Below, piece by piece: positions 1 through 64,000 of a DNA stretch of 64,000 nt. Each line of letters opens with the position of its first letter. The first letter of the stretch is position 1. Made by a program: the position numbers and the translations under genes. The notes below the pieces were generated by a model. That model made no database searches, had not been told where the DNA came from, and worked only from the letters and a program-made list of their open reading frames with translations. Source of the DNA: Phyllosticta citribraziliensis (Eukaryota); assembly GCF_038025025.1 (NCBI RefSeq), contig NW_027117341.1, positions 186,001 through 250,000 on the forward strand. The letters run 5' to 3'.

Positions 1-572
1 GCCTGCCATTTTGGCCCCCTGCTGGCCTTCAGCCGAACGAGCAATTGTCGAATCAGTCAGCGACCCGCCTGACGTGCATGAGGGAAAGTCTAAAGAGGGA
101 GAGCCGTGGTGCGCATGGGGGCTGAATCGATACTTCGAGGCTGAGGCTGGACATGATCAGTCGCACAGACTGCGGGCGGCGTGCATGACGTTCGGCAACA
201 GGCTGTGCGGCATTCGAACAGATACATACAACTCGCAAGTCGTTAGGTTAGACAAGCAATGTCCAACAGACCAAAAAGACGACTAAGTAACTCACTGGAG
301 AATTAGTCCGCCGCTCTTAAACACGCACATTTCAGCCAGCCTGCAGGTCCACTTTTCTTCGATGCCGCCTCATCATGAGGCTGAAGACCGCAGGCGGAGG
401 ATTTTTGATATGATGTGATGCTTGATTCGCTTCCTTCATTGCTTCACTTCCATTTCCCTTTCTTTGCCTCCAACACTTTCCCTCCAACCCTCCCTCCCTC
501 CTTTTCCATACCATCCCATCCGACTCGACTACTGCCACGCATGCCCATCCATCTACTACCACACCACCCAAC

Positions 573-3303
573 CTACGCAGCCATCCAGCGATCATCATCG
601 TCCGCAACGTCCAGATTCTCCTGATGCTCCTGCTCCTGGTGGTGGTGCTGCTGCAGCGACTCAGCGCCGTCTGCAGCATCAACGTCGGCATCGGCATCAG
701 CTTCACCGCCGCCCATGGTGACGTCATCTGCTGTAGACGACGGGTCAAGCGGCTTTGCTGCCGTTGAGGGTAGAGATTCTGCGGGTACGGAAGAAGAAGA
801 CTCAGAGGGGGGAAGGAGTGAGATGGGAGGGTTGGGGGCCCAGGAGAGTGTGACGGGGCCGATGGAGGGGATGGAGGAGGTTTGGTGCATGAACTGCAGA
901 TGGACAGAATAAGCAACACCGTCTTGTTTTCAGGGGGAGAGGGGGCACTCACGTTCTCGGCGACGTAGCGCTCCTTGAATGCGACGACCTGCGCGTTCTT
1001 GGCGTCTGGATACGGCTCGACGCTTTCAAAATCAAAGTTGTTCTGCGGCAGGCATTCACGTCAGCCACATCCCACACAAGACGAGAGACCGGACCGGCAC
1101 TTACAAAGAGATGACTTCTCAACGCTTCGTCCCTCTCACCTGTCCACTCCCCGTCGCCCTCGCCAATCTTGACCACGACGCGCTTGGGCCGATTGTCAAG
1201 CCTCTTGACAGCACCAGCGCGAGCACCGCCATACGGCGACCCGCTGAAGCCGCCACGGCCGCGGTAAGAGCCCCTATGATACGATGAGTCGTAGCCTCTG
1301 CCACGCGGAGCCCAGGCGGCGCGGCCGCGAAAGGCACCGCGTCCGCCACGGCCACGGTGTGACGTCGAGCTGTACGGGTCGTCAGGGCTGAGCCCCATGC
1401 TCTCGGCTTCGGCTTCCAATTGCGCCAGCTTCAGCTTGAGGGCTTCCGTCTGCGAGCTCTTTTCCTCCGAGACAGGAGCCGAATCGCCGTCCTTTGCTGG
1501 GGCATCAGTCGAGGGAGACGCAGCTTTGGCGCTCGTAGGCGGCGAGGCGGACTTGGAAGCTTTGGACGACAGCATCTCGAGCAGCTTTTTGCGCTCTTCA
1601 GCGTGCGCTTTGAGCTTCTCTGCCACCTCGGCCTTTTGCTTTTCCGTCTCTTGCAGCTGCTTTTGCTTCTCGTCGTGTATCCTCTGCGCCTCTTCTTGTC
1701 GCCTCTTGACTTCCTCAATATCCACCATCTCCTCGTCAGGTTTTGCGGCATCATGTCCCTGTCCATTGGCGCCGTGGAACTCTTCCTTGTGCTGTTCCGG
1801 CTTGTACCAATATACCTTGACGAAGCGGTTGTCGAATATTACCTTTGGGCTGTCGTATGCGCGGCGGGCGGAGAAATAATCGTCATACTTGACCAGCGCA
1901 AGGCGCTTGTAAGGTTGCATCGAGATTTCTTCAATGTTGCCAAATTCAGAAAAGAATTCACGGACTGAATCCTCGTTAAACTTTTCTTCGGGAATCTGCT
2001 CGACGACAATCGTGGTGATGGAGCGGTCGTGGTTGGGTCCGGCAGAGGAAAAGGTGGCACGGCCACCACGGCCACGTCCACCCTCTCCACGGCCTCGGTG
2101 TCTCGAACCACGGCCGCGGTCTCCATTACGGCGATCAGAGCCATGGCCATTGAGGGCTCGCTCCGTGTCGATTGCGGCATTCTTTGGGTCGTATTCTAGA
2201 ATTCGAGAGTTAGTGACTGGAATGTCGTTTGGGTTGGCCGATGTTTGCTGCAATCCCAGGAATTGCAGACATCGCGGAGAAGAGTATATTGGAAACTGAG
2301 TCGCACCATCTGCGGGCACAATAATTGGATCTGTGCCGTGTTCAAAAGGGCAAATGCTGCCCAGGGCACAAAAGCCCTTGGTGTCGTAGTCGCGACACCT
2401 CTGTCCGATTCTAGCCGGAGGCTGTCCAGGCTGCGGAAAGCCTGGCTGTGGAGCACCCTGGCCGAAGCTGTTTGGTAGCTGTGGCATGCCAGGAATGTTT
2501 GGAGGCGCGATTCCCAGTGCCTGCATGGCAAGCATGGTGCTCATCGGATTGTTGGGGTCGAATTGGGGCAGTCCAGCAGGAGGGTTGGGCATGAGTGGCA
2601 TTTGAGATGCGTTCTGCGCAGGAGGCATGGAGAATTGTCCCAGTCCTGGCTGGCCCGCGATCCCAACGTCTCCACCCGCCCGTCCTCCACGGCCAGCTCC
2701 TCCCTGGTAGTTGCCTCTGCGCATTTGCTTCATGGCCCTGTCTCCGCCGACGCCACGACCGTAGTGAGAGTCTTGGACGTCGCGCTGTTCACTTCCTGCC
2801 CTGTCGCCCCATGTCCGCTTTCGCGACTGGTCGGCGTTATTGCTGGCGAAACCATTTTGGAACTGAAAGCTGGGCCTTCTGTTTGTGCTGGCGGGTCCAG
2901 TTGGTGGATTGAATGAAGGGCCGGTCGGCACGCTTGGTTGCGGTTGAGCAAGGTTATTCGAGGCGTCGAATGATTTCGTGCGAATCGCGTTCAGGACGTC
3001 GTCGACAAAGGGCGCGGCATCTGGCCGTGTCAGCAATTTTTGGTGGGCCATTTGGGATGCAAGGCTTACGGTCATGCAAAAAGTCCTCGAGGTTCTCCAA
3101 GCAGTTGGTTCTCACCTGCTCATCAGGGTCCTCGGACTTGACCAGAGCTAAAACATAGTCGGCAAGGACGTCAGAGTCTGCGTCAGAGCTGTTTTGGTCA
3201 GCGGTAGGAGCGGAGAGAGGGCAGGAAGCTGCGCGCACATGTCCTCCAGCCGCTTGACGATCCACTTCTTGAGCTGCGCGCTCTCTGCTTCCTCGATGTG
3301 CAT
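573..3303 (-). CDS. RBM26/RBM27 (Rmn1)-like RNA-binding protein: PWI + CCCH zinc finger + RRM, RGG-rich; multi-exon
   Basis: ATG at 3303 gives MHIEEAESAQLKKWIVKRLED, then SDADSDVLADYVLALVK (PWI-like). CCCH motif RCRDYDTKGFCALGSICPFEH; RRM IVVEQIPEEKFNEDSVREFFSEFGNI...FDNRFVKVYW. Last exon ends DDDDRWMAA* at 573. Confidence 0.88.
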
Positions 3304-3523
3304 CTTGGCGGCGGAATGGTGGAGCGTATCCCAACGCGACAGCTGTGTCGTGGGCGAGGAGGAAAAGGGTTGAAAGCTTCAAAAGCTATTCGCGACTCGG
3401 CATTGAATGGTTGAAGAGCTGTGGGCCAAACAGAGAGCTTTCGTGTGGCGTGCGGTGGTGGTGAAAGTGCTCGGCCCAAAAGTATCCAGAGACGCGATGA
3501 CGAAAATGCCGCCCGCGCCTGAG

Positions 3524-3537
3524 TCGTCACGTGACGA
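3524..3537. promoter_or_regulatory. 14-bp perfect palindrome TCGTCACGTGACGA containing a GTCACGTGAC bHLH (Cbf1-type) E-box
   Basis: Read directly, about 220 bp upstream of the RBM26-like ATG; function inferred from the motif only. Confidence 0.4.
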
Positions 3538-3907
3538 GCCTTTCGCCGCGGCATGCTTGTCCACCATTCACCTCCAAAGGTATCCTTTAAATTCACTCAT
3601 GGCTCTTTCATCACGTAGCAGGGCCAGCATTGTGTTCATGTCATTTCGATTTCTAGCGTCCTAGACACAAAAAAAGAATCATGCGGGAAAGAGGGCATCA
3701 CGTAGCATCATCTATCGGCCGGCCGCCGATCTGGTATATCCTGCAATGCCAATCATCCGTCATATCTCTAGTCCGAACCTTTTGAGATACCTATGCCCCC
3801 GTCGTTTCTTCATGAATGAGGACACGGATGATGAGCATCCCCGATGATGCCCCGAAGACCGGACACATGGGCGGAAAGGAAGTCTATCTTTTTTCGACAG
3901 AAACCCT

Positions 3908-6754
3908 TTAGAGCTTGTCGTAGTACTGCGACGTGTTAGCATCAAATTTGCAATCAAAGGACGGGTGCAACTTACGTTCTCGTAGCCGGGAACTTCGACC
4001 TTGATACCCTTCCTCTTGCGCATCTCCTCGACGACCTGGCCGGGCAGGGTGGTCTTGTCGAGAGGCGAACCACCGGGCAGAATCTGCCAGTGGTCGAAGA
4101 TTTGCTGGGGGAAGGCCTGGCCGGAGGTGTGGGAACGGAGGTCGGCGTTGAAACCGAACGACTCCTTGACGGGCAGGTAGGCCTTGACGTTGAACAGAGG
4201 AGTACCGGGGCGCTGGGCCTCCTCGAAGACGTGACCTCTCCTGCGGGTGAGGACACCGTAGATACCACCCATGGCCTGCTCGGGAACCTGGATTTCGACC
4301 AAGAAGACGGGCTCGAGCAGAGCGGGCTCGGCGAGCAGGGTAGCGGCGTACAGCACACGACGGGCAGTGGGGATGATCTGTCCACCACCACGGTGAATGG
4401 CATCGGCGTGGAGGGTGACATCCATGAGGTTGAAGCGGACGGAACGCATGGGCTCCTCGGCAACGGGACCTTCCTTGGTGGCCCACTGGAAACCAGAGAC
4501 GAAAGAGTCCTTGATTTCGTTGAGGTACTGGACGGCCTTGGTCTGGTCAACCAGGAGGTTGGCGCCGTTGGTGTCGGGACCGAAGCACCAAATCTTGCGG
4601 GCATCGGTGACATCCCAGCCGTGCTCGTCAGCAAGGTAGCGAGCGCGGGCCTTGAAGTCGTCACGGGGGCCGATCTTGCCGTCCTCGATGTCCTTGGAAA
4701 CTTCCTCTCCGAGGGGCTGAGCAATGACGTAGAGACGGTTGTGCTTGTTGGGCGACTTGGACAGAGCCTGGATGCGCGACTCGGCGCCGACGGTCTCACG
4801 GTACTGGACGACGGGGTCGGAGATGCGGAGAGGGACGCCGGCGTGGTCCTCCTCGAGATCCTTCAAGCAAATCTCGAGGTGGAGCTCACCAGCACCAGCA
4901 ACGACGTGCTCACCAGAGTCGGAGATGTAGGTAAGGACGCAAGGGTCCGACTTGGACAGACGCTTGAGACCTTCGACGAGCTTGGGCAGGTCGTTGGCGT
5001 TCTTGACCTCGACGGAGCGCTGGACAACGGGCGAGACGGAGAACTTCATGACCTTCATGTTGTGGGCAGTCTCGTCGGTGGTGAGGGTACCAGACTTGAG
5101 CAGGAACTGGTCGATACCGACGATACCGAGAATGTTACCGGCGGGAACATCCTCAATGGGCTCGACGAAACGACCCATCATGAGAATGGTACGCTGGATG
5201 GACTTGATGAACAGGTCCTCCTTCTTGCCAGGGGTGTAGTTGGGGCCCTGAATGCGGACCTTGATACCGGAACGGACGGTACCGGAGAAGATACGACCAA
5301 AGGCGTAGAAACGTCCCTTGTCCGAGGTGGGAACCATCTTGGAGACGTAGAGCATGAGAGGACCCTTGGGGTCACAGTCCCGGATACCAACGGCGTTGAC
5401 ATCGTCGTGGGGACCCTCGTACAGAGTCTCCATACGGTACTTTTGGGCCACAGCGGGCGAGGGAAGGTGGAGAATCATCATCTCCAGAAGGGCGTCGGCG
5501 GCAGGAAGGAACTTGCGCATGACAACCTTGAGGAGCTGCTTGCCCTCGAGGTCCTTCTCGTCCGAGGTGAGCTTGATCTCAAGCTTGTCGAGGATGGTGG
5601 GGATCTCCTCCTTCTTGAAGTTCATGACCGCGGTGAAGATGCGGAAGATGGGGTCCAGGATGAACTGGTTGAAGGCACGCTCGCCGTTTTCGGGCTGAGT
5701 CTTGGTCCACTTCTTGGTCTTGGGGTTGAAGTAGTTGTCGCCCTAGAAATGTCAGATGTGTTTTTCAGTGAAGATTTCCAGACTTACCCAGAGACGCTCC
5801 GACATCTTGGCCTTGTCGACACCAAACTTCTTGGCGTACCTCGAAGCGAACTGGCGGACGGTGAAGGCCCAGCCGTGAAGACCGGAACCGAAAGCGACGG
5901 TACCCTTCTCGGGGTAGACCTGGACGTCACCGAGGACCTTGTCGAAGTAGGTGGCAATGACGACGTTGACCGACTCAATGACACGGGAGAAGTTCTGGTA
6001 CAGGTCCTCCTTGGAGACCTGGAGCTCGAGCAGAGCACGGTCGACCTTGTTGATGATGACGACGGGCTTGATACGCTCACCAAGGGCCTGGCGCAGGACA
6101 GTCTCGGTCTGGACGCAGACACCCTCGACGGTGTCGACGACGACGAGCGCACCATCGGTGACACGCAGGGCAGCAGTGACCTCGGAGGAGAAGTCAACGT
6201 GACCAGGCGAGTCGATCAAGTTGATCAAGAACTCGTTCGTGTCGGTCTTGGCCTCCTTGATGTCCTCGGGGTCGTTGAGCTCGGCGTAGAGGGAGATGGC
6301 GGTCGACTTGATGGTGACACCACGCTCCTGCTCGTCGGGACGAGTGTCGGTGAAACGGGCCTCACCAGCCTTGGCGGCGGAGATGATACCAGCGCGCTGG
6401 ACGAGGGAGTCGGTAAGGGTGGACTTGCCGTGGTCGACTGTGGGTGGTGTCAGCGCGCGGCGCCTCTCGAGGGCGGCTCAATGGGCGCAACTTACCGTGG
6501 GCAATGACCGACATGTTACGAATGTTGGTCGGCTTGTCCATGAGACCACGGATCTTGATTCATGTTAGTATTGACGTCTTTGTGCGTGTCTCGTCGTCGG
6601 CGACGTACCTCCTCAACCGTGAAGCTGCGAAGATCATGTTAGCGCCAGTCTCAAAATTCGACCAGGGCAGCTACAGCGGCCGTTGCAGCGGCAGAAGCGC
6701 GCGACGGACAAGCTGATGAGGATGCGGACAGCTGGGGGCGACTTACTTGACCAT
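3908..6754 (-). CDS. EFT2: Translation elongation factor 2 (eEF2); multi-exon with N-terminal micro-exons
   Basis: Spliced start [38 protein letters not shown]3 motif [12 protein letters not shown]; diphthamide loop [13 protein letters not shown]; ends YYDKL* at 3908; strong codon bias. Confidence 0.98.
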
Positions 6755-7479
6755 CTTGGCGGTGGTGCGGTGGCTTGTCTGTGGTTGAAAATTTGCCTCT
6801 CTCGAGAAGATTACCCCGCTTCAGCGAAGGTGCAGGACTGCCTTGACGAAAGAGTCGTAAAGGAGTGCAGGTGGCAGAAGGGCGTAGTGTCAGTCGACAG
6901 AGCTCGCAAGGCCGACGGTGCCTTTTTAAATGGAACCCTTCGAGTAGATGTCGAGAGAGGTTTGCGGAGGAGACGGAGGGTTGGGCGCGCGGTGGGATGC
7001 TAGGTTTTACGCTTGGCCGCCAGAGAGCGAGTGGGGCTAGCGGCTGGCTTAGCGAGCGGCAACGGATTTCTTCACCGCGGCCCATTCCAGACACCACCAC
7101 CACCATCATCATCTAACCCTCTCGTCCATCGACGGTCATCCATCTCGCATCCACCTCTCATCCACCTCGTTCAAACCACCTCTGTGACTCACTCCTCCCT
7201 CGCCTTCCGACCACCCTCACCCTCACCCTCACCCTCACCTCTACCGCCACCACGGCTTTAACCCGCTAAGTCCGGTCCTCACTCTGGTCTGATCACGTCT
7301 GACCACCAAATTCATCGAATCGCCATTGTCTTTTTCCTGTGGACCGTCTGGCGCTACCATTGGGCCTCTTCCATCCCGTGCACGGCCACCCAGAGACCAC
7401 GGAAGGCTCAACAAAGACGCCTACTCGCCCAAACAAGTCTACAATTACCATGCTCCGATTCGTTCAACAGCCACAACCC

Positions 7480-9480
7480 TCACAGCCCAGCAATCTTGCC
7501 CTCCAACAACCGCTCCGCATTCCTCCCAAAAACACCATCCCTCTCCGCCTCTGACAAAAACTTTGCCCCCTTAATCGCCTCAACAGCTGGCCTGTACCAG
7601 GCCGGCCTGCCGTACGGATAGTCCTGCGTGATTGAGTCAATCGCCAAATCTGGAAATATGATCGCCCCGTCTCCACACTCCGCCAGCAGAGAAGCGCCCC
7701 CCCTCCTTACCGAGCCGAATGTGAGCTGGCTTTTTGGCACGTTGTACCCCAGCAAGCCTTGGACCTGGCTGGGATATGTTGGTCCTGCGCTGTCCCACCA
7801 GAACCTGATACGCCGCGTCAATTTGTGATTGCCTGCCTGGGCGAGCCGTGTCTTCACCTTGTGCGGTACGCCTCCATGGCCTCTTTGCTGAACTGCGGGT
7901 ACGACCGCAAGAACCGATCAATCAGTGACGGAAACGCGCCGCCGACTTGTGATACCGCGTAGTGGATCTTGGTAAAGTTGAAAAGAGTCTGTGTCAAGGT
8001 GAGGTCCATCAACGTGCGTCCAGTGTCGTAGTAAAATTCCGCAAGTGCACCAGAGTATTTTCCAGCAACTGACCATCGTCAGTCGTTGCTTCCTGCTCCT
8101 CGTTTCTATCCTTACACGGATTTGTAGAGACGAGCGACCCGTTGACATTCACCACCGGCTCGGTGGGGTGAATGTAGATTATCTCTCGAGAGCTTTTCCT
8201 GTTGTTCAAATTCTCGAAGAACGGTTTGAAGTCAGCATCTCCCAAATACTTGCCTGCATGGCTTGACAAGAGACCGACTCCCACGGCGCCAAGGGAGTCG
8301 AGTGCGTAGTTTGCCTCACGGACGCTTCAACTTTCAGTAAATTGTCGACGCACAAAACAAAACTTACGCAGCATCCGTGTACGGAAGAGGAATGACAGCG
8401 AAAAAGGAAAACTTGTCTGGGTACGTTTCGACAAGCTTCTCCAGTCAGCATCCTCTCTCGTCCAAACTCCACGATCTTACAGCCGCCATCCACTATCCCT
8501 CGTCAGCAACGTCCTACGCCTAGCAATGCCTCCCTCACCTCATTCAGCAGCCTCGCAATAGCAATGGTCTTCTTCTCATCCTGCAAATAGACGAGCGCCC
8601 CCGGCGTCGACACAGACACGACACTCCGTTTGATATCTGCATGCGCCCATCAATCGCCCACTCGACCTGCCTTTGCGTGACCTACTACTCACCATAATCC
8701 GCCATGAAGCGCATCGCGCTCAGCGCATCCCACTCGGGCGTCGGCATGCCGCTCGTGTCGGGCAAGATCTGGCGGTACCATTCGGGCAGGACGTGGACTG
8801 CGCGGTACGCCCAACCAAGGTCAGCCTTCCATTCAGCCACCCCTTAACCAGCAACCAGCAACCAGCAACCAGCAGCCAGCCAGCCAGCCAGCCAGCTCCT
8901 GGCCAACCGGGCAGTCATCACCGTCGCCGTCGTTGTCTCAAACGGGACACCGCACGAGAAACCAAACTATACCAAACCAGCCCAACTCAACTCAACACAA
9001 CAGTCACCATACGTACCATGGAGATCAACTTTCGCCTTCGGCCTGTCCTTATCCTTATCCTCATTCTGCGGTTGCGGTTGCGGAAGCGCAGACGCATCTA
9101 CCGGCCGCGCCACAGCTTCGACCGCCGCCAGCGCTGCGGCGCCGAAGGGCAGTGTGTCGATGTCGATGCCATCTGATCATGCCGTTTGACGCGTCAGCCA
9201 CGCTCTCTTTCACTCAGTCGCTCCCAGCCCGCATCTTCACGCGCGACAAAAGCATTGACGACGGTGAAATTGACGCACCTGCGCTTGCCCTCTCTTTGAT
9301 CCTCGTGATGTTTATCTTGATGTTGACACCTGTCGCGCGTTTCTCCGCCCGCGCCATCGCCTCGGAGGAGGAGGAGAATGGAAAGCGAGCATGTGGGCGC
9401 GCAGAAGCGAGAGCAGCGAACGCGCACAGCAGCGACAGTAGCGACAGAGCGCGCGGGAAGTGTGGGAGGGTCGGAAGCAT
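7480..9480 (-). CDS. Amidohydrolase_2 family (ACMSD/aromatic decarboxylase-like) protein with predicted signal peptide; about 9 exons
   Basis: Exons joined by hand stay in frame: MLPTLPHFPRALSLLSLLCAFAALASA...KVDLHVHVLPEWY...SVSTPG...IARLLNE-WMAA-LVETYPDKFSFFAVIPLP...YLGDADF...IYIHP...EFYYDTGR...FGS-DYPY...RNAERLL. Metal ligands HxH, H(P) and D are present. Confidence 0.85.
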
Positions 9481-9864
9481 GTTGGCCGGCCGCTGTAGAC
9501 AAGAAAGGGAGTGAGGTAGCAGGTAGGCGAGTGGGTATGACGGTATGACGCGAGAAGTGCGCGGACGGAAGATTTGAGGTGGAATGCTAGACGTGCTATC
9601 TACCTGTATCTAAATGAACAGCTGTGCTGTACTAGGCGCTTGGCCCTCCGTGGTGTGCTCTTGCCGAGGAGGAAATATCCTACAGGTTTATGTGTATGCA
9701 TGTATGTAGCAGGGAGCTAGCCGCCTCCGCCATCGATCATCCATGCAAAAGTACATGTACCTGTGCATAATGCAGCTTATTCCTTCCGTCCACACATCAA
9801 CAGTCCAGCTATACGCATGCAGCGTAGATTGTTGACCGCGGCCAAGATGCCTCTATTTGTGCTT

Positions 9865-9912
9865 AGGTAGGTAGGTAAGTAGGTAGGTAGGTAGGTAGAT
9901 AGGTATGTAGGT
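9865..9912. repeat. (TAGG)n tetranucleotide microsatellite, imperfect
   Basis: taggtaggtaggtaagtaggtaggtaggtaggtagataggtatgtagg read directly. Confidence 0.85.
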
Positions 9913-10315
9913 TCTTACTGCAGCTTAAAGTCAAGCTTGCATGTGCTAGGCTGAATAAGGCAGCTGCACTGCGCTGCGCGCACATGACGAATCGTCTAGT
10001 TGCTCAAGATCGCTACAGGGGATCTCTTACTGTGTCAAGAGGCTTCGCAGCCAATAAACTACGTCCTTACTCGACTACATGTCCATTTATCCCTATGCCT
10101 CCATGTAAACGTATACCTCCACACTTCCCTACATGCAGAGCAAAATGGCAACACGAGACGCGGAGAGGGGAGAGCAGATCAGAGCAGAGCACAGCAGGGT
10201 TGGAATGGTCGGTGATTAACGAGAGAGGTATGTTTGTTACAGACGGTATATGAATACATGTGGTACTTGGGTACAAGTAGATAAGCAAAGACATTGAAGC
10301 GCACACAAGCGTCGC

Positions 10316-10912
10316 CTACAACCTGCAAAAATGACCATGCTGCGACAGCTCCTCCGGACACAGCAGCTGCATGCCGCGGCACCGATCGCACCTGGGACAC
10401 CTGCTGCGACGATTGCCGGCAGACCGCGCAAACGCCAGAGTCGTGTGATGCAGCATCTCCTCAAGGTACAGCTCGGCCTCGGCCTGCAGGCGCGGGATGA
10501 GGCACTGCTTCGCGACGACGAGCATCTCCTTCATCTGCGACAGCGTGAGGCCGCACCAGAAGGCGCGGTAGGCGCGCGGCGGCGCGTCGAGGCAGTACTG
10601 GCGGCGCTCGCGGTCGGACGGGCGGACCAAGTCGAGCGGCGAGGGCATGCTGCTGCTGCTGGTGGTGTCGGCCGGGTACGGGTTGGGGCTCACCGACAGC
10701 GGGTGCGACATGCACCACGCGATCAGCGCGGCGGCCGTGGCTTGCGATACAGTCTCCGGCAGCGGGACGGCCATTCGCGAGAAGGTCTTGCGGCCTTCGG
10801 TGGGCGTGCCGCGGAGGACGCCGAAGTGCTTCCAGACGCGCGGCGCCATTTCGAAGTGCCCGCCGTCGGTGGTGGTCAGGGTGATCATGGTGGTTTCGAT
10901 TCCGTGGACCAT
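10316..10912 (-). CDS. Divergent Skp1/Elongin-C-like BTB/POZ protein with Cys/His-rich tail
   Basis: ATG at 10912 in an AAAATGG context. ITLTTTDGGHFEM, VPLPETVSQATAAALIAWCMSH and MKEMLVVAKQCLIPRL parallel Skp1 blocks (xLxSSDGxxFxV; VPLPNVxxxxLxKVIxWCxHH; LFELILAANYLDIxxL). Single exon, coding-like GC bias. Confidence 0.6.
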   Translation of the reverse strand: MVHGIETTMITLTTTDGGHFEMAPRVWKHFGVLRGTPTEGRKTFSRMAVPLPETVSQATAAALIAWCMSHPLSVSPNPYPADTTSSSSMPSPLDLVRPSDRERRQYCLDAPPRAYRAFWCGLTLSQMKEMLVVAKQCLIPRLQAEAELYLEEMLHHTTLAFARSAGNRRSRCPRCDRCRGMQLLCPEELSQHGHFCRL

Positions 10913-12120
10913 TTTTGCAGAGGTGAGGGTTGTTTGTTGTGGTGGTGGTGTTTTAAGGGTTGCGGACTGCGACGGGTTAGCTGTGCTGCTTCCACTGAGT
11001 TCTTGGAGCACGCCGAGACTTACAGAGTTGACTTTGCTTTGAAGGTTTGTTGGTCGTTCGTAGTGTGAAGGCTGTTGTTGTTCGAAGTCGAGTCTGAAGG
11101 CAGAAGGTGAAATGGTAAAGAAATTTGGGGGGAGAGAGTTTGATTTATAGAAGAGAGTAGCAAGTAGTTGGGGAGGCTAACAGTTCCGACTGGAAGACGA
11201 TTATCAGGGCTCTGCTGCTGTTTGGATCCCTTGCCATGATGCTACGTGGTAGACATCGTCCTTAACAATGTCGGGGAAGCGGGCGCACCAATCTTGCTTG
11301 AATGCTGAACTCTGGTAACGCAGGTTGGACCTCCCGCGTGACTTGAAGACGTTGGAATTATGACTGTTTCTTGAGGACGAAGGCAATAACGACCGATTCC
11401 TTGCTTTTGCTACTTTGGTAGATGTCTTGGAGTGCCCATGTAAAGTAAATGCGGAGGACATGGTCCTCAGGTACCGTAAGACGTGAAGAAACAGCAGCAC
11501 TCATCTGTCGGCTCGAAACAGACGGAACGAAAGTAAAACGTTTGAAATGAAATGGCAGTGAGTGGTTCGACCTGGAAAACAAGGCTCAACGATACATCCG
11601 ACTGGAACGCGTATTTTGGGGTTGGGAGCTCGGAGGTGAAAATGGGTTCAATCGTTTGAGAGTTCAAACATTTAGACCTTGATCTCGCACTGTTAGCATT
11701 TGCGGTTGTGTGACAGTAGCGGCATGATTCAGTGGGCATTTTCCCATGTGGCCTTGATGAAAGCATTGTGATCCGGATGTGTTGAGGTGATGAAGTGTCG
11801 TGGAGTTGAGTTCTGTCCGGTTGCCCTCACATGCAGCCAGCCACCCCGCGTCATCCCTGGCCCAAGCTCCCAAGCTCTCCCCCACGGCCCCACTGTGCTG
11901 GACTGCACCTCCCCCCGGCAGTCTCTTTCCTGTCACCACAAGAGCGACCTTTGCCATGGGCAGCCATTGCTCGGCCAATCCATCTCTCATCCTCGACAAC
12001 ATCTCGACGTCTCGACCTCCGCACCATCAGCTCAACTGTCAGTCTCTCATCTTTTGAACATCCGTTATCCACCAAACCAAACCACAACGCGACTCGACTC
12101 GACTCGACTCGAAAAACACC

Positions 12121-12876
12121 ATGGCTCCCCGCCTTCAGAATGTCACGCTCGACCGAATCCCGTCCGTGTCATATCTCTACCAGGCCACTGTCCCCATCCC
12201 TCCGCCACTCAGGAACCTTCGTCCCTGGACCGCCTCACCCGTCGCCGCGAATCCCAATGCCGCCTTCAACGAAAAAATCGGCCTCATCAACGCCGACGTG
12301 ACGAGCATGACGATCGACGCCATTGTCAACGCCGCCAACGTGCGGCTGGCAGGCGGCGGCGGCATCGACGGCGCCATCCACTACCACGCCGGCCACGAGC
12401 TCCACCAGGCCTGCGTCGCCATGCCCACCGACAAAGACGGCGCCCGCTGCCGGACCGGCGAGGCCAAAATCACCGACGGCTTCGAGCTGCCGTGCAAGAA
12501 GATCATCCACACGCCTGGCCCGATCTGGTACGACATTGCAGACAAGACGCGGGCGGCGGCGCTGCTGCGCTCGTGCTACCGCTCCAGCTTGGACCTCGCG
12601 GTCCAGAACGGCTGCAGGAGCATCGTCTTTCCGCCCATCAGCACGAATATCTACGGGTACCCGCGTGCCGAGGCGGCCGATGTGGCGCTGGGCGCGGTGC
12701 GTGGCTGGCTGGAGGAGAAGGGTCCCGATGTGCCCATCGACGCGATTGTCTTCACCAACGTCGACATGCCCGACATGACCGCCTACCTTCACTTCATTCC
12801 CAAGTACTTCCCGCATACTTCACCGCTCGCTGAGGACGACGAGGCACCGGAGGCACCGGCCGAGAAGAAGCACTAG
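12121..12876 (+). CDS. Macro domain protein (MacroD-type ADP-ribose/O-acetyl-ADP-ribose hydrolase-like), intronless
   Basis: DAIVNAANVRLAGGGGIDGAIH, GEAKITDGFELPCKKIIHTPGP, SIVFPPISTNIYGYP. Confidence 0.92.
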   Translation: MAPRLQNVTLDRIPSVSYLYQATVPIPPPLRNLRPWTASPVAANPNAAFNEKIGLINADVTSMTIDAIVNAANVRLAGGGGIDGAIHYHAGHELHQACVAMPTDKDGARCRTGEAKITDGFELPCKKIIHTPGPIWYDIADKTRAAALLRSCYRSSLDLAVQNGCRSIVFPPISTNIYGYPRAEAADVALGAVRGWLEEKGPDVPIDAIVFTNVDMPDMTAYLHFIPKYFPHTSPLAEDDEAPEAPAEKKH

Positions 12877-13328
12877 AAGAAGCCCTAGAAGGACCGGAGG
12901 TTTTGGGAAGCTCGTCTCAAGGGTATCAAGCGTACGGTCCATCCCGTTCTTGCTCTCCCAACAGGACCAACTCAATTTCAGGAGACATGAGACTGATGGC
13001 ACTAGGCTTGTTCAAGCGCCACAAGAAAGGGGATCCACCGCCTTTCTTCGAATCGAGAAGATGATCTCCATAATAAGTAATGACCAGTGAGTTGGACCCT
13101 TGATTTCTCGACCCCGGCTGAGCGACTGACCATGCGTAGCAAACACGCCTCATCAGGGGGAATATCAGCATAATGGCGCAGCAGCGGGAGGAGTCATTGG
13201 ACAAAGTTCTTTGGGAGTACCTGATTAGCCATGAATCATGCACGCAATAGAATCCCCTTCGTTTATCGACCGTCCATCCTGTTGAAATTTCTTTTTCTTG
13301 GGTGACTCTAACCTAAGGCGATGCGCTT

Positions 13329-14518
13329 TCATGCCTCTCTTCTTCGGACAAAAATAAACAAGGCCTCGTCCTTGCCAGCGAAGCTCGGCAGAGGCACCTG
13401 CGCAACGCGCTCGAAGTCCTTCTTCTCCCGCGCCATCCACTCGGCAATCGTCTCAGTCTGAAACCCAGTATACCCGTTGTGATTCTGCGTCCCCGCCACG
13501 ACAATGTAGTCGCCCTCATACGCTCTCAGCACCTTGCCCGTGAAATCGGCGCCGACCTGCGGATACACCAGCAGCAGAATCTCATCCCTCGCGCCGCCAT
13601 TCTGCTTCAAGAACTGTATGCCATCGGCGTACACCGTGTCGCCAATCCACATGGAGCGCCACTCGCTATGCAGATTGTCGACGGCGGTGACGCGCAGCCC
13701 GGCGCGGCGCAGCAGCAGCGCCCAGTACCCGTTGCCGGAGCCTATCTCGAGGACGGCGCGGCCGGGCCAGCCCTTGGGCTTGGGCTGCGGCGGAGCGTGC
13801 AGCGCCAGCTGCTGCAGCAGCGCCAGCGCGTCCCACGTCGGCACCACGCAGCCGAAGTGGTGGTAGAAGACGGGCAGCACGTGGTGCGAGATCTTGGTCG
13901 CGGCGGTGCTGGGGACCGGCCCGCTCCACTCCAGGTTGTGGCACGACCAGGCCCAGTAGTCGTAGTAGGGGTTGGGCAGCGGCTGTTTGCGCTTGTTGGG
14001 GAGGGTCAGCGTGACGGGGGTGCGCGGGGATGCGGCCGCGAGGTAGAGGTGGGATTGGAGGTGTGCGGCGACGGCGGCGCGGAGGCTGTCTTTTTTGGCG
14101 TTGGAGGCGAGGGCGCGGAGGGCGGAGGCGGTGGAGGTCGAGGGGGAGAAGATGGTCGTGTACGCTGTTATGTCTGCGTCTGGCGGCGGAGGCATCTGGT
14201 CCGGTCTTGTTCAGCAGCGCTCTTCCTGATAGAACTTCGAGGTCTGTCTACCTGCTTCCCCTCTTCGTCGACGTACCAGCCGTGTAGCCCATGCTTGCCT
14301 CCAAAGCCAATGGCGTGTTGGACCTGGTCCAGCGTCACTTCGGCGGTGGCGCGGTAGACATATTTGTCCGAAGGTGGGAGTTTGAAGGCCTTGATGATGG
14401 AGCTCCGGAGGTCATTGCCCTGCGGAAGGGCGTCGGCGGTCCATGACGAGAGGAAGGCCTCGGGGTCGAATGGAGCGGGAGAGCCGACCGTGTACGGCTG
14501 CTTTGGCGGAGATGGCAT
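13329..14518 (-). CDS. Fungal protein with a C-terminal class I SAM-dependent methyltransferase-like fold; 2 exons
   Basis: ORF 14168-14518 splices (EGKQ|gtagac...cag|MPPPPDAD) into ORF 13329-14195; motif I VLEIGSGNGYW followed by VTAVDN. Confidence 0.75.
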
Positions 14519-14892
14519 TTGGTGTAGGTAAGGTAGTTTTGGGCACGGAAGAATCTTGGATGACGTCGAGCTGCGGCACAGCTAGCGGTGTCGCGGCGGT
14601 AAACGCGTGGGATGAAAGTCGTTGCCGTGTCTTCAACACCACACAATAATTGGCCGTGGCCTCTCCGAACCACCACCGCGCTCTCATAGGTACCATCTTC
14701 CCTGCGGCCCAATTGCTGACGATCGCTTGATCTCTTTTCGGCATTCGATTGTTCAGTCGTCAATGCATTTGGTCACCCTCCAACAGCCCGTTCCGAACAT
14801 GTCGCGTTAAAGTGAACCGAAAATCAACGCCATCCCCGTTGTCCGACCTCATCTCGCGTATCAAAGCCAACTCTTGAAGAAACACCATCACC

Positions 14893-17660
14893 ATGCTTTT
14901 GAAAAAGCCAATTCGGCCGTCAAGGCCCTGTGTGCCCCACCTCCCAAAGACATGTGGCCGGCGATTTTTGAGGTCGTCGCCAGCAAATTTCGGCGACAAA
15001 TCACCGCGCGACTGGATGAAGCAGATTGCCGAAGAAAACAAGAGACGCTTCAAAGAAGCAAGATGGACAAAAGAAGGGCGCGATGAGGTGATCAACGCAC
15101 CGAGACGCCCGCTGGAGCCTCTCAATCATGAATCTCGGCTAGACACGCCTAAACAACCTTCCGAAGGAGCGGACAAGCTCTCCCTGCACGAAATGACGTT
15201 GGACGAATTGGTCGAAGTGTCGGCGTTGATTCAGAAGCGGATTGAGCGCCTGTCACTGCCTTCCAGCGGTGAATCCACGAGAGAAGAGATCAAAAGATTT
15301 ACGAAAGAGCGCTTTGAGGGACGCGACGACGAATTAAGAGGGTTGCAAGAGATGCGCAAAGAGAACATGGAACGGAGCCCAGAAAGAAGCCGACCATGGA
15401 CCTTCCGCAACAATGATTTCAACCAACGAGAACTGGACCAGTTCAAAGTAGCTGAGAAAAGGGTCGAGGAGATGCTTGCCCGAGCAAACCTCCCGTCACC
15501 GGCGACACGCCCATTTTTTAAGTCTGAGTTTGGCCCCCGTAAAGGACCTGGCCACGATGAGCTTGCATCCCGACTGTCTGGAACACGGACTCACTCACAA
15601 CAAGAGGTTCCAAACGCGACGAATACTGAGTCCGTTCCTCCCCACGCTCTGAAGACGGATGATCAGCATTCGCAACCTTTGGCATCTTCGAGTGGATCCA
15701 CCGAGAGCAAATTGTCTTCTCCAGATACATCGGTACAAGAGCAACCTTTATCGATGTGCAGAGATCAGCATCTGCCTGAGGACACAGAATTGGGATCTCA
15801 ACGCTCCAAATTGGCCAGAGAACGTACCGAAAAAGCAACTGAGTGGCTTAAAGATATGCTTCGTAAAGCAGGCAAGCTTGATGAAGCACCGCCGGGCAGC
15901 CAGCAGTGGTCCATCCAACAGGAATTCGAACCACCGCAAAAAATCGAGCCGCTGGTTTTTTCACTCGCAGAAAAAGCATGGGTCAAGTCTGAAAATGCGA
16001 CGAGCCTCGATTCCAACCAACGCAAGTTCAAATTTGGAGATGTTCTGCCAGTTGTGCAATGGAATTTGCGCATGTTTGGACCCAGCCAGTATATTCCAGC
16101 ACGCTCCACTGCCGCCATGGATGTATTGGAAGAAATCTTTGGGTGGAAACCAACCTCCATGGCCGTTAAATTGCATGAGGTCAACCCACAGACGTTACAA
16201 AGCATCATGAACCATCCCTGGGTCCAGCGTAACTTCTTGGTGGGCTTTGACGACAAATCTAACATTTTCAATGGTAAATTTCCTGCTGAAGTCGGGCTCG
16301 ATGATTTGCCATCTCTTCTTTTGGTGTCTGCGGATTTAATCACAGATAATTGGATAAGCAGACGTATTGGCCAATCTCATCGTGTTTTAAGCGTCGACCT
16401 CCCTATCCAAGGCCAAAACGAGCAGCAAGACCGGAGAGATCTCTTGAGACTCTGCGCCGCGAGACTGGAACGGGTTGTGCTGGGGAACCGTTGGACAGCT
16501 TTCGATGAAGATCGAGAAAACAACCGCAAGACAAAGATGGAAAAAGAAATCGACGACTTCATGAAAACAGGACACAATACGGAAGACAACGTAGTCTCTA
16601 CAGTCATGGCAAGAGATCTGACCTTTCGCCATTTGGACGGTAGTCGCTCGCGACAGTATAGACACAAGTACAAATGGTGGAACAATGGTGCCATGAGAAC
16701 TCGCGAAGCAAGAGTGGTCGATTTCTGGAGTTCAGCAACGAGCGCTGCATTCATCAACAATATGGAAATCGACAAGCTGACCCGGGGAGGAGGCCAATTC
16801 CAATACGGGATAAACTGCAAGAAAAACCTGGGTCACGTCTCACAAGCTGGACCAACCATGGACATGTCCCCTCCATTGCTCCTCTCAGAATACGGTCTGC
16901 AATTTCAGGCCCGTTCATGGCGCGAAGTCGTCGACAATGATATGCTGGGATGGCCGAGAAATGTAGCTCGAGTGCAGAGGAGCAAGTACTGGCCTTACGG
17001 ACCGGGATCGAGATTGCCGGCTTTCCACCGGCAAGAACAATCGCTGTCAGACGTCCCAAGGCCACCTGTGCTTCCAAATATGCCAACAAAGGATGTGTCC
17101 CAAGAGGCTACCGATGCAGTGGAGAAAGAATTGCCTATCACCAATACAGAGCCGACAGACGACGCGAGCGCCTCGACACCACCTTCCATCAGCTACCAGG
17201 AGGCTACCGAGATAATGGAGAAAGGGTTGCCAATCCCCCGCACAGAACCGAAAGTCAGAACAGAGCCGAAAGTCAGCAAAGAGCCAAAAGCCGACGCGAG
17301 CGCCACTACACCGCCTGCATTCAATAACTTCACGTGCAGCCCAGGCTTCAACTACGACTTGACCGAGCACAGCGAAGTCATGATGTGGGCGAGCGACGAC
17401 TACGGAATCGCTCGGAATATCAAGGTACATTTCACACGTTTGCCACCGTCACAACTCGTCGTTCTTGCCGATCGTTCTGCTAATGCTTGCACTGTCAGAT
17501 CGTCGAGAAAGGGCCAGGCTGGTATGGTGGAAAGAGACGCAAGCCGAAGAAACCGTCACCGCAAGAGGATACTGTTGCCGAAGTGAAGACGGATTTGGCT
17601 GGTTCGACGACTGAAGACCCTGAAGCGGGCCGGGATTTAACGGCTACTGGGTCAGTATAG
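14893..17660 (+). CDS. Degenerate EEP (TDP2-like) fold protein, paralogue A; long charged N-terminal extension; intron 17425-17498
   Basis: Ordered EEP blocks VVQWNL, KLHEV, HPWVQRNF, VLSVDLP, LRLCAARLE, MARDLT, RVVDF, WASDDYGI. Intron gtacat...gctaat...cag gives a final exon IVEKGPG...GSV* ending at 17660. Confidence 0.7.
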
Positions 17661-18466
17661 GACGGTGTGCATGAAAGCATCTCACGCGCCACTGCGCCGG
17701 CTTGTCATTGTCTTATCATTCCATGACCTCATGTCCGTCTGGAACGACCTTTACGAAGAGTTGAACCAACGTCGCAATGTGGCCTGCAAATCTTAGCAGC
17801 AGGAAGCATTTATCGTCTTGCTGACGCGGTAATGGGAGAGGCTCTGCGGGGTCTCCATAGCCTTTCCCGGACCACATCGTCGCCTCTGTAATATACTACC
17901 AAAGCTTCATGCGCTTTAGCGAGTGGAGTGTCGCTGATACCTCAAACTGCTTCTCCGTTTGCTGGTCGAATTGTGCCGTTTTCTGGTCATCTTTGCGGTC
18001 TGCTTTCGCTCGCCAGCTCGTTGCGTTTAGGCAGAGAGATATGACCCTTTTCTTTTGTCTTTTCGTCCTTTTGTGCCGTGTCGTCCCTCGACGCCGCGGA
18101 CACATCGGCGCTGTCATACTTGACCTGACGGCAATGTGTGGCTCGGTCAGTGCGACTCTTCGTACTCGATGACTCCAAAATTCAGGCGCTTGTCACACGT
18201 TGCACGGTCGCAAAATCAGGGATTGCACAGCATTACCGTGTTGGCTAAGGCAAGGCTGGCCCCACTCACAGTCTCGTGTAATTGTTCGCGACGGGTGCAG
18301 GTATTTCTCCCACCTCATGTCAGCCAGAAATTTTCCTCTGGCAACCACAGAGCCCCTTGGAGACAGCGGGAAAAGATCAGAGGCAATTCGACCTCCAGCG
18401 ATAAGGCTTTGGGTTACAATGTTCGAGTCCCACGTCCCACTCAAAACTCACCCGTTTCCTCGAATC

Positions 18467-20593
18467 ATGAGCCGAAACCGATTAACAACTCTGAGTTCTC
18501 AAACTGATCATCTCTCCAGGGAATACGATTCACTAGCTCCTGGACCATACGAATACGCACGTTTGAAAGAACCGGACAGACAAATCCGCCTTTTCTACCT
18601 GGAGAAATACCACAAAAACAGACATCAGAATCCGCCAAACAGTGCTTCTGTACAGGACAACCTCCAGGAAGAATCTCAAATTTCCGGCCATCTGGAGCAC
18701 ATCTCCATCGACGACCACCCGGAATATGTCGCCTTGTCGTACACTTGGGGAAGTCCGAAGACTCCTTTTCGAATCCGCGTGGATGCCTCCTACCTGAGCA
18801 TAACGGCCAATCTGTATGCCGTACTTGGAGTACTTTCAAAAATTCCGCAACTGCAAGGAGGCCCTCTGTGGATTGACGCGATCTGCATCAATCAGAGGAA
18901 CGAGGACGAAAAGAACTTTCAGGTGCCCCTCATGGGCAGGATTTATAGCGAAGCAAGTGAGGTGTTTGCTTGGATAGGAGAAGAGGCGGACGGGAGCTCT
19001 GGCGTGCTTGATGGCTTGGTTGCTACTGGGGAGTACTGGCTTGGTATACACGTACCTTTTGCGAAAACCCGTCTTCGGAGAAGAGCCGAGGATTTGTTCT
19101 TTCTCTCACGCAACAGAGGGTTTGATTACAGTCCGGGTAATCGTTTACTCGACGCGCTCAAACAGATACTCGATCCTACATGGACACCCAGTACACAAAC
19201 CCAAAGGCTCTTCAAAAGGGCTTGGTGGCGCCGTGTATGGGTTATCCAGGAGGTCACTCTCGCCAAATATGTGTCAATACTTTGCGGCACTCGCCTCTTT
19301 TCGTGGGAGAAAGTGATGGGAGCGATTAGTTATTTCTCCCACGTACAGCAGATGGCATGGAAGAAGGGACCGTTCTCTGGTATTAAATCCTTGTATGGGC
19401 CTGCTGAACACTTTGAGATATTCCGGGTCAGATTCCAGCGGAGCGTGCCGGACATCATGTGTCGTTCATTTGGGGAAGAGCTCGCCATCAAAGGGATATC
19501 CGACGAGTCCACCCGGAAAGCCTTCCCAGAATTATACGAAACAGGCCTTACTCTCTGGGAAGCACTCTTATGCCTCATGAGACTAGACCATGACGCGTTC
19601 GAGGCGTCTGATGAGAAAGATCGGGTATACGCATTCCTTGCCTTCTTCAGGCCAAGCAGTCGAGACCGAATCCATGTCGACTACTCGAAGAACACAAGAT
19701 TTTCTGATATTCTGAACAGCCTCACACGCAACTTGTTTCAGGAACACGGTCCACGCATTCTCGCATACCGCCAACCTAATTTGGATGAAGCCGAAGACTT
19801 GCCTTCGTGGTACATCGATTGGACTAGAGTGGAGCAAGGTCTGGCTTTGTTCGATCCTGCTGGGCTACTATATACCTGTGCATCGGGAAATGAGAAGTGG
19901 TGTTCTGAAAAGTGTCACATGGACAACGGTCTCCAGTTGCCACTTGAAGGAATCAAGGTATCCACAGTCGATCTGATAGCGAATCTTGAAATCAACCCTT
20001 TGCTAGGAACCAGTCCTCCAATGGGAGACAACGCTTCAACGGAGACCAGCCCCTGGGAGCTCGAGGATCCAATTCAAGACAGAGAACAAGTCGAGGAATT
20101 CACATCCTGGATCCGACTGATGGAAAAGCTCCTGTCAAAATCACACGAAGACTCCCCAGCGCGTGCCGCGAGCAATTTGTCGTCGAAGCAGAATTTATGG
20201 CTCGTTCCCATTGCAGGGGATCAGGATGGCCGGTACCCCTTGGTCTCGAACAGCAGTCCTGGGTGCACGATAGAAGCCTTCCAGACCGTGACCGGCGAAA
20301 AGAAAACGGATGGAGCATCCAAGGAGGGGATTTGGGAATACTGGAGGCGCTTGAAACTCAACGGCAATAAAGGCTTTGTGACTTCTGACGGCAAGGCAGG
20401 CCTGGGACACAGGACCGTGCAAGAGGATGATTTGATCGTCATCTTCAAGGGCTGCAAGTTCCCCTTCCTCATCAGACTTCGCTGCGAAGAGCGGAAAGAG
20501 TATGAGTTGGTTGGCGCGTGCTACGTCGATGGAATCATGTACGGAGAAGCGATGGAAAGCGATCCGACATTTGAAGAGATGTTCCTGGTCTGA
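18467..20593 (+). CDS. HET domain (heterokaryon incompatibility, HET-6-like) protein
   Basis: QIRLFYL, YVALSYTWG, LWIDAICINQ...EKNFQVPLMGRIYSEA, WWRRVWVIQE, DEKDRVYAFL, LPSWYIDW, YELVGACYVDGIMYGE. Start taken at ATG 18467; upstream in-frame starts exist. Confidence 0.93.
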   Translation: MSRNRLTTLSSQTDHLSREYDSLAPGPYEYARLKEPDRQIRLFYLEKYHKNRHQNPPNSASVQDNLQEESQISGHLEHISIDDHPEYVALSYTWGSPKTPFRIRVDASYLSITANLYAVLGVLSKIPQLQGGPLWIDAICINQRNEDEKNFQVPLMGRIYSEASEVFAWIGEEADGSSGVLDGLVATGEYWLGIHVPFAKTRLRRRAEDLFFLSRNRGFDYSPGNRLLDALKQILDPTWTPSTQTQRLFKRAWWRRVWVIQEVTLAKYVSILCGTRLFSWEKVMGAISYFSHVQQMAWKKGPFSGIKSLYGPAEHFEIFRVRFQRSVPDIMCRSFGEELAIKGISDESTRKAFPELYETGLTLWEALLCLMRLDHDAFEASDEKDRVYAFLAFFRPSSRDRIHVDYSKNTRFSDILNSLTRNLFQEHGPRILAYRQPNLDEAEDLPSWYIDWTRVEQGLALFDPAGLLYTCASGNEKWCSEKCHMDNGLQLPLEGIKVSTVDLIANLEINPLLGTSPPMGDNASTETSPWELEDPIQDREQVEEFTSWIRLMEKLLSKSHEDSPARAASNLSSKQNLWLVPIAGDQDGRYPLVSNSSPGCTIEAFQTVTGEKKTDGASKEGIWEYWRRLKLNGNKGFVTSDGKAGLGHRTVQEDDLIVIFKGCKFPFLIRLRCEERKEYELVGACYVDGIMYGEAMESDPTFEEMFLV

Positions 20594-20638
20594 AGGAGCA
20601 TTCATTTGCTTCAGCAGATGACTGATGGGGAGCACTCA

Positions 20639-20728
20639 CGCGTGCTACAGGACGGAATCAGGGAGGGCGACGCGATTAAATACAACCCAATCTTTCACGA
20701 GATTTTCCTGGTCTGAGGAAGCAGTCAT
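20639..20728 (+). repeat. Degenerate direct duplicate of the last ~25 codons and stop of the HET-6-like gene
   Basis: 20639-20728 (cgcgtgctacag gacggaatc...gagattttcctggtctgaggaagcagtcat) aligns with 20515-20605 (cgcgtgctacgtcgatggaatc...gagatgttcctggtctgaaggagcattcat). Confidence 0.8.
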
Positions 20729-21216
20729 ATACTGTGACGTCTACCTGAGAGAGCGTTCCAACGCCATATCCGAAGACTAACAGGGAGCATTCGAGCGTCC
20801 ATAAGTGTAGTGATCAGGAGGTTGTGTCCAAGACTTTTGCTGAAAAGTCTTAGGGGCCATCTACAGCGGCAAGACGGCGAGACAAGTGTTCCCAATCACC
20901 CTTTCCCTCCCAGGAGTTGCATTACGCGTTTACATCGAAGCTGACAACCGTCCCGGAAACCAGAATGCCCGCGAAAGTCCTGCAGAGCCACGCGCAGCAT
21001 CCAGCGAAAAGAAAGTGACTGACGATTCAACGAAGCCAATAACCTTCGCGGACTTTGAGTTAAATGGGAGTCGATACGCGCATCCCCTATTCGAAGCGGG
21101 CAGCTTCCAGAAAGGAAGTTGGTCGTGGACATCATTTAGTCAAGCGCCGCGTCCATTCTCAACGTTGGACAACTTGCATTGTCACCTTCCCGTTTTTTTC
21201 TTGGATCAGATCCATC

Positions 21217-22811
21217 ATGTTGATGCCGAAGCGACTTGGCAGCCTAGCGCGCTGCTCTCTCGGCATCGGGAGAAGGATGTACAGCCAGCAGATATTGGCC
21301 AAGCTCTGGGACTCCATGAACGAAGCCATGGACATGAAGAAGCCATCCTCCAGGAAAAACCTTTCAAGCGACCCAGTACCGCCCAAAGAGCGAATGAGGA
21401 TCCAACCACTGGTTTTTTCAAACACAAAATCCGACTGGGTTGCGGCAGAGGACAATGCTCAACAGTCCTGCCTAGAGACTGGAGCCATCCTGCCAGTAGT
21501 CTCGTGGAACCTACTATTTTTTGGCTTTGGTGGATACGTCGCAGCGCGCTCCTTAGCAGCGATGGATCATTTAAGAAATATTTTTGGAGAGCGACCGCGC
21601 CCGATGGCCTTGATGCTACGGGTCGATCTCGAAGATTTAAGGACCATCTTAGAGCACGAGTGGGTTCGACGCAATTTCGCCGTTGGCTTTGATACTACTC
21701 CGTTTACGCAGCCAAGCCTGGGTGTCTTTCGTGGTCCAAAAGATTCCGTCATGATGGTTTCCAAAGAACTACGCACTCAGCATTGGCTACTCGTCAAAGG
21801 CGTCTTGAGCGTTGACCTCCCGACAGGTGGCCACTACGGTCCTGAGAAAAGTGGCAAAGTTCTGAGGCTCGGTTTTGTACGTTTACGGCACTTTCGAAAG
21901 TTCAGTGAGCGGGATTTTCGCATCGAAAATAGGCTTCGAAAATTGCTAGATCCGGAGTTTTTTCAAAAGGAGCTAAATGAGGCCAAGGAGTCCATCAAAC
22001 CCGTGGTCCAAAAAAGACTGTTGAAGGAAATAAAAGAATATATGGTAAAAGAGTTCCGACCTGGTGACGAGGTGGTTGCTGCGGTGTTGGGAGCAGACAT
22101 CGCTACAGGTGATCACGGCATCCCGAGGACCGCCTACAGGTGGAGGAAAGTTGGGGCTGTCAGCCGGCCTACAGACCTGGAAAATGTCAGGACTGATCGA
22201 GTTGTCGACTTCTTCCTCTCAAAATCGGTTGAACGGGTCAGGGTCGAAGAAATATACGAGGAGATGGCGAAAAACGGGATACGCAGCAAAGTTCCATTGC
22301 AGGAAGTGATGAAGTATGGTATCAACCGCAAAGTCCCACTGGGACCTTTTCCAAAGGAGAAAAAACCCACTGTCGCATCGTATTCCGATATGCTGTCGTC
22401 CTATACGGCAAACACAAACCGCAGCTGGAAGGACCACTCCTATTTCGGCTGGCAAAGAAATCGTATTTACAGTGACGGTATGTCCGATCTCCAGCACGAA
22501 AGGGACATCCTTGGACCTCGACTTTGGGCTCGCCGAAGCCTCAATTCCAGGGCGGAAGAAAAGTCATCCAAGACGTCTGGAGACTCGTTCACAATACCGT
22601 CCTTCGCTCAAATTTTCACAAACGATCCGAGATTCAACTACGACTTGCACAAAGGAGAGGTTTTGATGTGGGTCAGCGATGACTACGGAGACATCACTGG
22701 TATCAAGGTATGGCAGTTGAGAGATCGTTCGACTCATTTTGTTGACACATTGAAAATCAGGTCGTGGGAGGTGAACTGAAGCAAAATGCGGAACCCAACG
22801 GCCCTTCATGA
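21217..22811 (+). CDS. Degenerate EEP (TDP2-like) fold protein, paralogue B; intron 22708-22760
   Basis: VVSWNL, AARSLAAMDHLRNIFG, HEWVRRNFAVGFD, VLSVDLP, RVVDFF, FNYDL...MWVSDDYG match paralogue A. Intron falls after the same IK codons. Start 21217 (MLMPKR) is preferred; ATG 21064 is possible. Confidence 0.7.
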
Positions 22812-23334
22812 ACAATGAATCCTGTACGACTCAAAGAGAAGCTGATTCATTTCCTACCATGCAGCATCATAGTACTGTTCATACTTCCATGAGTTTTAAT
22901 TCTCCGCGGATTTCCTTTGTTTCGTTTGAATTCCCAAACCGTCACCATGAAGTTTGGCAACGATAAAAGCAGGAAATCGCCAGCAATTTAAGGAGGACTG
23001 AAAGATCATCATCACAACCAACTGAAGGAGAAATGTTTGGTTTGGACAGGAGCGAGGGGTTCAAGGACTGGAAGATGTCCCCGATTCTTAAATGGTTCTT
23101 CTTCAGACCGCCGTGAAGAAGGTCTTCGGATTGGTCAATGCAGAAAAGCTTTTGATCAAGTGGAAGGTCAAGCCATGGTTCCCAATTTCCAGGAGAATCA
23201 AGCACTATACGGTCACCAGTCTTCGGAGGCAGGCAGCAGTCGAAAGTCATGATATTCGTGTGCTTGAAGGGGTATCTAATCGCTTGAGTGTAGCCTCCCC
23301 ACGAGCATCATCTATGTCGCTCCGTCTAGGCGAC

Positions 23335-23816
23335 CTACTGGGTCGTGACAACGCCGTCTTCCTCGACGGTGATGTGGTCGTTGGTGGACAGGATGGAGAC
23401 ATTGTCCGCGGGCAGCTCGGCACTGTCGAAGCAGTCAGCCTGGAGTTCATTGCACATCCCATGAACATGTTCAGTCCCAATTCATAGTCGACGTCCGTAT
23501 ACGAAGCCATCGTCTGTGTGATGTCCGGACATTCCGATCCTGCCTTGGATCTGGGGAATGTAGATAAGGTTGGAGCGGGGTCGACGTACGTGAAGCCCTT
23601 GATGAGCTTGAACTCGGTGAGGATCTTTCCGCCTTGGTCCGTGACGGTCTTCTTTGCCCTGTATCGTGTCAGTTACTTGAGCTGTGTCTTAACAGGACTC
23701 GACCTACTTCTCAAGCTCCTCGTGGCTGGCGCCTTCCTTCAGGGTGACCTGGACGATATCAGCAACGGACCCCGCATCAGGCAACCCTCGAGGTATCATA
23801 CGTTGACGTTGGGCAT
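23335..23816 (-). CDS. Peptidase inhibitor I9 family (proteinase B inhibitor PBI2/POIA1-like), 70 aa, 4 exons
   Basis: Exons 23816-23802, 23748-23708, 23658-23590 and 23422-23335, all with GT/AG borders, translate to MPNVNVTLKEGASHEELEKAKKTVTDQGGKILTEFKLIKGFTAELPADNVSILSTNDHITVEEDGVVTTQ*. GG.I...F.LIKGF and VEEDGVVTTQ are typical of I9. Confidence 0.85.
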
Positions 23817-24342
23817 TCTGGCAACAAACGGGTTGGACTTGGTAAGAGGTGTTGGTAGAGGAATCACTGGAGAGGGATGAAGAGAGGAACCTGGGACAGG
23901 TGAGCCGGCAAGCTTAAGTAGCAGGTGATGAGCCAGCCCCTCCATCCCAAAAGCCGTAGCAAGGCGGCGCTTGATGACGTGCGTTGGCAGCAAAGCCCAC
24001 CATGATAACGTGGCGGTCAGCTTCAACTGGCACCGCAGAATCTGGGAAAATCGCCCGGCAAAACCGCGACGCTGACGCCATCATCACCAATCTGACTCAC
24101 TGCACCGAGCAGCTCAAAAGGGCCTCTAGCATCGAGGGAGACAACCGGGGGAGTGCTGAGAGGACAAAGTGGTTGCCGCAGCGAGGGCGGAGCAGTCGGC
24201 GGGCCCGACTCGCCGCGCTTATCGATAAAGCGGACACGAGTCAGTTTAGCGCGTCGTGGAAATCCGACCCTTGCTCTCACATCCAAAATTTCAACTCTGC
24301 TGAGCTCGACACTGCTTTGCGCCAGCCCGCCGCGCAACCACC

Positions 24343-27300
24343 ATGTCCGAGCAGACAAACAAGCCGCATCGCGCGGCCAAGGAGAAGAAGAAGGCCACTG
24401 GCGGTATGCATCGCTTTTGACGGTGGTGGATCCAGCGCTTACAAAATTTCTAGGACCAAACCCCAAGGCCTTTGCGTACGCTGCTCCCGGACGCCTCCAG
24501 AGGACGGCAGCGCGCTCTCACGATGTACGTCTGGCGCATACTGGTGGAGATTGAGGGCCATACTGACACTTCTCAGGTCAAGGAAAAGCGTCTCCACGTC
24601 CCTCTGGTGGACCGCTTGCCAGAGGAAGCGCCACCTCTTGTCGTCGCCGTCGTTGGACCTCCTGGAGTATGGACATCACAGCTCGAGTTCTGCCCATATG
24701 CTTACGATATTAGGTCGGCAAAACCACACTCATCAAGTCCCTCATCCGCCGCTACACCAAGCAAACCATTTCGCAACCGGCCGGTCCTCTCACCGTCGTC
24801 ACCTCCAAGCGCCGCCGTCTTACCTTTATCGAGACTCCCGCCGACTCGCTCGCCGCCATGATTGACATCGCCAAGGTCGTCGACATTGTTCTGCTCATGA
24901 TTGACGGCAACTACGGCTTCGAGATGGAGACAATGGAGTTTTTGAACGTGCTGAGCTCAACGGGAATGCCGGGCAACGTCTTTGGCATCCTGACACATTT
25001 GGATCTGTTCAAGAAGCAAAGCACGCTCAAAATCCAAAAGAAGAGGTTGAAGCACAGGTTCTGGAGCGAGCTGTACCAGGGCGCCAAACTGTTCTATCTT
25101 TCCGGGGTCATGAACGGCCGATACCCTGATCGCGAGGTCCTGAACTTGTCGAGATTCTTGTCTGTCATGAAAAACCCTCGTCCGCTCGTCTGGCGCAATT
25201 CGCACCCCTACTGCATCGCCGATCGCTTCTTGGACATTACGCCGCCGACTGCGATGGAGGAGAACCCCAAGTGCGACAGGACTGTCGCGCTCTACGGATA
25301 CCTAAGAGGGACAAATTTTCCAGCACAAGGCGCACAAGTACACGTGCCAGGTGTTGGCGATTTGAAAGTCTCAATGATTGAGCAGCTGCCGGACCCGTGC
25401 CCGACTCCCCACCAGGACCAACAAATGGCGAAAGTATCCGGCAAGACGCATCGGCGAAGACTGGGAGAAAAGCAAAAGCTTCTTTTTGCACCCATGTCAG
25501 ACGTCGGTGGCGTGTTGGTCGACAAGGACGCCGTCTACATCGACGTGAAAAACAGAACTTTTGACCCAGACGACAATATCGAGGACAAGGGTCTGGGAGA
25601 GCAGATGGTCATCGGCCTGCAAGGCGAGAGAAAACTGCTCGGCGAAGCAGAAAAGGGGCTGAAGCTGTTTAGCAATGGCGAGGTTGTTGACAGAGCTGCC
25701 CAAGACGACACAAACGACACGGGAAGGAAAACCCAGCGTCAGGCACGATTGGCCAGCAAGGTGGAAGAAGTGGACGACGACGATGAAGATCTGGGCAGCG
25801 ATGATGAAGAGGAGGAAGCACCAGAAGAGGACGACGAGGATGATAATGGCTACGTCGAGGGCGAAGGCATATCAGAGGCACGGCTAGGTCGCATGTTCAA
25901 AAAGGACGACGAAAAAACAGCCAACGGCACCGACGACATTGCTTTTGCCGACAGCGACTCGGATCTGGGTTCCATGTCATCAGTGGACGACCAGGAGCTC
26001 GAGGACGGCGAAGACTTTGATTCCGAGGACGAAGACGAAGACGGCGAAGTGAGATGGAAAGACAACCTCGCTGACCATGCAAGAAAATTGCACGGCCGCA
26101 AGCGACCATACCGGACCGCAGAACTCGCCCGCTTAATTTACAATGACGACCTGGCTCCATCCGAAGTCTTGCGAACATGGCGAGGCGAGGACAATGAGGA
26201 GCACGAGGATGAGGATGAGGAGGAGGACGACGAGCTTTTCAAAAAGGTTGCGAATGAAGCAGAGGAAGAGCAAGAAGACCGTCCGATTCCTCAGTACGAC
26301 TACGAGGCTCTCGAGCAAAAGTGGAAGGACGAAGAGAACCTCGAAGCGCTTCGTCGCCGATTCGCATCGTCAAGCCTCCTCAAGGGCCAAGATGGCGAAG
26401 CAGGCTCTGATGAAGAATTTGACGGCTTTGATGGGGAGGACGAGGATGAAGACGACGAGGGCGACGGCGAGTTTGAGGATCTCGAAACCGGGGAGAAGCA
26501 CGGCGGAGATGAGGAAGAGGAAGATGCAGACGAAGAAGGCAAGCTGGAAGCAGAGCGAGAGAAGAACGCTCGGAAAAAGGAAGAGCTCAGGCTTCGGTTC
26601 GAAGAAGAAGACCGCGATGGCTTTGGCCAGAACAAGGGAGGGGACAAGGCAGAGGAGCAAGAGTTTGGCGAGGACGACTGGTACGATGCGCAAAAGGCGG
26701 CCATCCAGAAGCAGCTGGACATCAACCGCGCCGAGTTTGACCAACTGGACGACCAGTCTCGCGTCCGGGTCGAAGGCTACAAGGCTGGCACCTATGCACG
26801 CATCGTGCTCGAGGAGGTCCCTTACGAGTTTTCGGCAAACTTCAACCCTCGCTTTCCCATCATTGTCGGCGGCCTCACACCTACGGAACAGCGCTTTGGC
26901 TTTGTGCAAGTGCGTATCAAGCGTCACCGGTGGCACAAGAAGATTCTCAAGACCAACGACCCCCTCATCTTCTCCCTCGGCTGGCGGAGATTCCAGTCGA
27001 CACCAGTGTACAGCATTTCGGACTCCCGAACGCGAAACCGCATGCTCAAGTATACTCCTGAGCACATGCATTGCTTCGGCACCTTCTGGGGACCGCTGAT
27101 TGCACCCAACACTGGCTTCTGCTGCGTCCAGTCATTTTCCAACAAGAACCCTGGTTTCCGCATTTCAGCCACCGGAGTGGTTTTGAACGTTGACGAGAGC
27201 GTGGAGATTGTCAAGAAGCTCAAGCTCACGGGTCACCCGTACAAGATTTTCAAGAACACGGCCTTCATCAAGGACATGTTCAGCACGACTCTGGAGATTG

Positions 27301-28001
27301 CCAAGTTTGAGGGAGCCAGCATCCGCACAGTGTCTGGAGTCCGGGGTCAGATCAAAAAGGCGCTCAGCAAGCCCGAGGGCCACTTCCGCGCCACATTCGA
27401 AGACAAGATCCTCATGAGCGACATTGTGTTTTTGCGAGCGTGGTACCCAATCAAGCCGCACCGATTCTACAATCCGGTGACCAACCTGCTCGACATGGCT
27501 GGACAAGCAGAGAAGGGCGAGGACGGCGAGTGGAAGGGCATGCGGCTGACGGGAGAGGTGCGGCGCGATCAGGGGATTCCGACACCGCTGGACAAGAACT
27601 CGGCGTACCGGCCAGTGGATCGCCAAGAGCGGCATTTCAACCCGCTGCGAGTGCCCAAGAAGCTGGCGGCGGAGCTGCCGTTCAGCTCGCAGCCGGTGCG
27701 GATGGGCAAGCAGAAGAAGGAAACATACCTCCAGAAGAGGGCGGTGGTGGCGGGCAAGGAGGAGAAGACGGCGCGCGACCTGATGCAGAAGGTCATGACG
27801 CTGCGCAACGAAAAGGTGGCCAAGCGACATGCGGCGCAGGAGAAGCGGCGGGAAGGATACCGCAAGAAGGTGGCGGAGAACGAAGAGAAGCGGGCGGAGC
27901 GGGAGAAGCGCGAAAAGGCCGACTATTGGGCGCGCGAGGGCAAGAAGCGCAAGCCTGAGGATGGAGGCGGAGGAAGGGGTGGGAAAAGGGGCAGGCATTG
28001 A
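24343..28001 (+). CDS. BMS1: Ribosome biogenesis GTPase Bms1
   Basis: Spliced N-terminus [10 protein letters not shown]...NPKAFA...[65 protein letters not shown]. Confidence 0.97.
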
Positions 28002-28662
28002 ATGTCCTGATGTATATTTGTTTTGCGCGTTTCAGTTGTTTCTTCACGTCTGTCGATCCGGGGGCGGTCGAGCGGTCGAGCGGCGAGAGGCGAGAGGTGA
28101 GGAGCTCGTTCTCGACAGCGGGCGGAGACAGCTGCAGGCATTTCCCGGCGTTGGGCGCGTGCATGAAGGGGCCAAAACATGTCAGTAGTTACAGTATAGA
28201 GATGCAGTTGAGAGTCCCAACCTAACGCCCCGTGTAAGAGTCGCATCAGCTGACTTCGTGGCGGCGACGAGACGTCGAGTCTGTCTTTGTCCCTCGTCGT
28301 CGACGGCCGGTTGCATCCATCCATCCATCAATCAATCAATCAATCAATTCGGCGCATCCCCGCATGTTCAACCCTCGCAGCTGGCCCGACCCGCCCGCAA
28401 GGACGTGAGCGTGTCCAGGTCGGTCCCATCGGTCTTCTCTTCGCACCTCACCAGCTCCGCTGAGGTGCGCACAGGGAGCCCACCTCAGGTCCAAGTGCAC
28501 GCGCGCGCTTCCCGCCGCCCACCTCACCGTCACAAGACGCCAAATCCACCGCTCAACCTGCTTGGCTGCACTGCACCTTGTTGACCCGCGCCCGCGCCCG
28601 CGACCGCGACCGCGACTCTTACCCTGCCCATCCATTCAACCCCATCCCACCTCACTGCCGCC

Positions 28663-30596
28663 ATGGAGACTGTGGCCTCGCTCGAGTTTGAGCGCGCCGC
28701 CGCCCACCACGTCGCCGCCGCGTCACCTCCCCCTCCGCTGCCACCGGTATCCGTACGCCCTGCAGTGAGCTTGGCTGCACGAGCTCCCTCCGTGTCGTCG
28801 CCCCATCACCCCGCAACTTACAAGACTATCGGTATGCCCCCCCCAGCGCTTTTGGTTTTCTGTCCATCGCGTCGAGCTAACGCGTCGCAGCCGGCACGAG
28901 CCACCCGAGCGCGTCGCAAGAGAGCCAACTATCCGCCTCGAGCACCACCAGCGCTGCGCCACGTCTGCTGTCATCGCAGTCCAACGTGTCGACCGACTCC
29001 ATTCCAGAAACCGAATCAACGAGCCCGGCCACCTCCAACGTGTCTACCCAAATTGACCCATCCAAGCCCGTCGTCGCCACCCTTGGCGCAAGCGCGCCCG
29101 TGCAGAGACCCGGCGCGCTCGACACCTGCATAACGCCCCGAAAACAAACCACCCTCCAGCATGATTCTTCGCCGCGGAGCGCCGCCGGAAGTCCCATGGC
29201 CATCGACACGCCGCCCACGTCGCGCGGCGCGAAGCGGACCGCCAGCGGCCTCATCAAGCCGCCGACCAGCGCCTACGGGGGCACCGAGACGGGCGCGTCG
29301 AGCGCCGCCCACTCGAGAAACACCAGCACCGAGTCCGGCCTGAGCAGGATTGGCAAGGTAGGAAGCCTGCGTCGACGCGTCTTTTTGGCTCAATTGACAC
29401 GTCGTTGCAGTTGTCTGCCGAACTCAAGACGCGTCTTTCGTACGCCATGATAAAGGTCCAGAACGGCTGGGAGCAAAAGTCGTTTGACGAGCTCGAGACG
29501 GTCGCCTCGCAGAGAAACTCGCCCGCCGTCCAGACGCCCACGTTTGCGAGGACCATCGCGTCGCCGCGGGGTGCCGATTCCAGGAGGCAGAGCGCCCATT
29601 CTGCCCCTGAAGCGTACGCGGCCTCTCCTGGTCACGGGAGCCCCCTCAACAACATCTCGCGTTCATATTCCGCCAGTTTCCCCAGTAAGTGACTCAATCG
29701 TTGGCATGCTGACAATGTGCTGACGGCGCATTGCAGACTCAGCATCCCGCAACGACAAGACGCGTCCGACGACTTCATCAAGCAACGATTCCTCAACTCC
29801 GTCGCTTGCACCTTCAGTCGACATTTCTCCCAAGCGCCACCGCCGCTCCACGTCGAACCGTCCGCCTCCAAAACTCGGCACATCCCAGCAAAGACCGCAG
29901 CCGCACCCAGCAGCCTACCCAACCACGCCCACCGGCAAGTTCCAGGGCCCGTCACGTGCACATCAGCGAAACCACTCGCACTCTCCCTACCCTCAGCCCA
30001 ATCAGACTCACACCCCGACGCCTCGCCAAGGCCAGTTGCAGCCACGCCCTGCTGGCATCCTCCGCATGCCGAGCCAGCAGGCGGAAATGGATGCGGTAGA
30101 TAGCTTGCTCTTCATGAGCAGTCCGAACAACTCGGCGCATTTTGCTCAGCAGCAGAATCTCGGTGGTATGAGTGCGCTTCGGCCTGAGGCCGCCGGTGGA
30201 TCGGCAGTCAAGCGCGTAGCTTTTGATGAAGCCAGGAGAGGGAGAGGAAGTGGCTATGGTGCGGTTGAAGGCGAAGCGTACGGCAAAGCAGGAGCTGGCG
30301 TGGACGTCGACATGGCGATGGAGATGGAGCCTGGGGACGACGTGAAAGTGAACGGAAGCAAGAGAAGCCAAGAGATCACGGGGAGAGACGGGCAACAAAA
30401 CGAGCGGGCAGACGCAAAGGCGGAAAGAAGGAGAGAAGAAGAAGAGGTCGCCAAGGATTGGGCGAGCGTCGTCGGATCTGCGACAGCAGACAAGAAAGGG
30501 AGCGCCATCCCGGCCCAACCCACAGCTCATACCCCGGTACCGGCTCCTCTCCAGGTGAACGGACGCGCGGATAGTGCCAGCGCGAGTAGTGGGTAG
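28663..30596 (+). CDS. Whi5/Nrm1-like G1/S transcription repressor (GTB motif); 4 exons
   Basis: LSAELKTRLSYAMIKVQNGW (GTB motif) and C-terminal AEMDAVDSLLFMSSP; many S/T-P sites; introns at about 28832-28890, 29358-29410 and 29686-29736 keep the frame. Confidence 0.85.
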
Positions 30597-32350
30597 GTCG
30601 CGTCAGATGGCCAGATCTTCTGCCAAGTGGCAAGGGAAGACCCAAGACCAGACGGACCGGACCGCTCCCGTCCGTACCGCACCGCCTGGGTGTCATACGT
30701 TGACCGGGGAGGCGGGCAAGGGAGAATGGAGAAGCAGCGTCACTACTCTCTGACAGTCTCAACTGACTCCATCCCTGCTGTCCGCGCTCCCCAGCTCGTC
30801 TGGTCTGCCCTCCAACTCGGCGCCGCTCACCTCGTGGGAGGACCATGTCAGGAGACACGGGGCGAGCTGGAGCCCGCAACCTGGCACTCTCATGAAGAGT
30901 CCAGGACCAACAGTGCTAGACAGAAGCGCGTCTGCCCACGTGCGCTTCCCCTGGAGCAGACGGGCTGTGTGGCACACGTACAAAATCAACATGGAACTGC
31001 ATCCGCATTACTCGCATCAGCAAACCGCAATCACTCAAGCAAGCAAGCGCCGCAGCACAAAAAGCACAAAGCACAAAGCACAGCGAAGCATCAGCATTTC
31101 CTCGACGCGTGGATTCATTCATCCTTTTCATCTTTTTTCGTCTTCTATTTCTCTTTCTTACCCTGGGATCGTTTGCGCGGCTGGCTTGCTTTCCATCAAT
31201 TGGCTGGATTCCCTTTTGGCGGCGCGTGGGCGGGCTTTTGGATCTTGACTCTCGCCTCTCTCGTTCATCACCTTTCGCTACGGTCTCCGGCCGCTTCGTC
31301 TGCATCGCCCGCCCTGTTGGGGCTCTGGTCTCTACTCAAGGGTTTCGGTTCGGTTCTGTTTTGGGAACGGCTGGGAGAGATTGGGGCTGGGCTGGGCGCC
31401 TCGCCTCGAGTCTGCCTGGTGGACGAGGTGGACTGTGGAGTGGAGGCGCGGTTAGACAGGGGTACGCGGGTGAGGGGTTGGTGGGCACGGCAGGGGGTTG
31501 GGGTTGGGATGGGCACCACCGCTTCGGCAACCGGGAATAGATTATGGAAGGAGTATTGCTACAACTGGAGCACCTTGCTGGGCATGCTTTGCTTTGCTTT
31601 GCTTGCTGTAGACGTGAAGTCCCGTGTCTACCGCCAGATAGAATGCCTGCTGGGCCACGGACGAGTCTCTCCAGCCCCTGAAAGAGCCGTCCCTACTGGC
31701 TGCCGTCCAGCAGCCGTACCGCCAGATGAGGGCAGACAGACGTGTGGACAGTGGAATGCAAGCGACCCCTGTCTGTCTGCTCCTCCGGTCCGGGCGAAAC
31801 GACAGTCGAACCTCGGGCCCGCGCGGAGACCGCTCGGGGGGGAGCCGACGATCACAGATGCAGCGCATATCATTACGCAAGGCCAGTGGCAGCGCTGTCG
31901 TTGCTAAGCTTGACGTATGGCGCTGCTTGCGAGTGATTAGTATGCCGTTGATTGGCGGGATGCGAGTGTTTTGCGGTATGGAAAGGCGGTGGTGCTGACT
32001 GGGCGTGTTGTAAAGCGGAAATGCAGCGCTGACGTCACGGCATCATCCCACACCACTCCCTGGATGCACCACCATCGACCTTCTTCCTGTGTCGACTCTC
32101 GGAGCCTTCACGGCCCACGCACCCTTGCCGGGCTCCCCCAGACCAGCACAAGGCAATCTGGGCCCCAGCTCCACCGCTCCGCGTCTTCCATTAAGCCGGC
32201 CGAGCCCACCGTCATAGCTCTTTTGTACCACCCCTCCCCGTCTTCTTCTCCACGACCCTCTCTGTCCCTTTTTTATTTTATTTTCCCACACCTCCCCTCT
32301 CCACTCTACCCGACGGCTCGCGTGCGCGTAGCTTACCTCCCGTCGCAACC

Positions 32351-34034
32351 ATGGCCGCGTCTGCGCTTCTGAGGAGCAGAGTCCGGAGGCCGTCGTACCT
32401 CAACAAGCTCACCAAGGCCGAAAATCTGATTGACCTGTTTCCGCACAACTCGTACATCGGCTGGTCCGGATTCACGGGTGTCGGATACCCCAAGTAAGCC
32501 TTCTCCTGGCCTCCAATGGCACGCAGTGACTCACAGACGTCCGCAGAAAAGTTCCCACCGCTCTCGCCGATTACGTCGAGAATAATGGACTGGAGGGCAA
32601 GCTCAAGTACAACCTGTTTGTGGGCGCGTCGTCGGGCGCCGAGACGGAGAACCGCTGGGCGCGCCTCAACATGATTGAGCGCCGGTCGCCGCATCAGGTC
32701 GGCAAGGAGATTGCCAAGGGCATCAACAACGGCAACATCAAGTTCTTCGACAAGCACCTGTCCATGTTCCCCGTCGACCTCATGTACGGGTGGTACACGC
32801 GGGACCGGCCCAACAACAAGATCGACGTGGCCATCATCGAGGCGAGCGCCATCACCGAGGAGGGCGGCATCATCCCCGGCGCGTCGGTGGGCGCCAGCCC
32901 GGAGCTCATCCAGATGGCCGACAAGGTCGTCATCGAGGTCAACACGGCGGCGCCCTCGTTCGAAGGGCTCCACGACATCACCATGACCGACCTGCCGCCG
33001 AACCGCAAGCCGTACCTCATCATGGCGCCCGAGGACCGCATCGGCACGCCGTACATCCCCGTCGACCCGGAGAAGGTCGTCGCCGTCGTCGAGTCCGACT
33101 ACCCGGACCAGACGCAGCCCAACTCGCCCGAGGACGAGACGTCGCAGAAGATTGCCTCCAACCTGATTGAGTTCCTCAAGCACGAGGTTAACCACGGCCG
33201 TCTGCCGCAGAACCTGCTCCCCATCCAGAGCGGCATTGGCAACATTGCCAACGCCGTTGTCGGCGGCCTCTCGGTTTGTGCCGCTACCCCTGACACACGA
33301 CACCGCATGCTAACAATCGCCAACAGAAGGGCGGCGCCGACTTCAAGAACCTCAAAGTCTGGACCGAAGTCCTCCAAGACTCGTTCCTCGACCTTTTCGA
33401 CAGCGGCAACCTCGACTTCGCGACGGCCACCAGCATCCGCTTCTCGCCCGACGGCTTCAAGCGCTTCTACGACGGCTGGCAAGAGTACTCGCCCAAGCTG
33501 CTGCTGCGCTCGCAGCAAGTGTCCAACTCGCCCGAAATCATCCGGCGGCTGGGCGTCATCGGCATGAACACGCCCGTCGAAGTCGACATCTACGCGCACG
33601 CCAACAGCACGTGCGTCATGGGCTCGCGCATGCTGAACGGGCTGGGCGGCTCGGCCGACTTTTTGCGGTCGTCCAAATACAGCATCATGCACACGCCGTC
33701 GACGCGGCCCTCCAAGACCGACCCCACGGGCGTGTCGTGCATCGTGCCCATGTGCACGCACGTCGACCAGACCGAGCACGACCTCGACGTCGTCGTGACG
33801 GAGCAAGGGCTCGCCGACGTGCGCGGCCTGTGCCCGCGCGAGCGCGCCCGCGTCATCATCGACAAGTGCGCGCATCCGGACTACCGCCCCATCCTGCTCG
33901 ACTACTTTGAGCGCGCCGAGTATGAGTGCCTCCGCAAGGGCATGGGCCATGAGCCGCATTTGCTGTGGCAGGCGTTCAACATGCACAAGAACCTTGCGGA
34001 GAAGGGCACCATGAAGATTGATAGCTGGGAGTGA
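32351..34034 (+). CDS. ACH1: Acetyl-CoA hydrolase / acetate CoA-transferase
   Basis: [16 protein letters not shown]...[48 protein letters not shown]; 3 exons. Confidence 0.97.
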
Positions 34035-35173
34035 TGGGTTGAGTGAGTAGAGAGGAGAGGAGAGGAGGAAACTTTCTCGTTGTTGTTTGTACAAAGCATG
34101 GCTGGCTGGACGGACGGGGGGCATACTGGCGTGTTTGGCGCATTTGCGGGTGGGGCGGGCGGGCGGGCGACTTGCCGTTGCCGTTGCCGTCACAGAAGAG
34201 GCACGCACGATGCTTGCTTGCTTGCCCTCTTCCTCTACTGTAGGTACGGTACGTATTTTGACAAAATGGAAAAATTTCTGAAATTGCCATCGACGCGTTG
34301 GGTCGTGTGTCTATGCTATGCCTCGCGATTATTGTGCTTCTTTTGCATGCCACCGACCACTGCCGCAGAGCCAGCCACCCATCATCCCATGGCCATCCAC
34401 AGCCGTCGTCGTGTCGTCTCCCCTCGCCGCCTGCGTTTGCTGGCCAAGACGAAGCTACCTTACATAGCTATAGCTGCCTTAGCCGTGCTCTTCTCGCTGC
34501 GCCTCCCTCGCTCGCTCCCTTCGCTCGTCCACGTCCTCCACGTCCTGCGTGCCTTTTCTGCAGCAGTCCGATCTCCATCCATCCCTTCGGTCAGTCAGCT
34601 GGTGCGGTGTTGGGCGAGAAGAGGCTCAGCGAGCGTCGACGCACGATCGGATGGATGCAGTTCCTGGCTCTGGGTCGAGTGCTAGGGACGCGGCGGCGCT
34701 GCTGGCTGGCAGCCTTGTTCGTCTGGTTTGATTGAGGTCGTGGGACGTCGAATGTCGAGTATCGAGTGCAGCGTAGACTCGGATAACTGCCGTAGTCGTG
34801 TAGCAGCGGGCAAGGAGGCGCAGCCAGGGATGCTCTGAGGCGAGGGTGCGTGGTTACGGCGATGTGATTGAGGTGTAGTCGCAGAAGAGGGCGGTCGACG
34901 CGTTTGCCAACGCGCTCCGAGAGAAAGGCAAACCAGCAGCAAGCATGCAAGCGCTGTGACGGTACCCAGGCGCGACAAGTTCCGGCTCAGGTGAAAGGAG
35001 AGCCGCACGGCAGGCTGACAGCGGCGCAAGGCCTTTCCGGTATCCGTGGCTGTCCTATCATTGATAGATGCCTTCTCTTCCACGTCTGCTCATCTTCTCG
35101 TACCGTCTCTCCAACGTTTCGACGCATCCACTGCAGATCCAATATCAGGGCTGCAAACCGCATGCTGCGCTCC

Positions 35174-36674
35174 TCACCTCCCACGGCCGCGCTCTCCTCT
35201 GCCACCGCCTCTCTCGCTGCCAACTCCCACCTCGACCTCAATCTCGTACTCCTCCTCCTCGTCCTTGAAGTATGATCCCACCGTCCTCTGCTCGTCCCTC
35301 GCGCGTCCCGGGTCCAGCATGAAGCGCACCGTGCCGCCGAGGCCGCGCTGGCCGATGCCAGCACCGGCGCCAGACGCTGGAACGGGCGGCACAGATTCCG
35401 CCCTGTTGTCGGCGATCGACGAGGGCGTGTTGGCGCCGTTTGTGCTCGACGCGTTCTTGTTCGCTCCGTTGGTCGCGTTCGCTTTGGCGGATTTGCTGAC
35501 CCCGTCGTTCTTGTCGGCGGCGGTGTCGTTTGCGGGCTTGGGAGAGGCGGGGCTCGGCGTGGGCGTGAAGCGCGGCAGGTGCTTGGCGCTGGCTTCTTGG
35601 TTGAGCACGATGCGCACGTTGATGTATGTGTCGAGCAGGTAGTTGGGGCCGATGAGGCTGTTGACGCGGTGGTGCGTGTAGAGGTCGAGAAGGTCGAGCA
35701 TGGTTTCTGAGCGGCAGATGTTTGTTAGCAAGACAAGCGTTGCGAGCAGTGGGGGAGGGCGCACCCATCACTTCAGCGCGCGTGACATGCCAGCGCGAGT
35801 AGCCTAGGTGTTCTTCAGTGATAAAGGTCATGTTTGCGTCGTGTAGTCGCGCCGCCAGCTCGACACAGGCAATGGCCATGGCAGGCGTGGTCTGTTTGAG
35901 CGGCGCAAATGTCCGGTACAGATCTAGAGACATGAGGTAGGCCGTGCGACCCACATTCTCCTTTGCGAATGCACATTTCCGCGTCAGCTTGATGACGAGC
36001 TTCTGCGGCTGCCGATTTCGAAAGTCAAAGCCGGCCGCCTCGAGCATCAGGCGCTCGAGTCCGATGATGACTTTGGAAGGCTGCTCCAGTTGCTGTGGGG
36101 GCATAAGTTAGTAGGCGGGGCAGCAGGTTCGAGCAGCATGCGACACTCACGGGATCGTCTGGTGAAAGATGCTCAGAGGGGGAGAGCTTGAGATTGAAGG
36201 ACGCGCAAATGATTTCCTTTGACTTTTTGAGGGTGTCTTCGATCTTGCATGCCGTGAACAGGGCCGCTAGCGAGGCTTCCTGTGAGGCCGTCAGAATCAC
36301 ATCAGTCGGAGCAAACGCACAAACAGACGTACATGCAGATTGTACTCGCTGTCCGAGTGAAGCAGACGGAACTTGTGGTAGTAGACGCATGCTGTGTTAA
36401 AGGTCCGCACCGGGCTGCAGAGAGTCAGATGACAAGGCCGAGTTCGAAACAAGTCGGTGATTGAGACTCACAGCTGGAGCGCTTTTCGTACGTCGTCGAT
36501 GAGTTTGACGCCTTGTAGTCTGATTCCATCTTCTTTGGCCTCGGTCATGCCAATGATGGCCAGGTAGTGCTCAATCTTTTGCTGGAAGATGTAGGGCTTG
36601 GCGACCTCGATGAAGGACGGATGAGGGACCGGATGGCCATTTGGCGCCGTCAGCGACGGGGGCGCGGGAACCAT
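35174..36674 (-). CDS. CTK2: Cyclin, RNA Pol II CTD kinase beta subunit (Ctk2/cyclin K-like); multi-exon
   Basis: PHPSFIEVAKPYIFQ...EDGIRLQGVKLIDDVRKALQL, AALFTACKIEDTLKKSKEI, IGLERLMLEAAGFDFR, DLYRTFAPLKQ, GTVRFML. Confidence 0.85.
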
Positions 36675-37439
36675 GGCCGAGTATGTGGAGAGAGAGCGTG
36701 GGAAGTGTTGATCAGAGCCTCCGGGGCAGCTGTGGAGGCTCTTGGGTTGTCTCCGGTCCGGGTTGTGGTGTTGCAGATGCACGGGCAGGCGGGAGGTTGG
36801 ATTTTATTGGCTGCAACACGATCCCTGCTCGCCCTTCGCTCCTTCGATTCTCCGTTCCGCCTCTTGTTGACATCAACACCCAACACTAAACACCCGTCCT
36901 CTCCTTTGCACGCTGAGAGCATTTTTCTCGTCCTTTCTCTCGTGAAGCCGACAACGGCGACAGAGCTCTGATGGCGACATGCTCGCAAGGCTCCTTTGCC
37001 CTCAAGGTTCAAGCCGCCGCCGGCAAAGAAGATACATGACAATTCTGCGCCATCCCCGGAAGTGTACAAGCATCATCACTTGAAACTTGCATCTTTCGAC
37101 AGCTGGAGCCTTTGAAAACTGGAAAAAGTTGAATTTGCTGACAACGCCGTGTCTTCACCGTCCTCTGATGTCACCGAAGGCCCATTTGAAGCATTTTTTC
37201 GACCTGCATCCTACCAAGCTGGATTTTCAAAACTCAAAATCTGTCTGTCGATTGGGAAACACACTGCTTGACCACCACTGGTTCTTACTCACAGGATCAA
37301 TTCATGTCTGACATTCGTCCCAACGCTCCTCTCGCTCGCCGGTTCCATGCCGTCATTCAACAATGACCGTGCTTCGCTACCACTCTTAAGATGCAAAGAC
37401 AAAAGAAAAAGCAGCCCTGCAAAAAGTTTGCAGTCTATT

Positions 37440-37521
37440 TAGATCGGCTAGGAATCGAACCTAGGACTTGCGGCGGGAGCGACTGTAGCCGCGGCACATG
37501 TTACCACTACACCACCGACCA
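37440..37521 (-). tRNA. tRNA-like Pol III gene with atypical anticodon arm (possible ACA anticodon or pseudo-tRNA)
   Basis: Minus strand TGGTCGG TG GTGT AGTGGTA ACAT G...CTAGG TTCGATT CCTAG CCGATCT A: A box, B box, perfect T stem, 6 acceptor pairs, and TTTTT about 15 nt downstream. The anticodon arm does not fit canonical spacing. Confidence 0.7.
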
Positions 37522-37794
37522 TAAACGTTTGGCGATTGCTGCTGTTGGTACAGTAGCAACCGTGCCAAATTATATATGCAAGAAAAGTCCAGCGTCTTCT
37601 ACTCCCTGCTTTGTGATCGCATCTCCATGCACTTCAGCAAATCGCCTACGGGTTTCTAGGTACAACGACGCAGGTTTGCGCAAAACATGCGCGACTACTA
37701 ATACAATCCTGCAGCCGCAGGTGGTTTTCCTGGCCCCCTTCTAGCCTGGATTCGATCAAAGTGCTTTTGAATCCTTCCACCGGATTGTTTGAAA

Positions 37795-39210
37795 ATGGAA
37801 GCAGACTCTCGTGAAAGCGAACATGGCGAAGCTCGATCCAGTTCCCCGAAAGCCCCCCTGACCAGCTCCAAGTCTTCTGTTCCCGTCAGAGAGCAGCCTG
37901 CGTTGCTCAGACTTCCGCTGGAATTGCGCGAAATGATCTATCAGCACCTGCTTCTTGTTGGGGTCGTCCGCATTCGCCCTGTTATGTGGCAACCGGCCAA
38001 TCCGAACATGTTGCGCATGGCCACTCCGTATCCACCAAAGTGCAGTCGCTCAACATTCCAATCTAAGGACACCCATCAAGAAGGCACTTATGGACTTGAT
38101 TTTTCTGGACTACTCAATCCGCCGTCCCTCGCTATCATGGAGACTTCTAAATGTCTTTACAGTGAGACCGCGTCGTACTTTTACGCGAAGAATGCCTTCT
38201 TTTTTGATTGGATCGAACAAGATGGGAGTCGGGACGAACTGGACTTTTACATCAGAGCAGCTCTTGCCTTTCTTCAAGATCGACCGAGCTGCGTTCTCGG
38301 GTGGATGAAGCACATAAAGATCGGGTTTGGCCTGGAAAACATTAGTCGCAGACGTCCAAGGTTACGCACCTTTTTTCAGAACGCTGCACTTCTTGAAGAA
38401 GTGGAGCGTTTTTATGCCATTCTTCGGAACCAACTCAAGCTTAAAAAGCTTTCAATCATTGTCAGAGGTTGGCCACTTGACGTTCGACCTGGAAGATTGG
38501 GCTTCGAATACCGCCCCGAGTCCACTGACTTCAACCAAGGGCGGCGGGATGTTGACCCATGGACATTGAAACATGTTCGTATTGGACTGAAGCATTTACT
38601 GTCGCTCTGCGATATTCCGAGAGTTTCAGTGGAAATCCACGCGAAGCAACCCTCCAATCGCGGCACGCCGCAAACAGAATCCTTCGACCTTGGTCGTCTT
38701 GTGGCGTTCGCTGCCCTCGTCCGGTCACGTCTTCTTAATGGTGGCGAAGCTTTGGGGACTGCCAGCATCTCAGTTCACAAACGGCACCTCGCTGAAGTTG
38801 CTTTTCCGGTCGGCATGCCAAACGATTCTGCATTCCGAAGAGATCGCGAGCGTTACTGGGTCGTACGATGCGATGACGAACAGTCGGGCAAGTCCCTGTT
38901 GGCCCCCGCAAAACGCCTACAGCGTCCGTTGGTTCGGGATCCGAATCGAAGCGAGCAGCTTCGTCAACCCTTCTACAATTCGAATGGAGAGCTTCATAAT
39001 CACTCAATTTATGGAAAAGAGCACAGACATCTATTTCATCGACACTCAGCCTTGAAATATATCTCATTCTCGAATTTCCTCCGTCCCTCCAGCGACAGCC
39101 CCTCTGATCACGACTACAATGACAGCGACGACGATGAAAACGACAGCCTCAAAGACGTCGATATTAGCGCAGAAGACGTTGAGCACCTCCCACCAGAAGC
39201 TTTCATGTAG
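37795..39210 (+). CDS. Hypothetical protein with N-terminal F-box-like motif
   Basis: PALLRLPLELREMIYQHLL, later LAIMETSKCLYSETASYFYAKNAFFF, a pattern common in fungal F-box-like proteins; about 470-codon intronless ORF. Confidence 0.7.
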   Translation: MEADSRESEHGEARSSSPKAPLTSSKSSVPVREQPALLRLPLELREMIYQHLLLVGVVRIRPVMWQPANPNMLRMATPYPPKCSRSTFQSKDTHQEGTYGLDFSGLLNPPSLAIMETSKCLYSETASYFYAKNAFFFDWIEQDGSRDELDFYIRAALAFLQDRPSCVLGWMKHIKIGFGLENISRRRPRLRTFFQNAALLEEVERFYAILRNQLKLKKLSIIVRGWPLDVRPGRLGFEYRPESTDFNQGRRDVDPWTLKHVRIGLKHLLSLCDIPRVSVEIHAKQPSNRGTPQTESFDLGRLVAFAALVRSRLLNGGEALGTASISVHKRHLAEVAFPVGMPNDSAFRRDRERYWVVRCDDEQSGKSLLAPAKRLQRPLVRDPNRSEQLRQPFYNSNGELHNHSIYGKEHRHLFHRHSALKYISFSNFLRPSSDSPSDHDYNDSDDDENDSLKDVDISAEDVEHLPPEAFM

Positions 39211-41789
39211 ACCGCAAGTAATTCCCTCCTCTCGTGCCTTCAATGGAGTGTACTGACTCTTTTCTGCCAGGAAGAAGCCGGCTACATCCCGCCGAACGCT
39301 CCCTTGCAATCGATATCGACAAGAGTCTTTCGCACGGCAGCTCGACCCTGTAGTCGGATCATTTCGACTGGTGAGGACACAGAACATGCACCGCAAGATT
39401 GGCAGAAAATTCGACGTACGTTTGACACTGCTTTTCGGGTGTTGAGGATTGGAATGCTTGCCTGATGAAGCGATGAAGACTCGGTAAGTCGTCACAACCC
39501 CCCGAAGTGCTTTTTCTGATCAGCTGCAGTTACACTCGTTGCATCTCATTTCTCTGATTGATACACGGGCACGAGCAGGCAGGAGGAAACACTGGAACTG
39601 GAAACCAGAATGGCTCTGAACTGACGACGAGCGCATGAAAACGTTTTGGCAACATCTTCCAAATCAAAAATCGATGCTTCTTTTTGCCCATCAAACCATG
39701 CGTCTTAACTTCGCGCTCTGACTTGCCATACAGCGAGCTCTTGTGGATTTTCTATGCGCTTGCAAAGCTTAGCCGCCGACATCCCGCGAAAGCCCAATCT
39801 GATGGGCGCTGAACGCTGTGAAGTGACAGTGCCACTGGTGTTCTCGCGCGACCATGGCCGTCGATTCAAATCACTGACGCCTCTGGAATCCCAAAGCGGC
39901 AAGCAGCGCTGAATGAACGAAAACTGCACTTTAAACCCCCGACGACAAGCAACCGCACCGAGAAGAAAGGTTTCCAACTCGCAACCAAGATCAGGCCATT
40001 TTGACCATCCAGGTCAGCTGTCTCCAGCTTCAGGGGCTCCCATCTATCTATTCAATCAATTCAAATCAACGCATACGGATAGGTGCGGACGTGGCAATCG
40101 CAAGTGATCTATGGCAAAAAGCAACAACGTCGAAAAAAGGAGGGCAGCTGATTCAGAAGTTTGCTTTTTTCGCACCCGCTCAGGCCTACCACTGGGCGCG
40201 CGTTGCGGTGGTCCACGAGGCCCGGGGAATAGGAACTAAACATCAAACCAGAGCGGTCGGGGATCAATTTACATGAGAAAGACGGTTCGCCGGTGGACGA
40301 GAAGGTTATCGACGCCCCTATGACGCCTTTCGTATTGGAGCTTCGAGGATGGCTCGAGGCGCAGTGGTCGCGAGGACATGTGGAACGTGGATGGCGACAG
40401 ACTGTCAGACGATGCGGCGGACGGGGATGCAGCTTTAAATGAGGTGAAAAAGCGAGGCCGGAAAGACTTGGCTCTCGCTACTGAGAGGAATCATGGCATG
40501 TCGTTTCCTCAGCCCCCTATGTATGTAGGCAGTGGGTGCGGTGCGCGTTGTTGCACCAACAAAACCCCGCCGCCAGCCAGCGCACGAAAACGCCGCCACC
40601 ACGGCCGACGCCTCTTCACCACCTCCCCACCATGGCCGTCCGTCACTTCTCTCTGGCTCTCTTTATTTTTAGTCCCTGGATTTATGCCCAATGTGGAGGC
40701 ACACAGGGCACCCAAGCGTGCTCCAAGCTCCCCATTTGGGAACAGGTCGTCGACGGGTGTCCCGAATTGGCGGGCTGAACGTGTTCCGTCCTCACGATGA
40801 CCTCAGCGCAGAGAGCCACACAACAGGAGACTAAAAGAGGGTAGGGTAAGGTAGGGTAAGTAGGCGACTCCCGTATATGCCGGCTGTGGTCGGTTCGGTA
40901 TGGTTGGTCGGCTAGCTGGAGGAGCTGGGGCCGCTGATGCATCGATCATGCAACGCAACCTTGAGCAAACACGCGGGTCTTTCTTTTGGCAACTCTCTTT
41001 TCTTCCCTCTTCCTCCGCCCCGCAGCAGCAGTAGCAGGCAAAATACGGGCTCCCGCTAGAAAACGCAGAGAAGACTAGCCGCTTCCCGACCGTCAGGTCT
41101 CGGGACCTCGTTTTTGGGTGTGTGTCGCAGCCTGCGGCGGCTCGAGGCTGTCCCTGGCAGCGACGGGTTGCCAAAAGAGTCGGTCAGCAGAAGGGACGGC
41201 CGGGTGAACGCAGCAAGGCGCGGTTCTTCGAAAGCTTGGGAATGCTTTTTTTGCGCTGTTCCTTGCTGCTGGTGCCCGTGGGGTCGTCGCCCGTCTCTCG
41301 TTTTGGGCCGGCGCGTCGACGAAAACTAAACTCCGCCGAATCGTCTCCTCGCCCTTCGGCCAATGAGACATGCAGGTAACCTGGTCCTCGTGGTTCCACC
41401 GCAGCCCAAGTGCCAAAGAAGGCAACATTCACCTGACGCGGGTTCCCGGCGCGGCGCGCAGGCTTTTTGTTCATGGCGCGATATTTTTATAGGCTCTGTA
41501 TGTATGTCATGCTCTGCTTGCTTGGTGGTTGGTGTTTGTCCTGTACGAGTACCATTTTATCCGCATGATTAAAACCTTTGGATCTGGCCGTCTCCTCGTT
41601 CCTTTCGCTCTTTTACACACCCCACATTCTGTTCTGTCCCTTGAAGAAAAACGATTGGTTGCGATTGCGTAATTAGGTCCCTCTTTCGACTCGTCCACAA
41701 GCATTCGCAGAAAGCCGTACCGCGGAACGTCCGTCGACGACCCAATTTCTCTCCAAAACGACTCCTGTCTACCATTAGTCCAGAGAATC

Positions 41790-42740
41790 ATGGAGATGGA
41801 GTACATATACGAGCAGAGCGGGGAACCTCCGCGGTCACCACCACCACCTTACTACTCCTCGATCTCGCAACGGCCATCGCGGCCTCGAAGCCCTCGAATG
41901 AACCCAGCAGTAGCCGTGTACATACCCAGCGGCGCGCCACCTCGATACTCCTGCAAAATGTGTAAGCAAGCACGCCATCGGCAACAGAGCCAGAGCAGCT
42001 TCTGGAAATGGGGAAACTGACCTTTTGCAGCTCCCACCATCGACGATGCAGAAGCAGAATACCGAAGGATCTCAATAAATTCCGAAGCAACACTGTCGGA
42101 AGAAGCCGACCTCTCCGCTCCCCGAGCCGCCAGACTCGACAAACTCGACGAGTTCGGGACGTCTGCAACAAGGAGCAGCTCCGCAGACTCCACAACGACG
42201 ATATACTACGACGCGCGCTCCTCGCTGTCAGAGCCAGATACCGAAGACGAACCAGCCACACAACATGGCGGCGGCGGGTCTCTGGAATTTCCCACGCTGT
42301 CCGTCACGGTGAAGCGCTACGAGATGCTGCTCGCGGCCCACCGTTCCATCGTCGAGTGCTATCGCCTCGTCAACGACAAGCTAGAGAGCGAGGTGCTGCG
42401 CACACGAGAGCTCGAGGTGCGCGCGAGGAGACTTCGTCTGGAGCTGGAGGAGAAGGATCGACAAATTGCGGTGCGCGAGGCGCGAGTTGAGGCGCTGGAG
42501 GAAAGATTAGGGGTTGAAAAGGAGGCAAAACCAGCAAAAAAGGAGAGGAACAACCTCAGAGGAGAGACGAATGTGGCGGAGAACGAGAGCATTGCAGGGA
42601 CGCGAGAGACACTGATGATCGAAGGTCCCCGAAGGAACTTGAGTGCATACATAGGAGTAGGTTTCTCTTTCGTCCTGTGGGTGGTGATGGTCCGTTGCTT
42701 GTGCAAGTTCTTGGACATGGTGAAGACACCTGCAAGGTGA
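41790..42740 (+). CDS. Hypothetical protein: N-terminal PPxY motifs, coiled coil, C-terminal transmembrane segment; intron 41962-42030
   Basis: gtaagc...actgac...cag intron joins ORF 41790 in frame to the frame of ORF 42309. PPPPYY and PPRY; heptad-rich LESEVLRTRELEVRARRLRLELEEKDRQI; hydrophobic AYIGVGFSFVLWVVMV near the C-terminus. Confidence 0.65.
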
Positions 42741-43201
42741 GAGAGCTTGCCATGTGAGGGCTTCATGATGTATGGTTAATGGTCAATGTTTCTCAGCGAC
42801 ACTTTGCGCAGAGCGGGGCATTCAGAGACCCCGGAAAATGGATTCACATGATAATGTTCAGTTGATTTCCCTAAGCAGCAGCCAGGGTTTTGCTCTGGTT
42901 CTAGTTCTGGTTGAGCAGTACCATCGTACCGCCGGACTAGATCTCGTACCGTGAGAGCGTTCTTCTACGGTAGATCTGCATCATCGGTGCATGGAGCCGC
43001 CGCTTCCAAGAGTTTCTCTTTGTCAATGGAGGCGCTCCAATATTGGAGGATCCCACACTGATAGATAGCACACCATTCAAGAGCCTCTCGAGCTCTAGCA
43101 TGTGAAGTTCAAAGTCACCTGCAGTCGTCTTGATGCTCTTGGATTTCCTGCGCCAACCTCAGCAAGCACATGTTTCTGTCGCCGATGGCACCAGGCGGCC
43201 C

Positions 43202-45076
43202 CTACTCCAACACGAAGCTTCGCCTCTCGCGTTCGAGTTTTTCAAACCACGCGTCGAACCTAATAAGACCGGTGCCGATCCGATGGAAAACACCGTCTTC
43301 TTCGGACTCTTCAATGGCTATGATGGCGACATAGAAGCATTGCCTGCGAGGATCCGGATCGGAAAACTGGGAATTGAAAATCTCAAGAGGAGAAAAGACT
43401 TGCTTCAACTCCCAGGCCTCACACAAGCAAGCCGACAACGCGAAAAATGTGAGACTGCCGCGGCGCAGTGATGGTCCTGAGATGGCCTCGGCGAATCCCG
43501 CTCCAATACAATCACGGCCGTGGAAAATGTGAAGCCCGATCGATCCGTGCCTGTCCACCTTGTGCGTTACGTCTAGTCTTGAAATCCACGAATGGACTAG
43601 AATGCGACCTGGTGATTTTGCAAGGCTTTTTTGCTGCTCCGAAAACTCTCGGAAGTAAAGGGGTTCCACGTCGGGATTTTGGCTGGGATTGTTTGACCTG
43701 ATGCCACGGGAGTATTTCCAAAAGTCCGCGTAAGAGGGAAACTTGTTCCCGAATTCAGTGGTCGTCATATCGCGAGATATATTTTCGGTCGGAGACACTG
43801 ATATGTAGCCATTTACGTAGGCATGAATTGCCATACGCATCAAGGCATCATTTTTCTTACTTCCTTGACCAAACATTCCAAAGTTGGGCCTCGGATAATC
43901 CAAAGAAACCTTCCCTTTGCTGTCAATCTTATCAACAAAAGCCCAAAAAGGTATGACCAGATTCCGGAGATCTCTGGGGAAGAGTATTTGACCTTCCATT
44001 GAGGCCCAGCACCACGTTGGAAAAATGTGACCGTTGGTACTGGGCCGACGTCTCCCTTGGCCGTCTTTTACCCACCAATGCATAGCGCTGTCAAAATCAT
44101 TCCTGGGCATGCCAAATAAATGGTTCTTGTCGAACAGATGATTGCAAATGCCGGAAAACGCATTGACAATGTCGTGCCGGTAGCTCAACATTCTTTCGGT
44201 ATAATTTTCGACAGCTTCGCAGTATTGGACCGCGCCGTGAAACATCGTTGTGTGTTGAGAAATGCGCGGTTCTTGAAGTCCTCGTGACAGAAATGCTTCC
44301 CCCTCATGCTCGAATATGACGCCCTCTCTTAGAAAAAACACCACGTTCCGAGACAGTACCGCTTCTTGGTACGTCCAGCCGCGTTTCAGCCATGCTGATC
44401 TCGTCCAGGAATCGTTTCCAGAAGCCTTCGGATCTATGGGTCTCGAAATACCATGCAATCCGTATCTTGCGTCGTTGCCCTCGTACGCTATGAGAGTGAC
44501 GAGTGCGTGATTGTAGATGCGACCGATTCCGTCGAAATGGGCCTGTATGTCTTCTTTAGGGCCATCCTGCACGATGCAAAGCCTGTCTACCCAGAGGTAT
44601 CGTTGGCCGAGACTTTGACAGGCAGTCATGGCGTCCTGAATTGTTGCCGGGACTCCTAGATTATTTGGGCCCATTGGTTCCTCTGGATTCTCAGGGCTGT
44701 CTAGTGCTCCGTCTTCTTGCAGCCGGGTAATGTTGTCTACTCTGGCTTGAAATTCTTTGACTTTTCCCCAAGTATAACTCAAGCAGACATAGTCGAATGG
44801 CTGTCGCGGCACTCTGACGATTTTCCTCTGGACCACGTCGATAAGACGGAGCCATCTAGGCACGGGATGCAGCTTCGGCACAAAAGTGGCATTGTTCAAC
44901 TTTGATTTGAGCCGTTCCCAGTTGATTGTCGATAGATCACGTTCGAGATATTCTCTTGCCTTCCTTTCATACGCCGAGAGCGAAAGTTCGATGAAAGGCT
45001 TTGCGTCGAACCATTCATCTTCTGAATCGCTCGAGTCAGTGGTCCAGTCTTTCCATTCATCCGATGAGTCGCTCAT
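43202..45076 (-). CDS. HET domain protein (TOL-like subtype)
   Basis: LRLIDV, YVCLSYTWG, PATIQDAMTAC..LG.RYLWVDRLCIVQD, IYNHALVTLIA, WLKRGWTYQEAVLSR, FPTWCWASM. Confidence 0.92.
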   Translation of the reverse strand: MSDSSDEWKDWTTDSSDSEDEWFDAKPFIELSLSAYERKAREYLERDLSTINWERLKSKLNNATFVPKLHPVPRWLRLIDVVQRKIVRVPRQPFDYVCLSYTWGKVKEFQARVDNITRLQEDGALDSPENPEEPMGPNNLGVPATIQDAMTACQSLGQRYLWVDRLCIVQDGPKEDIQAHFDGIGRIYNHALVTLIAYEGNDARYGLHGISRPIDPKASGNDSWTRSAWLKRGWTYQEAVLSRNVVFFLREGVIFEHEGEAFLSRGLQEPRISQHTTMFHGAVQYCEAVENYTERMLSYRHDIVNAFSGICNHLFDKNHLFGMPRNDFDSAMHWWVKDGQGRRRPSTNGHIFPTWCWASMEGQILFPRDLRNLVIPFWAFVDKIDSKGKVSLDYPRPNFGMFGQGSKKNDALMRMAIHAYVNGYISVSPTENISRDMTTTEFGNKFPSYADFWKYSRGIRSNNPSQNPDVEPLYFREFSEQQKSLAKSPGRILVHSWISRLDVTHKVDRHGSIGLHIFHGRDCIGAGFAEAISGPSLRRGSLTFFALSACLCEAWELKQVFSPLEIFNSQFSDPDPRRQCFYVAIIAIEESEEDGVFHRIGTGLIRFDAWFEKLERERRSFVLE

Positions 45077-45491
45077 GGTGTGAGTTTCGGGAGGCTGATT
45101 GGAAAACAGTTTAGTGGAAAGAGTTTGTCGATTGAAGTGGGTCCTTGATAGTCCTTGGCAGTTCTTGCCAGCGCATCTAGGACGAAACGGAATTTAACAG
45201 TGGTGCTGATAAATGGCCAGCTCGAAGACTGGGAAAGGGAGCAAAGCGCACTGTGAGCACATGGTGCGCATCACAGCCGGCTCAGCGCAACACGACCAAG
45301 CGACTTTTTCCGAGAGAGCTTTCGCAAGCGACTTTATGACTGTTCCGTCGGCCTCCTGTTATCGATAGGGTCACATTCATGGCCATCATGCAGCTGGCGT
45401 GCCGATCTTTCAGTGTAGTAATCGGCAACTCCTTGGTATCCTTACTCCATCTAGGGTTCCTCCGTCTTGGGTTGCTTCCGCATGACCATCT

Positions 45492-46138
45492 TCAATCCAG
45501 AAACTCGGCTGGCATTGTGGGTTTCGATTTTGGTGGTATAGCCTTCGAGCGGGTCTGGTACTCTGAATTCGCGTTCGAAGCCTTTCCCAACCGACTGGGC
45601 GGCCACAGAATGTACTCTGCGCGGCCATTGACCAAGCCCATAGGAACCTACCACGACCCGTCAGCGATAAGGCCCAAAGAGCAGCACCGAGAACACTCAC
45701 CGGACCATATGTAGTGCTATCCACGCTCTCTCTCCAATTGTCGCCCTCGACCCACACGTGATTCCACGGCACGCGCACCTTGCCCCAATGGAGACCCTGC
45801 TCCTCGCCGCCCGCCCTGCCCTTTGGCCGGCGCCCCACGACGACCAGGTCCCCCGGCAGCCCGACGACGCGCTTGATGCTCAGCTGTTCCGGCTTGTGCG
45901 GGCCCCAGAGCGAGACGACGTCGCCGCGGCGCAGGAACCGGGGGTCGATGAGCCGGTTGAAGAGCACTCTGTCCATGCGGCCCGTCTCGTGGAAGGCTGG
46001 GCTGAATGTCGGTGCCATTGACGGTCCGTGGACGGGAGTGACTTCGGCGACGGAGTCGCGGACGAAGAGGAGGAGCGCCAGGCTCGTTACTGTGTAGTAG
46101 CCGACTTTGAGGCCTCTCCAGCGGGACGTGGGGGCCAT
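45492..46138 (-). CDS. IMP2: Mitochondrial inner membrane peptidase subunit 2 (S26 signal peptidase family); 2 exons
   Basis: GPSMAPTF (Ser), IKRVVGLPGD (Lys), WVEGDN...DSTTYGP; after the intron VPMGLVNGRAEYILWPPSR...EFLD* at 45492. Confidence 0.85.
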
Positions 46139-47362
46139 GGTGGTGAGTTGAGCTCAGCAAGGGTATACGGAGAGGAGGATAGGTCGGACCAAGCGAATTG
46201 GCCTGTCGCGCTTCGCTGTTGGCGGCGATACACGCAATACTGGTGGATGGTTGGTGAAGTCATCGCGGAAGAAAGACGCGATGTCCGCGCAGCCGGGTCC
46301 CGGTCCGTCGCGCGCAAGGAAAAGTCGTTGCCGCCAAATGCAACTCCACACCACCGCCGCCGTCAACAATTATCCAAACACTTTCGCAGAGCACAATGAC
46401 AAAAAATCGAAGAGCTTACACGCGACAACAATCCGCCCTCTCAGCACGTCCAGACCGATTGAGATGGCTCTGCACCTCTTGAGACGAAGTTCCCGAGTTG
46501 AAGTAACTCAAGCCTCACCGCCTCGAGCATCCTCACGAGAACGACATTACAGAACAAGATTCGACTGCAGTCGCTTCCGACCATCTGATTGCTACCTCAG
46601 CGAGCATGGATGAGCTCAGGCCCCGGAGATGGCACCGGCGCGGGAGACGGCAGCTGGACAACGTGCTCGCCTCCTCTTGACAGCGGCGGCAGCCAGCCGC
46701 CGTGAACAGCTGCAGCCACCGCGCGCCAGTCCTCCTGTCACCCATTAAACACCGCACCAGAAACCAGACAAACGAGCCAAAATTACAATACGGCTTTTTG
46801 CAAACCGCGGAAAACAAAACAGCCAACTCGGGCAGCCCGACGCGTTGGAACGCAGTGGCAAGGCAGAGAGAAAGGAAGAGCTGGACCCACCCACCCACCC
46901 ACCATGGCATCACGGCGACCATGGCACTTTACCGCATTTTCTCACGGCGGCAGGAGGGCGCGCAGACCGGCCGCCGACAGACAGACGCTGTGTGTGCACG
47001 ACAGATCGTCCTCGACCAGCCTCTCAGCAATACGCAACGCCATGCCCAGCACGAACTGACTGCTCACACCCACATCTCCCTAGGTACGTACTTACCTGCT
47101 CGGCCGGCGGCACAACGCACCCACCGCGCTGGTAAGTGTGGGGAGACGAAGAGCGCACATGCCCGACGGCCGCGCGCCGCAAATGGCAAAAGGGCACTGA
47201 AATCGCGCGCGTGAGGTCTGGAAGCAAAGGAGGAAAAGAAAGCGTATGTGACCACCACCGCCTCGACGACCACTCATCTACAGGCTTGACCGTACGTACC
47301 GTACTGTGCTGTACTTGGCAGCAAGTGGGCAGCCTTTGCACCGTCATGACCTCCTCCTCCTC

Positions 47363-47397
47363 CACCACCACCACCACCACCACCACCACCACCACCA
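47363..47397. repeat. (CAC)n microsatellite
   Basis: About 11-12 units read directly. Confidence 0.9.
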
Positions 47398-47843
47398 ACA
47401 GCTGCCGTGCCACCCGTGCAACCACTGTGTCAAAAGGGGGCGGCCAGCCAGCGCGTCCGCCAGACCCGCCCACCGACCACAAGGCAGGAGTAGTTCGTCG
47501 AGCTGAGACGAGCGTCATTTGCCCATCCCATCCCCATCCCCCCCAAAGCCAAAGCCTCCCCATCCATTCACGCAGCCTACCAACCATCTCCGCCTCTCGC
47601 CACAGCAAAAGCTCCCCTCGGCTCTCGCCCCAAGTCTCCCTCTCTGTGCTTGCTATGCTGTACGTCCCATGCGTGCAGCCTGTGCATCCCGTCGTGTTCG
47701 TCGCTGCGCTGAGGTGCACTGACAGGAACGCAAGCAGGCAACTCAAGCGCTGCCTGCCTGCCCGCCAGGTTTCAGAACGCCACATGCTCTGTGTAGCCGC
47801 ACCGCACCGACCCTGCCGAGCCAGTGAACGTAGGTACGCACAC

Positions 47844-47844
<1 letters not shown>

Positions 47845-47877
<33 letters not shown>
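47845..47877. repeat. (CAG)11 microsatellite
   Basis: Read directly; intergenic. Confidence 0.9.
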
Positions 47878-47880
<3 letters not shown>

Positions 47881-49372
47881 GGAGGGAGGGAGGGAGGGGT
47901 GGCGAGCGGGTGGACAGTAGGTAGTGAAGCACGGGGGGGATGGGGATCTCGGGGTTAGCTACATGCACGTAGTGTCTGCGCCCAGGCGTGGAGTCGACGA
48001 GCTTTGACTAGACGGTGTTGAAAGAGAGGGCGTGAGGGTGTTGTGGACTAGGATGGATGGGCCTGGCGGTGGAATGTCGGAGGGAGGGAGTGGTGAGTGA
48101 TGGGGAGACTGGCGTTCGCGTTGCCATTGCAATCGCCCTGTCAGTCAGTCTGCTGAAGAGGGACGATGTCTCAGAGAGGGGACGGACGGGAGGGGAGGGA
48201 GAAAGGGGGGCGCGGCGGCGCGCGAGGCTGCCAAACAACTAGACAGACAGACACACAGACATACAGACAAACAGCGTGGAGAATTCTTCTTTCGTTGACA
48301 CGTCAGAAAGCACGACGCCCGCTTCGACCATCTATCTCGCCAGCAGCAGCAGCCACCGCCTCTACACAACTTTGGCCCGTCTCGATTGGCCAGCGCACTC
48401 GCAGCCAGACCGACCACACTTTTGCTTTTGCTCTTCCCTTCCTTTCGAGCAACGAAGAGCGCGCTCGCTCCTTGCGCGCGAGCAACCCAATGCCATCACG
48501 AGCCCCCGCCCCCGCCCGCTCAGTCTGACCGGTAAGTAGAATGGTGACAGCGCCTGCCTCCCTCACTCTCCTCCCTCTTCTCCCTCACAATCAAAGACAT
48601 CAACAAACGAGCAGCCTCGGCCGAGAACGCGGAGCCGACCAAAAGGCAAAGTAAGGCAAGGTGAACACCAACGGGGCTTTTCCCTGCTCCTCTCCAGCCA
48701 CATACAAACAGGAACCCGCGGTACGAAGAAAGGCACAAAGGGGGGAGAGGAAAAAGAAAACGAGGAGAAGAAAAAAACTCCCAGCATTCCGCGGCCGGGT
48801 CCGTTCTATAAAGTGTCTCGCAGCAGTGCCGGACGCGTCAAGATCGCCGCGACGTCGTGACACCCCTCCACCCCCACAGGAAAACAGAAAAGAAAGAGAC
48901 AAGAACACCGGTTCCCCAGATCTGAGATCTGCCAGCCAGATGAGACAAAACACCGTTCCCGACTTCTATGCAACGCGAGCCGACGACATGTGTAAGACAA
49001 GAGACCTCCACACGCACGCAAGCAAAATTGACCAACATCGGCAAAAGAAGAAAGAAAAAAAATCTAGAAGCGGACGCGACAAAATGCACAGAAATCCGAG
49101 ATTGATGACACAAACCCCGCGGGTCGGGGCGCGGCGGGCGAAGGCGGCGAGGGCGGTGGGCGGAAACGGCCCATGTTTGCGAGCGGCGCTGGCAGGTGAT
49201 GCTGCTAGGTACCTTACAGCTGGCTGGCTACTGCTTCGGCTGGCTGTTGAAGCTCGTAGTGGGACGGCGCGCCTCTCGTTACCCGTCACTGCAAGCGTCA
49301 GTTCCACCGCGCTCTCAATCACACAACCTCCCCCGCCTTCCCCTCTTTCAAGACAGTCCAGCTTCGTCATAC

Positions 49373-51258
49373 TCACGCCGCATGCTCGAACCGATTGGCT
49401 TGCTCGCGCCGCCGCCTGACGTTGTGCTCGTGGCGGATCGTCCAAAAGATGAGCAGCAAGCCGATGAGGCTGCCCGCAAAGGTAAAGCCGTACGCGGCAC
49501 GGTAGCAGGAGAGCCCCTTTGTGCACTCGCGCTCGCCGCCCTCGAGCTCTACCGATTGATGGTCGTAGATGCTGCCGTAGCAGAGGTTGAAAATGTTGCC
49601 GCTGACGACAGGCGATAGGGTCATGAATCCCCAGTTTTGCGTCATCACTTGCACTCCAAAAGCGTCGGCGACTATTGAGGGAAAGACGCCGAAAAGAGCT
49701 CCGTACGCAAGACCAGTTAGGCCGCTGAGCATCCATAGATGGTTCGGATCTTCAATGTTCATGGCGACAAATTGACCAGTGGTAAAAATGAGAGCCGAGA
49801 GTATGAGGCACCAGAATCTAGAAAGACCAAGCTGCTTGACGATGAAATCTGATCCGATTCCTGAGGTGAGACGGCCAAGGAAGGAGCCAACAGAGATGAT
49901 GGACACTTGGGTGAGTTGGGCGTGGGAGATGAATTCCTTGGACGCGCTGTCATCATAGTGGGACCAGAGGGCCGTGGTCTGGGGAAATTAGCATGTCATG
50001 GAGAGTCTTGTGGCAATCGCTTACGTCGTGACCAATGTTGTTGATGGTCATCAGTCCTATTCCTGTCAAGAGTCCCAACACTGAGAACAGCTGCCAGCAC
50101 GTCAACGTGCGCAGCAACCTCACCCCTGAAATACCTGTTCGATGTGAGCTTTCGTCTTGACTCTCGCTTACTGTGACCTGGCTGATTGATTTGCTCTCCT
50201 CGGACGCGGTTAATTCAGACAAGAGGGATGTGGTCTCGGACTGCACTCTGCTGCTCGGGCCAATGGACGCTTCCTGATCTGTACGGTCTGGGTTGGAAGC
50301 CGCCCAAGGGGTTCGGGGGAGTTTAAACAAAAGAAATCTCTGCTCTCACCTTCCTCGGGGAGGCCACCAAAGAAATCGCTTTCCCTCGACTTTCTCGGGC
50401 GATGTCCGGCATTCTCGCCAGTGGGGACGGCGGAGTACGAGGCGTTTTCCGGAGACACTAGTTGAAGGAAAAAGGTGCCGACAAAGGCCATGCCAAGAGT
50501 GAGACAGGCAAGCAACATGAGAAGGCCAGAGGTGTTTCCAGGAAAGACTACACGCGAGATGGTTGTAAAGAAGAATGCGCTTAGCCCAAAGGCAGCCAAC
50601 GGAAAGGCCGTGGCCGTGCCGCGGTGATTGGGCCAATTGGTAGCGGCTGTGGTTATCAGCGGAGAACGACGACAAATGCAGAGGACGGCGCACCAGTCTT
50701 GAGTGCAGCTGAAAAGGCACCGGAACTTCCCAATCCAGTCAGGAAAGACAAGAAAGACAAGAGCACCATGCTCATTGAACCTGGTCCGTTGTCATAGGCT
50801 AGCGCGCATTAGCTCCGCGTTGCGAAATGTGTCTCTGATAGCACACCTTTTTTGAGAGGAAAGTATCCGGCAAATATCAGCAGCGAACCCAAGAATCCAG
50901 CTGGTCGTGGGCCTTTGCTGTCAACCAACATGCCCGTGGGTATTCCCGACGCGTACATGCCGATGTTGCCAGCAACACCCTGATCATGTTCAGTATCGTG
51001 TATGGCGCAAGTCGGCGCGAGTTCTTACGATGAGGTTGCTTTGGGTTGCGGAGAGCTGTAACCGGTCGGCGAATTGTGGCGCCCATGCGGAATAGGCATA
51101 CTGGAGAGGCATTAGCAGGTGTTGACAGGGCGCAATGGCCGGGGCTGAAGGAAGTGGATTACGTTTGTGCCGCAGGCCAGGGCTACTGAAGTCGCGGCCA
51201 CAACAGAGAGGATGCGAAGCTTGCGGTGGTCCCGCTCGTCCAGCGAATCTGTAATCAT
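49373..51258 (-). CDS. MCH1: MFS transporter, Mch1/nodulin-like; multi-exon
   Basis: MITDSLDER...VALACGTN|YAYSAWAPQFADRL...SNLI, NWPNHRGTATAFPLAAFGLSAFFF, GIGLMTINNIG, SFLGRLTSGIGSD, YGALFGVFP, NWGFMTLSP. Confidence 0.85.
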
Positions 51259-51804
51259 TGTCGCTAGAGGGAGAGGGTCCGATGGGTGTCCAGAGTCGCG
51301 GAGGATTCAAGGGCGCATTGAGTTTAAGACTGGGGAAGCAGATCCGCAAGTCTCCGTGCCCAGCGATAAGTTACGGGGAGCCGGGGGTTCGTAGGTGGGC
51401 GGAATGCAGATAAGAGGGAGGATGAGGGAGATCAAGGCCACGCAGGCATGCGGTGAGAAGTAGCGAGAGAGATCATGGAGTCGCGAGTGGAGCAGGCCTC
51501 CTATTAGTCGAGATGGGATGGGATTCAGTGTCCACGCACGCTCTCAGGCTCAGGCTCAGGCTCAGGCTCAGCTTCAGGGACCTGCGACAGATGAGTGGGC
51601 CGCCCCGTCATGTCGTTTCCCCCGCTCCGCCTAGGGTCCACGTCATGGCCGGCAACGTCTTTTCTGCTGTTCCTCCCGGTCCCGCTGCCGTGCCACGCCA
51701 AGCCGTCGGGCTCGGGCGCAGTCGTTCACCTCTTGCGTAACCACCGCAACCACCTCCACCTCTGCTCGACTCTCACCAGTCACCACCATCCAACATCCGC
51801 AACC

Positions 51805-53354
51805 ATGGGCGCCCTGCTCTCTCTCCCTATGCTGGCTGTGCCTGGCGTTGGCACCGTACGTCCACCTCCCCCCTCTCGCGCCCCACTGACTGACAGTCGT
51901 GATAGCTCGTCAGCTTCGCCGCCTCATGCTGCGGTGCTGCGACTTGCGGCGCCGTCTGCAGTGCCTGCGGAAAATGTCAAAACAGGTGCGATGCTCTGCT
52001 CTACATGTCCTCCGACTGCAGCTAACCGTCTCCAAGCATGGCCACTCGCATCGCCTATGCCCTCATCCTCCTCGTCAACTCGATAGTGTCCTGGATCATG
52101 CTCACAGACTGGGCCATTAAAAAACTCCAACACCTGACCCTCGACTACATGGACTTCCAATGTGGTGGAAAGGAATGCTACGGATACGTCGCCGTCCATC
52201 GATTCAACTTTGCCCTCGGCGTCTTCCACGCCATCATGGCCATCATCTTGCTCGGCGTGCGGACCTCCAAGGACGGCCGTGCACCCATCCAAAATGGATT
52301 TTGGGGCCCCAAGATCATCGCCTGGCTGGGCCTCATCGTCGTCAGCTTCTTCATTCCGGAAGGCTTTTTCGTCTCTTGGGGCAGCTACCTGGCCGTGATT
52401 GGTGCCGTCCTCTTCTTGCTGCTCGGCTTGATCCTTCTCGTCGACCTCGCGCACAACTGGGCCGAGTACTGCCAGGACAAGATTGAGACTACCGGATCCA
52501 AGACCTGGACGTGGTTGCTCATTGGCTCGACCATGTTCATGTACCTGGCCTCGTTTGCCATGACCATCGTCATGTACATTTACTTTGCGCACGGAGGATG
52601 CTCGATGAACCAGGCCGCCATCTCGGTCAACCTCGTCCTGCTCCTGATTGCGTCCATCATCTCGGTCCACCCCAAGATCCAGGAAGTCAACTCGCGCGCC
52701 GGACTTGCCCAGTCTGCCATGGTTGCGATTTACTGCACGTATCTCACAATGTCCGCCGTGGGGATGGAACCAGACGATCACAAGTGCAACCCACTTATTC
52801 GCGCGCGCGGCACTCGCCGAGCTAGCATCGTCATCGGCGCCATCGTAACCTTTGTCACGGTTGCATATACCACCACCCGGGCCGCAACATATGGTCTTGC
52901 GCTCGGCTCCCAGGGCAACAACCAGTACTCTGCAGTCCACACCGATGACTACGAGCACGGCCTCGTCACGCAGCAACCCGAGAGCCGACGCGAGATGCGC
53001 CAGGCAGCTCTCCGCGCCGCCATTGAGAGCGGCAGCCTGCCCGCCAGTGCTCTTGACGACGACGACGACTCGGACGACGAGTCGGATGACGGCAACGCGA
53101 ATCGCGACGACGAGCGCAACAGCACGCAGTACAACTACACCTTGTTCCACGTCATCTTCCTGCTGGCAACGTGCTGGGTCGCCACGCTCCTCACGATGAA
53201 CTTTGACCCAACGGAAGAAAACGACGGATTCGTCGCCGTGGGCCGCACGTACTGGGCGAGCTGGGCCAAGATCCTCAGCGCGTGGGCCTGCTACGGCATC
53301 TACATTTGGAGTCTCATTGCACCGATGGTGCTTCCAGAGCGCTTCGACTACTAG
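51805..53354 (+). CDS. TMS1: Serinc/TDE family membrane protein Tms1
   Basis: MGALLSLPMLAVPG...ASCCGAATC, ATRIAYALILLVNS, IQNGFWGPK, LVDLAHNWAE, QYNYTLFH, W.KI.S.W.CY..Y.WSL.AP. Confidence 0.95.
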
Positions 53355-55885
53355 GTCGGACGCGGAAGGCAGAAAAACACAAGAAGTTGCGCGCAGGCGG
53401 CCTTTTTTTGACGAGTCCTACGAATTATACCTCATTTTTCATTGTGGTGTTGGAGGAAAGGGAAGATCTTTTTGACTCGGGTTTGAGTGGTCCTTTTTTC
53501 ATGTGCATACTTCAGACTGACACTGTTTTTCACCATCAACCTCGTCATTTCATTTTATCTTGTCTCAGTCATCAAATTTGCATATCCAACGTCTTCCTTG
53601 CTCTCCGTCTCTCTCCCTCAACGTAAACGCAGGAGCGTAGGTAGGTTCTCCACCGTGGGCAGTGTAGTTCTCGCAGCGCCGCCATGCACGCACGCCCGCT
53701 CGCTCGTCTGACGCGCAGCGCAGCACAGCACACCTGCATTTCATCTCATGTCATCGCGGCGCGGCGCGGCCCTGCCCTCCCTTCCGCAGCCGCGCACGCC
53801 GCCTGCCCATCATCTCGCAGACCACCCGACGCGTTCACTGCGAGGCAGGCGTTTGGCGGGCATGGGCAGCCATGCAGCATGTCGGGCGCGGAGGCTGTCT
53901 GTACTTCGTTCTTACCGCGCGCCGGCCATAGCATATCTATCGCTGCGCTGCGCTGCGCTGCGCTACGCTGCGTCTCTCCCTTTGGCAACGCCTGCCTTGG
54001 TCCCAGGTGCCGGGTACATTTGGGTTAGTTGGAGATGGAGGGGAGGGGAGGCGAGGCGTGCTAGAGTCGGAAGTGGGTGCGTGCCTACAAGCATTCCGAC
54101 ATGTTGAGGTAGCTGTGGGTAGGCATGTAAGCAAGCACTCGGACAAGGAACACCAGTGAGTGGTAGGTAGGCAGGTAGGTAAGCTGAGCGCGCCGTCGCG
54201 CTGAGCTCCTCAGCCAGCCTCTGTTCGTTTCGTTCCGTCTCATCTCATCTCATCTCAGCTTTGCTCTGCTGCGTTTCGCTTGGCTACGCTTGGCTTTCGG
54301 GACCGCCGCGCCGCGACGCGCCGTGCAGCGGTCGTGTCTACTTGGGTTGGCGTCTGCGCATGCGGTTGGTTGGTTGGTTGCGGTGTTGCGGTGATGGAGA
54401 GAATACTTGCTTGCTCGCTTGCATGCTTGCAGTGGATGATGGCACATACATATCTTGCCCAATCATGCTACATCTCTGTCTACGTGTGCCTCCTGTCGGC
54501 CGGCCGGCGCACTTGAGCGGCAGGCACTGCTGCTCTTCAGCCAGCCACGCACGCGCCCACCATCAATCAGATAATCGGAGCCTCGATCTGATCTGATCTT
54601 GCAGCGAAATGCAGTGCAGCGGTATATCCCGCCTCGTCCTCCGCCTCCTCCGCCGCCGCCGTGCCGCCCGCCAGCGGGAAACGACAGGACGCGGGCACGG
54701 CACGGCAGGGCGGACGGGCGGGCGGACGGGCGGGTAAGCGGGCGGATGCCGGGCGGGTGGTGGCAGGCAGCGGTACCGTACGCACCGTACGGGGATGGAT
54801 GGCGGCGTACGGTACGGGACCGGGTCAACGGGGTCAACCTTGAGTTTATTCGCGCCGCGCTATTGGCATTGGCATGGACGGGCGAGAGAAGGAAAAGACG
54901 AGGCGCTCCCGCCGCCGACGCGACGCGAGCAGGAAAGTAAAGGCCTGTTTGCTTTCGTTGGCGGGGGGTTGGGTTGTCGGTCGGAATTGTTCGTGCCAAG
55001 GCGACTCGCGACGGCGTCACTGCTCTGCTGCATACACTTGTGGTGCGGGAGGTAGGTAGGTAGGTAGGTAGGTAGCAAGGCAAAGCAAGGCAAGGCAAGG
55101 CACGCCGACCGCAGCAGATGGGAAATCGTTGGACGGCTGAATTTGCCATGATTAGTGGATGGTGAATGGACGGGTAAAACGGAGAGAGAGAGGGCGAGAG
55201 GCGAGAGGCGAGAAGCGATGTGGTACGGTGTGGTGCCATGCAGCATGCAGCATGCCGGGCGGGACGGGACGGGTGCTTGATGCGTGGGTGTGTGGGCGAG
55301 TGGGTGGATTGACGCGGATGACTGGTTGCGCTGCGCTGCGCTGCTACATGATGGTGTTGGTTGTTGTGGTGTGGGTGTGTGTGGTGGGGGTGGTGGGGGA
55401 CTCGAGCAGAGAGAGAGAGAGAGAGAGCACATAGCACATGCATGCAGGCAGCCAGGCAGAGAGGAGAGACTCGACGCGACTGAAGACGACCCACCGCTAC
55501 ATCACTCACCCATGTATGTACCTCTGCCTACATCCGCAATACAACACACTTCATCCATTCAAAACCCGCCCAACGTCTCGAGAGAGAGCCGCAGATAAAA
55601 GAGCCCGGAGATGCAAAAAGGTAAGTGGGCAACCCCAGCCAACCGGTCGCCGTGTAGGCAGGCAGCTTGTTTATTAGCAGGGTGCCATGTTATGCGTGTC
55701 TTCTCTACAGGTATCTGCCGGCGGGCGGGCAGGCGGGCGGGTTTCCCTTGCATGCTCCTGCCATCTTATTCGCTCGACGCAGCCGCTGGTGGCGGAGAGG
55801 TGCAGCAGTCTGTCTACATGTACACGTTGTGAAGAAGAGGACGATGATGAAGAAGGCGAGGGTCTCTAGGGTAGACGTTTCGGGT

Positions 55886-55887
<2 letters not shown>

Positions 55888-55917
<30 letters not shown>
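55888..55917. repeat. Poly(T)30 homopolymer
   Basis: Read directly. Confidence 0.9.
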
Positions 55918-55920
<3 letters not shown>

Positions 55921-56940
55921 TCATGTTTTTGTCTGTTGTTTGGCTTGTTCTCTCGCTGTTTCTCTTTCTACCCTGTTCTGGAATTTTCTTCCCATGGGTG
56001 ATTGATGCATTCCCCCATCATACCTTTTCAAAAATTGAAACTCGTATCCAGTCATGAGAATAGTTGGACAGACAAAAGAAGAGCGGTTTCGTTTTAAGGG
56101 AAACTGTCTATCCCAGCACCTTCTCCACTATTACTCATACAGTTAATAGCCACCTGGGCCCTTTAGTCCGCATCCGCATCCGCATCCGCATCCACAAAGC
56201 AAGTTTCTCTCTTCTCCCAGCCAGCGCCAGCATCAATGACAGAGAGAAGCACGTAGAGACGCTGTCTGCCAGGGCAGTGCACCAGCCACACTTCACAGCA
56301 GCACAGTCTCCCACACCTACCATGCCCTCCCTACCCAGCTCGCTCCTGCATCACCCTACTCCTCCTACTCCTCCTCCATGCTTCCCAGGCTATCACCCAC
56401 AGCCCATCCTTGCGCCGTACGTCCGTCCGTCCTCTCGCTCCCTGGGCCCCAGCAGAGGAGGTGGAACATCATGATGTGATGGGACGCGATGTGATGTGAT
56501 GTGACCAACGCGCCGGGCCAGGATAGACGTGATGGGGTGGGCGCCCGCATGCCGCGCTGGTCAGATGACCAGTGAGTGGGTGGGTCGGTTGGCGGACGGG
56601 CAGACGACGCGGAGCATTGTTGGTGGACACGGTCGGTGGTGCTTGCTGCTGTTGCTGTTGCTGCTGCTGTTGCTGTTGCTGGCGTGGCGGCGCGGCGCGG
56701 CATGGTGGGTTCTGCTCATTGCCTTGCCTGGTCCAGTAAGTGAGCGATGATGGCGACGTGGGAGCGCGTAGACTGGCGTCGAGTGCGTCGAGTGCAGAGC
56801 TGGGGGGCAGCAGCGTGGAGCGCGTCACATCCAACAAACCGACAGACACACGCCACGCTGCGGCGACTTGCTTGCCCACCATACAGTTTTCGCACTGGGC
56901 GAGGGACGGCCGAGGTTGCCAACTCAGCTCGGCTTTTTTT

Positions 56941-56982
56941 CAGCTACCAGCTACCAGCTACCAGCTACCAGCTACCAGCTAC
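56941..56982. repeat. (CAGCTAC)6 heptanucleotide tandem repeat
   Basis: Six perfect copies read directly. Confidence 0.92.
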
Positions 56983-57075
56983 TAGGTACATAGGTAGATA
57001 AGTAAGATAGGTTAGCGGGCGCATAGGGGACAAGGCAGCCAGCCAGCCAGCCCGGCAGAGCTGCGCTCGGAAGCG

Positions 57076-57099
57076 AAAAAAAAAAAAAAAAAAAAAAAA
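57076..57099. repeat. Poly(A)24 homopolymer
   Basis: Read directly. Confidence 0.9.
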
Positions 57100-57692
57100 G
57101 CAAGCAAAGGTAGATAGCGCGCTGTCACGGCACGCATGCAGCTAGCCACGCGAGGGATAGATTGGTCTGGGCATCTCTGTGGGTGGGCACTTTGGCGAGC
57201 ATGCCGTGAGCAAAGGCTGACTGGCAAGAGTGGAAAAATAGAGAGAAATGAAGAGAGAGAAAAGGCGAGACGGGAAGGGAGCAGGAAGCAAGCGAGCATC
57301 ACACATCTTTTCAGAAAGTGTTGTCAAAAGTGCGAGAATACCATGATATACGCATAGCAATGATGCACGAAGGCGTCCGGTCCGTCTTAGACTGCAGCCA
57401 CCACAGTCTTCTACCACTGCACCTTCTCCTCCACCTTCACCACCATCGACACCACCCTCGACTGTCTGTCTGTCTGTCTTCTCGTCTCTGAGCGTCGCAA
57501 AAGAAAAGCCAAGCCAAACGCGCGGGAAAAAGTCCGACTGTGCTAGCTCAAGCCCTAACCCAAAACGAAACGCGATCAATCGAAACAAAGACGGAAAAGT
57601 GATGGGGGAAATCGCTCTCGCTCAGACCAGCTCTTCTCTCCTGTCTTTCTTTCTGCTCTGCTCCGCTCGGCCAAATAACCCAACCGAAAAAA

Positions 57693-57718
57693 GGGGGGGG
57701 GGGGGGGGGGGGGGGGGG
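57693..57718. repeat. Poly(G)26 homopolymer
   Basis: Read directly. Confidence 0.9.
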
Positions 57719-59491
57719 AAAGCAGGAAAAGAGCATCCCAATCACCATAACCCCATGACGCATACACCGACGACGACGAAAAAGCGGCATGGACCGAGGA
57801 CCCGAAAAGAGAAAACGAAAGAGAGAAATAAAGAAATGGCCCGTCTAGATAGCTATTTTAGCAAGAGAGGAAGGAGACGGAGAAAGGAAAGGAAGACAAG
57901 GGGCATAGAAATGTAATGCTATAAGCAAGGAAGGAAATCAAGCGAGCGAGCTAAGGAAGAGAGAAAAGCGATGGCGGCGTGGAAGAAGAGTAAGGGATAG
58001 ATGGAGAGGGGAATGGGAGGAAGGAAAAGGTAGGTGGGTAATGCAAGAAGTGCGTCAGACAGACAGTGAGTCGTCGCGCAAGCAAGCGCCAAACAAGACA
58101 AACGAAACAAACAAACGAAACGCCGCAAACAGCACTGAGCAGAGAAGCGATCGGATGCTGGAAGAAACAGGGATGCATGCAACTGAGACAGACGACGGGT
58201 TTGTGTGTGTGTGTGTGTAGGATGAGATGGGAGGTAATGACGTGCAGAGCAGCGGCGCGAAGCAGGCAAACAGCAAGGAGGAGCAGGAAGAGGCCGCAGC
58301 GAGGAGACGAGACGACAGGAGACGAGAGCAACGCGAGGAAGGACGTGAAACGGGAAACGAAAATGATGCCCTGGACAATCAGCGCAACCGGGTCGAGTGT
58401 CGTGCCGCGCGCGCGCGTGCGCGTGGTACATGCGTCCCGCCGCCTGTCTGTCTGCCGTCCGTCCTTCCGTCGTCTGCGTCTCGTCTCGTCTCGTCCCGTC
58501 CCGCTCTGCATCGCCCCATCGATCCAAAGCGCTGGGTCTGGGTGTCTGTCTGTCTGCCCTTGCTTGCATTTTGTTACCTGGAGATGCACGCGTGCGGCGG
58601 AGCAGCAGTTGAGAGGGAAAGGACGCAGGACAGTGAGAGTGAGAGTGAGAGCGAGAGAGAAAGAATCGGAAAAAGGGATGACGAAGAAGAAGATGACGAT
58701 GATGATGATGGTGGCGACAAAAGACAAGATGAGAAGGAGAATAGGGAAATAGGAAAAAGACCACAGGTCAAGAAATGCCCACCGACCGACCGACCGTCCG
58801 TCCGTCCATCCATCCATCCGTTTGTTCGTCCGTTTGCCCTCTGCCGTCCTGAGAAGCCCGCAAGGAAATTGGAAACAGAAACACACCCTGCTAGCCGCCC
58901 ATCCCAGCCAAGCCCAGCCCATCCCACCTGCACACCAAAGTAATATCCGATACCCAGCCAGCCAGACAAGCACCGCAACGAGACAAGGGTGACGACTATT
59001 AGAAGGAGAAAGCGATGAGCAGGGGCGGAAGATGAGAGAGATAGAGAGAGCGGAAGAGCAGTGGCCGCGTCACAGCGTCACATTCGCGTCGAGTGTCGTC
59101 CTGGCTCGTCCCAACCTGTCCGTGACCAGCGGAAATACGAAGCGTGTTTCCTGGTGATGGTTGCAGCGTGCGTGATTGATTGATTGATTGATGGCGAGCC
59201 TGACGGCCGCCAGCACCAGACAGGCAGCCGAGAGTGATTGCGGTTGAGCGAGGAGGAGGCGGACAGGGAGCGGTGGCAGCGCAGCCAGTGGGAAGAGCAG
59301 CCGAAAAGCAAGTGAGAGAGCAGCAAAAAGGCGAGGCGGTAGAGGCGTAGGCGTAGGCGTAGGCGTAGGCGTAGCCAGGCGTGAGAGGGTGGCGGTGGGT
59401 GGGATGGCGTGGCCCAAAGTGGCTAGGCCACCCGAGTGCACGCATGATCATCCGTGGACCATCAGCCGGACGCTCCACGACACCCTCAACT

Positions 59492-62100
59492 TCACGATCG
59501 CGACGTCCGCTGACCGTATTGCTGATACCCTCCCCCCTCAGCCCCAACCCCAGCCACCGACGAGCTTTCGACGCCCGCTGCCGCTCCAACGCCAACGCCA
59601 ACGCCAACGCCGCCGCCGCCGCCTGCGCCGGGTCCTGGTCCTGGTACTGGTCCTGGTCCTGGTCCTGGTCCTGGTCCCGTCGACGATGCCGCCGCCGTCG
59701 CTGTGCCTGGCGTGTCCAGGTAGGAAAAATCCCACGACGACTTGTACTGCGACGGCCCTGGGTGCTGCGGCGCCGGCTGGCCCCATTGCCCCAGCGCGGA
59801 GCCGCCCGACCCCAGCTGCTGCTGCGGGACCGTCAACCGCAAGTCGGGGAGGCCTGCTGATTGCCCCAGGCCACCTGATGCCTTGGTCGTGGGGGACAGA
59901 GCCGTCGAGGTCATGCTGGATGCGAACGCCGTCGAAGCTGCCGAGCTCGACGCCGACCGTGGCGACGCCGTGTGCCGCACCTCGCCCTCTGAAGCTCCTC
60001 CGCTACCGTACCCGCTAGCAACGGGCGTCGGCAGAGCCCCCGCCGTCGACGAGTAGCTTGCAGACTGTGTGTACTCCCGTCAGCCTCTGTATCCCGCCTG
60101 CCGCTCCCTTAAAAACTTACGTATTTTCCGATAATCTTCTTGAGCGCGTGCGACAATATCTTCCACGGGAACACCTTGACGTCCTTTTCAATGTTGCGCG
60201 GCTTAGGCGTCGGGAAGCCCATGATGATCTTGAAAAACTCCTCGCTCTCCGGCTTGGCCTTGGACACGGTCAGCGGCCGGAAGCCCTCCAGGTTGCGCCG
60301 GATGCGGTTCTTTTCCTCGACCGTGAACCGCACCCCGACCAGCGACTCGAGCAGGTAGATGGTGTCGACGCTCGTGACGAAGCACTCTTGCTTCTCCGCC
60401 CACCAGATGCAGCTGATGCAGATGCTGTGCGGCGTCCGATCCTCTGGCGCCACGGCCTTGAAAGACGTGTTGATGACGCTGCCGTTTTGGTTCCTTCGAA
60501 ACTGCACCAGCCGTCGCTTTGCCTCCCACTCGTCCTTGGTCCACCCTTCGGCCATGCCGTTCAGGTCGCCTTCAATCTTGAGCTGCGCCTTGGAGTTGGG
60601 GTACATGGCGTACGGGTTGAAGCCTTGCGAGCTCCCAATCAAGCCCGATGCTCCCGTAGATCCTTGGATCGTCGATGTCCTGACCAGCGGTGGATTTGTC
60701 GACAGCGAGGCCGATGGGAGTGTCGATGTCCTGCCGAGGAGCTGGTTCGAGTACAACGACGGGCTACGGAGGGTGGATGCGCCATAGCCGCTGCCGTATG
60801 TCGGGCCTTTGGCCGGAAGCGACGCCACGTTGAGGCTGGGCGAGTACTGGTAAGAAAGCTTTTGCGGCGGTTGGCCATATGAGCTGTACGAGCGCTGCGT
60901 CGGTGTTCTCTCGTACGTGGCTGGGTACGCGTACGATGAAGTGGTGCCTGCCTGCATGTACGGTGAGTCTGAACTGGGCGTGCTCGAGTAGACGCTCGGT
61001 GCTCTGCTCGTCTGCGGCGCCATGAACTGGGTGCCCGAGACGCGCTTTTGCGGCGATCTCAGGTAGTCGGTCGAATCGGTCGAAATCTTGCGCTTGCGCG
61101 ACATGTCTTGAGGAGATGTGTAGTAGGCGGCCGAGGGATCCTCGTAGGTAAAGTCGCCAACCTCGACGACTCCGAGGCTCTGGCCGTACTCGTCGTCGAC
61201 GTTGAGGAGGAGCGGCATCTGGCCTTCAATGTAGCCCGAGGCGGCGTCAAAGGGGGGGATGTCGGTGGTGATGGCATAGTGGAAGTAGGGGCCTGCGCCG
61301 CGGTTCTCAATCTTGGACCAGGTGGCCTCGCAGCGCTTGTTTCCAATCATGACGGAAAAGTAGAGGGACGGCGGGGTGGCGAGGTCGTAGGAGGTGCGTA
61401 TGTAGACGTAGAGCTTGGCGCCATGCAGAGCCTTGGAGGGTGAATAAGACGTTACTTCGGGAAGATGGCGCGAATAAGAAGAGTACGAGGCAGCCTGATA
61501 GGTCGTCACATCACGCGCCGCGAGGTTGGAGGCAGAGATAAACGGCATCTGCTGCTCTGCGCTCGAAGGACCATGGGACTGGCGCGCCTGCGCGCTCGAG
61601 TACTGCGAGGCGAATGATGACGGCTGTGCGAAGCTAGGGTAGCTCTGTTCTTGATTCGGCCGTGTGGCGGCATAATCTATAGTGGAGGGTGTGGTCAGTC
61701 AAAAAAAAAAAGCTAACCGGCGCTGGGCCTCACGTGTGCACACCCCCCCCGGGTCGATCCGGGTCAGGATGTGACGCGCAACAACGCCCTTGCAACCAAG
61801 CAATCAGGCAAGTCAGATGGATGGGCCAACCGCACAACTTACCGTACATGTACGGTTCCTGCGTCTTTTCGTAGCCAGACATGGACAGTAGCGCGGCTCC
61901 GAGTCCCGCCTCGGCCAGAGGACCACTGCGGTAGTCTTGGCCGTACTGCAGCGACGTGGGCTCGGATGGATCGCAGTCTTCGTCGACTATGACAGGCGCC
62001 TGGAGGCTGCTTGTGGTCCAGTGTCAGTAACGACGTGCGTCTTTGATCCGCCCGACAGTGACTCGAGACGCCAGACTTACCTGGTGGACGTGTGTACCAT
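59492..62100 (-). CDS. medA: Medusa (MedA/ACON-3/Ren1) developmental regulator
   Basis: Conserved block ISCIWW...CFVTSVDTIYLLE...FTVEEKNRIRRNLEGFRPLTVSK...PKPRNIEKDVKVFPW. Exons 62100-62081, 62006-61843, 61676-60121 and 60064-59492; second in-frame ATG at 61882 (MSGYEK). Confidence 0.9.
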
Positions 62101-63968
62101 GAAATCGAATCAACTCGGGGGGGACTGAGCTTGATCAGGACTTGCAAGACTTCTCGGTCAGACGGGTCGCGGTCAGTTATCAAGCCTTGAGCGAAGGAAT
62201 CTGAGAGCGTTGAGACATGCAAGGAGACTTATACATGTATTGTCGGCCCTCTACATTGAGCAAAGGCTGCGGTTCCCTAGCACTCGGCAGGAGAGGAGGG
62301 CAAAGAAAGGATGGTTGCAAGCGTGTCCTTGGTCACGTTGCTTCCGGGAGCAGAGCGCCTCAAGAAATACGTCAAGGAAAAGATGGTGCCTTCTAGGAAC
62401 GGCCGCGCATGGACAAGAGGCCAGAGATTGCAGGGGTTGCTTTTTGGTGCTAGCGGTCCCGCGTGCCGTCCGTCGGCGGGCCAGAGGTTTCGGCGAGCAA
62501 TGGATGGCCAAGGTGGGCGTGTGGACGGCGAGGGTGAAGACTGGCGCCAATTTCGCGAACGTGCAGAGCCCGCGGAATGGCGTACCGGGCGAACAAAGGC
62601 GGGCGCGATTCACCTGTTTGCCCGTGGAGGTGGACGATGCCGAAACCGAGGGGAGAGAGTGAGACCAGTCTTGAGGGGGGAATGATGCAGTCTGGATAGA
62701 GCAATGGCGTCAAAACCGGGCAGCTGGGCAGAGGTGGGATTGGCCGGGTCTAGAGAAGAAGCTTGATGGGTGTCTGAATATGCAAGGAGAAGATCGGATG
62801 CAGACTGAGTCGCGGTTGTGGTGGTCGCGGTGGTGGTGGTGGTGGTAGTGCAGCAGTCAGGCTGCCAGGGCTTATGGCATGAAAACACTTACACAGTCAG
62901 CTGTAAGCTTTCACTGAGTCAGCCCGGCAGCAGGCGATGGCGGTACAGATCTGGCGCAAGCTGGTCCGGAGCGAGGCGAGGACGACGAGAAATTGCTCCA
63001 GGCCGTGAGGGTGCGGCTCTGCTGTGCGCGTTGGAGTCCTCAGCCGTCAGTGATCAAGGGTCGACCGGGGGGTGGACCGCCAAGCCACGCGCCTAAACAG
63101 CCTGACGGAAGACAAAGCAGACGTCTGGCGGGATTGACAGAAAGGGGCCGAGGCGCCCTAGGCTGAACACAGGCCGGCTAGGCTGGAGGAGTGGTGATGG
63201 AGGAGGAGGAGGAGGTGGTGGTGATGATGTTGGAATGCCCCGGTGGGCCTGAGCGCTGAATCACAATCCGGAGGCGCCGGGCGATTGACGGCGAGGGCAG
63301 AGTAAACAAACGGGAGGTGATGCGAACGGGATCCGCGGGGAGGGGGGTTGGATGAGGAGTTGATTGGACCTTTTTGGATTTTCTTGTTTCGAGAAGGGGG
63401 GGCTGAAGGGGGTTTCGTCCAAAGGAGGGAGGGGGAAAAACTGGATGGCGTACGCGAGCAGCTTTTGCAGCAGCTTTGGTATGTATGGAGGAGAGGGCAG
63501 GGAGGGAAGGGCATATATCATCGTCATCAACAGCGCTCGGGCATGGGATGGGGTTGCGTGAAGAAGGCCGTGCAAAGAAGCCCTGGACTGGAGTGGACTA
63601 GGACCCTTCGATTCAGCACCTGGCAGGCGGAGCGGGCGCTGGAGCCCTGGGCTGGGCTGGTTGGATGGCGCGCATGGCAGCCAATGCCCGGGTGCTGAGC
63701 TGTGCTGTGCTGTGCTGAGCCTCGCCCTGCTTGGGGTGGGTGCTGCGGCCATCCAAGGAGCGGACCCGAGGCGGCGGACGCGTCCTGTCCTGTACGGTAC
63801 GGTACATGGCATGGCATGGCTCTCGGAGCGTGGGAGGGACGGCTGTACTGTATGTAGTAGTAGTCATTCAGTCATGGCAGCAGGGCAGGCGGGCCGTCGA
63901 TGGCGTTTGGCTTGCCTGGGTTGATGGGCTTGGGCGCAGACATGGGCCGGGGTCTGGGGATGCGGCCT

Positions 63969-64000
<32 letters not shown>

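Follow-up and report, generated by a model that had tools for sequence, protein, structure and literature searches.

Het loci are known from Neurospora, Podospora, Cryphonectria, Botrytis and Aspergillus, and to our knowledge no het-type locus has previously been defined in a Dothideomycete. In Neurospora crassa, het-6/un-24 pairs a HET gene with a closely linked, polymorphic partner, and het-c/pin-c, mentioned in PMC10890737, is of the same kind. According to the same account, het-B of Podospora anserina consists of Bh, which encodes a HET protein with a lectin fold, and the adjoining Bp, which encodes a PII-like protein, and its haplotypes are highly divergent (PMC10890737). Many HET-domain genes of Aspergillus oryzae that have divergent alleles are reported to give no incompatibility on testing (PMC11138114), which counts against the reading proposed below.

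The window analysed here is a 64,000-nt stretch of Phyllosticta citribraziliensis DNA, in which the block 14893-22811 holds three co-oriented genes: A (pseudo-EEP), B (HET-6-like) and C (pseudo-EEP). We tentatively read B and C as a linked, two-gene, het-B-like locus of self/non-self recognition in Phyllosticta, with confidence a little short of even. B would be a HET-6-like cell-death effector, and C a catalytically inactive TDP2-like EEP protein retained as a fast-diversifying recognition partner. A is an older paralogue of C and lies outside the conserved polymorphic core; its possible roles are those of an additional partner or of the ancestor that gave rise to C by copying. A literature search for a pairing of HET with EEP or TDP2 found none.

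Three long reading frames run on the + strand of the window (14878-17586, 18173-20593 and 21064-22779). Gene A (14893..17660, + strand, 897 aa) comprises exons 14893-17424 and 17499-17660, a model based on the reading frame and its translation, an intron-bridging contig of run X3, the computed spliced product and the orthologues P0004, P0005, P0006 and P0019. The GT..AG intron lies at 17425-17498; the RNA-type X3 contig skips the matching 74 nt (17423-17496), showing that A is transcribed and spliced. Its N-terminal ~340 residues are of low complexity, and the TDP2-like pseudo-EEP domain begins at about residue 350 (15940..17424, + strand, from alignment columns and hhalign of the Phyllosticta subfamily). 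Gene B (18419..20593, + strand, 724 aa) is a single exon whose start was set by the orthologue P0169, the alignment of the two beginning at P0169 residue 19. Gene C (21217..22811, + strand, 513 aa) comprises exons 21217-22707 and 22761-22811, the latter closing with the stop codon at 22811. Splicing of its GT..AG intron (22708-22760) yields the C-terminus annotated in P0007, a P. citribraziliensis protein with which C is 100% identical over 451 aligned residues. The intron after IK that the first-pass annotation had described as common to A and C was thus recovered in both, from the X3 contig for A and from the P0007 C-terminus for C. Imperfections are visible in the gene models of P0007, P0009 and P0011.

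The composition of the block agrees with the earlier description of three genes with lower GC and weaker codon bias than their neighbours. GC content is 0.49-0.52 over 15-23 kb against 0.55-0.63 in the flanks, and GC3 of A, B and C is 0.55-0.57 against 0.85 and 0.70 in the nearest flanking genes. Codon bias is also weak in other fast-evolving genes of the window (HET2 and DUF7730).

The identification of the middle gene as HET-6-like stands. B matches the Pfam HET family PF06985 (E 5.3e-27, 95.4 bits, cut-off 22.5) at 18725..19252 (+ strand; residues 185-360 of P0002), and its homologues, of which 458 were retrieved, bear names such as 'het-6'; identity to proteins named HET-6-like is only about 29%. 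In precomputed annotation, nearly all homologues listed carry PF26639 together with PF06985, and B aligns with these to its last residue, while PF26639 was absent from the families listed in a Pfam scan of B itself. The AF2 model of B (pLDDT 77.9, pTM 0.79) predicts a C-terminus, putatively of the HET-6 type, made of a helical module and a small barrel. Its best structural matches were TIR domains and nucleoside 2-deoxyribosyltransferases, at Z scores of 4.0-4.8 that lie inside the tool's stated noise range. A second HET gene is present in the same 64-kb window, and since HET genes are this common, the odds of a chance adjacency are higher.

A and C are divergent paralogues, as had been proposed from their motifs, all of which were found in the translations. 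They are 30% identical (122/407, E 1e-34), with a second C-terminal segment matching at 25/51 residues (E 3e-9). Neither gave a match in a direct Pfam scan, PF03372 included. Comparison with hhalign aligned nine Phyllosticta members with 29 canonical fungal EEP proteins at 99.9% over 296 columns (E 3.7e-37), and the family profile searched against PDB sequences retrieved TDP2 only (10/10 matches, best E 1.3e-6). For the AF2 model of C (pLDDT 73.8, pTM 0.77), all proteins among the Foldseek matches listed were EEP proteins. Structure comparison (VIA) gave Z scores of 13-15.8 over model residues 87-497; the best 19 matches were all TDP2, at Z 14.7-15.8 with about 200 residues aligned and an rmsd of 2.7-3.9. 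The predicted fold of C is thus a TDP2-like EEP alpha/beta sandwich. In the tree, A and C had already duplicated before P. capitalensis diverged from the citrus-associated species, and each copy has persisted.

The earlier view that these EEP proteins are dead agrees with the profile match, the modelled fold of C and the catalytic columns of the alignment. Four catalytic residues conserved in most canonical proteins are found in none of the nine Phyllosticta members: the His of THLES (34/37 in canonical proteins), the Asn of GDxN (32/37), the Asp of RLD (36/37) and the His of SDH (32/37), the last replaced by Asp in 9/9. The catalytic Glu is kept in five of the nine, C not among them, and the Asn in six. 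A keeps WN, HEV and the Asp of GDxN but lacks the His residues of THLES and SDH (here SDD) and the Asn of GDxN, while C, having also lost the Glu of QEV, is the most degenerate copy. Judged by these columns, the Phyllosticta subfamily is one of predicted pseudo-enzymes. Among the nine members 47 columns are invariant, and the reading frames are intact in all species, which together argue for a retained, non-catalytic function.

The nearest sequence relatives are the canonical fungal EEP family P0012-P0069, members of which are named 'tyrosyl-DNA phosphodiesterase 2' (JGI) or, in Xylaria, 'Endonuclease/exonuclease/phosphatase'. PF03372 was detected at E<=0.01 in 5/5 canonical relatives scanned; the curated cut-off was exceeded by three of them, reached by P0037 and missed by P0024. 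Like the Phyllosticta members, this family has a P..[FY]S...W block ahead of the domain and an N-terminus that is basic, but it keeps all catalytic motifs. Homologue searches found no member of the degenerate subfamily outside Phyllosticta. None of the 36 metagenome loci that encode catalytically intact relatives (275,545 nt in all, with 15 loci reaching 8 kb or more) holds a HET reading frame, so a general EEP-HET linkage across EEP relatives is not supported.

The partly preserved site of A bears on a different role, in which the dead TDP2-like proteins would be sensors or decoys of a pathogen ligand (for example, 5'-protein-linked mycovirus nucleic acid) or of an effector directed against the active enzyme, B would be the death effector that they release, and diversity would come from an arms race. 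TDP2 is the enzyme that unlinks VPg from picornavirus RNA, a pseudo-enzyme with its fold intact and some of the metal site still present (WN, HEV and Asp in A) would fit a decoy or a ligand sensor, and A, B and C all diverge rapidly between species. We nevertheless consider xenorecognition very unlikely: its ligand is purely hypothetical, an arms race should produce sweeps, not a set of very old alleles inside a single species, and A, which has the better-preserved site, is the non-polymorphic copy in P. capitalensis.

Gene order outside the window was inferred from consecutive GenBank accessions and common contigs rather than read from DNA. In two P. citriasiana strains, the accessions of C, HET and A end in 314/315/316 and in 048/049/050, respectively. 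HET and C adjoin in two strains of P. capitalensis (084/085 and 928/929), with the A-type gene 42-53 accessions away from them. A and HET are consecutive in P. citrichinensis (383/384); A and C are two accessions apart in four accession sets of P. citricarpa, leaving one gene between them, and three apart in P. paracitricarpa, leaving two. The HET protein P0171 and the C-type protein P0161 come from contigs of the same size (11,668 nt), and a contig of run X5 connects the 3' ends of A and B in another organism. Overall, A adjoins B in five species, that of the window included, and HET adjoins C in every Phyllosticta species in which both proteins were found. The HET model of P. citrichinensis contains a stretch of ~90 residues that cannot be aligned, and the model is split in another strain.

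The first-pass annotation had proposed a three-gene cassette and had taken homologues without a HET neighbour as the sign of a chance insertion between old duplicates. C does not behave in this way, as HET and C adjoin in two strains each of P. citriasiana and P. capitalensis. The cassette itself did not hold: A is remote from the pair and non-polymorphic in most P. capitalensis strains, so the conserved unit is HET plus C. Synteny within one genus is expected anyway, which counts against the weight of this linkage. An alternative is a fast-evolving, lineage-specific island without any recognition function, in which a decaying EEP tandem has a chance HET neighbour and strain differences reflect cryptic lineages, gene conversion or annotation. 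The restriction of the subfamily to Phyllosticta, the weak codon bias shared with HET2 and DUF7730, the frequency of HET genes, the hint of decay in the P. citrichinensis HET model and the three imperfect gene models all fit such an island. We regard it as improbable, however, because the reading frames are intact across species, A is transcribed and spliced, and both products of a duplication older than the P. capitalensis split survive. The strains themselves add a further argument against it, since A-type proteins are 99.9-100% identical in strains whose C proteins are 47-60% identical.

This contrast comes from P. capitalensis, for which 4-5 annotated strains are visible through protein clusters. 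The C proteins of the strains tagged IWZ01, HDK90 and IWZ00 are 47.5-59% identical to one another, and that of BKA78 is 93% identical to that of IWZ00. The HET proteins of IWZ01 and IWZ00 are 79% identical, with the lowest values (52-66%) at residues 500-650. The A-type protein has the same sequence in four accessions and is 99.9% identical in IWZ01; that of HDK77 is only 91.6% identical. The 90%-identity clusters of P0008 and P0010 have one member each, which indicates strain-specific C types, one per strain, rather than paralogues present in every strain. The divergent, co-segregating haplotypes anticipated from the window were accordingly found in this species (C 47-60%, HET 79%, A-type 99.9-100%), a pattern that a locus of self/non-self recognition would be expected to show. 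HET and C are both known for only two haplotypes, and the near-identical background rests on one gene at least 42 accessions from HET-C, which leaves room for a divergent block of greater extent, for introgression or for cryptic lineages as the cause of this pattern. Trans-species polymorphism, which old het loci typically show, was not seen in a tree of 16 rows, seven of them C-type, in which the C alleles of P. capitalensis form one clade (99/98 support).

The same alleles might be explained by B alone, acting as the recognition and death determinant with an allelic or unlinked partner, while C hitchhikes in a non-recombining divergent island, its constraint relaxed after the loss of catalysis. 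The HET alleles are themselves only 79% identical, het loci are described as islands of divergence (PMC11138114), most catalytic residues are gone from C, and HET was never found beside the canonical relatives (0/36 loci). We think this unlikely. In the same strain pairs C differs by 41-52% and B by 21%, which hitchhiking does not predict; the C alleles are all full-length reading frames with the same conserved blocks, arguing for selection on function; and HET-C adjacency recurs in each Phyllosticta species with both proteins.

In the species of the window, pieces from two other samples differ by 0-1 letters; the three samples looked uniform in these pieces. The B-C spacer includes a 137-nt stretch particular to the window (20639..20775, + strand); contigs of runs X2 and X3 join 20638 to 20776 and have 16 other letters there. 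The stretch holds a stop-terminated relic of a HET gene 3' end at 20642-20716, in which 11 of 24 residues match the last 24 of B (by eye), both ending in a stop, and a 19-nt repeat with two mismatches is also visible. A divergent HET 3' relic immediately after B, in a stretch that varies among samples, suggests past turnover at the locus.

Under the two-gene reading, B and C would be co-adapted within one haplotype and give no reaction. When hyphae of strains with unlike haplotypes fuse, a foreign C would meet an unadapted B, or the reverse, and the HET domain would kill the cell formed by fusion. C would be read by the most variable part of B, a helical module that precedes the C-terminal barrel, by analogy with Podospora, where BH reads the PII-like BP through its variable C-terminal domain. 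The allorecognition function, the direct contact between B and C and the direction of triggering are all inferred. As candidate roles for the dead EEP proteins, the first-pass annotation had named guardee, decoy or inhibitor of the HET protein. A further step, possible but doubtful, is that a dead TDP2-like nuclease was recruited as the hypervariable partner of a HET (TIR-like) effector, with A marking the origin of the system in the guarding of an enzyme of DNA repair or RNA unlinking. Such a locus would, as far as we know, be the first of the het type to be defined among Dothideomycetes, and its class of partner would be new.

The locus offers a compact pair, a HET-6-like effector and a structured pseudo-enzyme, whose natural alleles fall to 47% identity between strains of a harmless endophyte that are otherwise almost the same. 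Should the pair prove incompatible, dead TDP2-like EEP proteins would be a new class of partner in fungal allorecognition, and the pair would offer a defined interface at which partner sensing by HET effectors could be studied. Whatever the het outcome, the fate of an EEP/TDP2-like enzyme after the loss of catalysis bears on pseudo-enzyme evolution.

Compared with TDP2, the C model has the same fold, and the motif order WN / QEV / HLES / GDxN / SDH is common to both. The nine Phyllosticta members differ in lacking the catalytic His, Asn and Asp positions and in carrying large helical and disordered insertions, with an N-terminal extension of ~340 aa in A. Like het-6/un-24 and het-c/pin-c, the locus combines a HET gene with a linked polymorphic partner, and here too the interaction within a haplotype block would be non-allelic; B homologues are named 'het-6'; the partners there are a ribonucleotide reductase and a membrane glycine-rich protein, whereas here the partner would be a pseudo-enzyme without a housekeeping role. 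With respect to het-B (PMC10890737), the partner in Phyllosticta is a dead TDP2-like EEP instead of a PII-like protein, the C-terminus of B is putatively of the HET-6 type (helical module and small barrel) instead of a lectin fold, and a second, paralogous partner-like gene (A) flanks HET in some species. The Phyllosticta locus also differs in showing no trans-species polymorphism in the tree. The two have in common that a HET death gene adjoins a partner from a family otherwise belonging to ordinary cell biochemistry, that both genes are highly divergent between strains, and that the variable part of the HET protein lies C-terminal to the HET domain.

From 14.9 to 22.8 kb, the + strand of the window carries three long reading frames. 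Gene A (exons 14893-17424 and 17499-17660; 897 aa) contains a predicted GT..AG intron, the single-exon gene B (18419-20593; 724 aa) has its start taken from the orthologue P0169, and gene C (exons 21217-22707 and 22761-22811; 513 aa) carries an intron at the same site as A, after ..IK. A single contig of X3, a run from another sample of the same species, spans 17010-17422 and 17497-17940 unbroken, skipping the 74 nt of the intron predicted in A, so this gene is transcribed and spliced. X3 bears no RNA label on record and was judged RNA-like from its spliced contigs; a depth of about 20 over the 3' ends of genes B and C is taken as presence only. Splicing of the intron of C yields the C-terminus annotated in P0007, the public P. 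citribraziliensis protein, with which C is identical at every one of 451 aligned residues. A and C are paralogues (122/407 residues identical, E 1e-34). GC content is 0.49-0.52 across the block versus 0.55-0.63 in its surroundings, and GC3 is 0.55-0.57 versus 0.85 and 0.70 in the nearest flanking genes. The first-pass annotation had described a three-gene block with paralogous outer genes, a shared intron and weaker GC and codon bias; frames, alignment, GC and GC3 bear this out in all points, and the intron that it guessed for A is the one removed in the spliced contig.

The genes flanking the block are ordinary core genes: a methyltransferase-like ORF on the - strand (13329-14210) with a very high GC3 of 0.85, and a BMS1/Tsr1-type ribosome-biogenesis GTPase on the + strand (24714-28001; RIBIOP_C, E 4.6e-102). 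Just downstream of C, a - strand gene at about 23100-23850 has three short introns, read from CT..AC-bounded skips of 167, 49 and 53 nt, and by far the top contig depth in X3 (bin depth 7356). Named close homologues of A, B and C all come from Phyllosticta, which together with the match of C to P0007 places the window in P. citribraziliensis or a very close relative. The N-termini of A (14893-14995; free of acidic residues over the first 34 positions, eight Lys/Arg in the first 30) and C (21217-21310; free of acidic residues over the first 31 positions, six Lys/Arg in the first 30) are presequence-like and could direct the proteins to an organelle, and a Lys/Arg-rich run in the second exon of A looks like a nuclear localization signal.

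Searched singly against Pfam and PDB sequences, A and C retrieved nothing meaningful. A word-seeded search with C returned 11 proteins, C included, comprising Phyllosticta proteins and three JGI proteins named 'tyrosyl-DNA phosphodiesterase 2' (E 8e-16 to 3e-13). With an 11-sequence profile, HMMER retrieved 383 representatives at E<=0.001 (57 at E<=1e-30), the top matches being named Phyllosticta proteins, which a score step sets apart from a broad fungal family that retains the canonical EEP motifs. PF03372 matched at E<=0.01 all five canonical relatives scanned, three of them above the curated cut-off, and none of the four Phyllosticta members scanned. Profile-profile comparison of nine Phyllosticta with 29 canonical sequences gave a probability of 99.9% (E 3.7e-37, 296 columns), and all ten matches of a joint profile to PDB sequences were TDP2 (best E 1.3e-6). 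The AlphaFold2 model of C (pLDDT 73.8, pTM 0.77) matched only EEP proteins in Foldseek; in a second comparison, by VIA, the first 19 rows were all TDP2 (Z 14.7-15.8, about 200 residues aligned, rmsd 2.7-3.9). The TDP2-like EEP assignment made from the sequence at first pass is therefore supported by profiles for both putative members, and by the predicted fold for C only.

Catalytic columns were read from a 46-sequence alignment of nine Phyllosticta members and 37 canonical relatives. The Asn of WN is present in 6/9 Phyllosticta and 34/37 canonical sequences, the Glu of QEV in 5/9 (it is absent from C of the window) and 35/37, and the Asp of GDxN in 6/9 and 32/37. None of the nine Phyllosticta members retains the His of THLES (34/37 in canonical relatives), the Asn of GDxN (32/37), the Asp of RLDKF (36/37) or the His of SDH (32/37), the last being Asp in 9/9, and the TWGYQ segment is deleted. 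Judged by sequence, the Phyllosticta members are pseudo-enzymes whose activity is predicted to be lost, in line with the earlier view that the flanking EEP proteins are dead. All of them have long ORFs, with 47 invariant columns, which argues for retention of the fold for some role besides catalysis. In the public models of the C orthologues P0007, P0009 and P0011, conserved blocks are dropped or scrambled: two segments open in frame in the window are absent from P0007, and the middle of P0009 is unalignable. These faults are probably annotation errors, and identities involving the three proteins are lower bounds.

Gene B matches Pfam HET (E 5.3e-27), and its nearest relatives beyond Phyllosticta, many of them named het-6-like, are about 30% identical. 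Its model is confident (pLDDT 77.9, pTM 0.79), with TIR domains and nucleoside 2-deoxyribosyltransferases as best matches (Z 4.0-4.8, inside the noise range of the tool); these agree in kind with the TIR-like HET domain described in PMC10890737. Expansion of the HET family in P. capitalensis is noted in a comparative-genomics study (PMC6612112). A second HET-domain gene of the window (43202-45193, - strand; Pfam E 6.3e-25) lies in a low-GC, low-GC3 block and, at 28% identity to B over 114 residues, was rejected as a near relative; another such block holds a DUF7730 gene (37771-39210, + strand; E 7.1e-8). Fast-evolving genes of this kind seem to be interspersed among the core genes of the window.

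Gene neighbourhoods in other species were inferred from accession order, from contigs of equal size in common and from one contig of X5, a run from a different organism; the three lines agree. GenBank protein accessions follow feature order in a submission. C, HET and A are consecutive in two strains of P. citriasiana (KAK7523314/15/16 and KAK7518048/49/50), A and HET adjoin in P. citrichinensis (KAK8159383/84), and C and A are exactly two accessions apart in four accession sets of P. citricarpa and three apart in P. paracitricarpa. HET and C adjoin in P. capitalensis (KAK8207084/85 and KAK8242928/29), where the A-type gene shares a contig with C at a distance of 42-53 accessions. Within each assembly the proteins of the locus sit on equal-size contigs, as with the 11,668 nt shared by the HET protein P0171 and the C-type protein P0161. 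In X5, one 3,910-nt contig links the 3' ends of A and B, and two contigs agree with the window as far as 21289, beyond which they continue with unlike letters; the almost nil cover over 21290-23150 (gene C) carries no evidential weight. Given the distance of A from C in P. capitalensis, the conserved unit, as read from these accession orders, is HET plus C, and A adjoins it only in other species. A HET profile built from the homologues of B detects the two HET genes of the window and no HET gene in the 36 metagenome loci that encode canonical relatives (275,545 nt; 15 loci >=8 kb), themselves located by a scan with a 9-sequence alignment. HET linkage is not general to the EEP enzyme family; the linkage raised at first pass for homologues of both flanking genes is kept in Phyllosticta for C, and does not extend to A in P. 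capitalensis.

No C-type protein was seen in P. citrichinensis among the homologues found; P0019, considered as a candidate, was rejected as the C-terminal half of an A-type gene. In the B orthologue of this species, P0169, about 90 residues (about 305-395) are unalignable and lack the conserved motif block of B, which looks like a frame-shifted segment, and the HET gene model of the other strain (P0170) is short, at 439 aa. The gene may thus be undergoing decay in P. citrichinensis.

The result that carries the finding beyond mere adjacency is polymorphism of C and HET among the five P. capitalensis strain tags visible through protein clusters. The A-type protein is the same in four accessions (100%), with 99.9% identity between IWZ01 and IWZ00 and 91.6% between HDK77 and IWZ00. 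C is only 59% identical between IWZ01 and IWZ00, 54% between IWZ01 and HDK90 and 47.5% between HDK90 and IWZ00, with BKA78 and IWZ00 at 93%. HET is 79% identical between IWZ01 and IWZ00, and the difference is mosaic, some 50-residue segments being at 92-96% and residues 500-650 at 52-66%; if numbering transfers, this stretch of P0172 would correspond to the helical module that precedes the C-terminal barrel in the B model. Two C types each form a 90% cluster with one member, and the C types are therefore strain-specific alleles or idiomorphs and not paralogues present in all strains. A functionless, fast-evolving island is an unlikely account of the block, since the identical A-type background weakens that explanation of the divergence. 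Two very different B-C haplotypes in near-identical backgrounds match the appearance of a het locus, the same pattern being described as 'islands of diversity' at het loci (PMC11138114) and as divergent haplotypes at het-B (PMC10890737).

The divergent haplotypes proposed as a test at first pass appear in P. capitalensis and not in the window's own species, where pieces from X2 and X3, runs of other samples, differ from the window by 0-1 letters; the identical pieces of a further run, X7, are too tiny to be informative. In the B-C spacer, X2 and X3 contigs have 16 other letters in place of 20639-20775 (137 nt) of the window. This stretch holds a relic (20642-20716), in frame with the end of B, of 24 codons resembling the C-terminus of B (11/24 residues identical by eye), followed by a stop as in B. 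A maximum-likelihood tree showed no trans-species polymorphism: it groups the C alleles of P. capitalensis in a single clade (99/98 support).

The best-supported reading, which we hold tentatively, is that B and C form a het-B-like, pseudo-allelic two-gene system. We infer the steps from divergence to function: B would be the death effector, C its diversifying partner, and unlike B/C combinations meeting after hyphal fusion would lead to death. B might instead act by itself with C hitchhiking, an option to which we give little credence, given that the divergence of C is about double that of B and yet C stays intact; that the module senses pathogens seems more improbable still. Complex prediction pairing residues 60-497 of C with residues 480-706 of B, its C-terminal module, run without supplied alignments, scored 0.00 in both runs and weighs neither way on the two-gene reading. 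The EEP-HET recognition module first proposed is supported in part: B plus C is the likely module, with A in an uncertain role. No pairing of heterokaryon incompatibility with TDP2, or of the HET domain with EEP proteins, was found in the part of the open literature searched, with about 1.7 million PubMed Central articles and the subscription journals lying outside it. Compared with described systems, we rate the B-C pair as an established type of locus in which the class of partner is new.
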